A stretch of 64,000 nt of DNA from Candidatus Marinacidobacterales bacterium (GTDB lineage: Bacteria; Acidobacteriota; Vicinamibacteria; Marinacidobacterales; SMYC01): contig CBDCYI010000004.1 in assembly GCA_965224085.1 (NCBI GenBank), positions 576,001-640,000 on the forward strand. Reading direction: 5' to 3'. The notes beneath the pieces are model-generated. The model was not told the DNA's origin and searched no databases. It saw nothing but the letters and a program-made list of their open reading frames with translations. Below are positions 1-64,000 of the stretch, piece after piece. A program made the position numbers and the translations under genes. The first letter of the stretch is position 1. Every line of letters starts with the position of its first letter.

Positions 1-1
1 G

Positions 2-766
2 CTCCGGCGCCAGGACGGGCCCGTCGCACGCGACCGCGAGACCGTCGAGGACACCACGGCTGCCGCGGCCGCGATCAAAGACAAAGCCCTCGAGCTTGGC
101 GCAGGACTCGTCGGTATCACCCTCGTCACCGAGGACGCGCTCTTCGAAGGTCACGAAGCTCCGCACCCGAATGCCATCTGCATCGGTCTCTCCATGGATC
201 GCGAGGAGATGACCCACGTGCCGCATAAACGGGCAGCCATCGAAGTGATGCGCGCTTATCATGAAGTGTCCCGCATCGCGCTCGAGCTCGCCGAGCACAT
301 CCGCGACCTCGGTTGGTCCGCTAAAGCCTACGGCAACCCCAACAGCACGGAGATCCTGCACATCCCACTCGCGATTCGAGCGGGCCTCGGAGAACTCGGC
401 AAGCATGGCTCGATGATCTCGAAGGAGTACGGTTCCAACTTTCGTTTCGCGGCCGTGCTCACGGACATGCCTCTCGCCTTCGACGAGCCCGTCGATCACG
501 GTGTCGAAGACCTCTGCCTGCACTGCCGGCGCTGTGTCATCGACTGCCCGCCCAAAGCACTCTTCGACAACAAGCAGTGGGTGCGCGGCGTCGAGCGGTG
601 GTACGTGGACTTCGACAAGTGTCTCCCGTATTTCGTGAAGACCTATGGCTGCGCGATTTGCATCGAAGTCTGTCCTTGGAGCGAGCCGGGGACGGGCCCC
701 GCGCTCTCGGAAACCCTACTAGCCAAACGAAAGCCGGCGAGCCGTCAGCCGAACAAATCGAGCTAG
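2..766 (+). CDS. Reductive dehalogenase-like / QueG-like cobalamin 2x[4Fe-4S] protein, 5' end outside the window
   Basis: Frame is open from base 2 (AIKDKALELGAGLVGIT...). Contains PLAIRAGLGELGKHG, VLTDMPL, CLHCRRCVIDCP and KC...GCAICIEVCPW, the motifs typical of the RdhA C-terminal half. Confidence 0.75.
   Translation, partial: LRRQDGPVARDRETVEDTTAAAAAIKDKALELGAGLVGITLVTEDALFEGHEAPHPNAICIGLSMDREEMTHVPHKRAAIEVMRAYHEVSRIALELAEHIRDLGWSAKAYGNPNSTEILHIPLAIRAGLGELGKHGSMISKEYGSNFRFAAVLTDMPLAFDEPVDHGVEDLCLHCRRCVIDCPPKALFDNKQWVRGVERWYVDFDKCLPYFVKTYGCAICIEVCPWSEPGTGPALSETLLAKRKPASRQPNKSS
743..764. repeat. Direct repeat copy 1 (21/22 identical to 4762-4783); decayed duplicate of the radical SAM gene 3' end
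   Basis: CGTCAGCCGAACAAATCGAGCT here vs CGTCAGCCGAACAAATCTAGCT at 4762. Minus strand 786-745 reads RFRIGLG*LDLFG*. Confidence 0.8.
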
Positions 767-1291
767 CCGAGTCCTATACGAAATCGCTATTCTTGGCTGC
801 GTGGAACTCGACGCTGGTTTGCCTATACTGGCTTGAGATGGTGGAAGTCGAGACACGCCGCATCATCATCGTGGGCGACGATCGGCTGGCGGTCGCGGGT
901 TTGGCCCATGTCCTCGGGAGCGAAATCGATCCACGCGAAATCGTGACCGCCGCGCCATCCGATGCTGCCCTCGACGAAGCTGATGTCTGCATTTGGGACC
1001 TCGCCACCCACCCACCCGGCGACCTCGAGCTCCCATCGGAACCTCCGGTCGTAGTGCTCGTTCGGGACGGAGCGCTCGCACGTCAAGCGTTTGCGGCCGG
1101 CGCGCGCGGCGCGCTCCTGAGGGACGCTTCTGCCAGGCGGATCGCGTGTGCGATCGACTCTGTGCTCGACGGTCTCGTCGTCCTCGACCCTGAGCTCGTC
1201 GAAGAAGCGATGCGGCCGCCGTCAACCGGCCTTACGACGATGGAGCCCCTGACACCCCGAGAGCTCGAAGTGCTCGAGCAGCTCGCGCTTA

Positions 1292-2651
1292 GGGACTGTT
1301 ACATATTAATATTTACAATACACTGTCATTGCTGCTATCCTCTGCTGGTTGCGAGACTATACGAGGATGGCAACAGATCGAAAGGTACCAGAGTCTGAGC
1401 GTCACTGGTTGAGGGTGCTGGGGACGTTGAACGAAGCGCAAGCGCGTGTTTTTGTGGCTCAACGGGCGCTTGAAGAAGGACGCGGCGGGGTCAGTCGGCT
1501 GTCACGACTTACGGGGATGTCGCGGCCGACCATCATGAAGGGCGTGGCGGAACTCAAAGCGAAAGCGCCGATAGTTGATGACGACAGCGCCCGAGTGCGC
1601 AAGCCTGGCGGGGGGAGAAAGCGGGTCGAGGAGTTAGACCCGAGAATCGAGCGGCAGCTGAAGAAGATCCTCGACGAAAGAACCGCCGGCGACCCGATGA
1701 AGCATCTCAAATGGACGAACAAGTCCACGAGAGCGATGGCGGAGGAGCTTGAACGCAAAGGTCACGATGTCTCGCACGTGACAGTTGCTCGACGCCTAGG
1801 AGAAATGGGTTACTCGCTGCAAGCTAACGTGAAGAGACTGGAAGGGGATCAGCACCCGGATCGGGACAAACAGTTTCGTTACATCAACAAGCAAGTAAGC
1901 AAGTTCATGCGAAGCAAGGATCCGGTCGTGAGCGTCGATACCAAGAAGAAGGAATTGATAGGAGCCTTTGAAAACAGGGGTAAAACGTGGAGGAAGAAGA
2001 AGGGCGGAGGTGAGCCGGTTCTTGTACACGACTTCCCCAGTATGGCTGAGGGCAAAGCAATTCCCTATGGGACTTACGATGTGTCCCGCGACGAAGCGCT
2101 GGTCAACGTCGGCATTACTCACGAGACTGCGGAATTCGCGGTAGAAAGCATCCGGAGATGGTGGCGCATACTCGGAAAAAAGTCTTATCCGATGGCGAAA
2201 CGTCTGCTTGTTTGCGCGGACGCCGGTGGAAGCAACGGAAACCGGCTGCGAGGCTGGAAGCTCCACCTCCAAAAGCTATCGGACCAACTGAAGATTCCCA
2301 TCACCGTATGCCACTATCCACCGGGAACCAGTAAATGGAACAAAATCGAACATCGACTATTCTCCTTTGTCAGCATGAACTGGAAAGGACGGCCTCTCGT
2401 GAGCTACGAGGCGGTCGTCAATCTTATCGGCAACACCAAGACCCGAACCGGCTTGAAGGTAAAGGCCATGCTGGACAAGAACTCCTACGAGACAGGCCAG
2501 AAGGTCAGTAACGAAGAAATGCAGGAGCTTCGACTCAAAATCCACCCCTTCTACGGCAACTGGAATTACACTCTCCATCCCCGACGTGCTTGATTGAGGG
2601 TATTAATTCTTACCGAACTCGTATTTGTAAATATTATTATGTAACATAACC
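1292..2651 (+). mobile_element. ISAzo13-family insertion sequence, 1360 bp
   Basis: Imperfect 27-bp terminal inverted repeats (GGGACTGTTACATATTAATATTTACAA vs reverse complement GGTTATGTTACATAATAATATTTACAA). 3-bp TTA target duplication at 1289-1291 and 2652-2654. Confidence 0.92.
1367..2593 (+). CDS. ISAzo13-family DDE transposase
   Basis: VSVDTKKKELIG, CADAGGSNG, CHYPPGTSKWNKIEHRLFS and WNYTLHP motifs; GAGG precedes ATG 1367. Confidence 0.93.
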   Translation: MATDRKVPESERHWLRVLGTLNEAQARVFVAQRALEEGRGGVSRLSRLTGMSRPTIMKGVAELKAKAPIVDDDSARVRKPGGGRKRVEELDPRIERQLKKILDERTAGDPMKHLKWTNKSTRAMAEELERKGHDVSHVTVARRLGEMGYSLQANVKRLEGDQHPDRDKQFRYINKQVSKFMRSKDPVVSVDTKKKELIGAFENRGKTWRKKKGGGEPVLVHDFPSMAEGKAIPYGTYDVSRDEALVNVGITHETAEFAVESIRRWWRILGKKSYPMAKRLLVCADAGGSNGNRLRGWKLHLQKLSDQLKIPITVCHYPPGTSKWNKIEHRLFSFVSMNWKGRPLVSYEAVVNLIGNTKTRTGLKVKAMLDKNSYETGQKVSNEEMQELRLKIHPFYGNWNYTLHPRRA

Positions 2652-2806
2652 TTAGACTCTCCAATAAAGACATCGCAACCCGGCTCGGCGTGAGCCCGCA
2701 CACCGCCAAATTCCACGTCAACTCGTTGATCGGCAAGCTCGGTGCCAACTCTCGTACCGAGGTCGTTGCCATGGCGGCCCGCGCCGGACTCGTCACGTTC
2801 TAGAAA

Positions 2807-2837
2807 CTACCCGAATGGGTAGGCGGCACCTACCCGT
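2807..2837. promoter_or_regulatory. Putative NarL/LuxR-type operator: palindrome CTACCC-GAAT-GGGTAG plus a further CTACCCG half-site
   Basis: Perfect 6-bp-arm inverted repeat at 2807-2822, repeated half-site at about 2830, directly upstream of the htrA pair. Confidence 0.55.
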
Positions 2838-2880
2838 TCTCTCGATGCGAGGGCGATAGCTTTACGGCTAATCTCGGTGC

Positions 2881-3765
2881 ATGGCAAACACACTAGACGC
2901 ACTATCCCAAGACATCGCACGCATCGCCTCCAAAGCGCGTCCGAGCGTCGTAGCGATCGATGGACGCCGTGTCGCGCCCTCGAGCGGGATCGTGTGGAAC
3001 AGCGAAGGGATCGTGATCGCCGCAGCGCACACACTGGAATCCGACGACAGCGTCGAGCTGACGGACGCTTCCGGCGCGCGCAAGAACGCCACGCTCGTCG
3101 GACGTGACCCGGGCACCGACGTCGCCGTCCTGCGAGCGACCGACCTCGACAAACCCACACCCGATTGGCCGGATTGGACGGATACAGGCCGCCTCGAGGC
3201 CGGACACCTGGCCGTGGTCGTGGCGCGTCGCCGAAGCAGTCTCGTCGCCGTGAACGTGGTCGACGAAGAGTGGACCACTCGCAGCGGCGGCCGCCTCGAT
3301 CGCTATATCGAGATCGACCCGAAACGCTTCCGCGGTTTCTCGGGAAGCCTTCTACTCAATGGCAACGGCCAGGCGCAGGGCATGAACACTACCGGACTCG
3401 CGCGACGCAAACCGTTGACGGTACCCACGGAAACGCTTCGTCGCGTCGTCGACAATCTGATCGAACACGGTGAGGTTCGTCGCGGGTTCCTCGGTATCAC
3501 AACGTCGCCGGTGCGACTTCCTAACACGGTGAAATCGCAAGACGTCGGACTCTTGATCCTCTCAGTGCAAACAGGGGGTCCCGCCGCGGCGGCCGAGCTC
3601 TTTCTCGGTGACGTCGTCCTAGCAATCGACGGCGAAATCGCGCAGAGCCCGATCGCACTCCTTACCTCCCTCACCGAGGAGCGCATCGGCCACAACGTCG
3701 ACGTGCGCATTCTCCGCGCCGGCAAAGAGAAAACCGTCAGCGTGCTACTAGGTAAAAGAAAATGA
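2881..3765 (+). CDS. HtrA/S1C-like serine protease with PDZ domain (divergent)
   Basis: AAAHTL, GTDVAVL and GFSGS triad motifs; C-terminal PDZ (RGFLGI...GDVVLAIDG). Confidence 0.85.
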   Translation: MANTLDALSQDIARIASKARPSVVAIDGRRVAPSSGIVWNSEGIVIAAAHTLESDDSVELTDASGARKNATLVGRDPGTDVAVLRATDLDKPTPDWPDWTDTGRLEAGHLAVVVARRRSSLVAVNVVDEEWTTRSGGRLDRYIEIDPKRFRGFSGSLLLNGNGQAQGMNTTGLARRKPLTVPTETLRRVVDNLIEHGEVRRGFLGITTSPVRLPNTVKSQDVGLLILSVQTGGPAAAAELFLGDVVLAIDGEIAQSPIALLTSLTEERIGHNVDVRILRAGKEKTVSVLLGKRK

Positions 3766-4733
3766 TCGTCGGCATCGACGAGGCTGAGGCTCTAGACGCC
3801 TATTCGAAAGCGGTAACTTGCGTTGCCGAAGAGCTCAGCCCGTCGGTCGTCAAAGTCGACGTCGAGAATGCCAAAGGGAAGTCACCATCCCATCGCCGCC
3901 GCAACTCCGGCAGTGGCTCGGGCTTCGTCTTCACGCCGGACGGCTTCGTGCTCACGAACAGCCACGTCGTTGCGGGCGCTCGGCGCATCGAGGTCACCCT
4001 CATCGACGGACGCTCCCTCGAGGCCGATCTCGTCGGCGACGACCCGGACACGGCTCTGGCAGTTGTCCGCGTCTCCGTCAGTGCGTCCGACCTCGTGCCA
4101 GCCAGGCTCGGAAACTCGCGCACGCTCAAAGTCGGCCAGCTCGTCGTGGCGATCGGGAACCCGTTAGGTTTCCAGTGCACGGTCACCGCCGGCGTCGTGA
4201 GCGCGTTGGGCCGATCGCTCCGTTCTCAATCCGGTCGTCTCATCGAAGGCATCATTCAAACCGACGCCGCGCTCAATCCCGGAAACTCCGGTGGACCGCT
4301 CGTGAGCTCCGCAGGACGTGTCGTCGGCCTCAACACCGCGACCATCATGGGAGCTCAAGGTCTGTGCTTTGCTATCCCGAGCACGATCATCTCGCACACG
4401 GCAGGCGTTTTGATCCGAGATGGGAGATTACGACGAAGCTATATCGGCGTGCGCGGCCAGGATGTGCCCGTCTCGAGACGCCTGACGCGTGCTCACGAGA
4501 TCACGAACGAGCGAGGCGTCCTGATCGTGTCTGTGGAGAAGCGCAGCGCCGCAGATGAAGCCGGACTTCGAAAGGGTGACATCGTCATCGCCCTCGACTC
4601 CACTCCGGTGCAAGGCATCGACGACTTGCTGCGTCTTCTAACTGAAGATCGGATCGGATCGACGAACGAGCTGAAACTCCTGAGGGGCACAGAAACGAGG
4701 ACGCTTTCGATCCAACCCGCTGAAAGGCCTTAG
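3762..4733 (+). CDS. HtrA/DegP-family serine protease with PDZ domain
   Basis: GSGSGF, TNSHVV and IQTDAALNPGNSGGPL motifs plus PDZ. The catalytic Asp motif reads DTALAV. Confidence 0.92.
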   Translation: MIVGIDEAEALDAYSKAVTCVAEELSPSVVKVDVENAKGKSPSHRRRNSGSGSGFVFTPDGFVLTNSHVVAGARRIEVTLIDGRSLEADLVGDDPDTALAVVRVSVSASDLVPARLGNSRTLKVGQLVVAIGNPLGFQCTVTAGVVSALGRSLRSQSGRLIEGIIQTDAALNPGNSGGPLVSSAGRVVGLNTATIMGAQGLCFAIPSTIISHTAGVLIRDGRLRRSYIGVRGQDVPVSRRLTRAHEITNERGVLIVSVEKRSAADEAGLRKGDIVIALDSTPVQGIDDLLRLLTEDRIGSTNELKLLRGTETRTLSIQPAERP

Positions 4734-4761
4734 GGCCCAAGTTCGACACCCCGCGACGGAT

Positions 4762-4783
4762 CGTCAGCCGAACAAATCTAGCT
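4762..4783. repeat. Direct repeat copy 2, the 3' end of the radical SAM gene
   Basis: Matches 743-764 at 21/22 positions. Confidence 0.8.
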
Positions 4784-5807
4784 GATGGAGCTGACCGGGT
4801 CTTCGAAACCGCGTCGCATCGAGAGACGGCAAGGGTTTGTCGAGCCCCAACTTTCGCGCGGCGACGCGAAAACGCTTTTCCAGGATCGCCGCGTAAGGTC
4901 CCGTCCCGCGCATGCGCTCGCCAAACTGCGAGCGGTGGAGCTCACCGCCATGCGACTGCCGCATCAAGCTCAAGACATGCGTGGCCTTGTCCGGATAGTG
5001 AGCCTCGAGCCATTCCGCGAACAGCTCTTTGAGCTCGAGAGGTAGTCGCAAAAGGATGTAACCGACGCTCGTTGCACCTGCGGCGGCCGAGGCCTCGAGA
5101 ATACGCTCGAGCTCCGAGTCGTTGAGCGCGGGGATCATCGGGGACGCCAAAACGCCGCAAGGAACACCGGCGGCGGAGAGCTCGGCGATTGCTGAGAGCC
5201 TCTTTTGGGGCTTCGACGCGCGCGGCTCCATCCGGCTGGCGAGCTCGGGGTCGAGCGTCGTGATGGAAAGGAACACATGAGCGAGCCCTTTTTTCGCCAT
5301 CGGCGCTAACAGATCCAAATCGCGCAGCACGAGATGCGATTTGGTGACGATGCCTACTGGATGCTCGTGCTCGGCCAAGACTTCGAGCACGCGCCGCGTG
5401 ATTCCGTGCTCGCGCTCGGCGGGCTGGTACGGATCGGTATTGGACCCAAGAGCGATCGGTTCCGGGCGATACTTGGGCTTCGCGAGCTCTTTCTTCAACA
5501 GCTCCGGCGCCTTGGGCTTCGAAAAGATTCTCGTCTCGAAATCTAGGCCGGGCGACAAACCGAGATAAGCGTGGGTGGGCCGCGCGAAGCAGTAGATACA
5601 CCCATGTTCGCAGCCGCGATAGGGGTTTACCGAGACCGAGAACGGAACATCGGGTGAGTCGTTCTTCGCGAGGATCGAGCGCGTGCTGTCGGGCGATACG
5701 ATGGTCTCGACTCGGTCCCGTTCTTCGATCGGGACGTATCCGACATATTCAAGCCGCTCGAAACGGCCGGTGGCGTTACTCCCCGCGCCACGACCTTTGC
5801 GTTGCAT
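4764..5807 (-). CDS. PA0069/Rv2578c-type radical SAM protein (spore photoproduct lyase-like)
   Basis: NPYRGCEHGCIYCFAR (CxxxCxxC), NTDPYQPAE, and C-terminal QLDLF. Confidence 0.9.
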   Translation of the reverse strand: MQRKGRGAGSNATGRFERLEYVGYVPIEERDRVETIVSPDSTRSILAKNDSPDVPFSVSVNPYRGCEHGCIYCFARPTHAYLGLSPGLDFETRIFSKPKAPELLKKELAKPKYRPEPIALGSNTDPYQPAEREHGITRRVLEVLAEHEHPVGIVTKSHLVLRDLDLLAPMAKKGLAHVFLSITTLDPELASRMEPRASKPQKRLSAIAELSAAGVPCGVLASPMIPALNDSELERILEASAAAGATSVGYILLRLPLELKELFAEWLEAHYPDKATHVLSLMRQSHGGELHRSQFGERMRGTGPYAAILEKRFRVAARKLGLDKPLPSLDATRFRRPGQLHQLDLFG

Positions 5808-5825
5808 CTAGACTAAACTACCTCA

Positions 5826-6734
5826 GTGAGCGAGTGGGACGCCATTGGGATAGGGCTCGTCGTGCGCGACATCAGTGTCCTCATGGACCGCTTCCCCGCC
5901 CCGGACAAAAAAATCTCCGCGCGGGAGCTCCACGAATCCGGGGGCGGCCCGGTCCCCACAGCGCTCGTCACGCTGGCGCGTCTCGGGCGCAAGACCGCGA
6001 TCGCCGGGCTCGTGGGCAACGATGCCGTGGGCCGCTTCATCCGAGAGGGCCTCCTGAACGAGAACATCGATACGAACGCTATCACCGTGCGCGAGGGCTT
6101 CGAATCTCCCACGAGTATCATCGTCGTCGAGAACGGGCGTCGCACGATCCTAGAAGCGCCTCACGAGATCGGATTGCCTCTAGCTTGGGACGACGTGCGC
6201 GGCCTCCCGCTCGACGACTGCGACGCGCTTCTCGTCGATGCGCGCACCGTGCCGGTGCAAATCGAGGCCGCTCTTCATGTGCGCAGATCCGGCGGTCTCG
6301 TCGTGCTGGACTGCGGCCATCCGCGCGAAGGCGTCGAGGAGCTCGTGAGCTCGACCGACATCGCGATTTTCTCCCATACTTATCCGAGCGCGCTACACGG
6401 TGCCGATTACGACGTGGCCGCGTTTTTGAACGACACGATCGAACGTCTTCCGAAGGACGGCCCTGCCATTGTCGGCGTGACGCTCGGCGCCGACGGCTGC
6501 GCGGTCGCGAGCCGAGATACTCCGATGGTGCGGGCGAAAGCGCCGGTGATCAAAGCACTAGACACAACCGGCGCCGGCGATGTCTTTCACGGTGCTTTTA
6601 CGCATGCCTACTTGAAGACGCGCTCGATCGCCGAGTCCGCGCGATTCGCGAACGCGGCGGCAGCCAAGAAATGCGAAGGTATGACGGGACGCGCGCCCAT
6701 CCTCTCAGAGGAGGAGCTTTGGGCCGCTGGCTGA
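5826..6734 (+). CDS. PfkB-family carbohydrate kinase
   Basis: GGGPVPTA motif and DTTGAGDVFHGAF signature. Confidence 0.9.
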   Translation: MSEWDAIGIGLVVRDISVLMDRFPAPDKKISARELHESGGGPVPTALVTLARLGRKTAIAGLVGNDAVGRFIREGLLNENIDTNAITVREGFESPTSIIVVENGRRTILEAPHEIGLPLAWDDVRGLPLDDCDALLVDARTVPVQIEAALHVRRSGGLVVLDCGHPREGVEELVSSTDIAIFSHTYPSALHGADYDVAAFLNDTIERLPKDGPAIVGVTLGADGCAVASRDTPMVRAKAPVIKALDTTGAGDVFHGAFTHAYLKTRSIAESARFANAAAAKKCEGMTGRAPILSEEELWAAG

Positions 6735-7694
6735 GCTTCGCGGCGCTCCTATTGGCGGCGCCGGCGTCGGGCGAAGATTGTAAGACAGCCTTCGCACGCA
6801 GCGAGATCTCTCCTGAATACATCTCCATCGTGGACACCTATCGCAACCGTCAATGGCTCGTGGCCGTTCAATCCGTCGCGCGCCTCGACCACAAAGCGCT
6901 CGAGTCTTTCGTCAAGCAGCTCGAGCCGGCTCCTATGGACGAGCACTCGCATCCGTGCGTCGAAGCGGCGGCGTTGCTCCACACCGATACGGCGATCTAC
7001 GTCGTCGAGGACGGCGATTGGACAAAAGCGTTCGTCCATTTCGAGCTCGGGCGGACGCTCAGCCGCAAGGTCGGGCGGCACTTCGAGCGAGATTGGCTTC
7101 TTGCCGTCGCTCTCTACTACCAGGGACTGATTTTTGCTGGGGACCGTGAGATCGGCTTCCGGGAAGCCACCGCCCTTTTCGACGACGCGCTCGACCGTCA
7201 CCCCGCCGACGCGGAGATCCTCGTCGCCGCCGGGGCGCTCTGGGAGTGGTCGGGATCGCTCCCTTTTGGCGAGCCGGACCATATGAAGCGGGCGGAACGC
7301 CTTTACGCACGCGCTCTCGAGCAAGAACCAGGCCTCGCGGAGGCTAAACTACGCTACGGCAATGTTTTGGAAAAAAAAGAGGCCGGTTCGATGACGCATT
7401 ATGTATAGAGCCCGCATGGTACTCGGGAATCTGGCGGAGCGGCGCGGGCTCCCCGAGCCGGCCATCCTCCATTACCAAGCCGCTATCAAGCTGGAGCCGA
7501 ATTGGCAGATTGGCTTTCTCGCGCTGAGCCACGCACTTCACACGGCTTCGGAGCGCGAAGCGTCGCGCACCGCGCTCGAGGAGGCACTGATCTTGTCGGA
7601 TTCTAAGCAAAGCGGTTGGTGGGAATACGAGCTCGGCTTGAGTGAGCGCGCGGATCCGCTCTTTTCATCGATGCGCGAGGCCTTGGCGCGATGA
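6719..7694 (+). CDS. Secreted TPR-repeat protein; frame break near 7371-7400
   Basis: GAGGAG before TTG, signal-peptide-like start and TPR-like helices. The frame changes after an A-run and continues in ORF 7401-7694. Confidence 0.65.
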
Positions 7695-8620
7695 CAGGAC
7701 TCTCCTGGATGCTCGCAGCTTTCATCATCCAACCGCAGACCCCTCTTTTCAGAACAACGACCGAGATCGTCCAAGTCGACGTCTATGTCGGCCGCGACGG
7801 CCGGGCGGTGCTCGGGCTCGGCGCATCGGATTTCGAGCTGTTCGAGGACGGCGAGCGCCAAGAGCTCGATCTCGTCGACGCTCAAAACATTCCGGTACAC
7901 ATCGCCCTCGTGCTCGACACGAGCGGCAGCGTCGCGGGCATACGCCTGAGTCATTTGCGCGAGGCAGCGATTCAGCTACTGGACGATCTCGACGATGAAG
8001 ACGAAGCCGCCCTCATTTCGTTCTCGCATCACTTGAAGCGGGACGCCGAGCTGATGCGAGACAAAGACCAAGTGCGGGACGCGATCGAGGCGGTCGAGGC
8101 TTACGGTGCCACCGCGTGGCACGATGCACTTTTCGTCGGGCTCAAGACGGTCGAGAACGTCGAGCACCGCCCCATGGTGTTGCTCTTCACGGATGGAATC
8201 GACACTTACAGCTGGCTCCGCGAAGAGCAAATGCTTCCGCTCGTCGAGCAGTCTCAGGCTGTCATCTACGCCATTGGACGAAAAGAGCGTCTGCCGAAGT
8301 TCGGTCGGGGGACGCTTCGCCATTCAGCTTTAGCGCGGGACCGCGCGCGCCGGGCTGCCCGCGACGCCAACGCCGAACGGACCCGTCTTCTTCGCAAGCT
8401 CACAGAGACGAGCGGCGGACGTTTCATCGAGACCGACACGACCGAGAATCTAGGACCGATCTTCTCGACGATCCTCGCCGAGATAAAGACACGCTATCTG
8501 TTGTCCTATCGTCCGCGGGAGCCGATCCACGAGGGGTGGCATACCCTCTCGGTCAAAGTCAACGTCCGCGGCGTCGAGGTCCATGCGCGGCGGGGATACT
8601 TTTATGAAAAGAAGCGCTAG
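7691..8620 (+). CDS. VWA domain protein (acidobacterial VWFA-related type)
   Basis: FRTTTEIVQVDV N-terminus, MIDAS DTSGS, LFTDGID, and ARRGYF C-terminus. Confidence 0.9.
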   Translation: MTGLSWMLAAFIIQPQTPLFRTTTEIVQVDVYVGRDGRAVLGLGASDFELFEDGERQELDLVDAQNIPVHIALVLDTSGSVAGIRLSHLREAAIQLLDDLDDEDEAALISFSHHLKRDAELMRDKDQVRDAIEAVEAYGATAWHDALFVGLKTVENVEHRPMVLLFTDGIDTYSWLREEQMLPLVEQSQAVIYAIGRKERLPKFGRGTLRHSALARDRARRAARDANAERTRLLRKLTETSGGRFIETDTTENLGPIFSTILAEIKTRYLLSYRPREPIHEGWHTLSVKVNVRGVEVHARRGYFYEKKR

Positions 8621-9136
8621 CTTTCTAGTCTTCCTGGTGCTGACGCTCGACGCGTCCGCGGGGCCGAAAGAGACCGCTCTCGCGTGGCTCGCGGAGCAGC
8701 ACGATCATCTGAACGACGTGTCCGAAGCCCTTTGGGCAATGCCGGAGCCGCCGCACGCGGAGCGGTGCTCGCCGTGAAGCGAGCAAACGATGAGCACGGC
8801 TTTCGAGGCACGGTGCGCTTTTTTCGGCGCTCCCGCTGAAGAGATTTATCACGGCGGCGCCTACATGGCGCGGACGACGTGGATGCACTTTTGTTCTGGC
8901 ATCCTTCCGCCGTCACGACCGTGATCACGAGGAGCGGACTCGCGATGGACTCTATCCGCTTCGTCTTCGACGGTCTCGCCTCGGACGCCACCGACGCAGC
9001 AGCCAAAGGCGTGAGCGCGCTCGCCGCAGCCTATGAGCTTAGAGAGTTCGACACCGCGCGCGGAGACGCGATCTATGAATCCCCGCTGCCCGCCGAGCTC
9101 GGACCGTTCGAATGCTTGAAGCCTCGGCCCCGTTAG
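8604..9136 (+). pseudogene. M20/AbgB-like amidohydrolase relic with internal deletions and frameshifts
   Basis: Fragments LWAMPEPPHAE, GTVRFF..AEE, LFWHPS and YESPLP lie in different frames within only about 530 bp. Confidence 0.6.
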
Positions 9137-9180
9137 TCAAGCGAAAGACGGAACCACGCGAACAAGATCGGCTGGCACAC

Positions 9181-9213
9181 AAAAAAAAGGGAGGGGCACT
9201 CACCCCCCCCCTC
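9181..9213 (-). terminator. Rho-independent terminator of the Lys-rich microprotein gene
   Basis: Minus strand reads a G-run stem, TGAGTG loop, CCCCTCCC, then T8. Confidence 0.8.
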
Positions 9214-9234
9214 TTATTACCCCTGAGGAAGTCC

Positions 9235-9312
9235 CTACTTTTTCTTTGCAGCTTTTTTCTTTGCAGCCTTCTTCTTGGTGGTCTTTTTCTTAGCTGCCTT
9301 TTTTTTCGCCAT
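9235..9312 (-). CDS. 25-aa Lys/Ala-rich histone-H1-tail-like microprotein MAKKKAAKKKTTKKKAAKKKAAKKK
   Basis: Translated by hand. AGGAGGTGA Shine-Dalgarno upstream, plus its own promoter and terminator. Confidence 0.8.
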   Translation of the reverse strand: MAKKKAAKKKTTKKKAAKKKAAKKK

Positions 9313-9415
9313 TACTCATCACCTCCTCTCTTCATGGATTAGAGCGTCACGCCGCCCCAATGAAGACACGCAACACAAAGTTCTGCTCGTATGAGAAGTT
9401 GATTGCACTAGCTGT

Positions 9416-9444
9416 AGGGTAAAGAGGTATAAGAGTGGTGTCAA
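9416..9444 (-). promoter_or_regulatory. Sigma70-type promoter for the microprotein gene
   Basis: TTGACA-17 nt-TACCCT on the minus strand. Confidence 0.7.
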
Positions 9445-9459
9445 GCGGTTTTTGGTGAT

Positions 9460-10761
9460 TTAGAGGTCAACCCACTCGACTCCATTCGGGTACGCGAACG
9501 CCGTTCGCGACTTTTTCTTCATCGTGATGCTGTATCCGGGATGATCGGGAGCGCGATACCTTCCTTTTTCGACGACGACGGGTGCTTCGAAGTGCTCATG
9601 CAAGTGATCGACGTATTCGATCATGCGTTCTTTCATCGATCCGCTCACACAAACGTAGTCGAAGAGAGAAAGATGCTGGACGTGCTCGCAAAGACCGACG
9701 CCTCCAGCGTGCGGGCAGACTGGAACGCCGTGCTTCGCCGCCATGAGAAGCACTGCAAGCACTTCGTTCACGCCACCGAGGCGGCAACTATCGATCTGAC
9801 AAAACGCGATCGCCTCCGCTTGGAGGAGTTGTTTGAACATGACGCGGTTATGCGCATGCTCACCCGTCGCGACGCCAATGGGTTTGACCGCCCGCGCAAT
9901 TGTCGCGTGCCCGAGAACGTCGTCCGGGCTCGTCGGCTCTTCGATCCATAGCGGACGAAAAGTCTCGAGACGCTTCATCCACGAGATCGCGTCGTCGACA
10001 TCCCAGATTTGATTGGCGTCCATCATGAGTGCGTGGTCCCAGCCGATCTCATCGCGGATGAGCGCGGCGCGGCGGATGTCGTCGTCAAGGTCTCTCCCGA
10101 CCTTCATCTTGAACGCTGTCCAGCCCTCGGCGATCGCTTCTTTACACAAACGTCGGATCTTGTCATCGCTATAGCCCATCCAGCCGACCGACGTGTTGTA
10201 GGCAGGGTACCCATCCGCGAGCACAGTCTTGATACGCTCCCGTCGCGTCGGCTCGAGCGCACTCAGAAGCGTAAGCGCTTCCTCCGGCGTGACGCAATCC
10301 GTGATGTAGCGAAAATCGATGGCGCGCACGATCTCTTCGGGCGCCATGCCGCAAAGCAGCTGCCAGAGCGGCTTTTCCGCGACTTTCGCCTGGAGGTCCC
10401 AGAGCGCGTTGACGATGGCGGCCGTCGCCAAATGGACGACGCCTTTCTCCGGTCCGAGCCAGCGAAGCTGGCTGTCCCCGGTGATCTCACGCCAGAACGC
10501 GCCCCACTCCGACGTGATCGACTCGAGCTCTTGCCCGACGATCCTCGTCGCGAGCGGGTCGATCGCTTCGACGCAAAGGTCGTTGCCGCGGCCGATAGTA
10601 AAGGTCAGTCCGTGGCCCTCGTGCCCGTCGGGGTGGTCCGTCTCGAAAACGACATAGGCGGCAGAGTAGTCCGGGTCGGGATTCATCGCGTCGGAGCCAT
10701 CGGAGTCTCGCGAGGTCGGGAAACGAATGTCTTCGGTCGTAAAGCCGGTGATCCGCGTCAT
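9460..10761 (-). CDS. L-fuconate dehydratase-like enolase-superfamily enzyme
   Basis: DIRFPTS..DGSDAMNPDPDYSAAY, FKMKVG, DANQ, WIEEPTSPDD and VCPHAGGVGLCE motifs. Confidence 0.88.
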   Translation of the reverse strand: MTRITGFTTEDIRFPTSRDSDGSDAMNPDPDYSAAYVVFETDHPDGHEGHGLTFTIGRGNDLCVEAIDPLATRIVGQELESITSEWGAFWREITGDSQLRWLGPEKGVVHLATAAIVNALWDLQAKVAEKPLWQLLCGMAPEEIVRAIDFRYITDCVTPEEALTLLSALEPTRRERIKTVLADGYPAYNTSVGWMGYSDDKIRRLCKEAIAEGWTAFKMKVGRDLDDDIRRAALIRDEIGWDHALMMDANQIWDVDDAISWMKRLETFRPLWIEEPTSPDDVLGHATIARAVKPIGVATGEHAHNRVMFKQLLQAEAIAFCQIDSCRLGGVNEVLAVLLMAAKHGVPVCPHAGGVGLCEHVQHLSLFDYVCVSGSMKERMIEYVDHLHEHFEAPVVVEKGRYRAPDHPGYSITMKKKSRTAFAYPNGVEWVDL

Positions 10762-11731
10762 GCCAGCTCCACTCTTCGATGGCGCCATCGATCGATCGCG
10801 ACCGCGGCGACGATGATCGTGCCCGTCACGATTTCTTGAACCCAGTTCGGAAGCCCCATCTGGGAAGTGCCCGCTCGAATAACCGTCATGATGAACGCGC
10901 CGACGAGTGTGCCGGTAACGGTTCCCTCTCCCCCCGATAGGCTTCCGCCTCCGATAACGACTGCAGCAATGACGTCGAGCTCGAGCCCCACCGCAACGGT
11001 GGGGTCCCCCACCGTGAGGCGTGAAAACTGGAGAACACCGGTAAGGCCCGCGAGCGCGCCCGTCAAAGTGTAGACGGTGACCTTCACCCTCTCGACATGA
11101 ACACCGCAAAGTCGCGCGGTCTTCTCGTTCGAACCGATCGAGAAGATGTGCGCGCCGAGCCTTGTGTAGCGTAGGACGACGGCCGTCGCGAGTGCTAAAA
11201 GAGCAAGCACCCACACTCCTGGAGGCACCAACATCCAGCGGCGGTCCGGAGGCAAAGAAGATAGAAGCTCGACGAGCCATGTGATCGGAGCATCGACTTT
11301 TTGTTCCCTGCCGAGGCCTTTCGCGACCCCGCGCACGAGAAGCAGCATGCCGAGGGTCACGATGAACGGCGCCACCTTCAACCGGGTGATGAGTGTCCCG
11401 CTCGTGAGTCCCGTCAGAGACCCGGCCAACATCGCCATGAGGATCGCCGCCGCGGGTCCGCCACCCCCGTTGAGCACGAGCGCCACGACGACCGACGTCA
11501 TCGCCACGATCGAGCCCACCGAAAGATCGATGCCGCCGAGAATGATGACGAGCGTCATACCGAGCGCCGCGGTGCCGACGATGGCGGTCTGCCTGGCGAT
11601 GGTCTCGAGCGTACGGATCGACGTAAAGCTATCGGGGCCGATGAGCGCAAAGAAGACATAGACGAGAACGAGGCCGATGAGAGGTCCGAGAGTCGAGAGC
11701 CCGAGGCTCGCCGACTTTCCACATGTCTCGC

Positions 11732-11735
<4 letters not shown>
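10758..11735 (-). CDS. Monosaccharide ABC transporter permease (RbsC-like)
   Basis: GGIDLSVG and ELDVIAAVVIGGGSLSGG motifs. Confidence 0.92.
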
Positions 11736-13188
<1,453 letters not shown>

Positions 13189-13201
<13 letters not shown>

Positions 13202-14184
13202 CTATCGACGTCGGGACGCAGAAGCTCCTGCATCCTCGGCTCGTTCATGTTGTCGCGTGTTACGAGCGTGACGCCTGTGTCGACGCGCTTTTCGATCGGC
13301 TCGCCCCGCAGATGCGCGACCATCGTCTTGACACCGAGATAGGCCATGTTCACCGGGTCTTGAAGAACGAGCGCGTCGAACTCGTCGTTCTCGAGGCCTC
13401 TGACCATCTGCTCGGAGGCGTCGAATCCGATCAGCTTCACCGAGCCGGTCAGCCCTGCATCTTGGAGCGCTCGGAGCATCCCGAAAGCCGAGCTCTCGTT
13501 GGGACAGTAGATGCCGTCGACCTCTAGAGCGCCATCCGCCGCCTCGAACCGGGCGAGTAAGTTCTCGCTCGTCTGATAAGCGAGCTCGGCGGTGGCGCCA
13601 GCATGTTGGTTCGAGCTCACAACGTTCATCGACGGATTCTCGGCCATGACGTCCATGAAGCCTTGCTCGCGCTTCATCGTGCTCGCCGAGCCCTCCTGGT
13701 AGCGGAGCATCATCACACGGCCCGAACCTCCGAGCACTTCCACCATACGCTCCCCGGCGAGCCGGCCGCCCTTGTAGTTGTCGGTGGCGACGAAGCTCAC
13801 ATAGTCGTCGCTGTCGAGCCCGGAGTCGATGATGACGACCGGGATCCCGCTCCGCATGGCGTTCGTAACCGGAAGCCGGAGCGCTTTGTCGTCGGTAGGG
13901 GCCAGCACGATACCGGAAACACCGCGGCTTATGAACGTCTCCACTTCCGCGATTTGAGCTTCGCGATCGTCCTCGCGCCCGGGCCCTTTCCAGATGACTT
14001 CGACGTCGAGCTCGACGGAAGCTTTCACCGCACCCGCATGAACGGCTTTCCAGAAAGAGTGCGTGGTGCCTTTGGGAATGACGGCGATGGTTGGTGTGTC
14101 GTCTTCAGGCGCGTCACTCTCACTCTGACAGCCAAGTGCCGCAAGAAGGGTGCAAAGGATGAGGGCTTTAACGCGCATCAACAT
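13189..14184 (-). CDS. Sugar ABC substrate-binding lipoprotein
   Basis: Lipobox LAALGC; IAVIPKGTTHSFW and VATDNYKGG motifs. Confidence 0.9.
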
Positions 14185-15022
14185 CGGTCGGTGCCTCCAG
14201 GTTGTAGAAATCGATAGCGTTCCCGCCAAGGACCGCCGCTTTGTCCGCATCGGACAAGGTCGAGATGTACTGATGGACGATGTCCATCACTTCCAAATAG
14301 GTCGCCGAAAGAGTGCAGACGGGCCAATCGGATCCTATGAGGATGCGCCGGGCGCCGAAAGCTTCGAAGACGACATCGAGATAAGGCGTGAAGTCGTCAA
14401 GCTTCCACCCATGCCATTCGGTCTCGGTGACCATCCCTGAGACTTTGCAATAAAGGTTTTGGTGCTGGGCGAGTTTTTCGACGTAGCCGGCCCAAGGCTC
14501 GAGCTCGCGCCGGCCGATATGAGGCTTCGCGATATGGTCGAGTACGAAGCGATGATCGGGAAACCGCTCGACAAATTCGAGAGTTGCGGGGAGCTGGGTC
14601 GGATAGATGAGCACGTCGTAGGTCAGATCGTGCTCCTTCAAGAGCGCCACACCGCGAAGAAAATCCTCACGAAGAAGGAAGTAATCGTCGGGCTCGTCCT
14701 GTACTACGTGGCGCGCGCCGACGAAACGCTCACGGGCGCCGAACCGCTCGAGCTGGGCTTGGGCGTCTTCTGAGCACAAATCCACCCAGCCGACGACGCC
14801 GAGCACGGAGTCGGTCGTGTCCGCGAGCCGTAGCAGATACTCCGTCTCTTCGACGCTTTGCCGAGCTTGAACGGCCACCGAGCCCCCGATGCCCGTCGCA
14901 TCGAGATGTGGCTTCAAATCGGCCGGTCCGAAATCCCGCTTCAGAACGTGCATGCGCTCGTCGATCCAATCGTACTCGGAGGGGATGTACTTCCAAAAGT
15001 GCTGATGAGCGTCAATGCGCAT
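14168..15022 (-). CDS. Amidohydrolase-2 family, L-fucono-lactonase-like
   Basis: IDAHQHFW, LDHIAKP and GSDWPV motifs; clustered with the fuconate dehydratase. Confidence 0.85.
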   Translation of the reverse strand: MRIDAHQHFWKYIPSEYDWIDERMHVLKRDFGPADLKPHLDATGIGGSVAVQARQSVEETEYLLRLADTTDSVLGVVGWVDLCSEDAQAQLERFGARERFVGARHVVQDEPDDYFLLREDFLRGVALLKEHDLTYDVLIYPTQLPATLEFVERFPDHRFVLDHIAKPHIGRRELEPWAGYVEKLAQHQNLYCKVSGMVTETEWHGWKLDDFTPYLDVVFEAFGARRILIGSDWPVCTLSATYLEVMDIVHQYISTLSDADKAAVLGGNAIDFYNLEAPTDVDAR

Positions 15023-15051
15023 GGGCTCCATACTATAAGATTGGGGCACCC

Positions 15052-15981
15052 ATGATGGAGCAAGCCGAGAACCTACGCGATGTCATCCGGGAAACGACAC
15101 TCCTCGAGCCGCGACGCCTCGCCGACCGACTCGGAATTTCGCTCCATCTTGCGAGCGAGACGTTCCAGCATACGGGAAGCTTCAAGTTCCGCGCTGGGTA
15201 CAACCTCGCCGCGCTCGTCGAAGAGCGCATGATCCTGACCGCGTCGTCGGGGAACTTTGGCCAGGCGCTCGCTTACGCGGCAAAGCTTCTCGACAAGGAC
15301 GCCATCATCGTCATGCCGGAAACGTCGGCGCAGGTGAAAATGGACGCCGTGCGCGAGCACGGTGGCACGATCGTGCCGGTCGACGTGACGGTGAAAAGCC
15401 GGGAGGAGGGGGTCGCAGAGCTTTCCGCCAAGCACCCCGACGCCTTTGTCGCGAGCGCCTATAACGACCCGCGCGTCATCGATGGGAATGCGACGCTCGG
15501 CCAGGAGCTTGCGACGCATGACTTCGACGTTGTCGTCGTGCCGGTCGGAGGCGGAGGTCTGAGCTCGGGGATCGTCAAAGGCCTTCGTGAAGCTGGCAAT
15601 CCACGCACTCGGGTCGTCGGCGCCGAGCCGCTTCTCGGAAACGACGCCGCGCGGTCTCTCCGCGCCGGACACATCGTCACGAACGAAAAAGAGCCGCTCA
15701 CGATCGCCGACGGCGCACGCACCGTGAGCCTGGGCGAGAATAACTGGAAGATTCTCAAGGACGGCCTCGAGACGATCGTCGAAGTTCCCGAAGACGACAT
15801 CACGGAGGCGCTGAGGCTTCTGTTCTCCTACGCCAACCTCAAAGTGGAGCCCACGGGCGCACTCAGCGTCGGCGCGCTCCTCACACAACCGGATCGTTTC
15901 CGCGACCGGTCGGTGTGTTGCGTCGTCACCGGAGGCAACGTGGACCCCGACGTTTATCGACGATTGTTAGCCCGTGACTGA
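15052..15981 (+). CDS. PLP-dependent threonine/serine dehydratase family
   Basis: QHTGSFKFR, SSGNFGQ, VGGGGL and TGGNVD motifs. Confidence 0.9.
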   Translation: MMEQAENLRDVIRETTLLEPRRLADRLGISLHLASETFQHTGSFKFRAGYNLAALVEERMILTASSGNFGQALAYAAKLLDKDAIIVMPETSAQVKMDAVREHGGTIVPVDVTVKSREEGVAELSAKHPDAFVASAYNDPRVIDGNATLGQELATHDFDVVVVPVGGGGLSSGIVKGLREAGNPRTRVVGAEPLLGNDAARSLRAGHIVTNEKEPLTIADGARTVSLGENNWKILKDGLETIVEVPEDDITEALRLLFSYANLKVEPTGALSVGALLTQPDRFRDRSVCCVVTGGNVDPDVYRRLLARD

Positions 15982-16864
15982 AATCCTCGAGCTCGGGATC
16001 GATATTATCCAGTGGCTCGAAGGCTTTCGCTCGCCGCTTTTGAACCAGTTCTTTTTCGCTGTCACGGATATCGGCTCCACCGCCGGTTATCTCGTGATGC
16101 TCCCGATCCTTTGGTGGGCTTTCTCGTGGAAGCTCGGGGCCCGGCTATTCGTTGGGCTGGTGCTGAGTGTCTACATCAACACGCTCATCAAAGATCTCGT
16201 GGCACTCCACCGCCCGTTCGTCTATGCGGACATCGCTAATTTGCGAGCGCCCGGTGAGTTCAGCTTCCCGAGCGGCCACGCCCAACAGGCGGCGGTCTTT
16301 TGGGGTCTACTCGCACTCCACTTCAAGAAACCCTGGTTCGCGGTCGTCGCCACGCTGAGTATTTTCCTGATCGGATTTTCGCGCGTCTATCTCGGGGCTC
16401 ACTTTCCTAGCGACGTGCTCGCGGGATGGACCCTCGGCGCCGCGATCGCCTGGGGTTATGCGCGATGGTCGAATACGCTCGCGGAGAAAACGGCCGGCCT
16501 GAGCTTGAGCGCCCAAGTGCTCTTGGCACTGGGCGCTCCCATAGCACTCGCCCTCTTGCACCCGTCGAGAAACACGGCGCTCGCCATGGGCGGCCTCGCT
16601 GGGGCCCTCGGAGGCCTCGTCTTCGCATACCACGAAGGCCTTTATCCAGAAGGCGGGCAGGCCAAAAGCCGCCGCGCGTGGCTCGTCATCGGCCTCTTGG
16701 GCCTTCCCGTCATTTACTTTGTGCTTCAGAAGCTCTCGCCGGCGGAAGACGCCTCGTACTACTACCTCTATTTATGGTTGCGCTTCGCCGCTATCGGCCT
16801 CTGGGTGAGCTTCCTCGTGCCGCGCATCGTTGCGGTCATTCGAGACAGGAGGGCCCACGCATGA
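15974..16864 (+). CDS. PAP2-family membrane phosphatase
   Basis: K..RP, FPSGH and SRVYLGAHFPSD motifs. Confidence 0.9.
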   Translation: MTEILELGIDIIQWLEGFRSPLLNQFFFAVTDIGSTAGYLVMLPILWWAFSWKLGARLFVGLVLSVYINTLIKDLVALHRPFVYADIANLRAPGEFSFPSGHAQQAAVFWGLLALHFKKPWFAVVATLSIFLIGFSRVYLGAHFPSDVLAGWTLGAAIAWGYARWSNTLAEKTAGLSLSAQVLLALGAPIALALLHPSRNTALAMGGLAGALGGLVFAYHEGLYPEGGQAKSRRAWLVIGLLGLPVIYFVLQKLSPAEDASYYYLYLWLRFAAIGLWVSFLVPRIVAVIRDRRAHA

Positions 16865-17352
16865 AAACGCTCATGCTCTTGCGCCACGGCAAATCGAGCT
16901 GGAAAGACGAGGGCATCTCAGACCACGACCGTCCTCTGAACAAGCGCGGAAAGAAAACCGCACCGATGATGGGGCACCTCATTCTCGAAAAGCAGCTCGT
17001 GCCGGACCTCATCTTGTCGTCCACGGCTGTCCGCGCGCGAACTACGGCTGAAGCCGTGGCCGAAGCGTGCAACTACAAGAACACGATCGAGCACGTCGAG
17101 GAGCTCTACCTAGCGACCGCGGGTGAACTCCTCTTCCAAGCACAGAGCCGCGTTGACGATGGCATCGACCGCGTGATGCTCGTCGCCCACAATCCGGGAA
17201 TGGAAGATCTGGTCAGCAGGCTTTCCGGCCATCCCGAGCCCTTTCCCACCGCCGCGCTCGCGGTCTTCGAGCTCCGCATCGAAAGCTGGCGGGCCTTAGA
17301 GCTAGGCGTCGAGACATCGCTTCTGCATCTATGGCGTCCGAGAGAGCTCTAG
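16861..17352 (+). CDS. sixA: SixA-like histidine phosphatase
   Basis: MKTLMLLRHGKS, DHDRPL and VAHNPG motifs. Confidence 0.8.
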   Translation: MKTLMLLRHGKSSWKDEGISDHDRPLNKRGKKTAPMMGHLILEKQLVPDLILSSTAVRARTTAEAVAEACNYKNTIEHVEELYLATAGELLFQAQSRVDDGIDRVMLVAHNPGMEDLVSRLSGHPEPFPTAALAVFELRIESWRALELGVETSLLHLWRPREL

Positions 17353-17425
17353 TGACGAAACGGTCATGGGAAGCCGAACGACTTAGTGGTCGGCTCGTGC
17401 TCCATGGTGGCGAGCCCCAATTGAT

Positions 17426-19339
17426 CTACTCCTTTAGCTTCTCCTCCAAAAGCTCGCTCGCGATGTCCATGAAATCCCGCTCTGTAACGATCCCGATGAG
17501 ACGTCCGTCTTTGACGACCGGAAGACTGCCAATCGACTTCCCCTTCAGTAGAGCGACCGCCTCGAGCGTCGTCGTCTCCGGCTCCACCGTCACGAGGTCG
17601 CGTTTCATCACTTCGCTCACAGGAATCGGATCTTCGCGCGTGCCGAACTCGCCCTGCGCCAACAGATGGATGAGTGACCGGTAGGACACTAGTCCCACCA
17701 ACCGATGTTCATGATCTTCCACGGGTACGTGGCGGATCTTCTCCCAGTCCATGAGACTCGCAACCAGGTCGATCGGCTCGTCCTCGTTCACCGTATAGAG
17801 GTCCGTGGTCATGAACTGCTCCACCATCAGGTAGTGGTTCTTCCATCCGCCGGCCTCTTCGAGCGATGCTGCGTGCCATTCCGTCACGGGTCGTCCCTCC
17901 TTTTGCTGGCTCACCATGGAGGCGGTAAGCGCGCTCATGCGCTCGCCGTCGGTGCCTTTTCCTTTCATCGCGGCCAGCGAGTTGTGAAACCACTGTGCTC
18001 CCGTCTTTTTCGTTTCCACGCGCTTTTCGATGGCACCGATATAACGGTCGATGTCCGCCTGGTCGATGTTCGAGCTCTCGAGACCGCTCCGCGCCATTGG
18101 CAATAGCTCTTTCGACAAGAGCTCGCGCGCGGGGCACTCGCGCCCGTCGAACCAAGTGAACTCGGACGCGAGCCCGTTTACGGCCGCCGCGGTAAAGTTC
18201 GAGTGCGCGTCCTCGAACTCCATCACTTTCGTCACGTCATCGATATCTCGCGCAAACGCGCTCACAAGACCAAACCAGAGGGCGGCGTTGGCCACTTCAT
18301 CGACGATCGTCGGGCCTGAAGGCACGTAACGGTTCTCGATACGCAGATGCGGTTTGTCGCCGGTAATGCCGTAGCACGGCCGGTTCCAGCGATAGACCGT
18401 CCCGTTGTGAAGCCTTAAGGCCTTGAGCTCGGGGGGACGGCCCGCGCGGATCTCGGCGAAGGGGTCTTCGTCGAGGTCTCCGCCGAGCAATATCTTGAAG
18501 CGCGCGATGTCCTCACGAAAGAGCTCCGTCGCCGACTCCTTCACCCATTGGCGCCCGAAGCTCACCCGGGGACGCCGCTCGCGGAGATCGTGGCTCGTAC
18601 TGCGAGTGTCGACCGCTTGCTGGAAGAGAGCGATGCGCGTCTCCCGCCACAACCGTCTTCCGAAAAGGAGCGGCGAGTTCGTACAGGCCGCGAGGACGGG
18701 CGCCGCCACCGCCTGCGCGATGTTGTAGAGTCTCGCGAACTCGTTCGCGGTAACTTGAAAGTGCACCTGAAAGCTCGTGTTGCACGATTCGAGCATCACC
18801 GAATCGTGCTTCACGATGAGCTCGTCCATTCCCTTGATTTGGAAGTCGTAGGAGCCCCCGCGCAGCTTGTTCATCGCGCGGTTGAGCGCGAAGTAGCGCG
18901 GCACGGGAGCCATGTTGTCGAGGCCGAGGTCGGACTTTCGAAGCGTCGGCAAAATGCCGCAAAGGGCGATCTCGCCTCCGCAATCCCGCGCGCCGCGGCG
19001 TGCGAGGCCCACCAGCTCGTTCAGCTGCGCTTCGATCTGTGAGAGACAGCCCTTCCCGAAGACGACGGGGTCGAGATTCCCCTCCAGGTTGAACTTCGCG
19101 AGCTCTGTAGTGAATCGAGGATCTTCGATGGTGGCGAGCACTTCAGTCGCGATCGGAGCTGGGCGCCAACCAGCCCCGACGAGGAACATCTCTTGCTCCG
19201 CGCCCACGCGGCGGACGCCGGACTCGATCCAGTCATCCTCGATCATCCGCTCGAGCGCCCTCAGGTCGTCGAGAAGATTTCGCATGAACAGACGCAGCTG
19301 CTCAGGCGAAATGTCGTCCTGCACCTGATGGTCCCCCAT
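17426..19339 (-). CDS. Glutamate-cysteine ligase-family protein with C-terminal CBS pair
   Basis: GAEQE, FTTELAKFNLE, ESCNTSFQVH and LRIENR motifs; CBS pair (IRHVPVED, LPVV..GIVTERD). Confidence 0.82.
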   Translation of the reverse strand: MGDHQVQDDISPEQLRLFMRNLLDDLRALERMIEDDWIESGVRRVGAEQEMFLVGAGWRPAPIATEVLATIEDPRFTTELAKFNLEGNLDPVVFGKGCLSQIEAQLNELVGLARRGARDCGGEIALCGILPTLRKSDLGLDNMAPVPRYFALNRAMNKLRGGSYDFQIKGMDELIVKHDSVMLESCNTSFQVHFQVTANEFARLYNIAQAVAAPVLAACTNSPLLFGRRLWRETRIALFQQAVDTRSTSHDLRERRPRVSFGRQWVKESATELFREDIARFKILLGGDLDEDPFAEIRAGRPPELKALRLHNGTVYRWNRPCYGITGDKPHLRIENRYVPSGPTIVDEVANAALWFGLVSAFARDIDDVTKVMEFEDAHSNFTAAAVNGLASEFTWFDGRECPARELLSKELLPMARSGLESSNIDQADIDRYIGAIEKRVETKKTGAQWFHNSLAAMKGKGTDGERMSALTASMVSQQKEGRPVTEWHAASLEEAGGWKNHYLMVEQFMTTDLYTVNEDEPIDLVASLMDWEKIRHVPVEDHEHRLVGLVSYRSLIHLLAQGEFGTREDPIPVSEVMKRDLVTVEPETTTLEAVALLKGKSIGSLPVVKDGRLIGIVTERDFMDIASELLEEKLKE

Positions 19340-19588
19340 GAGCGCCCCTTTTCAGTAGGCCATTCTACGGGAACGTTCAAGGCATATTCAAAACAACCTC
19401 AGCCACGGCCGGGGACCCCGCATAAGTGACGATGAAAACGAGCGCCGCGACGACCATCAAACGGAGACCCGCTGCTTGAATGTTTTTATCTCGCTCTCGC
19501 TCACCGAACACCCATCCATTCTGAAGCGATCGTCAAGCCGCCGGCCATTTCCCCCACGCGGCGCATCATATAGTACGCTCCTTCGACA

Positions 19589-19759
19589 ATAACAAAAGCT
19601 ACGCGTGTGGGGATTGTTGGCCTGGGTCCCATGAGCGGTGGAATGCGAAAGCGGCTCGACGGTGAAGGGTGGATGGTCTCGGGCTTCGACATCAATGCGA
19701 GTCGGAGCGAGCACGCCGCCATCCAGGCGCTATGTTCTGTTTCGGACGTTCGTGCTTGA
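19589..19759 (+). pseudogene. Rossmann-fold (3-hydroxyisobutyrate/6PG dehydrogenase-like) N-terminal relic
   Basis: Reads RVGIVGLGPMSGGMRKRLDGEGWMVSGFDIN, then stops at 19757-19759. Confidence 0.6.
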
Positions 19760-19955
19760 GGTCCATGAACTCTGTCCCGATCAGATAGGCGTTAGAACGG
19801 GATGACCGTGAGCTAGAAATGCATCTTCCCGAGCGTCTCGTTCAGCTTGCGGCCGAAGAAGGAGGGGCGTTGGACGTTCGTTTCGCACGATGGGAAGCTC
19901 CAACAGTAGACCCGTCGGATGAGAAGAAGATAGAATCTCTCCCCGAGGCAATGGG

Positions 19956-20534
19956 ATGGCCGAGAGATTGGACGCGCCTTCCGATCCAAAACGAAAAGAT
20001 TTTCTATCTAACTTGACGAACGTGGCGATGTTTGCCGGGCTCGTGACCGCCTACGGCACCCTCGCCGCCATCATGGGGCGGTTCCTCTATCCCGCCCGTC
20101 CATCGCCGAGAGGCTGGATGTTCGTGAGCGACATCGCAAGCCTCCAGAGAGGCACGTCGTTTTCCTTCCGCACGCCGTCGGGCGAAGCGGTGAACATCAC
20201 GCGACGCGGCGGCGGCACGGCCGCCGAAAACTTCGCCGCGCTCTCGAGCGTCTGCCCACATCTCGGATGCCAAGTGCACTGGGAGGCCGCAAACGAGCGC
20301 TACTTTTGCCCGTGCCACAACGGCGTCTTTTCCCCCGAGGGTATTGCGACCGCGGGGCCCCCGGCCGACGCTGGGCAAGCGCTCATCGAATATCCGCTCA
20401 AGATAGAGGGGGCCCTCCTGTTCATCGAAGTCGCGTTGACGGAGGTAGCCATTGGCCCCGGGCGCCTCGAGCCGATCCCCGGCCCTCCGGGTCCCGGTCA
20501 CGACCCCTGTCTCTACGATCGGAAAAACGCTTGA
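19956..20534 (+). CDS. Rieske [2Fe-2S] subunit
   Basis: CPHLGC and CPCHNG boxes; Tat-like KRKDFL followed by a TM helix. Confidence 0.92.
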   Translation: MAERLDAPSDPKRKDFLSNLTNVAMFAGLVTAYGTLAAIMGRFLYPARPSPRGWMFVSDIASLQRGTSFSFRTPSGEAVNITRRGGGTAAENFAALSSVCPHLGCQVHWEAANERYFCPCHNGVFSPEGIATAGPPADAGQALIEYPLKIEGALLFIEVALTEVAIGPGRLEPIPGPPGPGHDPCLYDRKNA

Positions 20535-21587
20535 CCTCACTCGTCTCGTGGATTCAGGACCGGTTGCCGGCCTCGCCCGGCGCTTTGCGCGAGCTCACGA
20601 ACGAGCCCGTCCCGAACCATCTGAAGAAGTGGTGGTTCGCGCTCGGGGGTACGCCGGCCTATCTCTTCATCGTCCAGATCGCGACCGGCATCTTGCTCGC
20701 CGTGTATTACGAGTCGAGCACGATTACCGCGTACGAGTCGGTCCGCGCCATCACCAACGATGTCTCTTATGGATGGTTTCTGCGAAGCCTTCACAAATGG
20801 GGCGCCACGCTCATGATCGCCGCGGTCATCCTCCATCAGATGCGCGTCTACTTCACCGGCGCCTATCGAAAGCCCCGCGAAATCAATTGGATGGTCGGGA
20901 TGACCATCCTCATCTCTGTTCTGATGCTGGGTTTCACCGGCTATAGCCTCGTCTATGAACAGCTGAGCTATTGGGGCGCCACCGTCGCGGCCAACATCAC
21001 CGGGAGCGTCCCCGTCGTGGGCGATTTCTTGCGGACGCTCCTCCTCGGCGGGGGACACCTATAGCCGTCACACATTGCCGCGATTCTTCATCCTCCACGC
21101 AGCGGTCCTCCCGGTCGCGCTCATTCTTCTGCTCGTCGTGCACATCGCGATCATTCGATTGCAAGGCGTGACGGAGCTTCAGTTCGAGGAAGAGAGCGAA
21201 AAACGCGAACAGGACAAGCACTTCAATTTCTTCCCCGACCATATGTACACGGAGCTCATCGTCGGCTTGTTCTTGATGATTCTACTGAGTGTGCTCGCGA
21301 CAATATTCCCCGCCACCGTCGGCGAGAAAGCAAACCCGCTGGTCACGCCGGAGGTAATCAAGCCGGAGTGGTTTTTCTACGTCACGTTTCGATGGCTCAA
21401 GCTCTTTTCGGGGACCTTCGCTGTCGTCTCGACGGGATTCATCGTCTTCATTATGTTCGGTTGGCCTTTCATCGACGACTGGATTCGCAGGAAAACACGA
21501 TTCACGGAAGCCAGTGTCTGGATAGGCATTCTCGCCGTACTCACTATCATCGGGATGACCGTCTGGGAAGCTTTGGTCGCGCACTAG
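20531..21587 (+). CDS. Cytochrome b (b6 + subunit IV-like); frameshift at the G-run near 21050
   Basis: Heme His pairs SLHKW...ILHQ and ILHAA...VVHI, plus SYWGA and KPEWFF. ORFs 20267-21064 and 21075-21587 join if one G is removed. Confidence 0.88.
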
Positions 21588-21604
21588 CCGGGGGCGCTCA
21601 CGCA

Positions 21605-23227
21605 ATGAATTTGAATCAAAAACGCACCGTTATCGCAGTACTCTCGCTCATCTTTCTTCTTTCGTTGCTGCTCGTGCAGCGGATGGAAGTCGCGCGGCGT
21701 TACGAGGAGATCGGCCTCGTCCCGGGACACGTTGCCGTTCCCGCCGAGTCGCAATCCTGTGTCGACTGTCACGGGCAGTCGACGCCCGGGATCGTCGACC
21801 ATTGGAAGGCGAGCACGCACGCGACGACGGGTGTGGGCTGTGTCGCCTGCCACCAAGCCCAGGAAGGCGACGCCGATACCTTCACCCATTATGGCGAGCA
21901 CATCGCGACCGTGGTCACACCGAATGATTGCTCGAGGTGCCACGGGGAAATCGTCGAAGAGTTTGCCCAGAGCCATCACGCGGCTGCCGGAAACATCCTC
22001 GCCTCTCTCGACAATTTTCTCGCCGAGACGGTCGAGGGTTCCCAATCGCCGTTCAGCCCGCACTCTCCGACTCCCGGCCGGCCGCAAATCCGGGAAGTCA
22101 ACGGTCTCGCGAGCGCTTTTTCGGGCTGCCAGCAATGCCACGGATCGAAGATCGCGCTTCGAGCGACGAGCGGCGATCCCATCACGGTCGACGATCTCGA
22201 GCCCGGCGCCGACGGCAAGCCTACGAACCTCGACGCGGTGGGTCGGATCTCGAGAGACGACAACGGCAAGCCCCGCTACCATTCCGGCAGCTGGCCGAAT
22301 ACCGGAATCGGCCGGCTCAATCTGGACGGCTCCCGCGGCTCGTGCTCCGCTTGTCACAGCCGGCACGATTTCTCGCCACGGCGCGCACGCCAACCCGAGA
22401 ACTGCGGCAAGTGCCACCTCGGCCCCGATCACCCTCAAAAAGAAATCTACGAAGAGTCGAAGCACGGCGTCGCCTATCGCGACCTCCGCGACCAGATGAA
22501 CTTGAACGCTGCCGATTGGGTGCTCGGGCGCGATTACTCCCAGGCGCCGACCTGCGCGACGTGCCACATGTCGGGACACTTGCGCAACGACGGCCGCATC
22601 ACCCACGATCCGGGCGAGCGTATCTCGTGGACCAACCGGCCTCCCATCAGTCTCGTCATGGACACGGATATCAACGGAGCGATCGTCAACGAGACGGACC
22701 CGGACAGGCGGCGCGACCTCATCTTCGACACCGCGGACAACAAGCGCAACCGAATGAAAGAAGTCTGCTCCCACTGCCACACGCCGGATTACGTCAACGG
22801 GTTCTATTCCCAGTACGACGATCTCGTCGTCCTCTATAACGAGAAGTTCGCCAAGCCGGGCAAAGCCATCATGGATGCGCTCGAGGCCGAAGGTCTCGTT
22901 ACACCGACACAATTCGACGACGAGATCGAGTGGACGTGGTTCTACTTGTGGCACCACGAGGGACGTAGAGCCCGCCACGGCGCCTCGATGATGGCGCCAG
23001 ACTATACCCACTGGCACGGGATGTTCGAAGTGGCTGAGCGTTTCTACATGGAGCTCATCCCGCAAGCGCGCGAACTCGCCGAGCACGGAGGCGCACGCGG
23101 TGCGCGCGTCAACCAAACCATCGATGCCATTCTCGGCCGGCCCGAACATGTCTGGTTGGAGGAAGGCGCCGAGGAAGCCATGCGGCGCATCCGCGAGAGC
23201 ATGGAAGAAAAGTACGAGATTCGTTAG
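21605..23227 (+). CDS. Membrane-anchored octaheme cytochrome c, hydroxylamine oxidoreductase (HAO) family
   Basis: Eight CxxCH motifs (CVDCH, CVACH, CSRCH, CQQCH, CSACH, CGKCH, CATCH, CSHCH), plus GPDHPQKEIYEESKHG and HGASMMAPDYTHWHG. Confidence 0.88.
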   Translation: MNLNQKRTVIAVLSLIFLLSLLLVQRMEVARRYEEIGLVPGHVAVPAESQSCVDCHGQSTPGIVDHWKASTHATTGVGCVACHQAQEGDADTFTHYGEHIATVVTPNDCSRCHGEIVEEFAQSHHAAAGNILASLDNFLAETVEGSQSPFSPHSPTPGRPQIREVNGLASAFSGCQQCHGSKIALRATSGDPITVDDLEPGADGKPTNLDAVGRISRDDNGKPRYHSGSWPNTGIGRLNLDGSRGSCSACHSRHDFSPRRARQPENCGKCHLGPDHPQKEIYEESKHGVAYRDLRDQMNLNAADWVLGRDYSQAPTCATCHMSGHLRNDGRITHDPGERISWTNRPPISLVMDTDINGAIVNETDPDRRRDLIFDTADNKRNRMKEVCSHCHTPDYVNGFYSQYDDLVVLYNEKFAKPGKAIMDALEAEGLVTPTQFDDEIEWTWFYLWHHEGRRARHGASMMAPDYTHWHGMFEVAERFYMELIPQARELAEHGGARGARVNQTIDAILGRPEHVWLEEGAEEAMRRIRESMEEKYEIR

Positions 23228-24183
23228 CCATGAACCTCGAAAGACGTCAGCGTCGCCTCGACTCTCGCGAGCGGCGCGGCGAAGAAAAACCCAAGGCCAA
23301 GCGCTACGGAGATGGCCCCGGCGACATAGCCGGCTGGGCGAGGCAGTGAGCGCACACGCATCACCGCCCATCTGAAGATAGGGCCAAGCGCGAGGAACGT
23401 CACATCCATCCCTACGATCGCGAGCACCACCGACACGATGTCGAGCTCGCCCGGGACCAGAGTCGACAAGCCGAGGCCATGCACCGATCCCGCCGCGACG
23501 GCCAAAGCCCGGACTTGACGACGATCGGCTTCCGGACGGAGCGCCTCGTTCGCGAGCAGCACCGTCGCGAGCGCGACGCCGAGTTCCGCGAGCGTGGGTG
23601 TGAGCCCAAACCCCAAGCGTGCGCAGACGAGCGCCGCCAGCTGGCCCGCTAGAAAACGGCTAACCAGCACCCGACTTCCAAGAAGCGCCAAGACGATGAT
23701 GAGCGCGACATGGACAAAGCTTTCGAAGACATGACGGATACCGAAGAGGACGCGGTTCTGGGCGTCTCGGAGGGACGCACCGAGCGCGGTGGCTTCGGGA
23801 AGACGCCAGATCTCTTCTCCCGAAGCAAATAGGTGAGCGTAGCTCTCGCCGGAAAGAAGCTCTACGCGCAAGACGGTAGCAAGGTTCGGGTTCACGAAGG
23901 GGAAATCGATCCCGACCTCTTGCCCTTCGAGCCCGACGGAACAGCGAAACGCTCGTCGAAACACCCAGGTCCCGGGTTGCTCTCGCACCGACGGCTCCCC
24001 TTGCGCTTCGCAACTTTGGGGAAGAACCGGTTGAGGCGCCGCTCGAACCGGGATGAGCTGCGGCACATGCCACTGCGCGAGAAAAAGACCGGGCTCTTGC
24101 TCGCGAAGTTGCAGCTGCACGGGACGAACGTCATCTGCCCGTAAAGTGTGAGCCGCCAGAAAAATCAGCGCGCACAGTCGCAC
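23224..24183 (-). pseudogene. HupE/UreJ-domain membrane protein, C-terminally truncated paralog of 39605-41803
   Basis: Same architecture (LREQEPG..., GIRH..H, GSVHGLG), but it ends where the paralog continues for about 400 aa. Confidence 0.6.
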
Positions 24184-24614
24184 GGATCTTACTGTCAGTG
24201 GTCTCACGCTGAGCCCGCAAGACAAACCCGTAGCCGCGACTCCGACCGAAAACAAAGCCCCGCTCTGGAAAGTGATCAATAAGCTGTAGCCTATCGTCTT
24301 TACAGGCTTTTTGGATAGAAGCTCTCACGACCAACTTGGCTCGCTCATTTGTCTTGTCCGGGGGGAGACCCGCGGCCAGGGTTAGCACAGATTGGCCCCT
24401 CCATAGCTCTTCACTCGCGAAACGCCTTCTGCATAGAACATGCAATACTAACCCGCACACGGATCACCCCGCGGGCGGGCTTACAACCGGCAGCGCAGTC
24501 ACAGCTGTTGGATTTCACACCATGTGTTGCTTTTCATTGGCCAGCTTAGTGTTGATATGTACGCGCTCGGACCTAACTTGCTAGTAGTCTGCACTTTGAG
24601 AGACGATTCTGGCT

Positions 24615-24629
24615 TGGCGCGATTCTTGC
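24615..24629 (+). promoter_or_regulatory. Sigma54 (-24/-12) promoter upstream of the cus operon
   Basis: TGGCGC-GATTC-TTGC, which gives GG-N10-GC spacing. Confidence 0.6.
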
Positions 24630-24671
24630 GATATGCTGGCGGTCAGTGAAGTTCACGCGTTTCGAAAAGGT

Positions 24672-26000
24672 ATGAAGCGGATGAGGATCGTCAACGTAGC
24701 TCTTTTGTTCAGTCTCGCGGCAAACGCCGGCGCCATGAGCGTGCAGGAGGAAGCGCCCTCCGAAGCTCCAGCGCCGCCGGAATTCTACGCGGCCGACGAC
24801 CGGTTGCGCGACTATATCGACGAGGCGCTCGAGCGCAACCCAGGCGTGCACGAGTCTTTCGGGCGCTACCGAGCCGCTTTGGAGCGAATCCCTCAGGTGG
24901 ACGCGCTGCCGGATCTCGTGCTCAGCTTCACGCAGGCGCTGCGAAGCACGGAGACGCGTGTCGGACCGGTGCGCAACAGCTTCACGCTGTCCCAAAGCTT
25001 CCCGTGGTTCGGTACCCTCGACTTGAAAGGCAAAGTCGCACTAAAGGACGCTCTCGCCGTATACGAGCTTTATCGGGCGCGCCAGCAGGAGATCATCGTC
25101 CAGGTCAAGCGGGCATTCTACGAGCTGGCCTACATCGATGCAGCGCTCGCCATCACCCATGAAGAGCAGTCGCTGCTCGAGCACTACGAGTCGCTTGCCG
25201 ATACGCGCTATGCGACAGGCCAGGGCCTGCAGCAGGCGGTCATCAAGATCCAGGCCGAGATCACGCGCGTACTCAACCGACTGGATCTTTTCGAGCAACA
25301 GCGAGCGACGATGGAAGCGCGTCTCAACACGCTGAGGGACCAGCCTCCACAGGATCCGATCGCAGACATCGATCGACTGTCGATCCCGGAGGTCAACGTC
25401 GACCTCGAGAGGCTCTATGCCCTCGGTCTCGAGAACCGGCAGGAACTCAAAGCCATCGAGCAGCGCATCGAGAGAAACGAAAGAGCCATCGATCTCGCGC
25501 AGAAGGATGGCTGGCCGGATTTTTTCGTCGGCTTCGGGTTCGTCAACATCGGGAATCGGTCGGATGAAGCCGGTATCATCAATCCGCCGCCCGACAATGG
25601 CAAAAACGCGGTAAGCCTTTCCGCCGGTATCACTATCCCGCTCTGGAGGGAAAAATACGATGCCGAGCTGCGCGAAGCGAGCGAAACGCTACGAGCCGAG
25701 CGCAGTAGCTTCGCGAACGTCCAAAACGAGATGGAGTTCTCGATTCGCGATCAGGTCGTACGACTCGAGACCCTCGGCGATCAGATCCGGTTGTTCGAAA
25801 CGGCACTCATCCCCCAGGCAGAGGAGACGCTGCGCGCGACCGAAGCCGCTTATGAAACAGGACAGCTCGGCGTGCTCGATCTTCTGGACAGCGAGCGCGT
25901 GCTCCTCGACGTTCGCGTCGTCAACGCTCGCTACTACTCCGATCTGTTAAATGCTTTGGCAAATCTAGAGCGAGCCATCGGAACGAGCGTTCCGAGGTGA
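24672..26000 (+). CDS. TolC/CusC-family outer membrane efflux protein
   Basis: Signal peptide; OEP repeats (ALERNP, LSQSFPWFG, AYETGQ..LDLLD). Confidence 0.88.
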   Translation: MKRMRIVNVALLFSLAANAGAMSVQEEAPSEAPAPPEFYAADDRLRDYIDEALERNPGVHESFGRYRAALERIPQVDALPDLVLSFTQALRSTETRVGPVRNSFTLSQSFPWFGTLDLKGKVALKDALAVYELYRARQQEIIVQVKRAFYELAYIDAALAITHEEQSLLEHYESLADTRYATGQGLQQAVIKIQAEITRVLNRLDLFEQQRATMEARLNTLRDQPPQDPIADIDRLSIPEVNVDLERLYALGLENRQELKAIEQRIERNERAIDLAQKDGWPDFFVGFGFVNIGNRSDEAGIINPPPDNGKNAVSLSAGITIPLWREKYDAELREASETLRAERSSFANVQNEMEFSIRDQVVRLETLGDQIRLFETALIPQAEETLRATEAAYETGQLGVLDLLDSERVLLDVRVVNARYYSDLLNALANLERAIGTSVPR

Positions 26001-26008
26001 GGTCATCC

Positions 26009-27373
26009 ATGAAAAAAGCAGTCTTCTTCATTAGCGCTTTTGTTTTCGGCGTTGGCTTCACGGTCTTCGTCCTGGCCAACCCGTTCGGGTGGTCCTGGCT
26101 GAGCCCGCTCGGAACGAGCGTTCTCGGTGGGGGTGGCGGCGAGATGGCGATGAACGAAACTGAGGCGTCCGAGAGCGAGCGAAAGATCAAGCACTGGCAA
26201 GCTCCCATGGACCCGACCTTCATCAGGGACGAGCCCGGGAAGTCTCCCATGGGCATGGACCTCATCCCGGTATACGAAGACGAAACGGACGACGTACCCG
26301 AAGGCGCGATCAAGATCGACCCGGCCTTCGTGCAGAATATCGGCGTTCAATCGCTCGCGATCGAGCGCGTCGACATTCCGTTCACGATCCGCACGGTCGG
26401 GACCCTGACCTACGACGACAAACAGCTCACCTGGGTGAACACCAAATACGATGGCTGGGTCGAGACCGTTTATGTGAACTACGTCGGTGAACCGGTAAGA
26501 AAGGGCCAGAAGCTTTTCGAGATTTATAGTCCCCAGCTCGTCACGACGCAAAAAGAGTATTTGCAGGCCCAGCAATATGCCCGCCGTATGGAGAGCACCG
26601 ACTACCCGGATATCGCGGCCCGGGCCAAGTCACTCGTGGCGTCGGCGCGTGACCGCCTCGGCTATTGGGACATCACCGATGAGCAGATCGCAGAGCTCGA
26701 AAAGAGCGGAGAGCTCAAGAGGACGCTCTCCGTGAATTCTCCCGTGGACGGCGTCGTCGTGGCGAAAATGGACCAGGCTCTCGAAGGCATGTTCGTCAAA
26801 GCAGGCATGAACCTGTACAAGCTCGCTGACCTGTCCACTATCTGGGTCGAGGTCGAGATTTTCGAGAATCAGGTGCCGTGGATGCGCCTCGGACAACGCG
26901 CGCTCGTCGAGCTTCCTTACGAGCCCGGTCAAGAATACGTGGGCCGCGTCCGCTACCTGTATCCGTTCTTCAACGAGAAGACGCGCACGATGAAGGTGTC
27001 CATCGAGCTTCAGAATCCGGGACAGAGACTCCGCGCGGAAATGTACGCGAATGTGGTCTTCGAGGTGCCCTCGGCGCGAAATGTTCTCGCTGTGCCCGAG
27101 GAGGCCGTCATTCACAGCGGCCAGCGGAACGTTGTCGTGCTGGATCGGGGCAACGCAACGTTTCAAGTTGCCGAAGTGACGCTCGGTGTGAACGGAAGCG
27201 GGCTGTGGGAGGTCAAGGAAGGGCTCGAGGACGGCGCCGTGGTCGTCGTCTCGGCACAGTTCCTCATCGATTCGGAGAGCAACCTTCAGGAAGCCATCCG
27301 CAAGATCATCTCGGACAAGGACACGTCGATAGAGCCGCCGAGCGCACCCATTCCGGAGCGCCAGCGCAACTAG
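26009..27373 (+). CDS. cusB: CusB-like membrane fusion protein with heavy-metal-binding domain
   Basis: WQAPMDPTFIRDEPGKSPMGMDLIP and QFLIDSES motifs. Confidence 0.85.
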   Translation: MKKAVFFISAFVFGVGFTVFVLANPFGWSWLSPLGTSVLGGGGGEMAMNETEASESERKIKHWQAPMDPTFIRDEPGKSPMGMDLIPVYEDETDDVPEGAIKIDPAFVQNIGVQSLAIERVDIPFTIRTVGTLTYDDKQLTWVNTKYDGWVETVYVNYVGEPVRKGQKLFEIYSPQLVTTQKEYLQAQQYARRMESTDYPDIAARAKSLVASARDRLGYWDITDEQIAELEKSGELKRTLSVNSPVDGVVVAKMDQALEGMFVKAGMNLYKLADLSTIWVEVEIFENQVPWMRLGQRALVELPYEPGQEYVGRVRYLYPFFNEKTRTMKVSIELQNPGQRLRAEMYANVVFEVPSARNVLAVPEEAVIHSGQRNVVVLDRGNATFQVAEVTLGVNGSGLWEVKEGLEDGAVVVVSAQFLIDSESNLQEAIRKIISDKDTSIEPPSAPIPERQRN

Positions 27374-27385
27374 GATGATGGCACG

Positions 27386-30300
27386 ATGCTAGAGAAGATC
27401 ATCGACTGGTCCATCGCGAACAAGTTCATGGTGATCCTAGGCTCGGGATTCGTGTCTCTCATGGGACTTGCCGCCGTCCAGAACACGCCGCTCGACGCCA
27501 TCCCGGATCTCTCCGACGTACAGGTGATCGTCTTCACGGAATATCCGGGGCAAGCGCCGCAAGTCGTCGAGGACCAGATCACCTACCCCATCACGACACA
27601 GATGCTCGCCGTCCCTTTTGCGAAAGTCGTGCGCGGCTATTCTTTTTTTGGATTCTCGTTCGTCTACATCATCTTCGAAGACGGAACCGACATGTACTGG
27701 GCGAGGAGCCGTGTGCTCGAGTACATGAACTATGTGAGCGGAGCCCTGCCAGAGGGGGTCAGCCCCACCCTCGGGCCCGATGCGACCGGTGTCGGATGGG
27801 CGTTCATATACGCCCTGAAGTCCAAGCAACGCAGCCTTGGAGATTTGCGAAGCATTCAGGACTGGTTCTTGAAGTACGAGCTCACCGCCGTTCAGGGCGT
27901 CTCCGAAGTGGCGAGCATCGGCGGCTTCGTCAAGCAATATCAGGTCACCGTCGACCCCAACAAGCTCCGGGCCTACGACATTTCTATTTCCAAGATTCGA
28001 AGGGCCATCCAGAGAAGCAACAACGACGTAGGGGGCCGCGTCCTGGAGATGTCAGAAACCGAGTTCATGATCCGAGGCGAGGGCTATATCCAGAACGTCG
28101 ACCACATCAAGGACATCGCACTCGGAGTGGACCAGAACGGAACACCCATTCTCTTGAAGGACGTGGGCACCGTGCAACGAGGGCCCGAGATGCGCCGGGG
28201 CCTCGCCGAGCTGAACGGCGAAGGAGAAGTCGTCGGCGGCATCATCGTCGTCCGCTACGGCGCCAATGCCTACGACGTCATCCAGAACGTGAAAGCGAAG
28301 CTCGAGAGTCTCCGCGCGGGTTTGCCCGACGACATCGAGATCGTGCCCGTCTACGATCGATCGGGGCTCATCGAGAGATCCGTCGAGACCCTCGCGGAAA
28401 AACTCATTGAGGAAAGCGTCGTCGTCGCGCTCGTCTGCATCATCTTTCTCTTTCACGTCCGCTCAGCGCTCGTCGCGATCCTGACGCTCCCGATCGCCAT
28501 CCTGATGGCCTTCATCGTCATGCAGCAGCAGGGGCTCAACGCCAACATCATGTCGCTCGGAGGGATCGCCATCGCTATCGGCGCGATGGTAGATGCGGCG
28601 ATCATCATGATCGAGAACGCGCACAAGCATCTCGAGCGTGAAAAAGGGGAGAAGGAGCACTGGCAGATCATTGCCGACGCCGCCAAAGAGGTCGGGCCCA
28701 CACTCTTTTACGCTCTACTCGTGATTACCGTCTCGTTCGTGCCGGTCTTCACCCTGGAAGCTCAGGAAGGAAGGCTCTTCAAACCGCTCGCTTTCACCAA
28801 GACCTACTCGATGGCCGCAGCGTCCATCCTCTCCATCACCCTCGTCCCGGTGCTCATGGGCTATTGGATCCGCGGCAGGATTCGCAGCGAGCATGAGAAT
28901 CCGATCAGCCGTTTTCTGATTTACGTCTACGACCCCATCCTACATTTCGTTCTGCGATTCAAATGGTCCCTGCTTCTCGTGGCCACGCTTCTCATGGCCA
29001 GCATGATCGTTCCCGTGCGCCGGCTGGGCTCCGAGTTCATGCCACCCTTGTGGGAAGGCGACATGCTCTACATGCCCACGACTTTCCCCGGTATCTCCAT
29101 CACGAAGGCAAGAGAGCTGCTCCAGCAAACGGACAAGATCATCGTCCAGTTTCCCGAAGTTCACCACGTTTTCGGCAAAGTCGGACGGGCCGATACCGCC
29201 ACGGATCCGGCGCCTCTATCCATGATCGAGACCACCATTACTTTGAAACCGGAATCCGAGTGGCGCCCGGGAATGACGATAGAAAAGCTTACCGAGGAGC
29301 TGAACCAAGCCCTTCAGTTTCCCGGGCTGACCAACGCCTGGACCATGCCCATCAAGACACGGATCGACATGCTTTCCACCGGGATCAAGACACCGGTGGG
29401 GATCAAGGTGGCGGGACCCGATCTCACGCGATTGCAGGAGATTGGCGAGGAAGTGGAGTCCGTGGTAAGCCGCGTACCAGGAACGCTCTCCGTCTATTCC
29501 GAGCGCGTCATGGGCGGCAACTACTTGAACTTCAGCATCCGTCGCGACGCGATCGCGCGCTACGGGCTGACGGTGGGCGACGTGCAGGATGTCATTCAGT
29601 CGGCGATCGGCGGTATGAACATCACGACCACCGTGGAAGGACTCGAGCGGTATCCCGTCAACCTGCGCTACAGCCGCGAGCTCCGGCACAATCTGCCGGC
29701 CCTGAAAGACATTCTCGTGCCGACCCCGACGGGGCAGCACATCCCGCTGGGCCAGCTGACAGACCTCGCCATCACCAAAGGCCCGCCCGCGATCAAGACC
29801 GAGAACTCGCGCCCCAACGCGTGGATCTATGTTGATATCACCGGTATTGATGTCGGCACGTATGTGACGATGGCCCAACAAGCGGTCGCGGAGAACGTGG
29901 ACATCCCGGATGGATACAGCATCGGCTGGAGCGGGCAGTACGAGTACATGGTGCGCGCGGAAGAGCGCCTCGAACTGGTCATCCCGCTGACGCTCGTAAT
30001 CATTTTCGTGATCATTTATACGAATACGAAGTCCATCTTCGAGACCCTCGTCGTTCTTCTGGCCGTGCCTTTTGCTCTCATCGGCGCGTTCTGGCTGATG
30101 TACTTCTTGGACTACAACTTGAGCATCGCGGTCTGGGTCGGGATCATCGCCCTCGCCGGTGTGAGCGCGGAGACCGGCGTCGTCATGCTGCTCTATCTCC
30201 AAGTCGCGTACGACGAGGCCGTGAGCAAGGGTTTGATGCGCCATAAACAGGACCTCGTGGATGCGGTGTATCAGGGGGCGGTGAGCCGGGTGCGGCCCAA

Positions 30301-30517
30301 GATCATGACGGCCAGCGTGATTATGGCGGGCCTCCTCCCTATCCTGTGGAGCCACGGATCCGGCGCCGATGTGATGAAGCGGATAGCCACCCCGATGGTC
30401 GGGGGCATGGTGACGTCAGTCATCGTCGTTCTCCTCGTCTACCCGGCGATCTACTACATCTGGAAAGGGTGGCGCCTGCCTGGGGAAGAGTCGGAAGAGG
30501 GCGCCGTCGCGAGCTGA
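27386..30517 (+). CDS. cusA: CusA/CzcA heavy-metal RND pump, Cu(I)/Ag(I) type
   Basis: DAIPDLSDVQV and GAMVDAA motifs; Met-triad contexts LYMPT, APLSMIET and RIDMLST. Confidence 0.92.
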   Translation: MLEKIIDWSIANKFMVILGSGFVSLMGLAAVQNTPLDAIPDLSDVQVIVFTEYPGQAPQVVEDQITYPITTQMLAVPFAKVVRGYSFFGFSFVYIIFEDGTDMYWARSRVLEYMNYVSGALPEGVSPTLGPDATGVGWAFIYALKSKQRSLGDLRSIQDWFLKYELTAVQGVSEVASIGGFVKQYQVTVDPNKLRAYDISISKIRRAIQRSNNDVGGRVLEMSETEFMIRGEGYIQNVDHIKDIALGVDQNGTPILLKDVGTVQRGPEMRRGLAELNGEGEVVGGIIVVRYGANAYDVIQNVKAKLESLRAGLPDDIEIVPVYDRSGLIERSVETLAEKLIEESVVVALVCIIFLFHVRSALVAILTLPIAILMAFIVMQQQGLNANIMSLGGIAIAIGAMVDAAIIMIENAHKHLEREKGEKEHWQIIADAAKEVGPTLFYALLVITVSFVPVFTLEAQEGRLFKPLAFTKTYSMAAASILSITLVPVLMGYWIRGRIRSEHENPISRFLIYVYDPILHFVLRFKWSLLLVATLLMASMIVPVRRLGSEFMPPLWEGDMLYMPTTFPGISITKARELLQQTDKIIVQFPEVHHVFGKVGRADTATDPAPLSMIETTITLKPESEWRPGMTIEKLTEELNQALQFPGLTNAWTMPIKTRIDMLSTGIKTPVGIKVAGPDLTRLQEIGEEVESVVSRVPGTLSVYSERVMGGNYLNFSIRRDAIARYGLTVGDVQDVIQSAIGGMNITTTVEGLERYPVNLRYSRELRHNLPALKDILVPTPTGQHIPLGQLTDLAITKGPPAIKTENSRPNAWIYVDITGIDVGTYVTMAQQAVAENVDIPDGYSIGWSGQYEYMVRAEERLELVIPLTLVIIFVIIYTNTKSIFETLVVLLAVPFALIGAFWLMYFLDYNLSIAVWVGIIALAGVSAETGVVMLLYLQVAYDEAVSKGLMRHKQDLVDAVYQGAVSRVRPKIMTASVIMAGLLPILWSHGSGADVMKRIATPMVGGMVTSVIVVLLVYPAIYYIWKGWRLPGEESEEGAVAS

Positions 30518-30652
30518 GGAGACCGCCGGGATGTCCATGAAATCCAATGCCGCAGAAGCTCACCCGTCGGGGCGATGCACTGACATAAACGAGTGCTATT
30601 GCGCTACGATGCACGTGCCCAGCGTCGTTCTAACGTTTACGAGGTGACAAAC

Positions 30653-31132
30653 ATGGCGAAGCGAATCCTGCACGCGTTGGCCGCGTTGGCTCTCGTGGCC
30701 GCCGTCAGCGCGGTCCTTTACGTTGAGTGGGACGAGCCTGATACGTGTGACATCTGCTACCGTTCGATGCACCAGGAGACGTTCTATCGTATCCATCTCG
30801 AAAGCGGCGCGTCGAAGGACGCTTGCTGTCCCCGGTGCGGTCTCCGGTTTCAGGAAGGCAGAGACGATGTCGTGGCGACGGAGGTGACCGATTTTTATTC
30901 GAGACAGCACATCGACGCCGCCGTCGCCTACTATGTGGAAGGCAGTCCCGTGCACTTCTGTAGCCACGCGAGTGTGCGGGAGGATCGCTCCGGCGGACAG
31001 TACGAGGTCGCCTGGGATCGCTGCCTTCCGAGTCTAATCTCCTTCTCATCCAGAGAAGCTGCACAGAAGTTCCAAAAAGAAAACGGCGGCGATATCAAGA
31101 CATACGCGACGCTCCTGGCAGAGCACTTCTGA
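30653..31132 (+). CDS. NosL-like periplasmic copper-binding protein
   Basis: CDICYRSM, CCPRC, VTDFYS, AYYVEGS and F...E.AQKFQKENGG pattern; N-terminal TM/signal. Confidence 0.65.
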   Translation: MAKRILHALAALALVAAVSAVLYVEWDEPDTCDICYRSMHQETFYRIHLESGASKDACCPRCGLRFQEGRDDVVATEVTDFYSRQHIDAAVAYYVEGSPVHFCSHASVREDRSGGQYEVAWDRCLPSLISFSSREAAQKFQKENGGDIKTYATLLAEHF

Positions 31133-31178
31133 CCCCAAACTGGGCGCTCACCGCTGGTCATGTCATGTCAGTGTCATG

Positions 31179-32048
31179 TCAGTGCGCCGGTGGGTCGGCG
31201 ATGAGCAGATCGAGGGCACGGTCGAGCCGTAGCGTCAGCATCGTGCCACGATCGAGCTCGACGTTTTTTCCGTCCGTCGCCAAGACGGCGCCCGAGCCAC
31301 CCAGAATGATTCCGGCCACCGCACCTTTCTTACCGCCGAGCAAAGCACCGAGCACGGCACCTACTCCGGCGCCGACGCCCATTTTGGTCTTCTCATCGCC
31401 GAGACCGCTTTCCATCTTTTCGGAAGCGCCGACGACGGTGGCCGTCAGAGGATAGGCGTATCCATCGACCTCGATCCTCTCGAACGCGAGGACGAGCTTG
31501 GCGCTTCGATCGAGCCGTCCGTCCGGACGGTCGACTTGCTCCACGATGCCGTACAGAACCGAGCCTGCGGGGATCACGACATAAGCGTCGTCGGTCACGG
31601 CAACGTTCGTGATGGCGGTAAACGCATCCCCGGCTTGTGTGTAGCGGGTGCTCACGCTGTCCATGAGCCGTGCCGAAAGCTGCGAGCCAATGGCGAGCGA
31701 TCGCATACCGTCGTCTTCAGACAATTCGAGGTCGGTGCGAAGGCGCGCGAGCTCGCGAAAGACTTCATCGATCTCGTCGGTGCTCAGCCCGCTGCCTTCA
31801 CCAAAAGCCTCACGATGTTTCCTGGACTTCACTTTGAGGTAGACGACTTCCATACGGAGATCGTCGAGCCGCGCTCGAAAGGACTCGGGCGCCTCCACCG
31901 ACGCCTGAAGATCCTCGGTGAGAGCTTCGAGCTCGTTCTCGAGTCGTTCGAGCTCACTCGCGGAAGCTTCGTCCGCGTTCGCAGATACCGGACCGCCCAA
32001 AAGTAGAGAGCCGGCGAGCATCCATCCCATCATCGTTGCTCGAAGCAC
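31179..32048 (-). CDS. Secreted coiled-coil protein with TrbI/VirB10-like beta domain and glycine zipper
   Basis: AAGGAGG before GTG 32048; signal peptide; VIPAGSVLYG and GAGVGAVLGALLGGKKGA motifs. Confidence 0.6.
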   Translation of the reverse strand: MLRATMMGWMLAGSLLLGGPVSANADEASASELERLENELEALTEDLQASVEAPESFRARLDDLRMEVVYLKVKSRKHREAFGEGSGLSTDEIDEVFRELARLRTDLELSEDDGMRSLAIGSQLSARLMDSVSTRYTQAGDAFTAITNVAVTDDAYVVIPAGSVLYGIVEQVDRPDGRLDRSAKLVLAFERIEVDGYAYPLTATVVGASEKMESGLGDEKTKMGVGAGVGAVLGALLGGKKGAVAGIILGGSGAVLATDGKNVELDRGTMLTLRLDRALDLLIADPPAH

Positions 32049-32102
32049 GATAGAACCTCCTTGTGTATCCCGCACACTTCATGAGCTTCGATCGCAATCA
32101 AA

Positions 32103-32117
32103 GCAGGTTCTGTGCCA
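32103..32117 (-). promoter_or_regulatory. Sigma54 promoter
   Basis: TGGCAC-AGAAC-CTGC on the minus strand, about 55 nt before the start codon. Confidence 0.55.
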
Positions 32118-32184
32118 GGGATCACGCGTAGATCGCAACGACCACGACCTCCGATGGGGACAGTCGTGTCCTCTCCGGCGGGTG

Positions 32185-33909
32185 CTACTCCGTCGGTCCG
32201 CGATAGCCCGGACCGCGCAGCACCCTTCCCGGCCGCTCGTCGGTGATCTTTCCTTCCGAGACAACCGCGCGTCCGTTGACGAAGACGTATCTCACCCCGA
32301 CGGAATAATGCGTCGGGTCCTCGAAGGTCGCCACATCGCGAACGGTTGCCGGATCGAAGACGGTCATGTCGGCGGCCATCCCCGCGCGCAAGATACCGCG
32401 GTCCATGAGCTTCACGCGAGCCGCGGGGCGCGACGTCATTTTGCGGATGGCTTCTTCGAGAGTGAGAAGCCCCTCTTCCCTTACATACTTGCCGAGAATG
32501 CGGGGAAAGGTTCCCCAGGCACGCGGGTGGGATTTCGTCTCGGAGAGCGGTCCATCTTCCGCCCGTGCCGAGGAATCCGTATCGACAGACACGAGCGGGT
32601 GTTTGAGCGCGGTCCGAACATCGGCTTCATTCATGATGGAGATGATGCAGGAGCTCTCTCCGCCATCAGCAATCACCAGGTCCATGAGCGCATCGCGCGG
32701 GTCCTTTCCCATCTCGGTTCCGATCTGCGCCATCGTCTTGTCTTCATACTTCCGCAATTCCGGGTCCAACACCGAGCTCACCATGACCCCCTCGGCGCCG
32801 CCCGAACCGTACCACTGGTTCTCCCATTCGGTGACGTCGTCCGCCGCCATGTCGGTCTTGATCCGTTCGCGGATCGAAGCATCGTTCAAACGCGAAAGCA
32901 TCTCCTCGGTGCTACCCTCTCGGACCCAGACCGGAAGACAGGCATCGAGGCCGTTCGAAGCACGGATATAGGGATACTGGTTCGCGCTCACATCGAGGCC
33001 TCTTGCCCGCGCCGCCTCGAAACGCTCTAGCACTTCTCCCATCTTCCCCCAATTGGCTTTGTAGGCAGTCTTCAGATGCCAGACTTCGGCCGGGATGGCC
33101 GCTCGCTCGGCGATCTCGAACACCTCGTCGAGGGACTCGAAGATGAGGTTGCCTTCGGAGCGCTGATGGGTAATGTAGATGCCGCCATACTCGGCGGCCA
33201 CCGAGGCCATCGCCACCAGTTCGTCGGTGGAGTTGAATCGATCGGGCACGTATTGAAGCGAGGCGCTCAGCCCGAGCGCTCCCGCCTCCATGGCGCGAGC
33301 CACCATTCGCTTCATCTCGTCGAGCTCTTCGGGGCTTGCCCGTCGGTCCTCGCGGCCGATGACGAAGTCACGAATCCCGCCCGAACCTATGAACGTTGCA
33401 ATGTTGATGGCCGGCGGAGATTTTTTGAGGCGGCCAAAGTATTCTTCGAGCGTCCGAAAATCCTGCGCTACGCCATAGTGAGCGTAGCTTGGCTCGCTCG
33501 CTTCCATCATGCGATCGTTGACCGGAGCGATCGAGGCACCCTCACCGGTGACTTCCGTCGTGATGCCCTGGGTGATCTTGCTCGCCGCCCGGGAATCGAC
33601 GAGAACGTTGAACTCGGACTGGCCGAGCATATCGATGAAGCCTGGTGCTATGACGAGCCCGGCAGCGTCGATACGAGACTCGGCTTCTGCTTCGCTCAGA
33701 TCGCCAATGGCTTCGATGCGGTCCCCCATGACGCCCACGTCGGCTCGAAACCAGGGAGCCCCCGTGCCATCAACGACGCGGCCGCCGACCAGGATGACGT
33801 CGTAGGAAAGCTCGGGCTTTGGCCCATTGCCCGAGCAAGCGATGGAGCTCGTCGTCATAGCTGCGACAGCGGTGGTCGCACCGAGTATGAAGGAAGAGCG
33901 GATCGTCAT
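32185..33909 (-). CDS. N-acyl-D-amino-acid deacylase-family amidohydrolase (putative lipoprotein)
   Basis: VVDGTG, APGFID, QGITTEVTGE and HPRAWGTFPR motifs. Confidence 0.88.
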   Translation of the reverse strand: MTIRSSFILGATTAVAAMTTSSIACSGNGPKPELSYDVILVGGRVVDGTGAPWFRADVGVMGDRIEAIGDLSEAEAESRIDAAGLVIAPGFIDMLGQSEFNVLVDSRAASKITQGITTEVTGEGASIAPVNDRMMEASEPSYAHYGVAQDFRTLEEYFGRLKKSPPAINIATFIGSGGIRDFVIGREDRRASPEELDEMKRMVARAMEAGALGLSASLQYVPDRFNSTDELVAMASVAAEYGGIYITHQRSEGNLIFESLDEVFEIAERAAIPAEVWHLKTAYKANWGKMGEVLERFEAARARGLDVSANQYPYIRASNGLDACLPVWVREGSTEEMLSRLNDASIRERIKTDMAADDVTEWENQWYGSGGAEGVMVSSVLDPELRKYEDKTMAQIGTEMGKDPRDALMDLVIADGGESSCIISIMNEADVRTALKHPLVSVDTDSSARAEDGPLSETKSHPRAWGTFPRILGKYVREEGLLTLEEAIRKMTSRPAARVKLMDRGILRAGMAADMTVFDPATVRDVATFEDPTHYSVGVRYVFVNGRAVVSEGKITDERPGRVLRGPGYRGPTE

Positions 33910-33981
33910 GGGAGCCTCCCGGGAATGAGCGTGCGACGCTCATCGACGTGAAAAACTATACCACCGCGCGCTCGTCAAGAC

Positions 33982-35256
33982 TCACGTAAGAGCGCGCTCT
34001 AGATCCACGCGCATCTGCGTCGACGGCTCCGCGAAATCGAGCTCGAGGTAGAACTCGACGCGATCGATGAGCTCACCCAACAAGACGAAGGCGATGGCGA
34101 GCGGGTAATGTGTGTAGGCCACGACCGGGAGGACAAAGCCGAAGGCTATCCTCGAAAAGAAAAGCGTCTTGCTTTCGAGAGGGTAGCGGTGGTGTCGTCG
34201 AAAATACAGGAATAACTTCAAAAGCCAGACGGGCGCAGCGAGCCAGAGCCAGTGCGCGAAAACGCCCGTCAGGAATAGACCCGTGAGAAGTACGCCAGCG
34301 CTATGAAGCTCCCCGCGCCGCCGGTTCGACGAGAGTCGATAGACCTCGTCCATCGCGAAAAGCGTCGCGAATCCGACTGCCGCCGTGAGCGGACGCGCGC
34401 TCGCCAGGAGCGAAAGGCCGATAAAGGCCGGGAACAACAAAATTTCTCGGCTGAGCCACGAGCGCCTCCAGTTGAGGATCGCCCGGTAGGCTCGAGCCGG
34501 TTTTCCGAGGTGAGCGGCAGAGAGCCCCATGGCGATGAGACCCATGACGGGAACGAGCAGCGGCGGCGCCGCGGCTGACGCGACGAGCGCCACGAGGATC
34601 GGCACGATCGTTGTGAAGACGAGGAGCGACCATTCCGAGCGCAGGGAGATCCTGCGGGTGTGAGGGGCGCGCCCGCAATCGCAGGGACCTGCCCCGCGAA
34701 AGCGGGTGCCTGCCCCGCGAAAGCGGGCGTACGCAAGCGTCGCAACGGTTTGATATGGATCGCGGGCTCGATGTGATCGTGATAGAAACCGGGAACGGGC
34801 GCCGGCTCTTTTTGGGCCGCGAATTCTCCGAAACGAAGCGCGCCGGTCGGGCAGCTCGTCGTGCATGCTGGCGCGAGCTCGGCGGCGAGGCGATGCGAGC
34901 AGAAGGTGCACTTCTGCATGATTCCCTGGCTTCGGTTGAACTGGGGCGCATCATATGGGCAGGCCCACGAGCAGTATTTACACCCGATGCAGCGCTCGGG
35001 GTCGATGGTAACGGCACCGGTCACGGGATGCTTGTCGTAGGCGAGTGCGGGGCAGTTTTTCTCGCAGGGCGCGTCGAGGCAATGGTTGCAAGCAAGCGAA
35101 AGGTGGAACTGCGGAAGCTCGGGAACACGAGCCTCGTTGAACGTCCGCACGCGCCGCCAGCTCATGCCCTCTTCGAGCTCGTTCTCGATCTCGCAGGCGA
35201 TGGCGCAGGTTGCAACCCGTGCAGCGGTCGAGCGTGAGGTGAAAGGCTTTTGGCAA
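33982..35256 (-). CDS. DmsB-like 4Fe-4S subunit plus DmsC-like membrane anchor; two frame breaks (about 35210 and 34650)
   Basis: CTGC..C...C, CNHCLDAPC, CIGCKYCSWACP and KCTFC motifs, then EWSLLVFT, HLGKP.RA.RA.LNWRRSWLSRE and GELIDR. Confidence 0.8.
34688..34729. repeat. Tandem 21-bp palindromic units, each a CCCGC-GAAA-GCGGG hairpin, in-frame in the CDS
   Basis: CCTGCCCCGCGAAAGCGGGTG followed by CCTGCCCCGCGAAAGCGGGCG; encodes PAFAGQA-PAFAGQV. Confidence 0.85.
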
Positions 35257-35262
35257 CGACGC

Positions 35263-37305
35263 CTACGCCTTCACTTTTCCGACATCCACGCGCGTTTCAT
35301 GAAAAGCGGCGCCGTAGCCCATGTCCGTCTCGAGCGCAGGCGACAAGAAATTGACTGTCCCTCCGTCCCGAATCCACCAGCCGTTATGGGCTGCGACCGA
35401 ACCTATCCGGATACCCGCATCCAGGTGCGCGGGCAGAACGATCTCGCCGCGGTCGTTGAAGACGCGTACCTGGTCCGAGGCCACGATACCTCGCTCGGCC
35501 GCGTCGGCAGGATGGAGGCTCAGGCGAGGCGGCGCCGCGTGGCGTCGGATCGACCGCAAGTTGTGAAATTGCGAATGGATCGCGTTTTTGGTGTTGGGCG
35601 TCATCATGTAAAGGGGGTAGCGCGTCTCGGACGACACCGCCGGCTCGCGGAATACAGGCAATAGGTCGACCTGCCACCGATTCTGGGCCTCGGTCGAGAG
35701 GAGCTCGATCCGGCCCGACGCGGTCGAGAAGCGCCTATCGGAAAAGGCGACCTCCTCGTGGTCGGGAGAGCGGATGGGGCCCTCCTTCAGTTTTTCGAGC
35801 GTCAGGTCGCGGAAGGGCGCGAGACGCTTGTCGAGGTAGGCCTCGATGTCCTCATCCGAAGGCCCCGGTAGTCGTTGTGCGATGGCCGCCTCCGGGAAGC
35901 CCAAACGCTCGGCGAGCAGACGATAAACTTCCGTTTCCGGCTTTACTTCTCCGGGCGGCTCGATCACTTTCTGTTTGATCTGAATGTAGTCGTGCCAATA
36001 GGCGTTGATGACATCGCTCTGTTCGAACATGGTTTTCGCGGGAAGCACGATGTCGGCTTCGCGCGCCGTGTCCGTCATGAACTGCTCGACGACCACCCGA
36101 AAATCGAGAGCGCGAAAAGCCTCGAGAACTTCGTGCGTGTTCGGATTCTGGGTGACCGGATTCCCACGCTCGACCCAGGCAACCTCGAGAGGAGGATCGC
36201 GCTGCGCGAGCATCTGCCGCCCGAGAAGCGCTGTCGAGACCGAGACGCGCACGACACCGTCCGGCTCAGACGGCGGGTAGAAGCCGACGGGGTCTTTGAC
36301 TGCGCCGAAGATATGGCTCGTCAAGTTGGCGAAAACCCACCCCGCGCCCGGTTTGCCGATATTTCCGGTGATGGCCAGAAGTGCGATGATGGCGCGCATC
36401 GTTTGGCCGCTATTCGCATAGCGCTGCATCCCGTAGCCGGCGTTGATGGTAACCGGAGACTGAGCGCCGATGAGATCCGCGAGCCGCTCGACATCCTCTC
36501 GAGACACGCCCGTGATCGCGGCCACGCGCTCCGGCGGGTAATCCTCGATCATTTCGCGATAGGCGTCGAATCCCAGCACGTGACTCGCAATGAAAGCGTC
36601 ATCGATATGTCCCTTCCGGACGAGGAGATGGGCGAGCCCGAGCGCCAGTGCACCGTCCGTCCCCGGGCGTGGCTGGATGAGCAAATCGGCGCGCTCGGCG
36701 GTATCGGTGCGACGAGGGTCGATGACCACCAAGCTACCCCCTGCGTCGAGTGCGTCGTTGATGAAGACGGTTTGATGGATATTGGTCTCCGCCGGATTCT
36801 TCCCCCACATCACGATGAGCTTGGCGCGCGCGAGGTCCGTTGGATCCGAGTGCTTGTTCTCTCCCAATGTGAGCCGCGTCGCTTCGAGGCCCGCGGGCCA
36901 GCAGAGATCGCCATACGTTGTCGTATAGCCGCCGAAGAGCCGCCAGAAATCGTGCGACACCTGGTTGAGAAGCCCCTTCGTGCCGCTCGCCGCGTAGAAG
37001 AAGACACTCTGAGGGCCTAACGCGTCGCGGGCCCGTTCGAGCTTCCAAGCGATGGTGTCGAGGGCCTCGTCCCAGCTGATGCGCGCGTGCCCGGACGTGC
37101 CGGGCCGGCGCCGCAGCGGATGGAGCAGCCGGTCGGGTGCGTTCGCCCGATCGACATAGCTCAAGCCTTTGAGGCACACACCTTCGGGCGTGGCGAGATT
37201 GCCGGTATGAGGCTCGAGGCGAACGACGCGGCCGTGCTCGACGTGAACCCGAGCCGTGCAAGTGCTGTAGCAATTGCGCGGACAGGCCGTGGTGAAGACA
37301 GGCAT
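35263..37305 (-). CDS. Molybdopterin (DMSO reductase family) oxidoreductase catalytic subunit, no Tat signal
   Basis: CPRNCYSTC...CLKG FS0 motif, WGKNPAET, DIVLPA and HSQF. Confidence 0.9.
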   Translation of the reverse strand: MPVFTTACPRNCYSTCTARVHVEHGRVVRLEPHTGNLATPEGVCLKGLSYVDRANAPDRLLHPLRRRPGTSGHARISWDEALDTIAWKLERARDALGPQSVFFYAASGTKGLLNQVSHDFWRLFGGYTTTYGDLCWPAGLEATRLTLGENKHSDPTDLARAKLIVMWGKNPAETNIHQTVFINDALDAGGSLVVIDPRRTDTAERADLLIQPRPGTDGALALGLAHLLVRKGHIDDAFIASHVLGFDAYREMIEDYPPERVAAITGVSREDVERLADLIGAQSPVTINAGYGMQRYANSGQTMRAIIALLAITGNIGKPGAGWVFANLTSHIFGAVKDPVGFYPPSEPDGVVRVSVSTALLGRQMLAQRDPPLEVAWVERGNPVTQNPNTHEVLEAFRALDFRVVVEQFMTDTAREADIVLPAKTMFEQSDVINAYWHDYIQIKQKVIEPPGEVKPETEVYRLLAERLGFPEAAIAQRLPGPSDEDIEAYLDKRLAPFRDLTLEKLKEGPIRSPDHEEVAFSDRRFSTASGRIELLSTEAQNRWQVDLLPVFREPAVSSETRYPLYMMTPNTKNAIHSQFHNLRSIRRHAAPPRLSLHPADAAERGIVASDQVRVFNDRGEIVLPAHLDAGIRIGSVAAHNGWWIRDGGTVNFLSPALETDMGYGAAFHETRVDVGKVKA

Positions 37306-37604
37306 CGTGCGCGATAGTAGCTGAAGCCCTCCGCGGTTCCAAGAGCAAGCAGGCGGCCCCGCGATTGGGTGCTGGCCAACACTTGCTGCGAATCATGTCG
37401 TTCGTGTTTGTTCTCCAGGAGGTCGTCGAGAATTAAGGAGTTTCTCGATCGGCTGGAAGGCGGAGGTCACTTCGAGCTTCCGACACGCCCACGTCCGCCG
37501 TTCCAAAGAGCCACGACGCCATCGATTTGCTGTGTGAGGGCCATTCCGATTACATTGACTCTTTGGTCCCGGTCAGGATCGTTCTTCGAAAGGAGGCAGA
37601 AACC

Positions 37605-38273
37605 TTGCGTAAACTCTTCGCTTCTATGATTTTGTTCGTTTTTTGCGCGGCCGCCGCGTCTGGGGCCGAATCGATGCGTGTCGGGATCGTTGTCTTCGAT
37701 GGATTCTTGACGAGCGAAGTGACGGCGCCGGTAGAAGTTTTCGCCAAAGCGAGCGCTAAAGGCGATATCCGATTCGACGTGGTGACCATCGCTTCTCGCG
37801 AGAAGATCGTCGCGAGCGAAGAGGGGCTTCGCCTCATGCCGGATCATGATTTTTCGAGCGCGCCCGAGCTCGACATCTTGATCGTGCCGAGCTCTCTCGA
37901 CGTCGACGGCGTTTTGGCGAATGCGCCTCTCGTGGCATTTGTCCGGGATCGTGGAAGCCGCGCTCGCTGGCTCGCCAGCAACTGCGCCGGCGCATTCCTT
38001 CTCGGCCAAGCGGGCCTTCTAAAAGACCGCACGGTAACCACCTATGTCGGGGGCTGGGATGACCTGCGCGAGCGATTCCCCGAGGCCAACGTCGTCGAAG
38101 AGCACGTCGTCGTCGAAGGGAATCTGGTCAGCTCCATCGGAGGCGTCACGAGCTACGATGCCGGCCTCACCTTACTTGGCGAAATCACGAACCGGAAGCT
38201 CACCGACACCGTCGCCGAAGCACTCTATTATTTTCCCTGGCTTCACCGGAAGACGAGCCAGAACAGCGAGTAG
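37605..38273 (+). CDS. Secreted DJ-1/PfpI-family protein
   Basis: AGGAGG before TTG; signal peptide; SNCAGAFLLG motif. Confidence 0.82.
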   Translation: MRKLFASMILFVFCAAAASGAESMRVGIVVFDGFLTSEVTAPVEVFAKASAKGDIRFDVVTIASREKIVASEEGLRLMPDHDFSSAPELDILIVPSSLDVDGVLANAPLVAFVRDRGSRARWLASNCAGAFLLGQAGLLKDRTVTTYVGGWDDLRERFPEANVVEEHVVVEGNLVSSIGGVTSYDAGLTLLGEITNRKLTDTVAEALYYFPWLHRKTSQNSE

Positions 38274-38405
38274 GCTGAATCGAGGTGCGGCGCTTGGCGC
38301 ACCAAGAAAGCGTCATTTCACGCTACGCAACCGGCCAAGGATCTCCGCAGCCCGCGCTCGAGGAGCGGCCGAGCCTTGAGCACTCTAGAGATGGCGAGTT
38401 TCCGG

Positions 38406-38420
38406 TGGCACGTCGCTTGC
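38406..38420 (+). promoter_or_regulatory. Sigma54 promoter, consensus match
   Basis: TGGCAC-GTCGC-TTGC, 43 nt before the ytxH-like ATG. Confidence 0.75.
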
Positions 38421-38463
38421 TAGCCAACTACAATGGGGGTTCTCTCTATCAAAGGAGGTAGTA

Positions 38464-38781
38464 ATGGCGAACGATAACAACGGTGCCAATTTTCTAGTGG
38501 GGTTTTTCGTCGGCGCTGCCATGGGCGTCATGGGGGCACTTCTTCTGGCCCCGAAGTCGGGCCGCGAGCTTCGCGACGAGCTTGTGGATGAGGGCCGCAA
38601 ATTGCGGGACCGGGCCACGGATGAAAGTCGGCGCGTTCGCGAGCGTTCCAGCGAAGTTGCCGGCGATCTGCGCGATCGGGGTGAGGCAGCTTACGAAAAA
38701 GGCCGCGAAGGTCTGAGCGAGACCAAGGACGCGGCAAGGAAAACAGTGCAAGGGGTCAAGGAAGTACTGACGCGAAGCTGA
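38464..38781 (+). CDS. YtxH-domain protein
   Basis: FLVGFFVGAA.G...ALLLAPKSGRELR motif; AAGGAGG Shine-Dalgarno. Confidence 0.88.
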   Translation: MANDNNGANFLVGFFVGAAMGVMGALLLAPKSGRELRDELVDEGRKLRDRATDESRRVRERSSEVAGDLRDRGEAAYEKGREGLSETKDAARKTVQGVKEVLTRS

Positions 38782-39167
38782 TGGCGACGGTACCCCACGA
38801 AGAGTCGCATCACGAAAGCTACGTCGCGAGCGAAGAGGGGTCTTCGAAAGAACGCCCGTCGACGCTCAGCCTCTTCCGCAACGTGGTCCTGGACCTGACG
38901 CAAGTCGTCGAGGACAGCATGGAGCTCGTTGGTGCGTCCGTGCGCGAAGAGCTCGCCGAGTTTCGCGTTGAAATGGCGCGCCAGCTCCTGTGGCTCGTCG
39001 CCGTCGTTATCGGGGGCGTGCTCGCGACGGCCGGCCTCGCCATGCTGGTACAACAGTGGATCGGATACTGGCCGGGCACGCTCCTGATCTTTGGCGGGGT
39101 CTATCTCTCCTTCGCCGCCGGTATTTACTGGGGTCGCTCGAAGTCGGAGCCGGGCGATTGGAAATGA
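38781..39167 (+). CDS. Holin-X/YqjE-like two-TM protein
   Basis: Amphipathic N-helix (REELAEFRVE) and two TM segments; typical ytxH neighbour. Confidence 0.65.
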   Translation: MATVPHEESHHESYVASEEGSSKERPSTLSLFRNVVLDLTQVVEDSMELVGASVREELAEFRVEMARQLLWLVAVVIGGVLATAGLAMLVQQWIGYWPGTLLIFGGVYLSFAAGIYWGRSKSEPGDWK

Positions 39168-39493
39168 GACCCGACAAGCGCTCGACACGCCACATTAGAA
39201 AGTCGCTCCATGATACGCGCGAGCGGCTCGATCGAGATTTGGCAGCGCTCCAGGGCCGCGCCGAGGAAAGCGTGACGCCGAGCAACATTCTCGCGCGCCA
39301 TCCGGCCTTGATGACGGTCGCAGGCGCCGTCGTGGGGCTAGTGCTCGTCCGTAACCCCGCTATCGTCACGCGCACGTTGACGCGCGTCGCGCAAGCGAGC
39401 ACGCCGTTTCTCATGCGTGCGCTTTTTCAAGGAGTCAGTTCAATCCTCGGCAAAATATCTGCGGGAGCCGGCGCGCCGTCCGAACCCGGCTAG
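39164..39493 (+). CDS. DUF3618-like protein
   Basis: IRKSLHDTRERLDRDLAAL...HP motif plus a TM segment. Confidence 0.6.
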   Translation: MRPDKRSTRHIRKSLHDTRERLDRDLAALQGRAEESVTPSNILARHPALMTVAGAVVGLVLVRNPAIVTRTLTRVAQASTPFLMRALFQGVSSILGKISAGAGAPSEPG

Positions 39494-39604
39494 GAGGAGC
39501 TCCGCGATAGCCGGGTTTCAGCGAGATCGTTCTCGACGAGCACTAGCGTCCCACCAGTCAGGATCGGGGATTCCATTCACGTTTTAGAGTAGGTTTACCT
39601 AGAG

Positions 39605-41803
39605 TTAGAGCTCGCGCGTTTCTTGAAGCAGCTCCATAGAGCGGATCTTCCACGTGTTCGCGGTAGGCACGATCGTGATCGTCGCGTCGTAGCGATTCTG
39701 TCGAAAGTGAAGGTGGCCGAAGTGGTTCACGGAGCCCCCCACGGTCCATACCGCGTCGATCGCGTAGCCGCCATTTTCCGCTTCTTTGACCGAGCGCACC
39801 TCCCGTACCACGACTTCGTCGATCCGTACGCGGGCGCCGCCGCTATTCTCGAGCTCGAGAGCGCGCCGGCTCTCGAGATACACAGCTAAAAGCTGCTCGC
39901 CGGTCACCGTCAACGCCAGGCGATTGTAGATCGCGTCCTCGTTGTGTATGTCGAAACAACGATACACGTTTGTGAGCAGGCGCTCGAGCACTTCGCTCGA
40001 GGCCTCGCGATCGATTCGAACCTCACCGATCCAAGGCACCGTGGCTTCGACGCGCGCGAAAGGATAGAGTCCATAGGCCACTACGAGACACAATGACGCC
40101 AAGGATCGCCCCCGACCGAGGGAAAGCGTCACGAGCGCCACGCCAGCGAGCAGAAGCGATACGAACGGCCATTCCGGACGCGTCGCGGCGATAGCTTCGA
40201 TCTCGGGAAGCTCGAAATCCCCGAGCCGGTTGCTCCACGCGTAGCTCGGCGCGTTTGGGCTCAGCTCGGACGCCTCGACGGCCAACGGATCGGTGACGGT
40301 GAGCGGCACCGCGGAACCGGCCGCCGAGAACAGACCCCACTCGAGCGAGACCGACTCCGCGATGGACTCGGTCTCGTAGACGAGAGTTACGCCAACGATC
40401 GCGGTCGGGAGCGGTTCGGGCACGGGAGTCCCCCGAGCGAGGGCTCCGTTCGGGCCGAGCACAACGAAGCCTCCAATTATCGACGCCACTCGCGCCCGAG
40501 CGCCATCGATGTGGATGGGACTGCGCTCGACAATGAGCCTGGCGAGCTCGTCGGTCAAAACGCTCTGGCGGTCAACCGGTATTTGGTCCTGCGCGTCCAC
40601 ATCGAAAGTTATCCACTCCAAGGCCGATTTCAAATCCACGAGCACTTCGTGTCGGACTTGGTACGGCTCGACGATGAGATAGCTCATAAAGGGCGACGTC
40701 AGCCGCCCCGACGCATCGGTCTGCCTCGGCGGTGCGGCGATGGTTCTGGGCGGGACAGGCTCCGATCTCGCGAGCTCGTCCATCTCCATGAAGCCCGCGT
40801 CAAAAGCGCTCGCCGGCGCCGCGGTCAGACCTTCCCGCATGATCGCGAAGAGCAAAAACATGGACGCCGTCCCGAGAAACGCCGAGACTCCCACGCGGTA
40901 AGACTCGAGGATCGATCGCCCGACGCGGAAAAGAACGAGCGCGACCGCCACCAAAAGTACGTTCCCGAGGTCGATCCCGCTATTGGTCAAGAAGAGGGCC
41001 GGCACCAAGCGCGACGAGGACAGCCCAGACTGGTTCAGACCGGTCGCTATTCCCAACCCGTGAAGGGCGCCGAGCAACATCGTGGCAGTAACGAGCGCCG
41101 GCATCGAAACGCTCTCTCGGACAAACACGGCGACGAGCAATGCCGCCGCACCTGCCACGAGCGCTTCGCCCGGAGCAAGGGGGAGCCCGCTGACACCGAC
41201 ATCGGACAGGACGAGCGCGACCGCATGCCCGGCAAGCCATCCACCGAGCGCCCCAAATAACGTACGCGCGGATCTCGACGCCACGAGCACGAGCGCAAGA
41301 GCGAAGACCCAGTGGTTGGATCCACCCCACGCGTGCCTCCACCCGGAGAGCCCGTGCTCGGCCGCGAGCTCGGTGAGGCTCTCGTCGCGCTCCAGGATCC
41401 GATCCAGCCGGATCACGACACCTATATGTTCGCGGCCGAAAAGGGTTCTTTTGACTTGGCCATCGGACCACGTGGCCGTCATCTGGATACCATCGACCGA
41501 CCATGGCAGAACGAGAACGTCATCGGGTCGAAGCGGCGCGTCGCCGCAATCGATGGCAAAGCTCAATTGAACGCCTCTGTCGTTCGCAACCCTCGAGGCG
41601 TCAGAAACGGAGCAGCGATCGGGAGCCATCAGAGGCCGCGCACCCGGTACCAGAACGGGCGCCATTTGCGCTTCGAGCACATACTTCCCTGCCGACTCCT
41701 CACGAAGCGCGACCGCCGGGACGGCCATCGAGTCCGCCCGAACGCTCTTGGTCGCGAGCACGGCGAGCACGAGTGTGCTTGCTAGCCTCGGCTCACTCCG
41801 CAT
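39605..41803 (-). CDS. Large HupE/UreJ-domain membrane protein with C-terminal soluble domain
   Basis: GWRHAWGG.NH, GHAVAL and GALHGLG motifs; C-terminal W.V.GSVNHFGHLHFRQNRY. Confidence 0.75.
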   Translation of the reverse strand: MRSEPRLASTLVLAVLATKSVRADSMAVPAVALREESAGKYVLEAQMAPVLVPGARPLMAPDRCSVSDASRVANDRGVQLSFAIDCGDAPLRPDDVLVLPWSVDGIQMTATWSDGQVKRTLFGREHIGVVIRLDRILERDESLTELAAEHGLSGWRHAWGGSNHWVFALALVLVASRSARTLFGALGGWLAGHAVALVLSDVGVSGLPLAPGEALVAGAAALLVAVFVRESVSMPALVTATMLLGALHGLGIATGLNQSGLSSSRLVPALFLTNSGIDLGNVLLVAVALVLFRVGRSILESYRVGVSAFLGTASMFLLFAIMREGLTAAPASAFDAGFMEMDELARSEPVPPRTIAAPPRQTDASGRLTSPFMSYLIVEPYQVRHEVLVDLKSALEWITFDVDAQDQIPVDRQSVLTDELARLIVERSPIHIDGARARVASIIGGFVVLGPNGALARGTPVPEPLPTAIVGVTLVYETESIAESVSLEWGLFSAAGSAVPLTVTDPLAVEASELSPNAPSYAWSNRLGDFELPEIEAIAATRPEWPFVSLLLAGVALVTLSLGRGRSLASLCLVVAYGLYPFARVEATVPWIGEVRIDREASSEVLERLLTNVYRCFDIHNEDAIYNRLALTVTGEQLLAVYLESRRALELENSGGARVRIDEVVVREVRSVKEAENGGYAIDAVWTVGGSVNHFGHLHFRQNRYDATITIVPTANTWKIRSMELLQETREL

Positions 41804-42635
41804 CTTCCATCTCAGGCATCTCAGGCATCTCCACACGGTAGCGTTTGCCGATGCGCGCGATCTCCTGGGTCACGACGCGCTCAGCGTCGAACAATGCGTA
41901 ATCCTCACGAACATATTCCGCGGCGTCGTCGTAGCTCCGTTCCTGGGTTTCTGACCGGGCCACAATCCGGATGAAATGCGTTCCCGCGGTCGACGAAAGC
42001 GGCCCATGCCAGTCCCCCTTCGGGAGGGCGAACACCGCGTTCGTAAAATCGAGCCCATAGGCCCTAGCCATCTGGGCGCGGGTCACACCCGTAACGCTCG
42101 CGTTCAGTCTTCCGCCGTCGCCCATCATCTTGAAGTCCGCCCCCTCAAAAAGCTCCTCGAGCACCGCGTCGGGAGAAAGCCGCTCGTTGCCCGAGAGAAA
42201 CAGGACTTGCTCCACGTCGATGCGTTCTGGAATCCGGTATCTCTCCCAATGCTCGTCGTAATAGGCGCGCAGCATCTCCTCCGTCGGTTCGGAGGGCTCG
42301 TAACTCGCCGCGCGAAGAAGCTCGCGCCGCGCATGCTCGACGAGCATCGGCCGGACACGTCGGTCGCCACGATCGAGCCCCTTCCGGAAGGCTTCTCTCA
42401 CGAGGATTTCCTCATCCACGAAGTCGGCGACCGCCAAGTCTATTTCCCCGGGCGTCAAAGGCCGGCCGACAAGCTCCTCTGCAGCCTCAGCGATATCACC
42501 GGTCATCCGCACCGTGACTTCTATCTCGCGACCGCCGTCGAGTGCCCAGCGATGATAGACGCCGTAGCAGATGGCAGCGACGGCCAAGAGCTTGACGCCC
42601 ATGTGGCAGGCGTCACAGAGCGCCAGCCGGTCCAT
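41793..42635 (-). CDS. PpiC/parvulin-like peptidyl-prolyl isomerase
   Basis: EEILVREAFRKGLD and W.GPLSSTAGTHFI motifs. Confidence 0.78.
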   Translation of the reverse strand: MDRLALCDACHMGVKLLAVAAICYGVYHRWALDGGREIEVTVRMTGDIAEAAEELVGRPLTPGEIDLAVADFVDEEILVREAFRKGLDRGDRRVRPMLVEHARRELLRAASYEPSEPTEEMLRAYYDEHWERYRIPERIDVEQVLFLSGNERLSPDAVLEELFEGADFKMMGDGGRLNASVTGVTRAQMARAYGLDFTNAVFALPKGDWHGPLSSTAGTHFIRIVARSETQERSYDDAAEYVREDYALFDAERVVTQEIARIGKRYRVEMPEMPEMEDAE

Positions 42636-43453
42636 CAGTGTGTCTCCACGTGAATGACGTAGTCTTCGCGCATCCGCTCCATCTTTCTCTCATAGATCTC
42701 GGCCCGTCGCGTGTTGTCCCAATCGAGGCGCACGTGGGGCTCCGCGACCTCGAACGGTGGCAGCTCGGGATCATGCCGGGTCTCGACGCGAACGTAGTGA
42801 AGCCCCCGATTCGACGCAATCGGGCCCGACCACGAGCCAGGCGAGAGAGCGAAGACGCTCGCGGCGAAGCTCTCCCCGAGCGCCCCAGCGAGTCGCGTCT
42901 CCGTCATACGCAAAAACTTGGCGCCCAGCCAAAACGGATCGCCCATGTCGCGAAAGTCGCGCCCTTCACGAAGGGACGCGAGCACTCGCTGAGGGTCGTG
43001 GGACGAGTCCACTTCGAAGAAGACATGCGCCATGGTCACCGATGGCGGGACGCGGTAGCGGTCCGCGGTCGCTCGAAAGAAAGCGCGTAGCTGCGCGAGC
43101 GAAGGTTCGGGCACGTCTTCGTTCAGCGCGGTGCGCATGGCCAGAACGAGACGCTGGCGGACCCTTCCATTCTCCAGATGCCACCCGTTTCGATGAGCCT
43201 CCCGAACGAGCATCTCGTCACGTAGGTAGTCCGCGATCGCCTGATCGCGCTCCTCGGACGTGAGCTCGCGACCCTCGAGGTTTGTGCGGCGCTCGATCAC
43301 GCTGTCGCGTGTCCGCGCATCGATCACGATGATCTCTTTGTTGGACGCGAGATGAGGCGAGAGCACGAGGAACGCGAGCCCGCCGACGATCGAGAAGCTC
43401 AGAAAAGGCTCACGCCGCCAAAACGTCGTCCACGTGACTCGAAGCCCTCGCAT
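42635..43453 (-). CDS. PpiC/parvulin-like peptidyl-prolyl isomerase (paralog)
   Basis: REPFL.F, DEMLVREA and WSGPIASNRGLHYV motifs. Confidence 0.8.
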   Translation of the reverse strand: MRGLRVTWTTFWRREPFLSFSIVGGLAFLVLSPHLASNKEIIVIDARTRDSVIERRTNLEGRELTSEERDQAIADYLRDEMLVREAHRNGWHLENGRVRQRLVLAMRTALNEDVPEPSLAQLRAFFRATADRYRVPPSVTMAHVFFEVDSSHDPQRVLASLREGRDFRDMGDPFWLGAKFLRMTETRLAGALGESFAASVFALSPGSWSGPIASNRGLHYVRVETRHDPELPPFEVAEPHVRLDWDNTRRAEIYERKMERMREDYVIHVETH

Positions 43454-43658
43454 GGCTTACCGTAAGCCGTTTCGCGATCCGAACGCGATCGAGATGAAGA
43501 TGTAGAAACGCTCACAGCAAGATTTTGCCGAGTCAAAACCTCCGTCGGAGAGCTGAGTAAGCACCGACCTGCCGCACGCTTTGCTCGATTCGAGGGTCGA
43601 TTCTGCGCGTCGCATATCGCGGTACTATCACGCCACCGACGACTCTACAATAGGCGCC

Positions 43659-44450
43659 GTGGCGATTCGTTTTCTCATCGTGGATGCACTGAACTTGATA
43701 CGCCGGGTCCACGCTGCGACACCGGAAGACAAGGAGCCGCAGCATATGGAAGCCGCCAGGAACGCGACCGTCCAATCGCTGAAGCGAGCGCTCGGCCACG
43801 CGCGCCCGACACACGTGGTCGCGGTCTTCGACGGTGAGGGCCCGACGTGGCGCGACAAGCTCTACGCAGACTACAAAGCAGGCAGGAAACCCATGCCCGA
43901 AGCGCTACGGGCCGCGCTCTCGAGCTACCGGGAATCTTTTTCTGAGCTCGGCGTCGTCTCCGTCAGCAAGCCCGCCCTCGAAGCGGACGACGTCGTGGCG
44001 ACCCTTGCCACGAAAGCGGCGGAGCACGAAAGCGACGCCGTCATCCTATCGACCGACAACGCCTATTGTCAGCTCATCTCGAATCACATCGCGCTGCGTG
44101 ATCATTTCCAGAAGCAAGACCGCGACCGCGGCTACGTGCAGAAGAAATTCGACGTGCCGCCAGAGCAGCTCGTGGATCTCTGGGCCCTCGCGGGAAGTGG
44201 CTCTACGCATATCCCGGGGGTGCCCGGGATCGGGTTAAAGACCGCGGCCAAGCTCCTCCACGCACACGGGAGCCTCTTGCAAGTCCTCGAGGCCGCGGCG
44301 AACATGAGCGGAAAGCTCGGGAACACTCTTCGCGAGCACAGCGACAGAGCCCGCATGTCGAGAGAGCTTTCCCAACTTCAGCAAAACCTCGAGCTTGGGT
44401 GGAACCTCAAAGAGTTCAAGCTGATCCCGCCAACCCGCGCCGATGGTTAG
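43659..44450 (+). CDS. xni: Flap endonuclease Xni (5'-3' exonuclease family)
   Basis: IVDALNLIRR, YKAGR, EADD, LSTD and IPGVPGIG.KTA motifs. Confidence 0.85.
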   Translation: MAIRFLIVDALNLIRRVHAATPEDKEPQHMEAARNATVQSLKRALGHARPTHVVAVFDGEGPTWRDKLYADYKAGRKPMPEALRAALSSYRESFSELGVVSVSKPALEADDVVATLATKAAEHESDAVILSTDNAYCQLISNHIALRDHFQKQDRDRGYVQKKFDVPPEQLVDLWALAGSGSTHIPGVPGIGLKTAAKLLHAHGSLLQVLEAAANMSGKLGNTLREHSDRARMSRELSQLQQNLELGWNLKEFKLIPPTRADG

Positions 44451-44460
44451 AGGCCCGGCA

Positions 44461-46383
44461 TCACGCCATCCAGTCATACGCGTCGCAGCGTTCGAAATAT
44501 TCTTCGGGGATGCGCTCGATGAAGCGTGACGGCATCGGCCAAGAATAGCGCGATCGCGCGGTGTCCCGAGGCCAGACGACGTAAAGCAATTCCTTCGCAC
44601 GCGTGACGGCAACGTAGAGAAGACGGAGCTCTTCGTCGAGCGCCTCCTCGTCCTCCGCCTCCTCGTTGAAGCCCGAGATCATCGGGATGAAGCCGTCTTG
44701 CGCCTGGATGACGAAAACGGCCTTCCACTCGAGGCCCTTAGCGGAGTGCATCGTCGAGAGCACGAGCTCGAAGCGGGGCGCTTTGGACGCGAGCCCCTGG
44801 CCGCGGGCGGCGGTCGTGGGCTCAAGCGTCAGGTCCGTGAGCATGGACGGCAAGCTGCGATAGCGCTCCACGAGCCCTACGAGTGTCTCGAGGTCGCGTT
44901 TGCGACGCGGCCAGTCGTCGTAACGCGTTTTGATCAGCGGGTCGAACGCGTCGACAGCCGCTTCGAGACAGCGCGGCGGAGCCTCGCGGAGCGGCTCGAG
45001 CGATTCGAGGAACGAGGCCAGTTCATCGAGGCTCGCCCGCACTTTGCCTCGCGCTTTGTAGTTTCTCAAGCTCTTCACGAGAGACAGTCCCCGCACGGCG
45101 CCCAAGATTTGCTTGGCGCCTTTTTTGCCGATGCCGTCCCGCATCAGCAGGACGCGCGACAAGGACAAGTCATCCATGGGATGCTCGACGAGCTTCAAAT
45201 GAGCGAGCACGTCTTTGATATGCGCCGATTCCATGAAGCGGAACCCGCCATATTTCACATAAGGGATATCGTGTCCACCGAGCTCGACCTCGAGCGCGAA
45301 AGCATGGCGGCTCGCGCGGAACAAGACGGCGATCTCGGAAAGCGGCACGCCTTGCTCACGCAGCCGCCCGATTTCCTCCGCTACGAAGACGGCTTGCTCC
45401 TGCTCGTTCGAGCACTCAACGAGTAGAGGGCGGGAACCTTTGGCCCGCTCCGTGAACAGACGTTTCTGAAACGCTTCGGACATTTGAACCATCAGCGCGT
45501 TGGCGACGTCGAGCACGGGCTGCGTGCTGCGGTAGTTCTCTTCAAGCGTCACGAGCTCTGCGTCGGGAAAGCTTTCTTTGAAATCAAAGAGATTCCGGTG
45601 ATTGGCGCCTCGAAAAGCGTAGATGCTCTGCGCATCGTCACCGACCACCATGAGGTTTCGGGATTCGCCCGCAAGCAGATGGGTAATGCGTGCCTGCAGG
45701 ACGTTCGTGTCTTGATATTCGTCCACCATGACGTAGCGACAACGATGGTGGACGCGCGCGCGCGCCTCGTCACTTTGCTCGAGCAAGCGGATCAGCAAAA
45801 CGAGCAAGTTGTCGAAATCAACGAGGTTGTGCTCGCTCTTGTACTTTTCGTAGCGGCCCGCGGCGATGCCGAAATAATCCGTGATGTTGAAGAACTGAGG
45901 ATACTCGTGAGCGACGATGTCCTCGATGGGGGCCTGTTGGTTGATCGCTTTGCTGATGATGGCCGCGATCGTCTCCCGCCGCGGAAGATCGAGGCTCTCA
46001 TCGGTCGATTTGAGCTCTGTGCGGATGCCGCTCAGGATCTCCAAGACGTCCGATTGGTCGAGAATCGTAAAATCCGGCGGGAGGTCGATGTCGCGGCCAT
46101 AGCGCCGGAGCGTTAGGTTCGCAAAGGAGTGGAACGTCCCAGCTCCTACGGGCTCCCGCTCACCGCCGAGAATCTTCGCGGCGCGCGCCACCATCTCCTG
46201 TGCGGCGCGCCGCGTGAACGTCAGAAGAAGGATCGACTCGGGGACCACACCCGACTCGACGAGCTTTATGAGGCGATGGACGAGCGTGTGCGTCTTCCCT
46301 GTCCCCGCCCCCGCAATGACGAGGACCGGTCCTTCGAGAATCTCGGCCGCCCGGCGCTGCGCCGGATTGAGTGAGGCGCTCAT
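44461..46383 (-). CDS. UvrD/Rep-family ATP-dependent helicase
   Basis: AGAGTGKT, VDEYQD, GDDAQSIY, ENYRST, STMHSAKGLE and YVAVTRA motifs. Confidence 0.93.
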   Translation of the reverse strand: MSASLNPAQRRAAEILEGPVLVIAGAGTGKTHTLVHRLIKLVESGVVPESILLLTFTRRAAQEMVARAAKILGGEREPVGAGTFHSFANLTLRRYGRDIDLPPDFTILDQSDVLEILSGIRTELKSTDESLDLPRRETIAAIISKAINQQAPIEDIVAHEYPQFFNITDYFGIAAGRYEKYKSEHNLVDFDNLLVLLIRLLEQSDEARARVHHRCRYVMVDEYQDTNVLQARITHLLAGESRNLMVVGDDAQSIYAFRGANHRNLFDFKESFPDAELVTLEENYRSTQPVLDVANALMVQMSEAFQKRLFTERAKGSRPLLVECSNEQEQAVFVAEEIGRLREQGVPLSEIAVLFRASRHAFALEVELGGHDIPYVKYGGFRFMESAHIKDVLAHLKLVEHPMDDLSLSRVLLMRDGIGKKGAKQILGAVRGLSLVKSLRNYKARGKVRASLDELASFLESLEPLREAPPRCLEAAVDAFDPLIKTRYDDWPRRKRDLETLVGLVERYRSLPSMLTDLTLEPTTAARGQGLASKAPRFELVLSTMHSAKGLEWKAVFVIQAQDGFIPMISGFNEEAEDEEALDEELRLLYVAVTRAKELLYVVWPRDTARSRYSWPMPSRFIERIPEEYFERCDAYDWMA

Positions 46384-46421
46384 GCGAGGAAAACGCTATC
46401 ACGAAGCAACGTCCCGGGCCT

Positions 46422-46517
46422 GTGTTCACCCTCGTGGCCGTCATGCTTGCCGCGATTGGGATCTACGGCGTGCTCGCCTACACCGTCGGCCAGCGCAGAT
46501 AGGAGATCGGCGTCCGC
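46422..46517 (+). pseudogene. ADOP/MacB-type ABC permease relic
   Basis: Reads VFTLVAVMLAAIGIYGVLAYTVGQRR*EIGVR with an in-frame TAG at 46500. Confidence 0.7.
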
Positions 46518-46519
46518 CC

Positions 46520-47032
46520 GGCTGCCGTGCAAGCTTCGCTACCAGCGGCGGGACTTTGGGGGCGTGGTCTTCCGGCCAGCCCGGCTGCGGTACCAAGTCG
46601 TCGAAGAAATAGCTCCCGCCGAGGTTGACGAGCGCCAGCGTCTGTTCCAGCTGCGAGAACTTCCCGGCCCCGGCGTCAGCATAGACCACGTCATAGCTCG
46701 CTCGTACGCGTCAAGAAACTAGCCAGCGTCCTCAGAGTGAAATGTAATGCGTGCATCGCCGCCCAAGTGACGGCGCGCGATCGCCTGGACCGCGGGGTCG
46801 CGATCGACGCTATCGAGAGTGGATGTCGCGTCCATCCCATCGAGATGCCAAGCCGTCCCCAGGCCGGTACCGGTGCCGAGCTCCAAGAGTCGGCCTCCCG
46901 GCTTCAGCGCGGCGAGCGTTCTTAGAAACGATCCCGTCCTCGGCTCCGACGTCATGGTGAAACCCATCCGCTCCGCATCGCGGAGGATCGCATCGACGAC
47001 AGGGGGGGTGCGGGAACGTCAAAATCGAGCAT
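46520..47032 (-). pseudogene. Class I SAM O-methyltransferase, disrupted
   Basis: LELGTGTG motif; in-frame TAG at 46719; frameshifts; C-terminus truncated against the ADOP relic. Confidence 0.72.
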
Positions 47033-47035
47033 CGG

Positions 47036-49381
47036 CTAGGACGCTTTTTCGCTGCGACACGCCTCTGGGATCGCCGCGCGGAGCACGTCTTCGATATGGT
47101 CGACGAAAATGAACTCTGTCTCCGACCGCACGTCGTCCGGAAGGTCGTGTAGATTCGCTTCGTTCTGACGCGGAAGAATGATGCGGTTGAACTCTGCACG
47201 CCTCGCGGCGAGCACTTTTTCTTTGACGCCCCCGATCGGAAGCACGAGTCCCGTGATCGTGATCTCGCCGGTCATGGCCGTACCGTTGCGCATCGGCTTG
47301 CCGCAATAGAGCGATGCAAGAGCGGTCGCCATCGTGATGCCGGCGGACGGCCCGTCCTTGGGAATCGCCCCCGCGGGCACGTGGATGTGCACACCTTCTT
47401 TGCGAAATCGCTCCGCGTCGATGCCGAAATCGTCGGCGTGCGACCAGAGGTAGCTTTGCGCAGCGCGCGCGGATTCCTGCATGACGTCGCCGAGCTGCCC
47501 GGTCATCGTGAGGCCGCTCCCGCCACGAAGTAGCGTCGACTCGATATAGAGCACGTCGCCGCCCGACGGCGTCCAGGCCAGCCCGGCGGCTACACCCGGG
47601 GGCATGTCCTTGCGCGCTTTTTCGAGATGGAAGCGCTCGGGTCCGAGCATCTCGGTCAGGTCGTCGGGCGAGACTTTCACGGCCTCCGTCGAGCCTTCGG
47701 CAAACCCGACAGCCACTCTGCGCATCACGCGGCCGATGACACGCTCGAGCTGCCTCAGCCCTGCCTCGCGCGTGTAGCGGCGGATGATACGCTCGCGGGT
47801 CTCGTCCAGCAGCTCGCACTGATCCGCGCGGACGCCGCTTTGCTCGAGCTGGCGCGGCACGAGGTATTTCTTCGCGATGGCGAGCTTTTCCTCCTCGCTA
47901 TAGCCGGTCAAGCTCAGAACCTCCATACGATCCAGAAGCGGCTGCGGGATGGTATCGAGTGAGTTCGCGGTCGTAATGAAGAACACGCTCGAGAGGTCGA
48001 ACGGCATGTCGAGATAGTTGTCTCGGAACGTGTCGTTTTGCTCAGGGTCGAGGATCTCGAGCATCGCCGAGGCTGGGTCGCCTCGAAAGTCGCGGCCGAG
48101 CTTGTCGATCTCGTCGAGCATGAGCACGGGGTTATTGACCTTGGCGCGCCTCAGGGACTGGAGGATCCGCCCCGGCAAAGCACCGATATAGGTTCGGCGA
48201 TGGCCCCGAAGCTCGGCCTCATCGTGAAGCCCGCCGAGGCTCATGCGCTGGAACTCGCGGTTCTGCGCTCGCGCGATGGATTTACCAAGCGAAGTCTTCC
48301 CTACGCCGGGCGGTCCGACGAAGAGCAAGATGGGCGCTTTCGCGGCGGGGTTCAGCTTGAGGACCGCGAGGTGCTCCAATATACGACTTTTGATCTCGTC
48401 GAGGCCCAAGTGGTCTTCGTCGAGCACTTTTCGTGCGTGTGCGAGATCGAGCACCGCCTCTGAGCTTTGCTTCCAAGGCAGCTCGAGGATGACTTCGAGA
48501 TAGTTCCGGACAACGTTGGTCTCCGGGGACGCTTGCGGGAGCCGCGTGAGACGTTTCAGCTCACGTTCCGCTTCTTTACGGACCCCCTCTGGGAGAGCCG
48601 CGTTGTCGAAACGCTCTCGAAGAAGCTCCGTTTCCGCGCCCGCCTCGTCGGTCTCGCCGAGCTCCTCCTGGATAGCGCGCATCTGTTGCCGCAACAGCAT
48701 CTCACGCTGCTGTTTCGTCATCTCGCTCTGCACCTTGCTCGCGATGTTCTGCCGGAGCTCGAGCACGTGCACTTCGTGCTGGAGATAGCCGTGCATCAGC
48801 CGAAGGCCTTCCGTGAACTCATTGGCAGCGAGGAGCTCCTGCGCTTTTTGATGTTCGAGCCCCATCAGAGAGGCTAGAATGTAGAGCCAACGCAAGCGGT
48901 CTTCTTCGCTTCCGGCGAGCTGAGAGATGTCGATCTCGGTCTGCGGCCGTGCGAGCGACAGAACTTTCGCGCCCAAATCTTTCACTTCTCGTTCTAGAGC
49001 CTCGACATCGGCGCTGCTATCGAGCGCCACTGGAGCCGGCCCGTACTTGGCGGTGATGAACGGTGTGGCCTGTTCGAGCTCCCCGATACCAACCCGCAAC
49101 GTTCCTTGGACGAAGACTTGAACGCCTCCCGTTGGCAGCGGAACCAGCCTTCGGATGACGGCTTTCGTGCCGACCTCGAAGAGCTCTTCTCGAGACGGTG
49201 CTTGAACCGTGGCGTCCCGTTGTGTCACAACGAGGATCTCTTTTTCTTCCGTCGCCAACGCGGATTCGATCGCTGCAATCGAGATGGGGCGCCCCGCGGT
49301 GAGAGCCATGCCCAAATACGGAAAGAGCACCGCGTTTTTCAGCGGGAACAGCGGCAGGGTCAAAATCTCGTCGTCGCTCAC
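47036..49381 (-). CDS. lon: Lon protease
   Basis: GPPGVGKTS, RRTYIGALPG, PKDGPSAG and GGVKEK motifs. Confidence 0.96.
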   Translation of the reverse strand: MSDDEILTLPLFPLKNAVLFPYLGMALTAGRPISIAAIESALATEEKEILVVTQRDATVQAPSREELFEVGTKAVIRRLVPLPTGGVQVFVQGTLRVGIGELEQATPFITAKYGPAPVALDSSADVEALEREVKDLGAKVLSLARPQTEIDISQLAGSEEDRLRWLYILASLMGLEHQKAQELLAANEFTEGLRLMHGYLQHEVHVLELRQNIASKVQSEMTKQQREMLLRQQMRAIQEELGETDEAGAETELLRERFDNAALPEGVRKEAERELKRLTRLPQASPETNVVRNYLEVILELPWKQSSEAVLDLAHARKVLDEDHLGLDEIKSRILEHLAVLKLNPAAKAPILLFVGPPGVGKTSLGKSIARAQNREFQRMSLGGLHDEAELRGHRRTYIGALPGRILQSLRRAKVNNPVLMLDEIDKLGRDFRGDPASAMLEILDPEQNDTFRDNYLDMPFDLSSVFFITTANSLDTIPQPLLDRMEVLSLTGYSEEEKLAIAKKYLVPRQLEQSGVRADQCELLDETRERIIRRYTREAGLRQLERVIGRVMRRVAVGFAEGSTEAVKVSPDDLTEMLGPERFHLEKARKDMPPGVAAGLAWTPSGGDVLYIESTLLRGGSGLTMTGQLGDVMQESARAAQSYLWSHADDFGIDAERFRKEGVHIHVPAGAIPKDGPSAGITMATALASLYCGKPMRNGTAMTGEITITGLVLPIGGVKEKVLAARRAEFNRIILPRQNEANLHDLPDDVRSETEFIFVDHIEDVLRAAIPEACRSEKAS

Positions 49382-49385
49382 GTGG

Positions 49386-49718
49386 TCATTCTCCCGTGTC
49401 GATGGTCACGATCAGCAAGCCGTCCATGTACTCTGTCGTCACAGACGCCCCCTCTGACGTGCACGGCAGCCGCAGGCTTCTCTCGAAACGCGAATAGGAG
49501 ATCTCCATCGAATGGTGGCGGTAGCCGCGCTCGATGAAGGAGTCGCGACGGACACCCACGACGCGAAGGATTGAGCCGTGCACATCGACTTGAATGTCCT
49601 GAGGCTTCACGCCTGCAAGGTCGAATTTCACCACCCAGCCGCCAGGCGTACGGTACACGTCGGCTCGCGGTACGAATTCGAGACCTCCGCCGATTTCTTC
49701 GAACGCGTCGTACTTCAC
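49386..49718 (-). CDS. Hsp20/alpha-crystallin small heat-shock protein
   Basis: PRADVY, DLAGV, F.RSLRLP and Y.DGLL motifs. Confidence 0.88.
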   Translation of the reverse strand: MKYDAFEEIGGGLEFVPRADVYRTPGGWVVKFDLAGVKPQDIQVDVHGSILRVVGVRRDSFIERGYRHHSMEISYSRFERSLRLPCTSEGASVTTEYMDGLLIVTIDTGE

Positions 49719-49889
49719 GCATGGATTCTAGCAAAAAGTACGAGACGTCTGAGCTCGTCACAAAAGCCGCTGGAAGAGGACTCGCAAAAACGCGCGCTGG
49801 AGGTCGAGAAGCGAAGAGACCGCCGCGGCCCGCTTGAGCGCGCTGCCGTTCGCGAAGTAGTGTATAGACTGTGTTGAGGAGACAGAAGC

Positions 49890-50567
49890 GTGACTAGGAG
49901 AACTCTCTGGATCGGAGTCGCGTGCGGCCTGTTGATCACGTCGAGCACATCGAGCGCGACCACGGCCGCGGCCCAGGAAACCTACGAACCCGCGCGCTTC
50001 GGAAGCGGCGCGATTCCTGGACAGCCACCGCTCGCTTCGACAGGTGCTCGCGTCGTGGTCGAGCTCGAGAACGCGCCCTCGGGCATCGTCACCGACACCG
50101 TCGTGGTCGACGATGGTCCACCCTATACCGAAGCTATCAGGAAAGCCGCGCGTACATGGCGCTTTCGTCCCGCCCGCGAAGAAGGGGCAGCGGTCTTTGG
50201 CAAGGCGCTCGTCGTCGGCGTGTTTCGCCCACCCGTACTCATAGGCAGCGAGCTACCGAAATCGATGCACGTTCAGGAGTCTTCCGAGGATGTCCCCTAC
50301 CCTACAGTAATCGCCACACCGGTCTTTCCGCCCACCGCGCTCTACGAAGGCGTAGCACTCGTGGAGGTCGAGATCGATGAAGCCGGCGGAGTCCGAGAGG
50401 CCGCGCTGCGCACGACCGACGAGGCTTATGACACACTCGCGCTCGAAACAGTCAAGAAGTTTCGCTTTCGTCCAGCGCGGCGGAACGGAAGACCGGTCCC
50501 TTCTTACGCACTCGTCTTTTTCGGCTTCCGTCAGCCGCACACGCCCACAAAGCATCCCCGCCGCTAG
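49890..50567 (+). CDS. Protein with two tandem TonB C-terminal domains
   Basis: Signal peptide; WRFRPA.EEG and FRFRPARRNGRPV repeats. Confidence 0.75.
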   Translation: MTRRTLWIGVACGLLITSSTSSATTAAAQETYEPARFGSGAIPGQPPLASTGARVVVELENAPSGIVTDTVVVDDGPPYTEAIRKAARTWRFRPAREEGAAVFGKALVVGVFRPPVLIGSELPKSMHVQESSEDVPYPTVIATPVFPPTALYEGVALVEVEIDEAGGVREAALRTTDEAYDTLALETVKKFRFRPARRNGRPVPSYALVFFGFRQPHTPTKHPRR

Positions 50568-50568
50568 C

Positions 50569-50726
50569 CCATGTTTACCCTTTATGGGCACCCTAACGCT
50601 CGTAAGTGACTGAATTCAAAGGAACGGGGGTTGAATTTTGCCCAAAACGTAGAGACAGATATTGTGCTTTGAGCGCCATTAATACGTTGTAATCGTGGAC
50701 AATGATATGTAGTATGCGTGAGGACA
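50569..50726 (+). repeat. Solo copy of the IS1634 left end, inverted relative to 58208-58364
   Basis: 158 bp, identical to the reverse complement of 58208-58364 except for one T in a T-run. Confidence 0.92.
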
Positions 50727-51139
50727 AGTCGAGTTTGAGAGCCCAGCGACGCTCCCAAAGTGCAAGGCCCCATGTTGACGACTAGCACGCCGAGCATGAC
50801 GGCGAGCCCCCAGCCGGTCTGGACGACTTCCCTGCCTGACCGATCGATCGCGCGGATGACTATCTCGATCGCGAGAACCGCGAGGAGCATGGCCAATCCA
50901 AAAACCGCGAGCGTCTCGAATTTTTGATGTCCATAGGGGTGTTCTCGATCGGGAGGCTCGCTCGCAATCCGAACGACAACGAGGGCAACGACATTGTTCG
51001 CAACATCGGCCAAGGAGTGGATGGCGTCTCCTAAAATCGCGAGCGAACCGGTCTTGAACCCGACCGTTGCTTTTGCAACAAGGACGACGAGGTTGCAGGC
51101 GCCATCGATGAAAAGAACGTAGCGAATTTTCGGCGACAT
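50727..51139 (-). pseudogene. Cation diffusion facilitator (FieF-like), truncated by the IS end
   Basis: GSLAILGDAIHSLAD and PPDREHPYGHQKFE motifs; homology stops at the repeat boundary. Confidence 0.85.
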
Positions 51140-51438
51140 GCGGAATCCTATTGCCCGATTCTAACAGGCCGCCACGCTTCCTCGGCCTGGGGTTTTAGTT
51201 CATGAAGCACATCGCCGACCGGCAGTACCTGGAAATGAAGTTGATGGAAGCGGAGGTCCAGGAGGGATCTCGCGGGCTGAGCGAGAGACCACTCGTACGA
51301 AGCGGCGAAAAGACGCCGAACACGAGTGCGACCGTAAGATTCGGGATCAGTCCTTGGGAAAATACGGTCATCAGGGCCTTCGTGTCAAAGACCGATATGC
51401 TATTCTTTTCTTTGGCAGGCCCGCTGCCCGTTGGCATC

Positions 51439-52545
51439 ATGAGAATCCTGCAGCTCATCCCTCAAAGCTTCGAGACGCCGTTCTTTACCGCGCTTGCAAA
51501 AGGACTGTCCGACTCCGGTGTCAAACAGGACTTCGCGACCGTTCGGTCGGCGCCTCCTCCTTCCTGGTTGGACGAAGTAGACGGGCGCCACTTTTGCTTG
51601 AATGCCTCGAGCCGTCTGAGCTACCCCTTCACGACCCGGACACTCTCGCACTGGATCGAACGCGAGCAAGTCGACATCGTTCACGCGCACTTGTTCGACG
51701 CATCTCTGCTCGCGGCGTGGATTGCTGGACGAGGCCGAGCACGCATCGTCGTCAGCCGTCACCATCTCGACGACGTGCTTCACAACGGGACGGCCTTGCA
51801 CGTGCGCATGGACAAGTGGATCACGAAACGATCCGATCAAATTCTCGTACCGTCCGATGCCGTCCGAGAGTTTATGCGACACACAGAGTCTTCGCGCACC
51901 GAGCACGTACGAACCATTCCCTACGGGTTCAATTTCGACGACCTGGCTGCCACCGACGAAGAGGCCGACGCGGTAAGACGGGAGCTCGGGCTTACCGACG
52001 CGTTTCTCATAGGCGTCGTGGCACGTTTTATCGGGAACAAAGGACACCGCTTTCTGTTCGTGGCGCTCCCCGAGATCGCGCGCGCGGTCAAGAACGTGAA
52101 GGTACTTCTTCTGGGCAACGGCGACGAAGATTTCATACGGCGCCAAGTGCGCGAGTGCGGTGTCACCGACCAAATCGTTTTCGGCGGCTACCGGCAAGAT
52201 ATTGCCGCTTGCATGAAAGCCTTCGACGTGCTCGTCCACCCGACATTGAGCGAGTCCTTCGGTCAAGTGCTGGTCGAGGCGATGTCGGTCGAAACTCCCG
52301 TCGTCTCAAGCCGGGTGGGAGGCACACCGTCGATCATCACTCAAGGTGAGACGGGAGTTCTCGTCCCACCCGAAGATCCCGACGCCATTGCCGACGCCGT
52401 AATCGAGCTTCATCGGGAGCCGGAGCTCGCAAGATCCCTCGGGCGAAAAGCGAGAGCTTCGGTGCTCGAGCGGTTCAACGTCCCCCGCATGATCGAGGAT
52501 CACCTCGACTGTTACCAAGAGCTCCTCACCCCGATCGCATCGTAA
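51439..52545 (+). CDS. GT4-family glycosyltransferase
   Basis: MRILQLI start, DIVHAH, and ESFGQVLVEAM (EX7E). Confidence 0.9.
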   Translation: MRILQLIPQSFETPFFTALAKGLSDSGVKQDFATVRSAPPPSWLDEVDGRHFCLNASSRLSYPFTTRTLSHWIEREQVDIVHAHLFDASLLAAWIAGRGRARIVVSRHHLDDVLHNGTALHVRMDKWITKRSDQILVPSDAVREFMRHTESSRTEHVRTIPYGFNFDDLAATDEEADAVRRELGLTDAFLIGVVARFIGNKGHRFLFVALPEIARAVKNVKVLLLGNGDEDFIRRQVRECGVTDQIVFGGYRQDIAACMKAFDVLVHPTLSESFGQVLVEAMSVETPVVSSRVGGTPSIITQGETGVLVPPEDPDAIADAVIELHREPELARSLGRKARASVLERFNVPRMIEDHLDCYQELLTPIAS

Positions 52546-52552
52546 GACGGGG

Positions 52553-53968
52553 CTAACGCGCAGCCAAAGCGTGTTGTAGTGACCGCGCCACGCGGCTCAA
52601 AGACACCTGGCTCCCGTAACCCACGACCACGAGAGCGACGCCGCCGGCCGCGATGGCGAGGAGCACGCTCAAAACACCTCCTCGCAGATGCGATGCCGCG
52701 ACGGCGGCAAGCGTTGGCGGCAAAGCAGCCAGGATGCTCCTCCAATAACGGAATGCTCGGACGCGCGTGACCATTAATCCGGCAGCCGCCATTGTCACGA
52801 AGTTGCTTGCGGTCGTCGCCCACACGCAGCCGAGCACGCCGAATCGCGGGATCAAAGCAAAATTGAGAACGACGTTGCAGCACGCCGCCACAAAAGCCGT
52901 CGCCGCCGAGATGCGGCTCTCAGACCGCGCCATCGCGAGCGGAGCGAAGCCTAGGACGAGAGGACCGGCCAAAGCCGCGGCCGCGAACATCGGCCACACG
53001 AGCTCGACGGTCGGACCGAACGATACCGGCAAGAGAACCGGGATCGCGATCACGATCGCTCCAGCGACGAGCATGCAGGCCAAGCTGAAGCCCCAGCAAA
53101 GCGCGGGAAGCGTCTCTTCCAGGAAGCGCGACTCGCTGTCGTGCTCATCAGCCGATTCGAGAGAGATCAGAAACGGGAGCACGAGCGAGCCCGCCAAAAC
53201 GGCAAGCTGCAGAAAGCTTCCCATCATCTGATAAGTGATGTTGTAGATTCCGAGAGAGGCCGTCGACAACCAACGCACGATGAAGAAAGCGTCGATGTAG
53301 TTCGTCGACAAATAGCCGAAGGTCGATTGCAGGATGAGCGGGAGCGAGAAGGCCGTCATCGCGGTGACGAGCGGCCACCGAGGGCCCTCGATGGGGAATA
53401 CAAGCTTGCGAACGCGGACGAGCCCAATGAACGCAGAGACACTCAACATCGCGACATAGGACCACGCGACGAGCATGCCCTTCACGCGAGGAAGCTTCGT
53501 CGCCTGCAGCGAGAGCTGCACGTGCAGATTCACAGCCGTTGCCGTGAAATGCGCCAGGACGATACGGCCCGCGCCGGGAATCGCTAGCCAGCTCGTCATC
53601 CGGTCGATCCACCAAGGCGCGCTCGCGTAGCACAGGGAGCCGGAGAGTCCCAAAAACAGCGTGCGCGTCCAGAAGCTCGCTCTCATGTGACCGTCGCGCA
53701 CGAACTCGTCGCAGCCGTAGCGGACGAGCGCGGGTCCCGTCCAGCTCACGACGATTTGGCACAAGAGCATCGAGCCCGCCATCAATGCCGCGAGCTGACC
53801 GTAGCCTTCCGTTCCGAGGCTCCGCGAGAGAACCCCGAGCGTCGTGAGCGACAAGATCGCCGCCGCAACTTGCGCGCCTCCGAGAGCGAGAAAATTCTTG
53901 CCCCCGAAGCGCGCATCCCAGCGGGCGCTTCTCCGGATATCGTCTGGTGATGCGGGCTCGCGGGTCAT
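52553..53968 (-). CDS. Wzx-like oligosaccharide flippase
   Basis: LSRSLG.EGYG, SLGIY and LN.ALIPRFGVLG motifs; multiple TM segments. Confidence 0.82.
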   Translation of the reverse strand: MTREPASPDDIRRSARWDARFGGKNFLALGGAQVAAAILSLTTLGVLSRSLGTEGYGQLAALMAGSMLLCQIVVSWTGPALVRYGCDEFVRDGHMRASFWTRTLFLGLSGSLCYASAPWWIDRMTSWLAIPGAGRIVLAHFTATAVNLHVQLSLQATKLPRVKGMLVAWSYVAMLSVSAFIGLVRVRKLVFPIEGPRWPLVTAMTAFSLPLILQSTFGYLSTNYIDAFFIVRWLSTASLGIYNITYQMMGSFLQLAVLAGSLVLPFLISLESADEHDSESRFLEETLPALCWGFSLACMLVAGAIVIAIPVLLPVSFGPTVELVWPMFAAAALAGPLVLGFAPLAMARSESRISAATAFVAACCNVVLNFALIPRFGVLGCVWATTASNFVTMAAAGLMVTRVRAFRYWRSILAALPPTLAAVAASHLRGGVLSVLLAIAAGGVALVVVGYGSQVSLSRVARSLQHALAAR

Positions 53969-53981
53969 GTCGGGCGCACGC

Positions 53982-54788
53982 TCACGAAATAGAAGATACG
54001 AGCACGATGATCGAACCGCGAAACTGAAGCGAGCGTTCGACGTGCCACCCGGATCTCTCGAGCTGCCCCATCAGGATCGAGCGTGTGTATTCGCGAACAT
54101 GATCTCCGTCGGAGTAGTAACGCGTGCCCAAGAGATACGGGACGATGTTGAGCCGGTCGGAGTCGAAGTCGGGCACTTCGATAACGACCTGCCCCGTCAC
54201 TTCGTGAAGAGACTTTAGGAAGGTATCGGAATCATCGATATGCTCGAGAACGTGCACGAGCAGAGTGAGGTCGAAAGTGCGTGCATCGAGCTGCCGCGCA
54301 AGCGTTTTCGACGCGTCGCCGACCAAATATTCGATATTCGATTTCGGCGATTTCGGCGAGAGCTCTCGGGCACGCGCGATATGGCCCTCGTCATAGTCGA
54401 TGCCCGTCACGCTTTTCGAGTAATGGGCTACCGACCGGCACCAGCGGCCCAGGCCGCAGCCCACATCGAGAATGGCTCCATCCTTTGGAGCCCACTCCTC
54501 GAGCAGCTCCTCGGTCAATCCGAGTCGAACGTCGTGAATATCTTCGTTGAACAGCTCCGCCCAGATCTCGAAAGCGAAGCGGTTCATGGGCCACGCCCCA
54601 TCGAGACAGACCCGCATCAAACGGGCGCGGCCCACGAGGGCGCGACTGACGCGGAACAGCCGATAAGCGACAGAAGCCGCGAGCGATCGTTCTTTCTGGC
54701 GAGGAAAGGACAGATCGGACTCTCGCGGAGACAAGTCTCGGATGAGCATGGATATCGGGTTTTCGGAGTACAAACCCATTGTACCCAA
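53982..54788 (-). CDS. Class I SAM-dependent methyltransferase
   Basis: ILDVGCGLG and HVLEHI motifs; start codon uncertain. Confidence 0.85.
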   Translation of the reverse strand: MGTMGLYSENPISMLIRDLSPRESDLSFPRQKERSLAASVAYRLFRVSRALVGRARLMRVCLDGAWPMNRFAFEIWAELFNEDIHDVRLGLTEELLEEWAPKDGAILDVGCGLGRWCRSVAHYSKSVTGIDYDEGHIARARELSPKSPKSNIEYLVGDASKTLARQLDARTFDLTLLVHVLEHIDDSDTFLKSLHEVTGQVVIEVPDFDSDRLNIVPYLLGTRYYSDGDHVREYTRSILMGQLERSGWHVERSLQFRGSIIVLVSSIS

Positions 54789-54838
54789 CGCGGAGACGCA
54801 TTTCGACGCGTCCAGCTCGTTTCCGGACTGGCTAAAGG

Positions 54839-56284
54839 CTAGTTCAGGCGCTCAGCATAGTTCACGCCTACGTAAATGCGCGTGACGTTTCCACTCTCGT
54901 CCAGCGTGAAGCGAACGAGCTCCCCATGAGGTCCGCCTCCAGTAGCCTTCAGCCGAAAGATGTGCTCGTCCACCGGAACGAGGATGCCTTTGCTCGCGGT
55001 CGGATCGTCGCTCATGGGAGAGAGCAGCACGAGCTCCTCGTCCAGAATCATGACGATACGGTCGCCACCACGGGAGCGGTAGGTGCCGCTATAGAGCTTC
55101 CAGCTCGGGTCGGCTTTTTTCGGCGGAGCGTCGCCCATCACCGCTTTCACGATCGCCGGCGCGACCCAATCATAGGCCTTGCGCACATAGCGGTTGGGAT
55201 TGCCGTCACCACCATTCGTGAAGACGACGACGCCAATGTGCTCCTTGGGACTGAGCATCGTATTCGTGCGATAGCCGGGATAGCCGCCGCCATGGCCGAC
55301 GAGGTCCCGCGCGTCGGTATGAGTGATGCTGAAGCCGAGACCCCGGCCCCCCGTCCACGTTTCGTTGAGGAAGTGCACACGCTGCATCTCACGCAGCGTG
55401 CTCGGGCTCAAGACTTCCGTAGCACCTCCGGCGCGAAGCCGCATCTGCCACGCGAGAAATCGCAGCATGTCCTCGACGTTCGACGACAAGCCGGTCGCCG
55501 GATCGAAAGCGCGCGCGTCTACGAAAGGCATGACTTCTCTCGAATGGTCGGGCATCGGGCGGCCATAGCCCGTGGCGAGACGTTTTTTGTGCTCGGCGTT
55601 CGGCACACCGACGCTCGTCGAGTCCATCCGAAGCGGCGCGACGATCTCGCTGTCGACATATTCTTTGTATGAACGACCGGACACGACTTCGACGATCATG
55701 CCCGCGAGAGAGAGGCCGAGATTCGAATACTTGAAGCGATCGGCACGGCGATACGTCGTTTCCTGCTCCGAGACGGTCTCCTTGACTTGCTCGAGTGTTG
55801 GGAACTCGTACTCCGTCCACGCCGGATGGACTGACTCGCGCGGGATGCCGGCGCTATGCGTCAACAAATTCCAGATCGTGATGGGAGGAGACTCTGGATG
55901 CCGGTCCTGAATGTCGAACCAGGGAAGATATTTTACGATGGGGTCGTCGAGGCGCAGCGTGCCCGCGTCTCTCAACTGCAGGACGGCGATCGAGGTGAAC
56001 AGCTTGGAGTGCGACGCAATGCGAAAGATGGAGTCGGTCTTCATCGCGGTGTCCTCCGCGATGTTGGCGTGACCATAAGCTTTCTGCCACACGACTTCCT
56101 CATCGTGAACGATGCCGATCACGAGCCCAGGGAGCCCGTTATACTTCATCTGGGTTTGGATCCAGGCGTCCAGAAGCTCTATTTGCGACGCGACCGCCAC
56201 GTCCTTCGACAAATCAGCGGCGTTCGAAAATCCCGGAGACACCAATACCCAGATACAAACGGCGATTGCCAGCGTTCTCGTCAT
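54839..56284 (-). CDS. Secreted serine hydrolase, beta-lactamase/AmpC-like family
   Basis: F.IASHSK (SxxK), LLTHSAG, YSN and HGG motifs. Confidence 0.9.
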   Translation of the reverse strand: MTRTLAIAVCIWVLVSPGFSNAADLSKDVAVASQIELLDAWIQTQMKYNGLPGLVIGIVHDEEVVWQKAYGHANIAEDTAMKTDSIFRIASHSKLFTSIAVLQLRDAGTLRLDDPIVKYLPWFDIQDRHPESPPITIWNLLTHSAGIPRESVHPAWTEYEFPTLEQVKETVSEQETTYRRADRFKYSNLGLSLAGMIVEVVSGRSYKEYVDSEIVAPLRMDSTSVGVPNAEHKKRLATGYGRPMPDHSREVMPFVDARAFDPATGLSSNVEDMLRFLAWQMRLRAGGATEVLSPSTLREMQRVHFLNETWTGGRGLGFSITHTDARDLVGHGGGYPGYRTNTMLSPKEHIGVVVFTNGGDGNPNRYVRKAYDWVAPAIVKAVMGDAPPKKADPSWKLYSGTYRSRGGDRIVMILDEELVLLSPMSDDPTASKGILVPVDEHIFRLKATGGGPHGELVRFTLDESGNVTRIYVGVNYAERLN

Positions 56285-56378
56285 GTCGACCTCCCGTATG
56301 GCGGCGAGCGTAACACTCTACGTATGCGAGCGCCACGGAGAGCTCATCGGTTTCACCAGGGTGCCTATACTAGCGGCC

Positions 56379-56520
56379 ATGACGTGGTTGATCCGTTTTC
56401 ACCGATGGCTGGGGCTCGCGCTGGGACTTCTCTTCGTCATCTGGTTTGCTTCGGGGATCGTCATGATGTACACGCAGATGCCCGTGCTCACCGAGGCTGA
56501 GCGTCTCGAAGCGCTCATCG
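56379..56520 (+). pseudogene. PepSY-associated TM protein N-terminal relic
   Basis: Reads MTWLIRFHRWLGLALGLLFVIWFASGIVMMY..MPVL, after which homology is lost. Confidence 0.7.
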
Positions 56521-56601
56521 ACGGCAAGCCAATCATAGTCGCGACGATAGTCAGCGGTCGCGATAAAGTCAACGACTCCACTTCACTTGGACTTGATGCG
56601 C

Positions 56602-58203
56602 CTACTTCTCCAGCTTTCGAAGACGTGCGACCCGTGGGTCGTTCGGTACGATCTTCAAAAGGGCGTCCATGCACGCGCGGCGCACGCGCTCTTTGGCATC
56701 GTTCTCCGCGGCCTCCAGTAACGCATCCGCCGCGTCCGCCGCGCGCGGTCCGAGGTTTCCCAGCATGATGGCCGCGGTCAATCGCGAGTCCGACATTCTG
56801 TGGGTGCGCAGAACGTCGATCACTTCATCCAGATACTCCTCACCGTGAGGCCCGACGACCTTCAGCATTTTGAGAGCGTAGTTTCGACGCACGGACAGCG
56901 CCGTGGATTTCAAGAACTCTAGCGCACGTTCCATCGCCGGCGCCTCGGCTTCTCCAATCAGTGCGAGCGTTTCGAAGGCCGCGGCCTCGCTGGAATGCGC
57001 CTCGACAAGGGCGACGATCTCCTCGAATGCCGCACGGGCACGTCCCATGGCCCGCAGCCTCTGCCCGCGCTCGTAGGCGAGCCTTTCGTCGCTGTGAACG
57101 ACGAAGATGCGCACGCCAGACTGCTCGGAGCGGACTTCTTGCACACGAGTCTTAGGTGGCTCGGCTTTTTCGCTCACCGTGATGCCACCAGGGCAGTCGA
57201 TCCACTCTCCGCTGGCGCGCTCGATGTAACGATAGACCTCCTCGCGCCGTCGTCTTTGCAGCCCGACGAGATAGCCCTGCTTGCGCGAGCGCACCACCGC
57301 CAGGCTGTCGCTCGTTACCATCCCTCGGTCGCCGACAAAAACCACGCGGTGCAAACCGAATCGTTCGTTGAGATCGTTGAGCACCTGCGGCACCGTTTTC
57401 GCGTCACGCCAGTTGCCGGCGAAAACATGGTGGGCGATCGGCCAACCGTCCACCATCACCAGACCGACAAGCACTTGCCGGTTACGCGGTCTGCGGTCGC
57501 GACTGTAGCCGTGGGCGCCGAGCCCCGGAGGGCCTTGACCTTCGAAGTACGTCGACGTCAGGTCGTAAAACACCATGTCAACCTCAAGCGAAAACAGATC
57601 CCGCAAGCGCAAAAACAGCTCTTTCTCGATCTGTTCTTTGCGGGCATGCAGCTGGTCGAGCGTTCGGTACCATTGCTTGAGTTGGCAAAACTCCACGCGA
57701 ACCCGCGGGGAGCGACTCGCTCGCCGCTCCCCATCATCGCGCCACTGCGGCACCCACCGCCGCCCCTGCCGGTCGCAGACGAAGTCGGTCTCGAGCCAGC
57801 GCGCCAGACCGTGCTCGCTTGACGGAGCACATAGCCGGTTGGCGACCAGCACCAAAGCTCGCTCGCTTAGCGCCACTCCGTCGCGCTTGCCGCGGCCTCC
57901 GAGCCGGTCGAGAATCTGCTCCAGTCCGAGCTCGCGCCACAGCGTCGCCGTCACCACCATCGGACCCCAATCCCACGCGTCTGCCCCCGCGATCTGCTCG
58001 GCTGCTCGCTCGGTGTCGGCCGGTTCACCGGCCCCAAGCAACCGATTGAGGGAGTCGAGATTGGCAACTAGGAGATCCTTGCGCCCCAAGTTGCACACTA
58101 CGCGTTGCTTCGGCTTGCCGTGCTCCCGATACGACTCGACCAGGCGGACATACTCATGTTGAACCCCTTTGCCGCCTGCGGCCCGAACGATGCGGAAGAA
58201 CAT
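56602..58203 (-). pseudogene. IS1634-family transposase truncated at about aa 390 and fused in-frame to a HEAT-repeat fragment
   Basis: YVRLVESYR, FYDLTSTYFEG, GYSRDRRP and FVGDRG motifs. The C-terminal third is replaced by HEAT-like helices (RLTAAIMLGNLG, VRRACMDAL). Confidence 0.82.
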
Positions 58204-58207
58204 AACC

Positions 58208-58364
58208 TGTCCTCACGCATACTACATATCATTGTCCACGATTACAACGTATTAATGGCGCTCAAAGCACAATATCTGTCTCTACGTTTTGGGCAAATTC
58301 AACCCCCGTTCCTTTGAATTCAGTCACTTACGAGCGTTAGGGTGCCCATAAAGGGTAAACATGG
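58208..58364 (-). mobile_element. IS1634 left end with transposase promoter
   Basis: Directly upstream of the transposase ATG; contains TTGTAA-17-TAGTAT and GAGG. Confidence 0.8.
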
Positions 58365-58448
58365 GCTAGCTGGAAGTACTGAGCAACCTTTCTCCACAAC
58401 GGCGGGAGCTCGACGCGCTTTGGGCCGCGGGCAAGGGAGAGAGACCGC

Positions 58449-60038
58449 TCAGCTTCGCGCCGGGAACTCCTCACCGAGAAAGCCGGCGGTTCGTAAGCTC
58501 AAGGCCACGAAGGTGAGCGTGCTGTTCAAACAGCCCGAGCTCACGCAGGTCGGTGCGCCGATAATCCAGAGATTCTCGTGATCGTGCGTGCGGCCGGTCG
58601 CATCACACACGCTCTCGCTCGGATCCTCCCCCATGCGGCAGCCGCCCGACGGGTGGTCGAGGTACTCGCCCACGAACGACTCCAGGATCCGACCTCCACC
58701 CTTTTCGACGAGCTTCTCGAAGATTTCCGTGAAGTGCCGCCGCGTAGCGTCACGAAGCGCGCTAGAGGTCTCGTGCTCGACGTGCTCGACCCGGGGCAGC
58801 GGGTCGCCCCATCGGTTGTGCTTTGCCGGTTCGAGAACCACACGACTTTCCTTGGCCGGCAGAACATCATAGTAGCCACGGACCCTTGCACATCCCTTCT
58901 CCGCGCGCAGGCGCCAGTCCGCCATGAGATCGTCTCCGAGAAGAAGTCGCCCGGTGTCATCTCTCAGCCGCGGCTGGCGGCCATACGTGTGCGTGAAGAG
59001 TGCCAGGTCGTGTCGGATGTAGGGACTTCCCGGCGGCGGCTTCATGAAACGCCTCGTGATCATCGAGCTGATGTTGAGGCCCGGATAGATCTGGACGGGG
59101 ACTTCGATGAGAGCCCAGATCGGCCGATGGCCGCACATATAGCGGCCAACCAGGCCCGATGCGTTGGCGACACCGTCCGGAGAACGGGAGCTCGCCGAAA
59201 GCAGCAGCAAGTGCGGCGTCCAGGTATAACCGCCGGCGAGGGCGAAGGTTCGCGCTCGAATCTCCACCGGCTCACCACTCACCCGGTCCACCGCGCGCGC
59301 GCGCTCGACACGACGGCCCCGCTCGTCGAGATCCAGCCGGCGCACGAGGGTGTTGGGCACGAGCTCGATCGCCTGCTCTTCGAGAAGCGACTGGAGAGTG
59401 AAGTCGGGAGAGTACTTCGCTCCGGTAGGACAGATATTGCAGGTGCCGCAACGCGTGCACTGCATGCGTCCGTCATAGGGCCGCGTGTTTCTCGCCGTGG
59501 GAGTGACGCGAAAATCGAGACCCGCCTTGCTCGCCCAATCACGGAGGCCCTTCTGGTTGTAGTCGAGCGGGAACGCCTCCATCGGATAGGGCTCGGAGCG
59601 CGGATCCCACCCCTCGCTCTCGGGACCTTGCGCGCCGGCGACACCGATACGTCGCTCCGCTTCGCAGTAGTAGGGCTCGAGCTCCTCATAGCTCACCGGC
59701 CAATCTCCGCCGACACCATAGAGCGATCGGATACGGAAGTCCTCGCGCGAGTAACGCGGCGCGGTGGCCGCCCAGTGGAGTGCCTGTCCGCCCGCCGCCA
59801 TGGTGCGGGAGATGATGCCCTCGGCGGCCTGGTCCTCGATGAAGTCTCCCGGCCACCAGTTCTCGCCGTAGTCCAAGTAGCGCTGTCGATGTTCGAAGCG
59901 TTTTTCGAGATCGAAGAGCTTGTCGCCTGCCTCGACCACGACGATCGAAAGCTGCCGTTGTTGAGCGAGCTTGGCGGCGAGCATCGTACCGGTGATGCCG
60001 GCCCCGACGATGCACAGATCCGCTTCGTAGCTTCTCAT
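58449..60038 (-). CDS. GMC-family flavin oxidoreductase large subunit
   Basis: IVGAGITG, CTRCGTCNICP, HPSGGCRMG and N.TLT motifs. Confidence 0.9.
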   Translation of the reverse strand: MRSYEADLCIVGAGITGTMLAAKLAQQRQLSIVVVEAGDKLFDLEKRFEHRQRYLDYGENWWPGDFIEDQAAEGIISRTMAAGGQALHWAATAPRYSREDFRIRSLYGVGGDWPVSYEELEPYYCEAERRIGVAGAQGPESEGWDPRSEPYPMEAFPLDYNQKGLRDWASKAGLDFRVTPTARNTRPYDGRMQCTRCGTCNICPTGAKYSPDFTLQSLLEEQAIELVPNTLVRRLDLDERGRRVERARAVDRVSGEPVEIRARTFALAGGYTWTPHLLLLSASSRSPDGVANASGLVGRYMCGHRPIWALIEVPVQIYPGLNISSMITRRFMKPPPGSPYIRHDLALFTHTYGRQPRLRDDTGRLLLGDDLMADWRLRAEKGCARVRGYYDVLPAKESRVVLEPAKHNRWGDPLPRVEHVEHETSSALRDATRRHFTEIFEKLVEKGGGRILESFVGEYLDHPSGGCRMGEDPSESVCDATGRTHDHENLWIIGAPTCVSSGCLNSTLTFVALSLRTAGFLGEEFPARS

Positions 60039-60679
60039 GCGTCGTCCAGAGGCGGCGGCTCGTCGACCGCGCGGAAAAGGTCCCGACAGGTCCTCGCGCC
60101 GATCTCACGGCGGTAGCAGCGGTCGTTGGCGTCCGTGCTCCGAAAATAATGCGTCACGAGCGCGACGGCGACATGGGAGTCGCCGGGACGCGCGGCGAGT
60201 TCCGATGTCCCGGGGTGTCGCGCCCCGATGGCGGCCTCGATGAGCGTGCGCTTTTGTCGCGCGTCCAGCGAACCGAAGGAGGCGCCGAACTCCGCCTCCG
60301 CTCGGCTCGTCAGCTCCGTCAGGTCGCCTTGATACCCGCGCGCGGGATTCTCGGGTGCTCTTCGAATCTCCGTGAAGCCGTAGCCGTGGTCGAGCACGGC
60401 GCCGGCTCGATAGCCGCGAAGCCAACCGAGGAATGCGTCTACCGCGCACGCTCTCGCTGCATCGTCGAGCTCGCTCGGAAGCACCGTACGGGCGACGGCA
60501 TGAAGTAACTCCTCATTCAAGCCATCGGATTCGAGCGGAGCGCTCCGCGCTCTCTTCGTCCATCGCGGGAAGAGCCCCGAGAGCATCGAGCCGAGCCACA
60601 CAAAGACGGCCCGCAAGAAACTACGGCGGGACTTCCCGTTGACTGCCGCAGCCACTCCCACGGATGCGGGGCGGCTCAT
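60035..60679 (-). CDS. Tat-exported small subunit (gluconate 2-dehydrogenase subunit 3-like)
   Basis: SRRSFL Tat motif; F.SLD...R helix pattern; translationally coupled to the GMC gene. Confidence 0.7.
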   Translation of the reverse strand: MSRPASVGVAAAVNGKSRRSFLRAVFVWLGSMLSGLFPRWTKRARSAPLESDGLNEELLHAVARTVLPSELDDAARACAVDAFLGWLRGYRAGAVLDHGYGFTEIRRAPENPARGYQGDLTELTSRAEAEFGASFGSLDARQKRTLIEAAIGARHPGTSELAARPGDSHVAVALVTHYFRSTDANDRCYRREIGARTCRDLFRAVDEPPPLDDA

Positions 60680-61059
60680 GTTTCCTCACCGAACACGTGC
60701 GTCGCTCCTGTCGATGCGAGGGAGAGTATAACGCACGATCCGAAGTGGTGATGAACCGCTCGCGTCAGACGAGGTCCGAAAGGCTCCACTCTCAGGGAGG
60801 CCCGGCTCCGAAGTCGAGCGCCTTGGCGACTTCGCGCGCATCGCCGGGCGCTACACGCACCAGGCTCGGGAGCCTCACCGAATCGGCGGCGCGCACCAGG
60901 GGCTCGCACTGGTCGAGGCCATAGGAGCTGTGCTCGGAGTCGAGGATGACGAAATCGAAGCCGGCGTGCCCGAATGATCTCGACCTGCGAGGCGTTGGGT
61001 CCGTTGAGCCAGGTTCCGACGAGTGTCTCGCCTTCGTGAAAGCGCGTTTTGAGAGCCAC
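60676..61059 (-). pseudogene. HpcH/HpaI aldolase relic
   Basis: LVGTW...GFDFVILDSEH...LVRAA...LVRV...KALDFGA spans a frameshift, then truncates. Confidence 0.7.
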
Positions 61060-61097
61060 CGTTTCTCCTCCGGCTTCGGTCGACTATAACCCGGGCG

Positions 61098-61881
61098 TCA
61101 AGCCACGTCGCTCAGACCTTTCCAGATCAAGCTGGCGGCGGCGAGGAGCAGAACCGCTTGAAAGATTTGATAGAAGCGCTCGGTCGGAAGGCGGCGAAAG
61201 AACCAAGTCCCGGCGAGGCCCCCCAAAAGAACCACCGGAAACAGTATTGCCGCCTCAGCCACCGTCTGGCGGGTGATGTAGCCGCTCGCGACCAGAAGTA
61301 CCGTCCGCCACCCAACGATAAGAGCGCTCAGAAGCAGCGTCGTGCCGCGGAAAGTGCGGGCATCGGGACAGACGTTGCGCAGGTACGTAGCGATAAAGAA
61401 GATACCTCCGGCTCCGCTGACCCCGCTCACGAGCCCGGCCGTCGCCGCCAGAGGCACCAGCCAAACGGTCCGGGACATGTCGACGCGCTCCGAAAGCAAA
61501 GCGAGCAGCTGTGACTGTTCCGCAAAGGCGACCAGACCGAGGGCCGTTCCCAGAACCAAGGTCAGCCAGGTAGCATCGAGTCTTCCAAAGATCCAGATAC
61601 CGACCGCCGCTCCGATGTAGTTGGCGACGAACGCGCCGCGCGATCCTCCAGTCGCCGTCTCGTATGCCCTGATGCAGGAACTGGATCTGGGAAAACGCAT
61701 TGGTGGTAAGCCCCAGAAGCACCGCACGGTGAGGCCCCAGGAAAAAAGTACCGAAAAGGATCACCGGCGACAGCGCACCGAGCCCGACCGCACCTTTGAC
61801 GAAGAACGACAGGAAATAGGTCAGGATCAGCAGCAGAATGCCGGTGGACGAAACGTCGGAAAAGGTAGGAAGGCCGAACAA
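61098..61881 (-). CDS. TauE/SafE-family exporter; frameshift near 61650
   Basis: FVKGAVGLG and AGLVSGVSGAGG halves lie in two frames. Confidence 0.75.
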
Positions 61882-61971
61882 ACGAGAACTCGAGAACTCT
61901 CAGCCGCAACTCTATGTGCGACGGTTCGCAACAGAGCATACAGGAACAATACAGGTTTGCCGCAAACAACC

Positions 61972-64000
61972 TCACTCGTCCCGAACGGCGAAGGCGAAGA
62001 GGGTCGTTCCGGACGGAATCATGACGTACTGCGTTTCGTCCAGCATGTACGTGATGGGAGCAGCCCAGATGGGGGCGCCTGTCTGAAAATGCCACAGGTC
62101 CTCACCGGTGCGGGCGTCGAACGCCATCAGGTTTCCGTCCATGTCGCCGCCGAAGACGAGGCCGCCATCCGTTGCGAGGGTGCCTCCCATCGAGGCGGTG
62201 AAGTAGCGGAACTCCCACTTTATTTCCGCGGTGAGCGGATCGATGGCCCGCAGCGCGCTAAAGGCGCGGGGGCCCGAAGGCCGGTACGTACCGCCGAAAT
62301 AGGTACTGGCCCTCGATGAACTCCTGGGGCCATGCGTAGTAGGTCGCGCAGGCTTCACGGGCCGTCACATAGAACCATCCGGTGGAAGGGTTGAAAGAAG
62401 GAGACATCCAGTTCGTCGCTCCTTCGACGTCGGGACACGTGAAGGTGCCGTCGGCGCTGGGCGTGTTATCGGGAAGCAGGACGGGTTTGCCATCCGGCCC
62501 AATCTCCTCAGCCCAGGTAGTGTGAACGTAGGGCTTTGCCTGCAAGAGCTCTCCGTTCGTCCGATCGAGGGTGTAGAAGAAACCGTTCCGGTTGGCCAGC
62601 ATCAAGAGCTTTTGCGTGCCCAGCTCTCCTTCGATGTCCGCGAGCACCGGCACCTGGTTCGCATCCCAGTCGTGCGTGTCGTGGGGCGTGAACTGGTAGT
62701 ACCACCGCAGCTCGCCGGTGTCGGCATCGAGGGCCACCACCGAATCGGTGTAGAGGTTGGCCCCGGGGCGCACTTCGCCCAGAAGGTCCGGGCCGGGGTT
62801 CCCGGTTCCCCAATAGAGGAGGTTCAACTCGGGATCGTAAGTTCCCGTCAACCACGTGGAGCCTCCACCGCGCTGCCACGCGTCCCCTGCCCAGGTGTCG
62901 CCGCCGGGCTGGCCGGGCTCGGGCACCGTCCAGAAGCGCCAGCGCCTCTTTCCGGTGTCGGCATCGTAGGCGTCCAGAAACCCTCGCGTGCCGTACTCGG
63001 CACCGGCAATGCCTACCACCACCTTGTCCTTCACCACCAGCGGCGCGGCGGTGGCGGAGTAGCCCCGTCCGGGATCGGCAATGTGGACGTCCCAGATCAG
63101 ACTTCCCGTCTTCGCGTCCAGCGCCACCAGACGCGCGTCGAGCGTCGCCATGTAGAGTCGGCCCTGATATATCGCAAAGCCACGATTGACGGAGCCGCAG
63201 CAGACGTTGAGGAGCTCCGGCAGCGGCTTGCGATAGTGCCAGATGGTTCGGCCGGTCCGGGCGTCGAGAGCCCAGGCGTGGTTGTCCTGCCCCGTGACGA
63301 ACAGGACCCCGTCGACGACGATGGGCGATGCCTCGAACTTTCCGAGGACACCGGTTTGAAACGTCCATCGGGGCGCCAGGCTCCGCACGTTCTCCGTCGT
63401 GATACGGGCCAACGGACTGTTCCGCTGGCCGGTATAGTCTCCCGAATATGTGAGCCACCGTTGTGGGTTGTCGAGCCCCGCGAGGAGGTCTTCGCGACCG
63501 ATCCCCTGCGCTATATCCTTCGCCGTTCCGGTGAGAGCCGCCGTGGTTCCAAGGGTGCGGAGGTAGCTCACGAGATCGTCGAGTTCGGCGTCCGTGAACT
63601 TCTCGGGACCGTAGTCCGGCATGAGCGAACGCTTTTCGTGGATGACCTCTGCCACGTCACTCTTGAGGAGAAGGCGAAGCTCCTCGTACGCATCCATCCA
63701 TTGAATCGAAAAGGTATCTTCGTTCTTCCTGACACCGGGAATGCGCCTCCCGTCCCGAAGGACAACGGTGACGGGCTCGTATCCCGGAGGGAAGTACTCG
63801 CTCGCATTACGGAGCTCCCGTGTCAGCGCCGATCGTGAGCGTGCCCGGCCGATGTTCGACAAATCGGGGCCGAGCCGCCCGCCACGACCTTGGATTCGGT
63901 GACACTGATCGCACAGACCTTTGCCCCAATAAATCTCCTCACCGGCGGCAGCATCTCCCGGCTCTTGTCGATCCGTTCCCGAGCTCCTCAAGCTGCGCAG
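61972..64000 (-). CDS. PQQ-dependent dehydrogenase with N-terminal cytochrome c; 5' end beyond the window; frameshift near 62290
   Basis: CDQCH..GPDLS, VCCGSVNRG, AGAEYG, GNPGP and TPHDTHDWDA motifs; Trp-docking repeats; the C-terminus lies in ORF 61972-62358. Confidence 0.88.

Follow-up and report, generated by a model that had tools for sequence, protein, structure and literature searches.

A conserved oligo-lysine micro-gene candidate with an anti-ribosome-binding-site motif in a family of Marinacidobacterales

Small basic ribosomal proteins of about 25–35 residues bind rRNA and are often overlooked by gene callers; bS22, bL37 and bTHX, and eL41 of archaea and eukaryotes, are tiny products dominated by Lys and Arg. 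At the larger end are chlamydial Hc2 and the Burkholderia-type H1-like protein, of about 150–240 aa, which contain Lys/Ala-rich, pentamer-like repeats in strain-variable number, as is the case for Hc2, and are presumed to bind DNA electrostatically. ScvA of Coxiella burnetii is a basic DNA-binding peptide of about 30 aa that belongs to the small-cell variant and is rich in Arg and Gln and non-repetitive. Two further systems resemble the locus described here in layout. The dual-function small RNAs SgrS/SgrT, RNAIII/hld and SR1/SR1P combine a short transcript from its own promoter with a tiny ORF and a conserved segment that pairs with ribosome-binding sites. The amino-acid attenuator leader peptides of the trpL, hisL and pheL type consist of a Shine-Dalgarno (SD) sequence, a short ORF enriched in one residue and a terminator directly behind it.

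The locus considered here lies on the minus strand of a 64,000-nt stretch of a Candidatus Marinacidobacterales genome (the window). It starts with a -35-like hexamer, TTGACA (9439..9444), that occupies the same place in all 22 related units, followed after 17 nt by a -10-like hexamer, TACCCT (9416..9421), and then by the conserved sequence ACAGCTAGTG (9415..9406), near which transcription likely starts. The 5' leader of about 100 nt (9313..9410) is predicted to fold into a hairpin (9366..9329) that ends at the SD sequence, with UCUUCAU/AUGAAGA arms enclosing a GGGGCG/CGCUCU inner stem. The SD sequence, AGGAGGTGA (9319..9327), has a GGAGG core 9 nt ahead of the ATG. The ORF (9235..9312) begins with ATG at 9312 and consists of 25 codons (9312..9238) and a TAG stop (9237..9235). 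It contains runs of up to 8 A and encodes the peptide MAKKKAAKKKTTKKKAAKKKAAKKK, in which 15 of the 25 residues are Lys, and it is delineated by its sequence, codon statistics, paralog comparison and a 15-nt imperfect repeat. Behind the stop codon is an anti-SD-like 3' motif, GGACTTCCTCAGGGGTA (9218..9234), with the core CTTCCTCAGGGG at 9231..9220, and then an intrinsic terminator (9181..9215; placed at 9215..9184 by the terminator scan) with a G-rich/C-rich stem of 14 pairs, a 4-nt loop and T8. The promoter-like hexamers, leader, SD, poly-Lys ORF and terminator listed in an earlier note on this DNA are thus all present on the minus strand, and the gene had indeed been missed by ORF calling, as that note claimed; it was never annotated.

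The unit has relatives. A second copy is found on contig C5 of the same genome. It too combines a TTGACA promoter with a strong SD, this 3' motif and a terminator, and its neighbours are a divergent tgt on one side and a convergent HAD hydrolase gene on the other. When the whole 6.87-Mb genome was scanned for ORFs of 10–80 aa with at least 30% Lys, 91 matches were obtained, among which the window ORF and its paralog, with 60% and 62% Lys, are followed by a next-highest share of 45%. A pattern search based on the 3' motif recovered a total of 22 units. They come from 12 of the 19 genomes of family f1 and represent seven of its ten genera, with two units in each of ten genomes and one in each of two, and no control matches; reversed controls of the degenerate N-terminal and 3' patterns likewise gave no matches. 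The exact 3'-motif pattern is absent in the seven other family genomes (genera g2, g5 and g9), where divergent versions are possible. With one mismatch allowed, the 3' motif had a single match (G155, one mismatch) in 400 other genomes of the phylum, against one control match; in the genomes covered, the motif-defined unit was seen only in family f1. Chance does not account for the unit, and the earlier note, which had made its case depend on conservation in relatives, is borne out on this point because the unit is conserved there.

A profile HMM built from 20 family peptides and run over the order recovered 8 of the 18 other family-f1 genomes versus 11 of 18 by the 3' pattern. It is insensitive, since it found fewer family genomes, and it was not used for claims on distribution. 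Outside the family it found mostly long K-rich frames of 169–585 aa, as well as one 63-aa frame (G030) and two matches in a 74-aa frame (G052). The long K-rich ORFs of a sister family in the same order, with an open frame of 169–585 aa, represent a different kind of gene.

The units fall into two paralog types. Type A, to which the window copy belongs, has a leader that measures 105–107 nt from a conserved ACA through the start codon in 12 of 12 units and lies downstream of a gene of the enolase superfamily, while type B has a structured leader of 221–229 nt and stands alone. Every one of the 22 units has a GGAGG or GGGGG core ahead of an ATG or GTG that is in frame with a stop preceding the 3' motif, giving ORFs of 60 to 186 nt. 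The repeat number differs between genomes, and in the alignment the terminator stem differs in sequence between units with its pairing kept. The second paralog, the enolase-superfamily neighbour, the leader structures and the invariant anti-SD-like 3' motif were all missing from the earlier note.

A promoter scan of the window did not call the TTGACA-17-TACCCT site, as its -10 hexamer matches the consensus at just three of six positions. The support for a promoter lies instead in conservation across the related units: in 22 of 22, TTGACA, a spacer of 17–18 nt and a hexamer of the form TAnnCT are aligned, with ACA(T/G)CTAG coming next. The -10 hexamer is TACCCT in 11 of the 12 type-A units and TACGCT in the other, and TATGCT or TATCCT in type B. 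In the window, the upstream gene (9460..10800, minus strand) belongs by Pfam to the mandelate racemase/muconate lactonizing group of the enolase superfamily (MR_MLE_C, E 1.4e-65; MR_MLE_N, E 1.8e-11; Pfam run on the window copy only), and its stop codon is 15 nt ahead of the -35 hexamer. The largest upstream ORF is on the strand of the unit in all 11 of the 12 type-A loci examined (L024 was left out), and conserved C-terminal coding sequence of the upstream gene is visible in the type-A comparisons. A terminator scan found none between this gene and the window unit on the unit's strand, so the type-A copy is not fully insulated. The complete stand-alone transcription unit proposed earlier is therefore upheld as far as its own promoter-like element and terminator go, but the window copy is not closed off upstream. 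No gene follows on the same strand, the largest downstream ORF being on the opposite strand in the 21 of 22 loci examined (10 type B and 11 type A, without L024). According to Pfam, applied to one locus of each type, the downstream genes encode an M20 peptidase (type A, L031) and a HAD hydrolase (type B, L030), and the gene upstream of L030 is a divergent tgt.

The peptides of the 22 units are 20–62 aa long and are made exclusively of K, A, T, R, V, S and G. Their 597 codons comprise 368 for Lys, 159 for Ala, 49 for Thr, nine for Arg, seven for Val, three for Ser and two for Gly, with none for Glu. Among the all-purine codons, AAG occurs 242 times, AAA 126, AGA seven, AGG twice and GGA once, and GAA and GAG do not occur. 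Ala codons are unrestricted at their third base (GCT 65, GCA 47, GCC 26, GCG 21). Tandem Repeats Finder describes the window ORF as a repeat with a period of 15 nt and 4.4 copies that match at 76%, and the repeat is thus imperfect at the DNA level. Openness of the frame by itself proves little, because frame +1 is almost equally open, with four stops in 597 codons. The two paralogs of the genome are separated by 12 synonymous codon differences, as against two Ala/Thr swaps and one codon indel. These differences, together with the 368 Lys, nine Arg and zero Glu codons, strengthen the earlier argument that mixed codons reflect selection on the peptide. The gene is real as a conserved feature of these genomes, and the selection acting on it is consistent with coding.

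The unit is also present in RNA libraries. Three sponge metatranscriptome runs from one study each yielded one contig of 158–167 nt that is identical, with no differences, to the stretch 9221..9389 (9223–9380 in X1, 9221–9385 in X2 and 9223–9389 in X3), at depths of 4.6, 11.8 and 25.6, whereas the flanks at 8900–9220 (320 nt) and 9390–9900 (510 nt) have no cover in these runs. A further contig, in one run, contains the type-B ribosome-binding sequence. As assembled contigs from a single study, these data are silent on strand, transcript ends and expression level, and some DNA may be carried along in RNA libraries; contigs over the unit between bare flanks nonetheless agree with the transcript that the earlier note had called for. 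Contig depth, which cannot rank expression, is the sole hint that the transcript or peptide might be abundant. In another run, X5, which was guessed to be RNA, short matches of 90–95% with loose ends came from other organisms and were discarded.

The core CTTYCTCAGGGG is located 3 nt past the stop codon in 22 of 22 units by construction, since it was the search key, and the alignment of the units shows that the 3' motif is conserved beyond this key. The motif CTTCCTCAGGGG shows complementarity to the ribosome-binding region of its own unit. For all 10 type-B units the calculated energy of the duplex between SD region and 3' motif lies at -16.3 to -20.1 kcal/mol, and for all 12 type-A units at -11.1 to -13.8 kcal/mol, with a mean z of -2.69 (200 shuffles each). 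Each half of the motif has a partner in type B, CCCCU with AGGGG and GAGGAGG(CG) with (CG)ACUUCCUC. Covariation is almost nil, because both pairing partners are nearly invariant. Complementarity between an anti-SD-like motif and an SD is, in part, trivial.

The leaders of the two types differ in structure. The consensus fold of the type-B leader has 54 pairs, 11 of them with compensatory changes, and in local folds of 45 nt the SD core is fully paired in eight of ten units, with four of its five bases paired in the other two. The consensus fold of the type-A leader has 12 pairs at -5.3 kcal/mol, and the alignment shows sequence changes in its inner stem with pairing kept in L023, L026 and L012. 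In the minimum-energy local fold the SD core is almost unpaired in the window copy and in three of the four other copies from its genus (L018, L027 and L029), and partly paired in L031. Occlusion of the SD by the leader is therefore not a general property of type A and is not claimed for the window copy, where the core stays almost open.

How these units relate to known families was addressed by several searches. The 25- and 30-aa peptides do not match HC2 (PF07382) or hist_H1_lk_Burk (NF038053) at E up to 10, and a 62-aa relative reaches 9.8 bits (E 1.1, cut-off 40) and 9.9 bits (E 0.83, cut-off 80), respectively. The NCBIfam library, which presumably holds models for bS22, bL37 and bTHX, gave no match to small ribosomal proteins for the 25-, 30- and 62-aa peptides at E up to 10. 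No usable Pfam family matches the peptides of the unit, and no solved structure in the PDB matches at E up to 10. Against Rfam 15, the best match for positions 8800–9800 of the window is Bp1_162 (23.3 bits versus a threshold of 50, E 0.24), and 15 loci, including the type-B locus L030, have no match at gathering score. Ten related peptides, including some of 60–68 aa, are absent from about 15 billion predicted proteins. The ESM Atlas returned only unnamed clusters of 74–87 aa from Planctomycetota, with low recognition, and a homology search with a 41-aa natural relative gave one match among 477 candidates (P0001, 54 aa, E 0.21); the composition of the peptides makes such sequence searches uninformative.

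Set beside the systems described above, the family has a character of its own. The ribosomal proteins bS22, bL37 and bTHX have defined, non-repetitive sequences, while the window family is a (KKKxx)n repeat of variable length for which ribosome association is hypothetical. The H1-like proteins share its type of repeat, but the family peptides are 20–62 aa long and consist of the repeat alone. ScvA is, like the window peptide, stand-alone, very short, highly basic and a proposed nucleic-acid binder, a likeness for which no homology is claimed. The conserved segment of the window unit, unlike that of the dual-function small RNAs, complements the unit's own ribosome-binding site, and the unit has no Rfam match. 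In contrast to attenuator leaders, the units have no structural genes behind them in the same orientation, and the ORFs are far richer in one residue and vary in length. bS22 and bL37 are named among the literature titles and abstracts listed, none of which describes genes such as these. One MAKKK match in the literature (PMC10585065) is a different peptide from Streptomyces, basic, non-repetitive and of 32 aa.

We lean slightly towards a genuine micro-gene that codes for a protein. Its own sigma-70-like promoter would give a short mRNA of about 230 nt, and in the window copy read-through from the upstream enolase-superfamily gene probably contributes as well. The strong SD would then direct synthesis of a 25-residue, uniformly cationic (KKKxx)5 peptide that lacks a signal sequence as well as acidic and bulky residues. 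Such a peptide would most likely work in the cytoplasm as a small polycation whose partners, judged from its composition, would be polyanions, for example rRNA or other RNA, DNA or polyphosphate. Its role might be that of a counter-ion, a compaction factor or a stabiliser, in the manner of a proteinaceous polyamine or a minimal H1-tail. The earlier note's H1-tail or protamine-like condenser, or binder of ribosomes or polyphosphate, thus survives as a polycation deduced from composition, but the tests with H1-like HMMs fail. The apparent gate would be translation initiation: pyrimidine-rich partners, one in the leader and the other the invariant CUUCCUCAGGGG 3 nt past the stop codon, could close the ribosome-binding region and loop out the purine-only, unstructured ORF, and the SD might be freed only by some signal or by ongoing translation.

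The same features may be read in other ways. The unit could be mainly a regulatory small RNA, perhaps with a dual function, in which (AAR)n forms an (ARN)n platform for the distal face of Hfq, CUUCCUCAGGGG acts as a seed in trans for SD regions and the peptide is incidental. That the 3' motif is more conserved across genera than the ORF or the terminator stem, and is complementary to SD-type sequences, speaks for such an RNA, as do the shortness of the transcript, the promoter-like element and terminator that it has to itself, and its occurrence in RNA libraries. The A-A-R periodicity with its free third base, in which AGA is tolerated and GAA is not, fits the ARN rules of the Hfq distal face, and Hfq is encoded in the genome (PF17209 twice, at 90.3 and 27.1 bits). 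AAR or AGR makes up 377 of the 597 codons and the terminator has T8, features for which Lys coding accounts just as well. In every unit a strong SD stands at a suitable distance from ATG or GTG, which is more in keeping with translation, and the spacers between Lys blocks come in whole codons and are drawn from A, T, V, S, G and R alone, none of the 229 non-Lys codons being acidic, aromatic or large hydrophobic. SD-led polyK ORFs also occur, by record title, in CPR bacteria and DPANN archaea, and no Rfam family matches. We regard a predominantly regulatory RNA as unlikely, though it remains a rival.

It could also be the act of translation that matters, the poly-Lys ORF serving as a sensor or decoy. 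The speed of ribosomes over 15 Lys codons, some of them within slippery A-runs, would report charged tRNA-Lys or translation capacity and set the stability or conformation of the RNA, for instance through exposure of the 3' motif. The attenuator-like layout and the runs of up to eight A invite this idea, and a terminating ribosome would cover the 3' motif because the motif starts 3 nt past the stop. Yet there is nothing to attenuate in cis, since all 21 loci examined, of 22, lack a following gene in the same orientation, and the folds made reveal no evident alternative antiterminator. The ORF is almost all purine and lacks internal pairing. On our own reading, CUUCCUC has a possible partner in the G-rich 5' arm of the terminator of type A, a pairing that is unconvincing in type B. 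ORF length varies three-fold (20–62 codons) while non-Lys positions remain small residues, and this restricted composition despite the variation in length points to constraint on the product, which leaves a translation sensor rather improbable. The last alternative, a functionless, purine-rich slippage repeat that arose by chance in the 3' untranslated region of the enolase-superfamily gene, can appeal to the detected 15-nt tandem repeat, its varying number between genomes and the lack of a terminator-like site behind the upstream gene. It is already contradicted by the conservation data, namely a second copy of the same architecture next to tgt and promoter, leader length, SD, start, stop and 3' motif kept in seven genera. 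The repeats match too poorly, with differences at synonymous positions, and the RNA contigs are on the unit rather than on the upstream gene, so that this origin has a vanishingly small probability.

Similar ORFs are found far beyond the family. In a cross-phylum scan of one collection, run without a reversed-pattern control, at least 79 K-rich ORFs of up to 70 aa that start with MAKKKAAKKK were found among at least 117 loci from many phyla. An SD core precedes 65 of the at least 79 listed ORFs, a terminator-like hairpin occurs within 120 nt of 39 of them, and three of 1694 residues are acidic. By record title, these look-alikes belong to Acidobacteriota, Methylomirabilota/Rokubacteria, Verrucomicrobiota (Udaeobacter), Planctomycetota, Nitrospirota, Bdellovibrionota, Patescibacteria and DPANN archaea. 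As a tentative proposal, and one that we consider doubtful, SD-led oligo-lysine micro-ORFs of 11–70 codons might represent a widespread, unannotated class of ribosomally made polycations, or “protein polyamines”, carried on lineage-specific structured mRNAs. In family f1, this would be a closed-loop mRNA with an anti-RBS element and a riboswitch-like 220-nt leader that together control a burst of synthesis.

The mRNA offers two candidates for new regulatory RNA elements, the structured leader of about 220 nt and the invariant 3' anti-RBS motif. The peptide, if made, would rank among the simplest known gene products with a function, being an oligo-lysine chain and nothing more, with nearly 60% Lys, of which selection keeps two copies per genome. 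Since the ten related peptides are missing even from the billions of predicted proteins searched, the class would be invisible to current annotation. Its look-alikes in many phyla, including minimal-genome lineages, suggest a general, overlooked supply of polycations to ribosomes, nucleoids or polyphosphate.

The oligo-lysine unit lies on the minus strand of the window. A −35-like TTGACA (9444..9439) is separated by a 17-nt spacer from a −10-like TACCCT (9421..9416), which is followed by the conserved ACAGCTAGTG and a leader of approximately 100 nt, with the Shine–Dalgarno (SD) sequence AGGAGGTGA at 9327..9319. The ORF begins with an ATG at 9312 and ends with a TAG at 9237..9235, and its 25 codons translate to MAKKKAAKKKTTKKKAAKKKAAKKK. 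After the stop come the sequence GGACTTCCTCAGGGGTA (9234..9218) and a terminator of 14 pairs and T8 (9215..9184), identified by a terminator scan. The elements of the minus-strand unit described in the earlier note can thus all be read in the sequence. The promoter scan did not call the promoter, because its −10 hexamer has only three of the six consensus bases. According to Tandem Repeats Finder, the unit has a 15-nt period (4.4 copies, 76% match). The region matches no Rfam family at threshold (top match 23.3 bits, threshold 50).

The window (G000:C4:576001-640000) belongs to a genome of 6.87 Mb with 60.3% G+C, G000, in which a whole-genome scan finds 91 ORFs of 10–80 aa with at least 30% Lys. 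Two of these are outliers: the window ORF (60% Lys) and MAKKKAAKKKAKKKATKKKAAKKK on contig C5 (62%), the next being 45%. The paralog on C5 combines TTGACA-17-TATGCT with a leader of approximately 220 nt, the SD GGAGAGGAGG and a terminator, and shares with the window unit the motif CGACTTCCTCAGGGGTA after the stop codon. By manual count, 12 codon positions differ synonymously between the two ORFs, which are further distinguished by two Ala/Thr swaps and an indel of one codon.

A degenerate pattern for the peptide N-terminus, MAKKKAAKKK, has eight sites in five of the 41 genomes of the order, the window's included, and its reversed control none. The 3' pattern KK-stop-NNN-CTTYCTCAGGGG has 22 sites (control 0) in 12 of the 19 genomes of the window's family, covering seven of its ten genera; of these 12 genomes, ten have a pair of sites and two a single one, and the exact pattern is absent from the other seven of the family. 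With one mismatch allowed, 400 other genomes of the phylum yield a single match, as does the control, so that among the genomes searched, the motif-defined unit is found in this family only. On these sequence comparisons, the window unit and its relatives are more than chance.

The 22 units fall into two types. The 12 type A units, including that of the window, lie directly after the stop of a gene of the mandelate-racemase/enolase superfamily (identified by Pfam in the window copy) on the same strand. Their promoter-like element consists of TTGACA, 17–18 nt, TACCCT (TACGCT once) and then ACA(T/G)CTAGTG, and their leaders are 105–107 nt long. The ten type B units lie between other genes and have TTGACA, then TATGCT or TATCCT, then ACATCTAGTATG, with leaders of 221–229 nt. 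The largest flanking ORFs were compared at 21 of the 22 loci, leaving out L024. In eight of the ten type B loci, the largest upstream ORF runs on the opposite strand; the other two, L013 and L014, have a longer upstream open frame on the unit's own strand. Downstream, all 21 loci examined have their largest ORF on the opposite strand; with the same strand thus empty, a role as leader of a downstream operon is ruled out. Pfam identities were obtained for one locus per type: the C5 paralog (L030, type B) is flanked by a divergent tgt (queuine tRNA-ribosyltransferase) upstream and a convergent HAD hydrolase downstream, and type A locus L031 by an M20 peptidase downstream.

In the relatives, the place of window 8583–9136 (plus strand) is taken by an intact convergent frame of 430–473 aa, the M20 peptidase in L031. 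The window has only short fragments there, with frames of 64, 44 and 85 aa, and the gene downstream of its unit therefore looks degraded in G000. The first fragment has a signal-peptide-like start; Pfam matches nothing in the two fragments it was run on.

A sequencing-run search returned RNA libraries matching 12–13% of the words sampled from a 1001-nt stretch, and three sponge metatranscriptome runs from one study were compared with window 8900–9900. Each run contains one contig, of 158, 165 or 167 nt, identical to window 9223–9380, 9221–9385 and 9223–9389, at depths of 4.6, 11.8 and 25.6. No contig in these runs falls on 8900–9220 or on 9390–9900, and the second of these stretches takes in the upstream gene's 3' end. 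A 126-nt contig with the type B ribosome-binding sequence as its loose end is also present in one run. These are assembled contigs from a single study, from which strand, ends and level cannot be read; as evidence for discrete and relatively abundant RNAs from both paralogs, they are moderate.

G000 also has other Lys-rich frames. An identical 20-nt upstream sequence with the same 11-codon frame (MLGTKKGKKLG) occurs at no fewer than 13 places on C4, C5, C9 and C11; a mobile element or dispersed repeat with no relation to the oligo-lysine unit is the probable explanation. An identical 29-codon Lys/Ala/Glu-rich frame with the same upstream sequence, found at C4:~1586737, C5:~1957464 and a third, minus-strand C5 site, probably lies inside a repeated element. 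In the sister family f3 (G032, G034, G040, G053 and others), long frames of 169–585 aa are full of KKKxx-type repeats; one genus has many of them (matches in 13 of its 16 genomes). From their sequence, they may be H1-like proteins.

A single scan of a species-genome collection with the MAKKKAAKKK pattern, run without the reversed control, matches at least 117 loci. Among the matches listed, 83 loci have a complete ORF of up to 70 aa, and 79 of these ORFs are at least 45% Lys. In 65 of these 79 listed K-rich ORFs an SD core lies within 20 nt, and in 39 a terminator-like hairpin lies within 120 nt; only three of their 1694 residues are acidic. The titles of the matches listed name Methylomirabilota/Rokubacteria, Udaeobacter, Vicinamibacterales, Planctomycetota, Nitrospirota, Bdellovibrionales, Patescibacteria and Nanoarchaeota/Woesearchaeota. 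Recurrent peptides among them are a 12-aa form (at least nine loci) and two 17-aa forms (at least eight and at least three). By record titles, which cover 80 of the at least 117 loci, the 12-aa form is attributed mainly to Methylomirabilota/Rokubacteria, the 17-aa forms to Udaeobacter and relatives, and 27–45-aa forms ending in KKR to Vicinamibacterales. Among the matches listed, the conserved 3' structure differs from lineage to lineage, and the sequence is so low in complexity that homology and convergence cannot be told apart. Ten such peptides (30–68 aa) have no match in approximately 15 billion predicted proteins.

Some lineages have tandem pairs of polyK micro-ORFs, each with its own SD; the loci noted are L092, L103 and L167 (Rokubacteria-type), L084 (archaeal) and L152. 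A Cys-rich tail follows the Lys run in the second ORF of L084 and in the ORF itself of L152. At L068, L072, L079, L091, L094, L098, L123, L129, L133, L142, L150 and L160 (Udaeobacter and other Verrucomicrobiota, where titles are given), a 17-codon polyK ORF precedes a conserved two-hairpin 3' region, with SD-like and anti-SD-like terminator arms (GGGAGGAG / TTCCTCCC).

The 25- and 30-aa peptides match nothing in Pfam or NCBIfam, and the 62-aa relative has only sub-threshold HC2 and H1-like matches; the PDB has no match at E up to 10, and the Atlas only unnamed Planctomycetota clusters. The closest parallels in function are the small basic ribosomal proteins, such as bS22 and bL37, and H1-like Lys/Ala repeat proteins, with membership in either group not supported. 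No description of such genes was found in the titles and abstracts that literature searches listed.

The type B leader has a consensus fold of 54 pairs (−34.6 kcal/mol), 11 with compensatory changes; besides two domains it has a small helix in which CCCCU is base-paired to the SD. When 45-nt stretches are folded locally, eight of the ten units have every base of the SD core paired, and the other two have four of its five. This leader is a conserved structured RNA (C5:1319350-1319730 in L030, and L010, L013–L017, L019, L021 and L028) that matches nothing in Rfam at gathering score. An SD-masking helix and the leader's last helix compete, an arrangement that resembles a riboswitch expression platform. 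The type A consensus is weak (12 pairs, −5.3 kcal/mol); in the window copy and three of four other copies of its genus, a hairpin (9366..9329 in the window) ends just before the SD, which is almost open.

Duplex energies show complementarity between the invariant 3' motif and the ribosome-binding region. The type B duplex joins CCCCU...GAGGAGG(CG) to (CG)ACUUCCUC-AGGGG at −16.3 to −20.1 kcal/mol; the type A duplex has 8 bp and −11.1 to −13.8 kcal/mol. Compared with 200 shuffles per unit, the SD/3'-motif duplex has a mean z-score of −2.69. Such complementarity suggests a closed mRNA form, with the purine-only ORF looped out and the SD masked. Covariation is no test of this form, since both partners are nearly invariant.

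In all 22 units, the start codon is preceded by a GGAGG or GGGGG core and is in frame with the stop that comes before the 3' motif. The start is ATG in 19 units and GTG in two (L016, L025); L018 has both, and its ATG was taken. The peptides, of 20–62 aa, all begin with M-A-(A)-K and end with KKK. Their 597 codons encode 368 K, 159 A, 49 T, 9 R, 7 V, 3 S and 2 G, and no acidic, aromatic or large hydrophobic residue. Among all-purine codons, AAG (242), AAA (126), AGA (7), AGG (2) and GGA (1) are used and GAA/GAG never; the third base of Ala codons is free to vary, and ORF lengths always differ by whole codons. This codon and length pattern is what selection for a peptide of Lys and small residues predicts. 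Two points call for caution: frame +1 is nearly as open, with four stops in 597 codons, and the A-A-R periodicity would be equally expected of an (ARN)n Hfq site, Hfq being encoded in G000. Together with the paralog, the orthologs and the RNA contigs, the codon and length pattern supports the earlier note's proposal of a real, overlooked and selected micro-gene.

The main rival is a regulatory or dual-function small RNA. We consider this rival rather unlikely, and lean slightly towards a translated oligo-lysine polycation that would bind cellular polyanions, with its initiation gated by masking of the SD.
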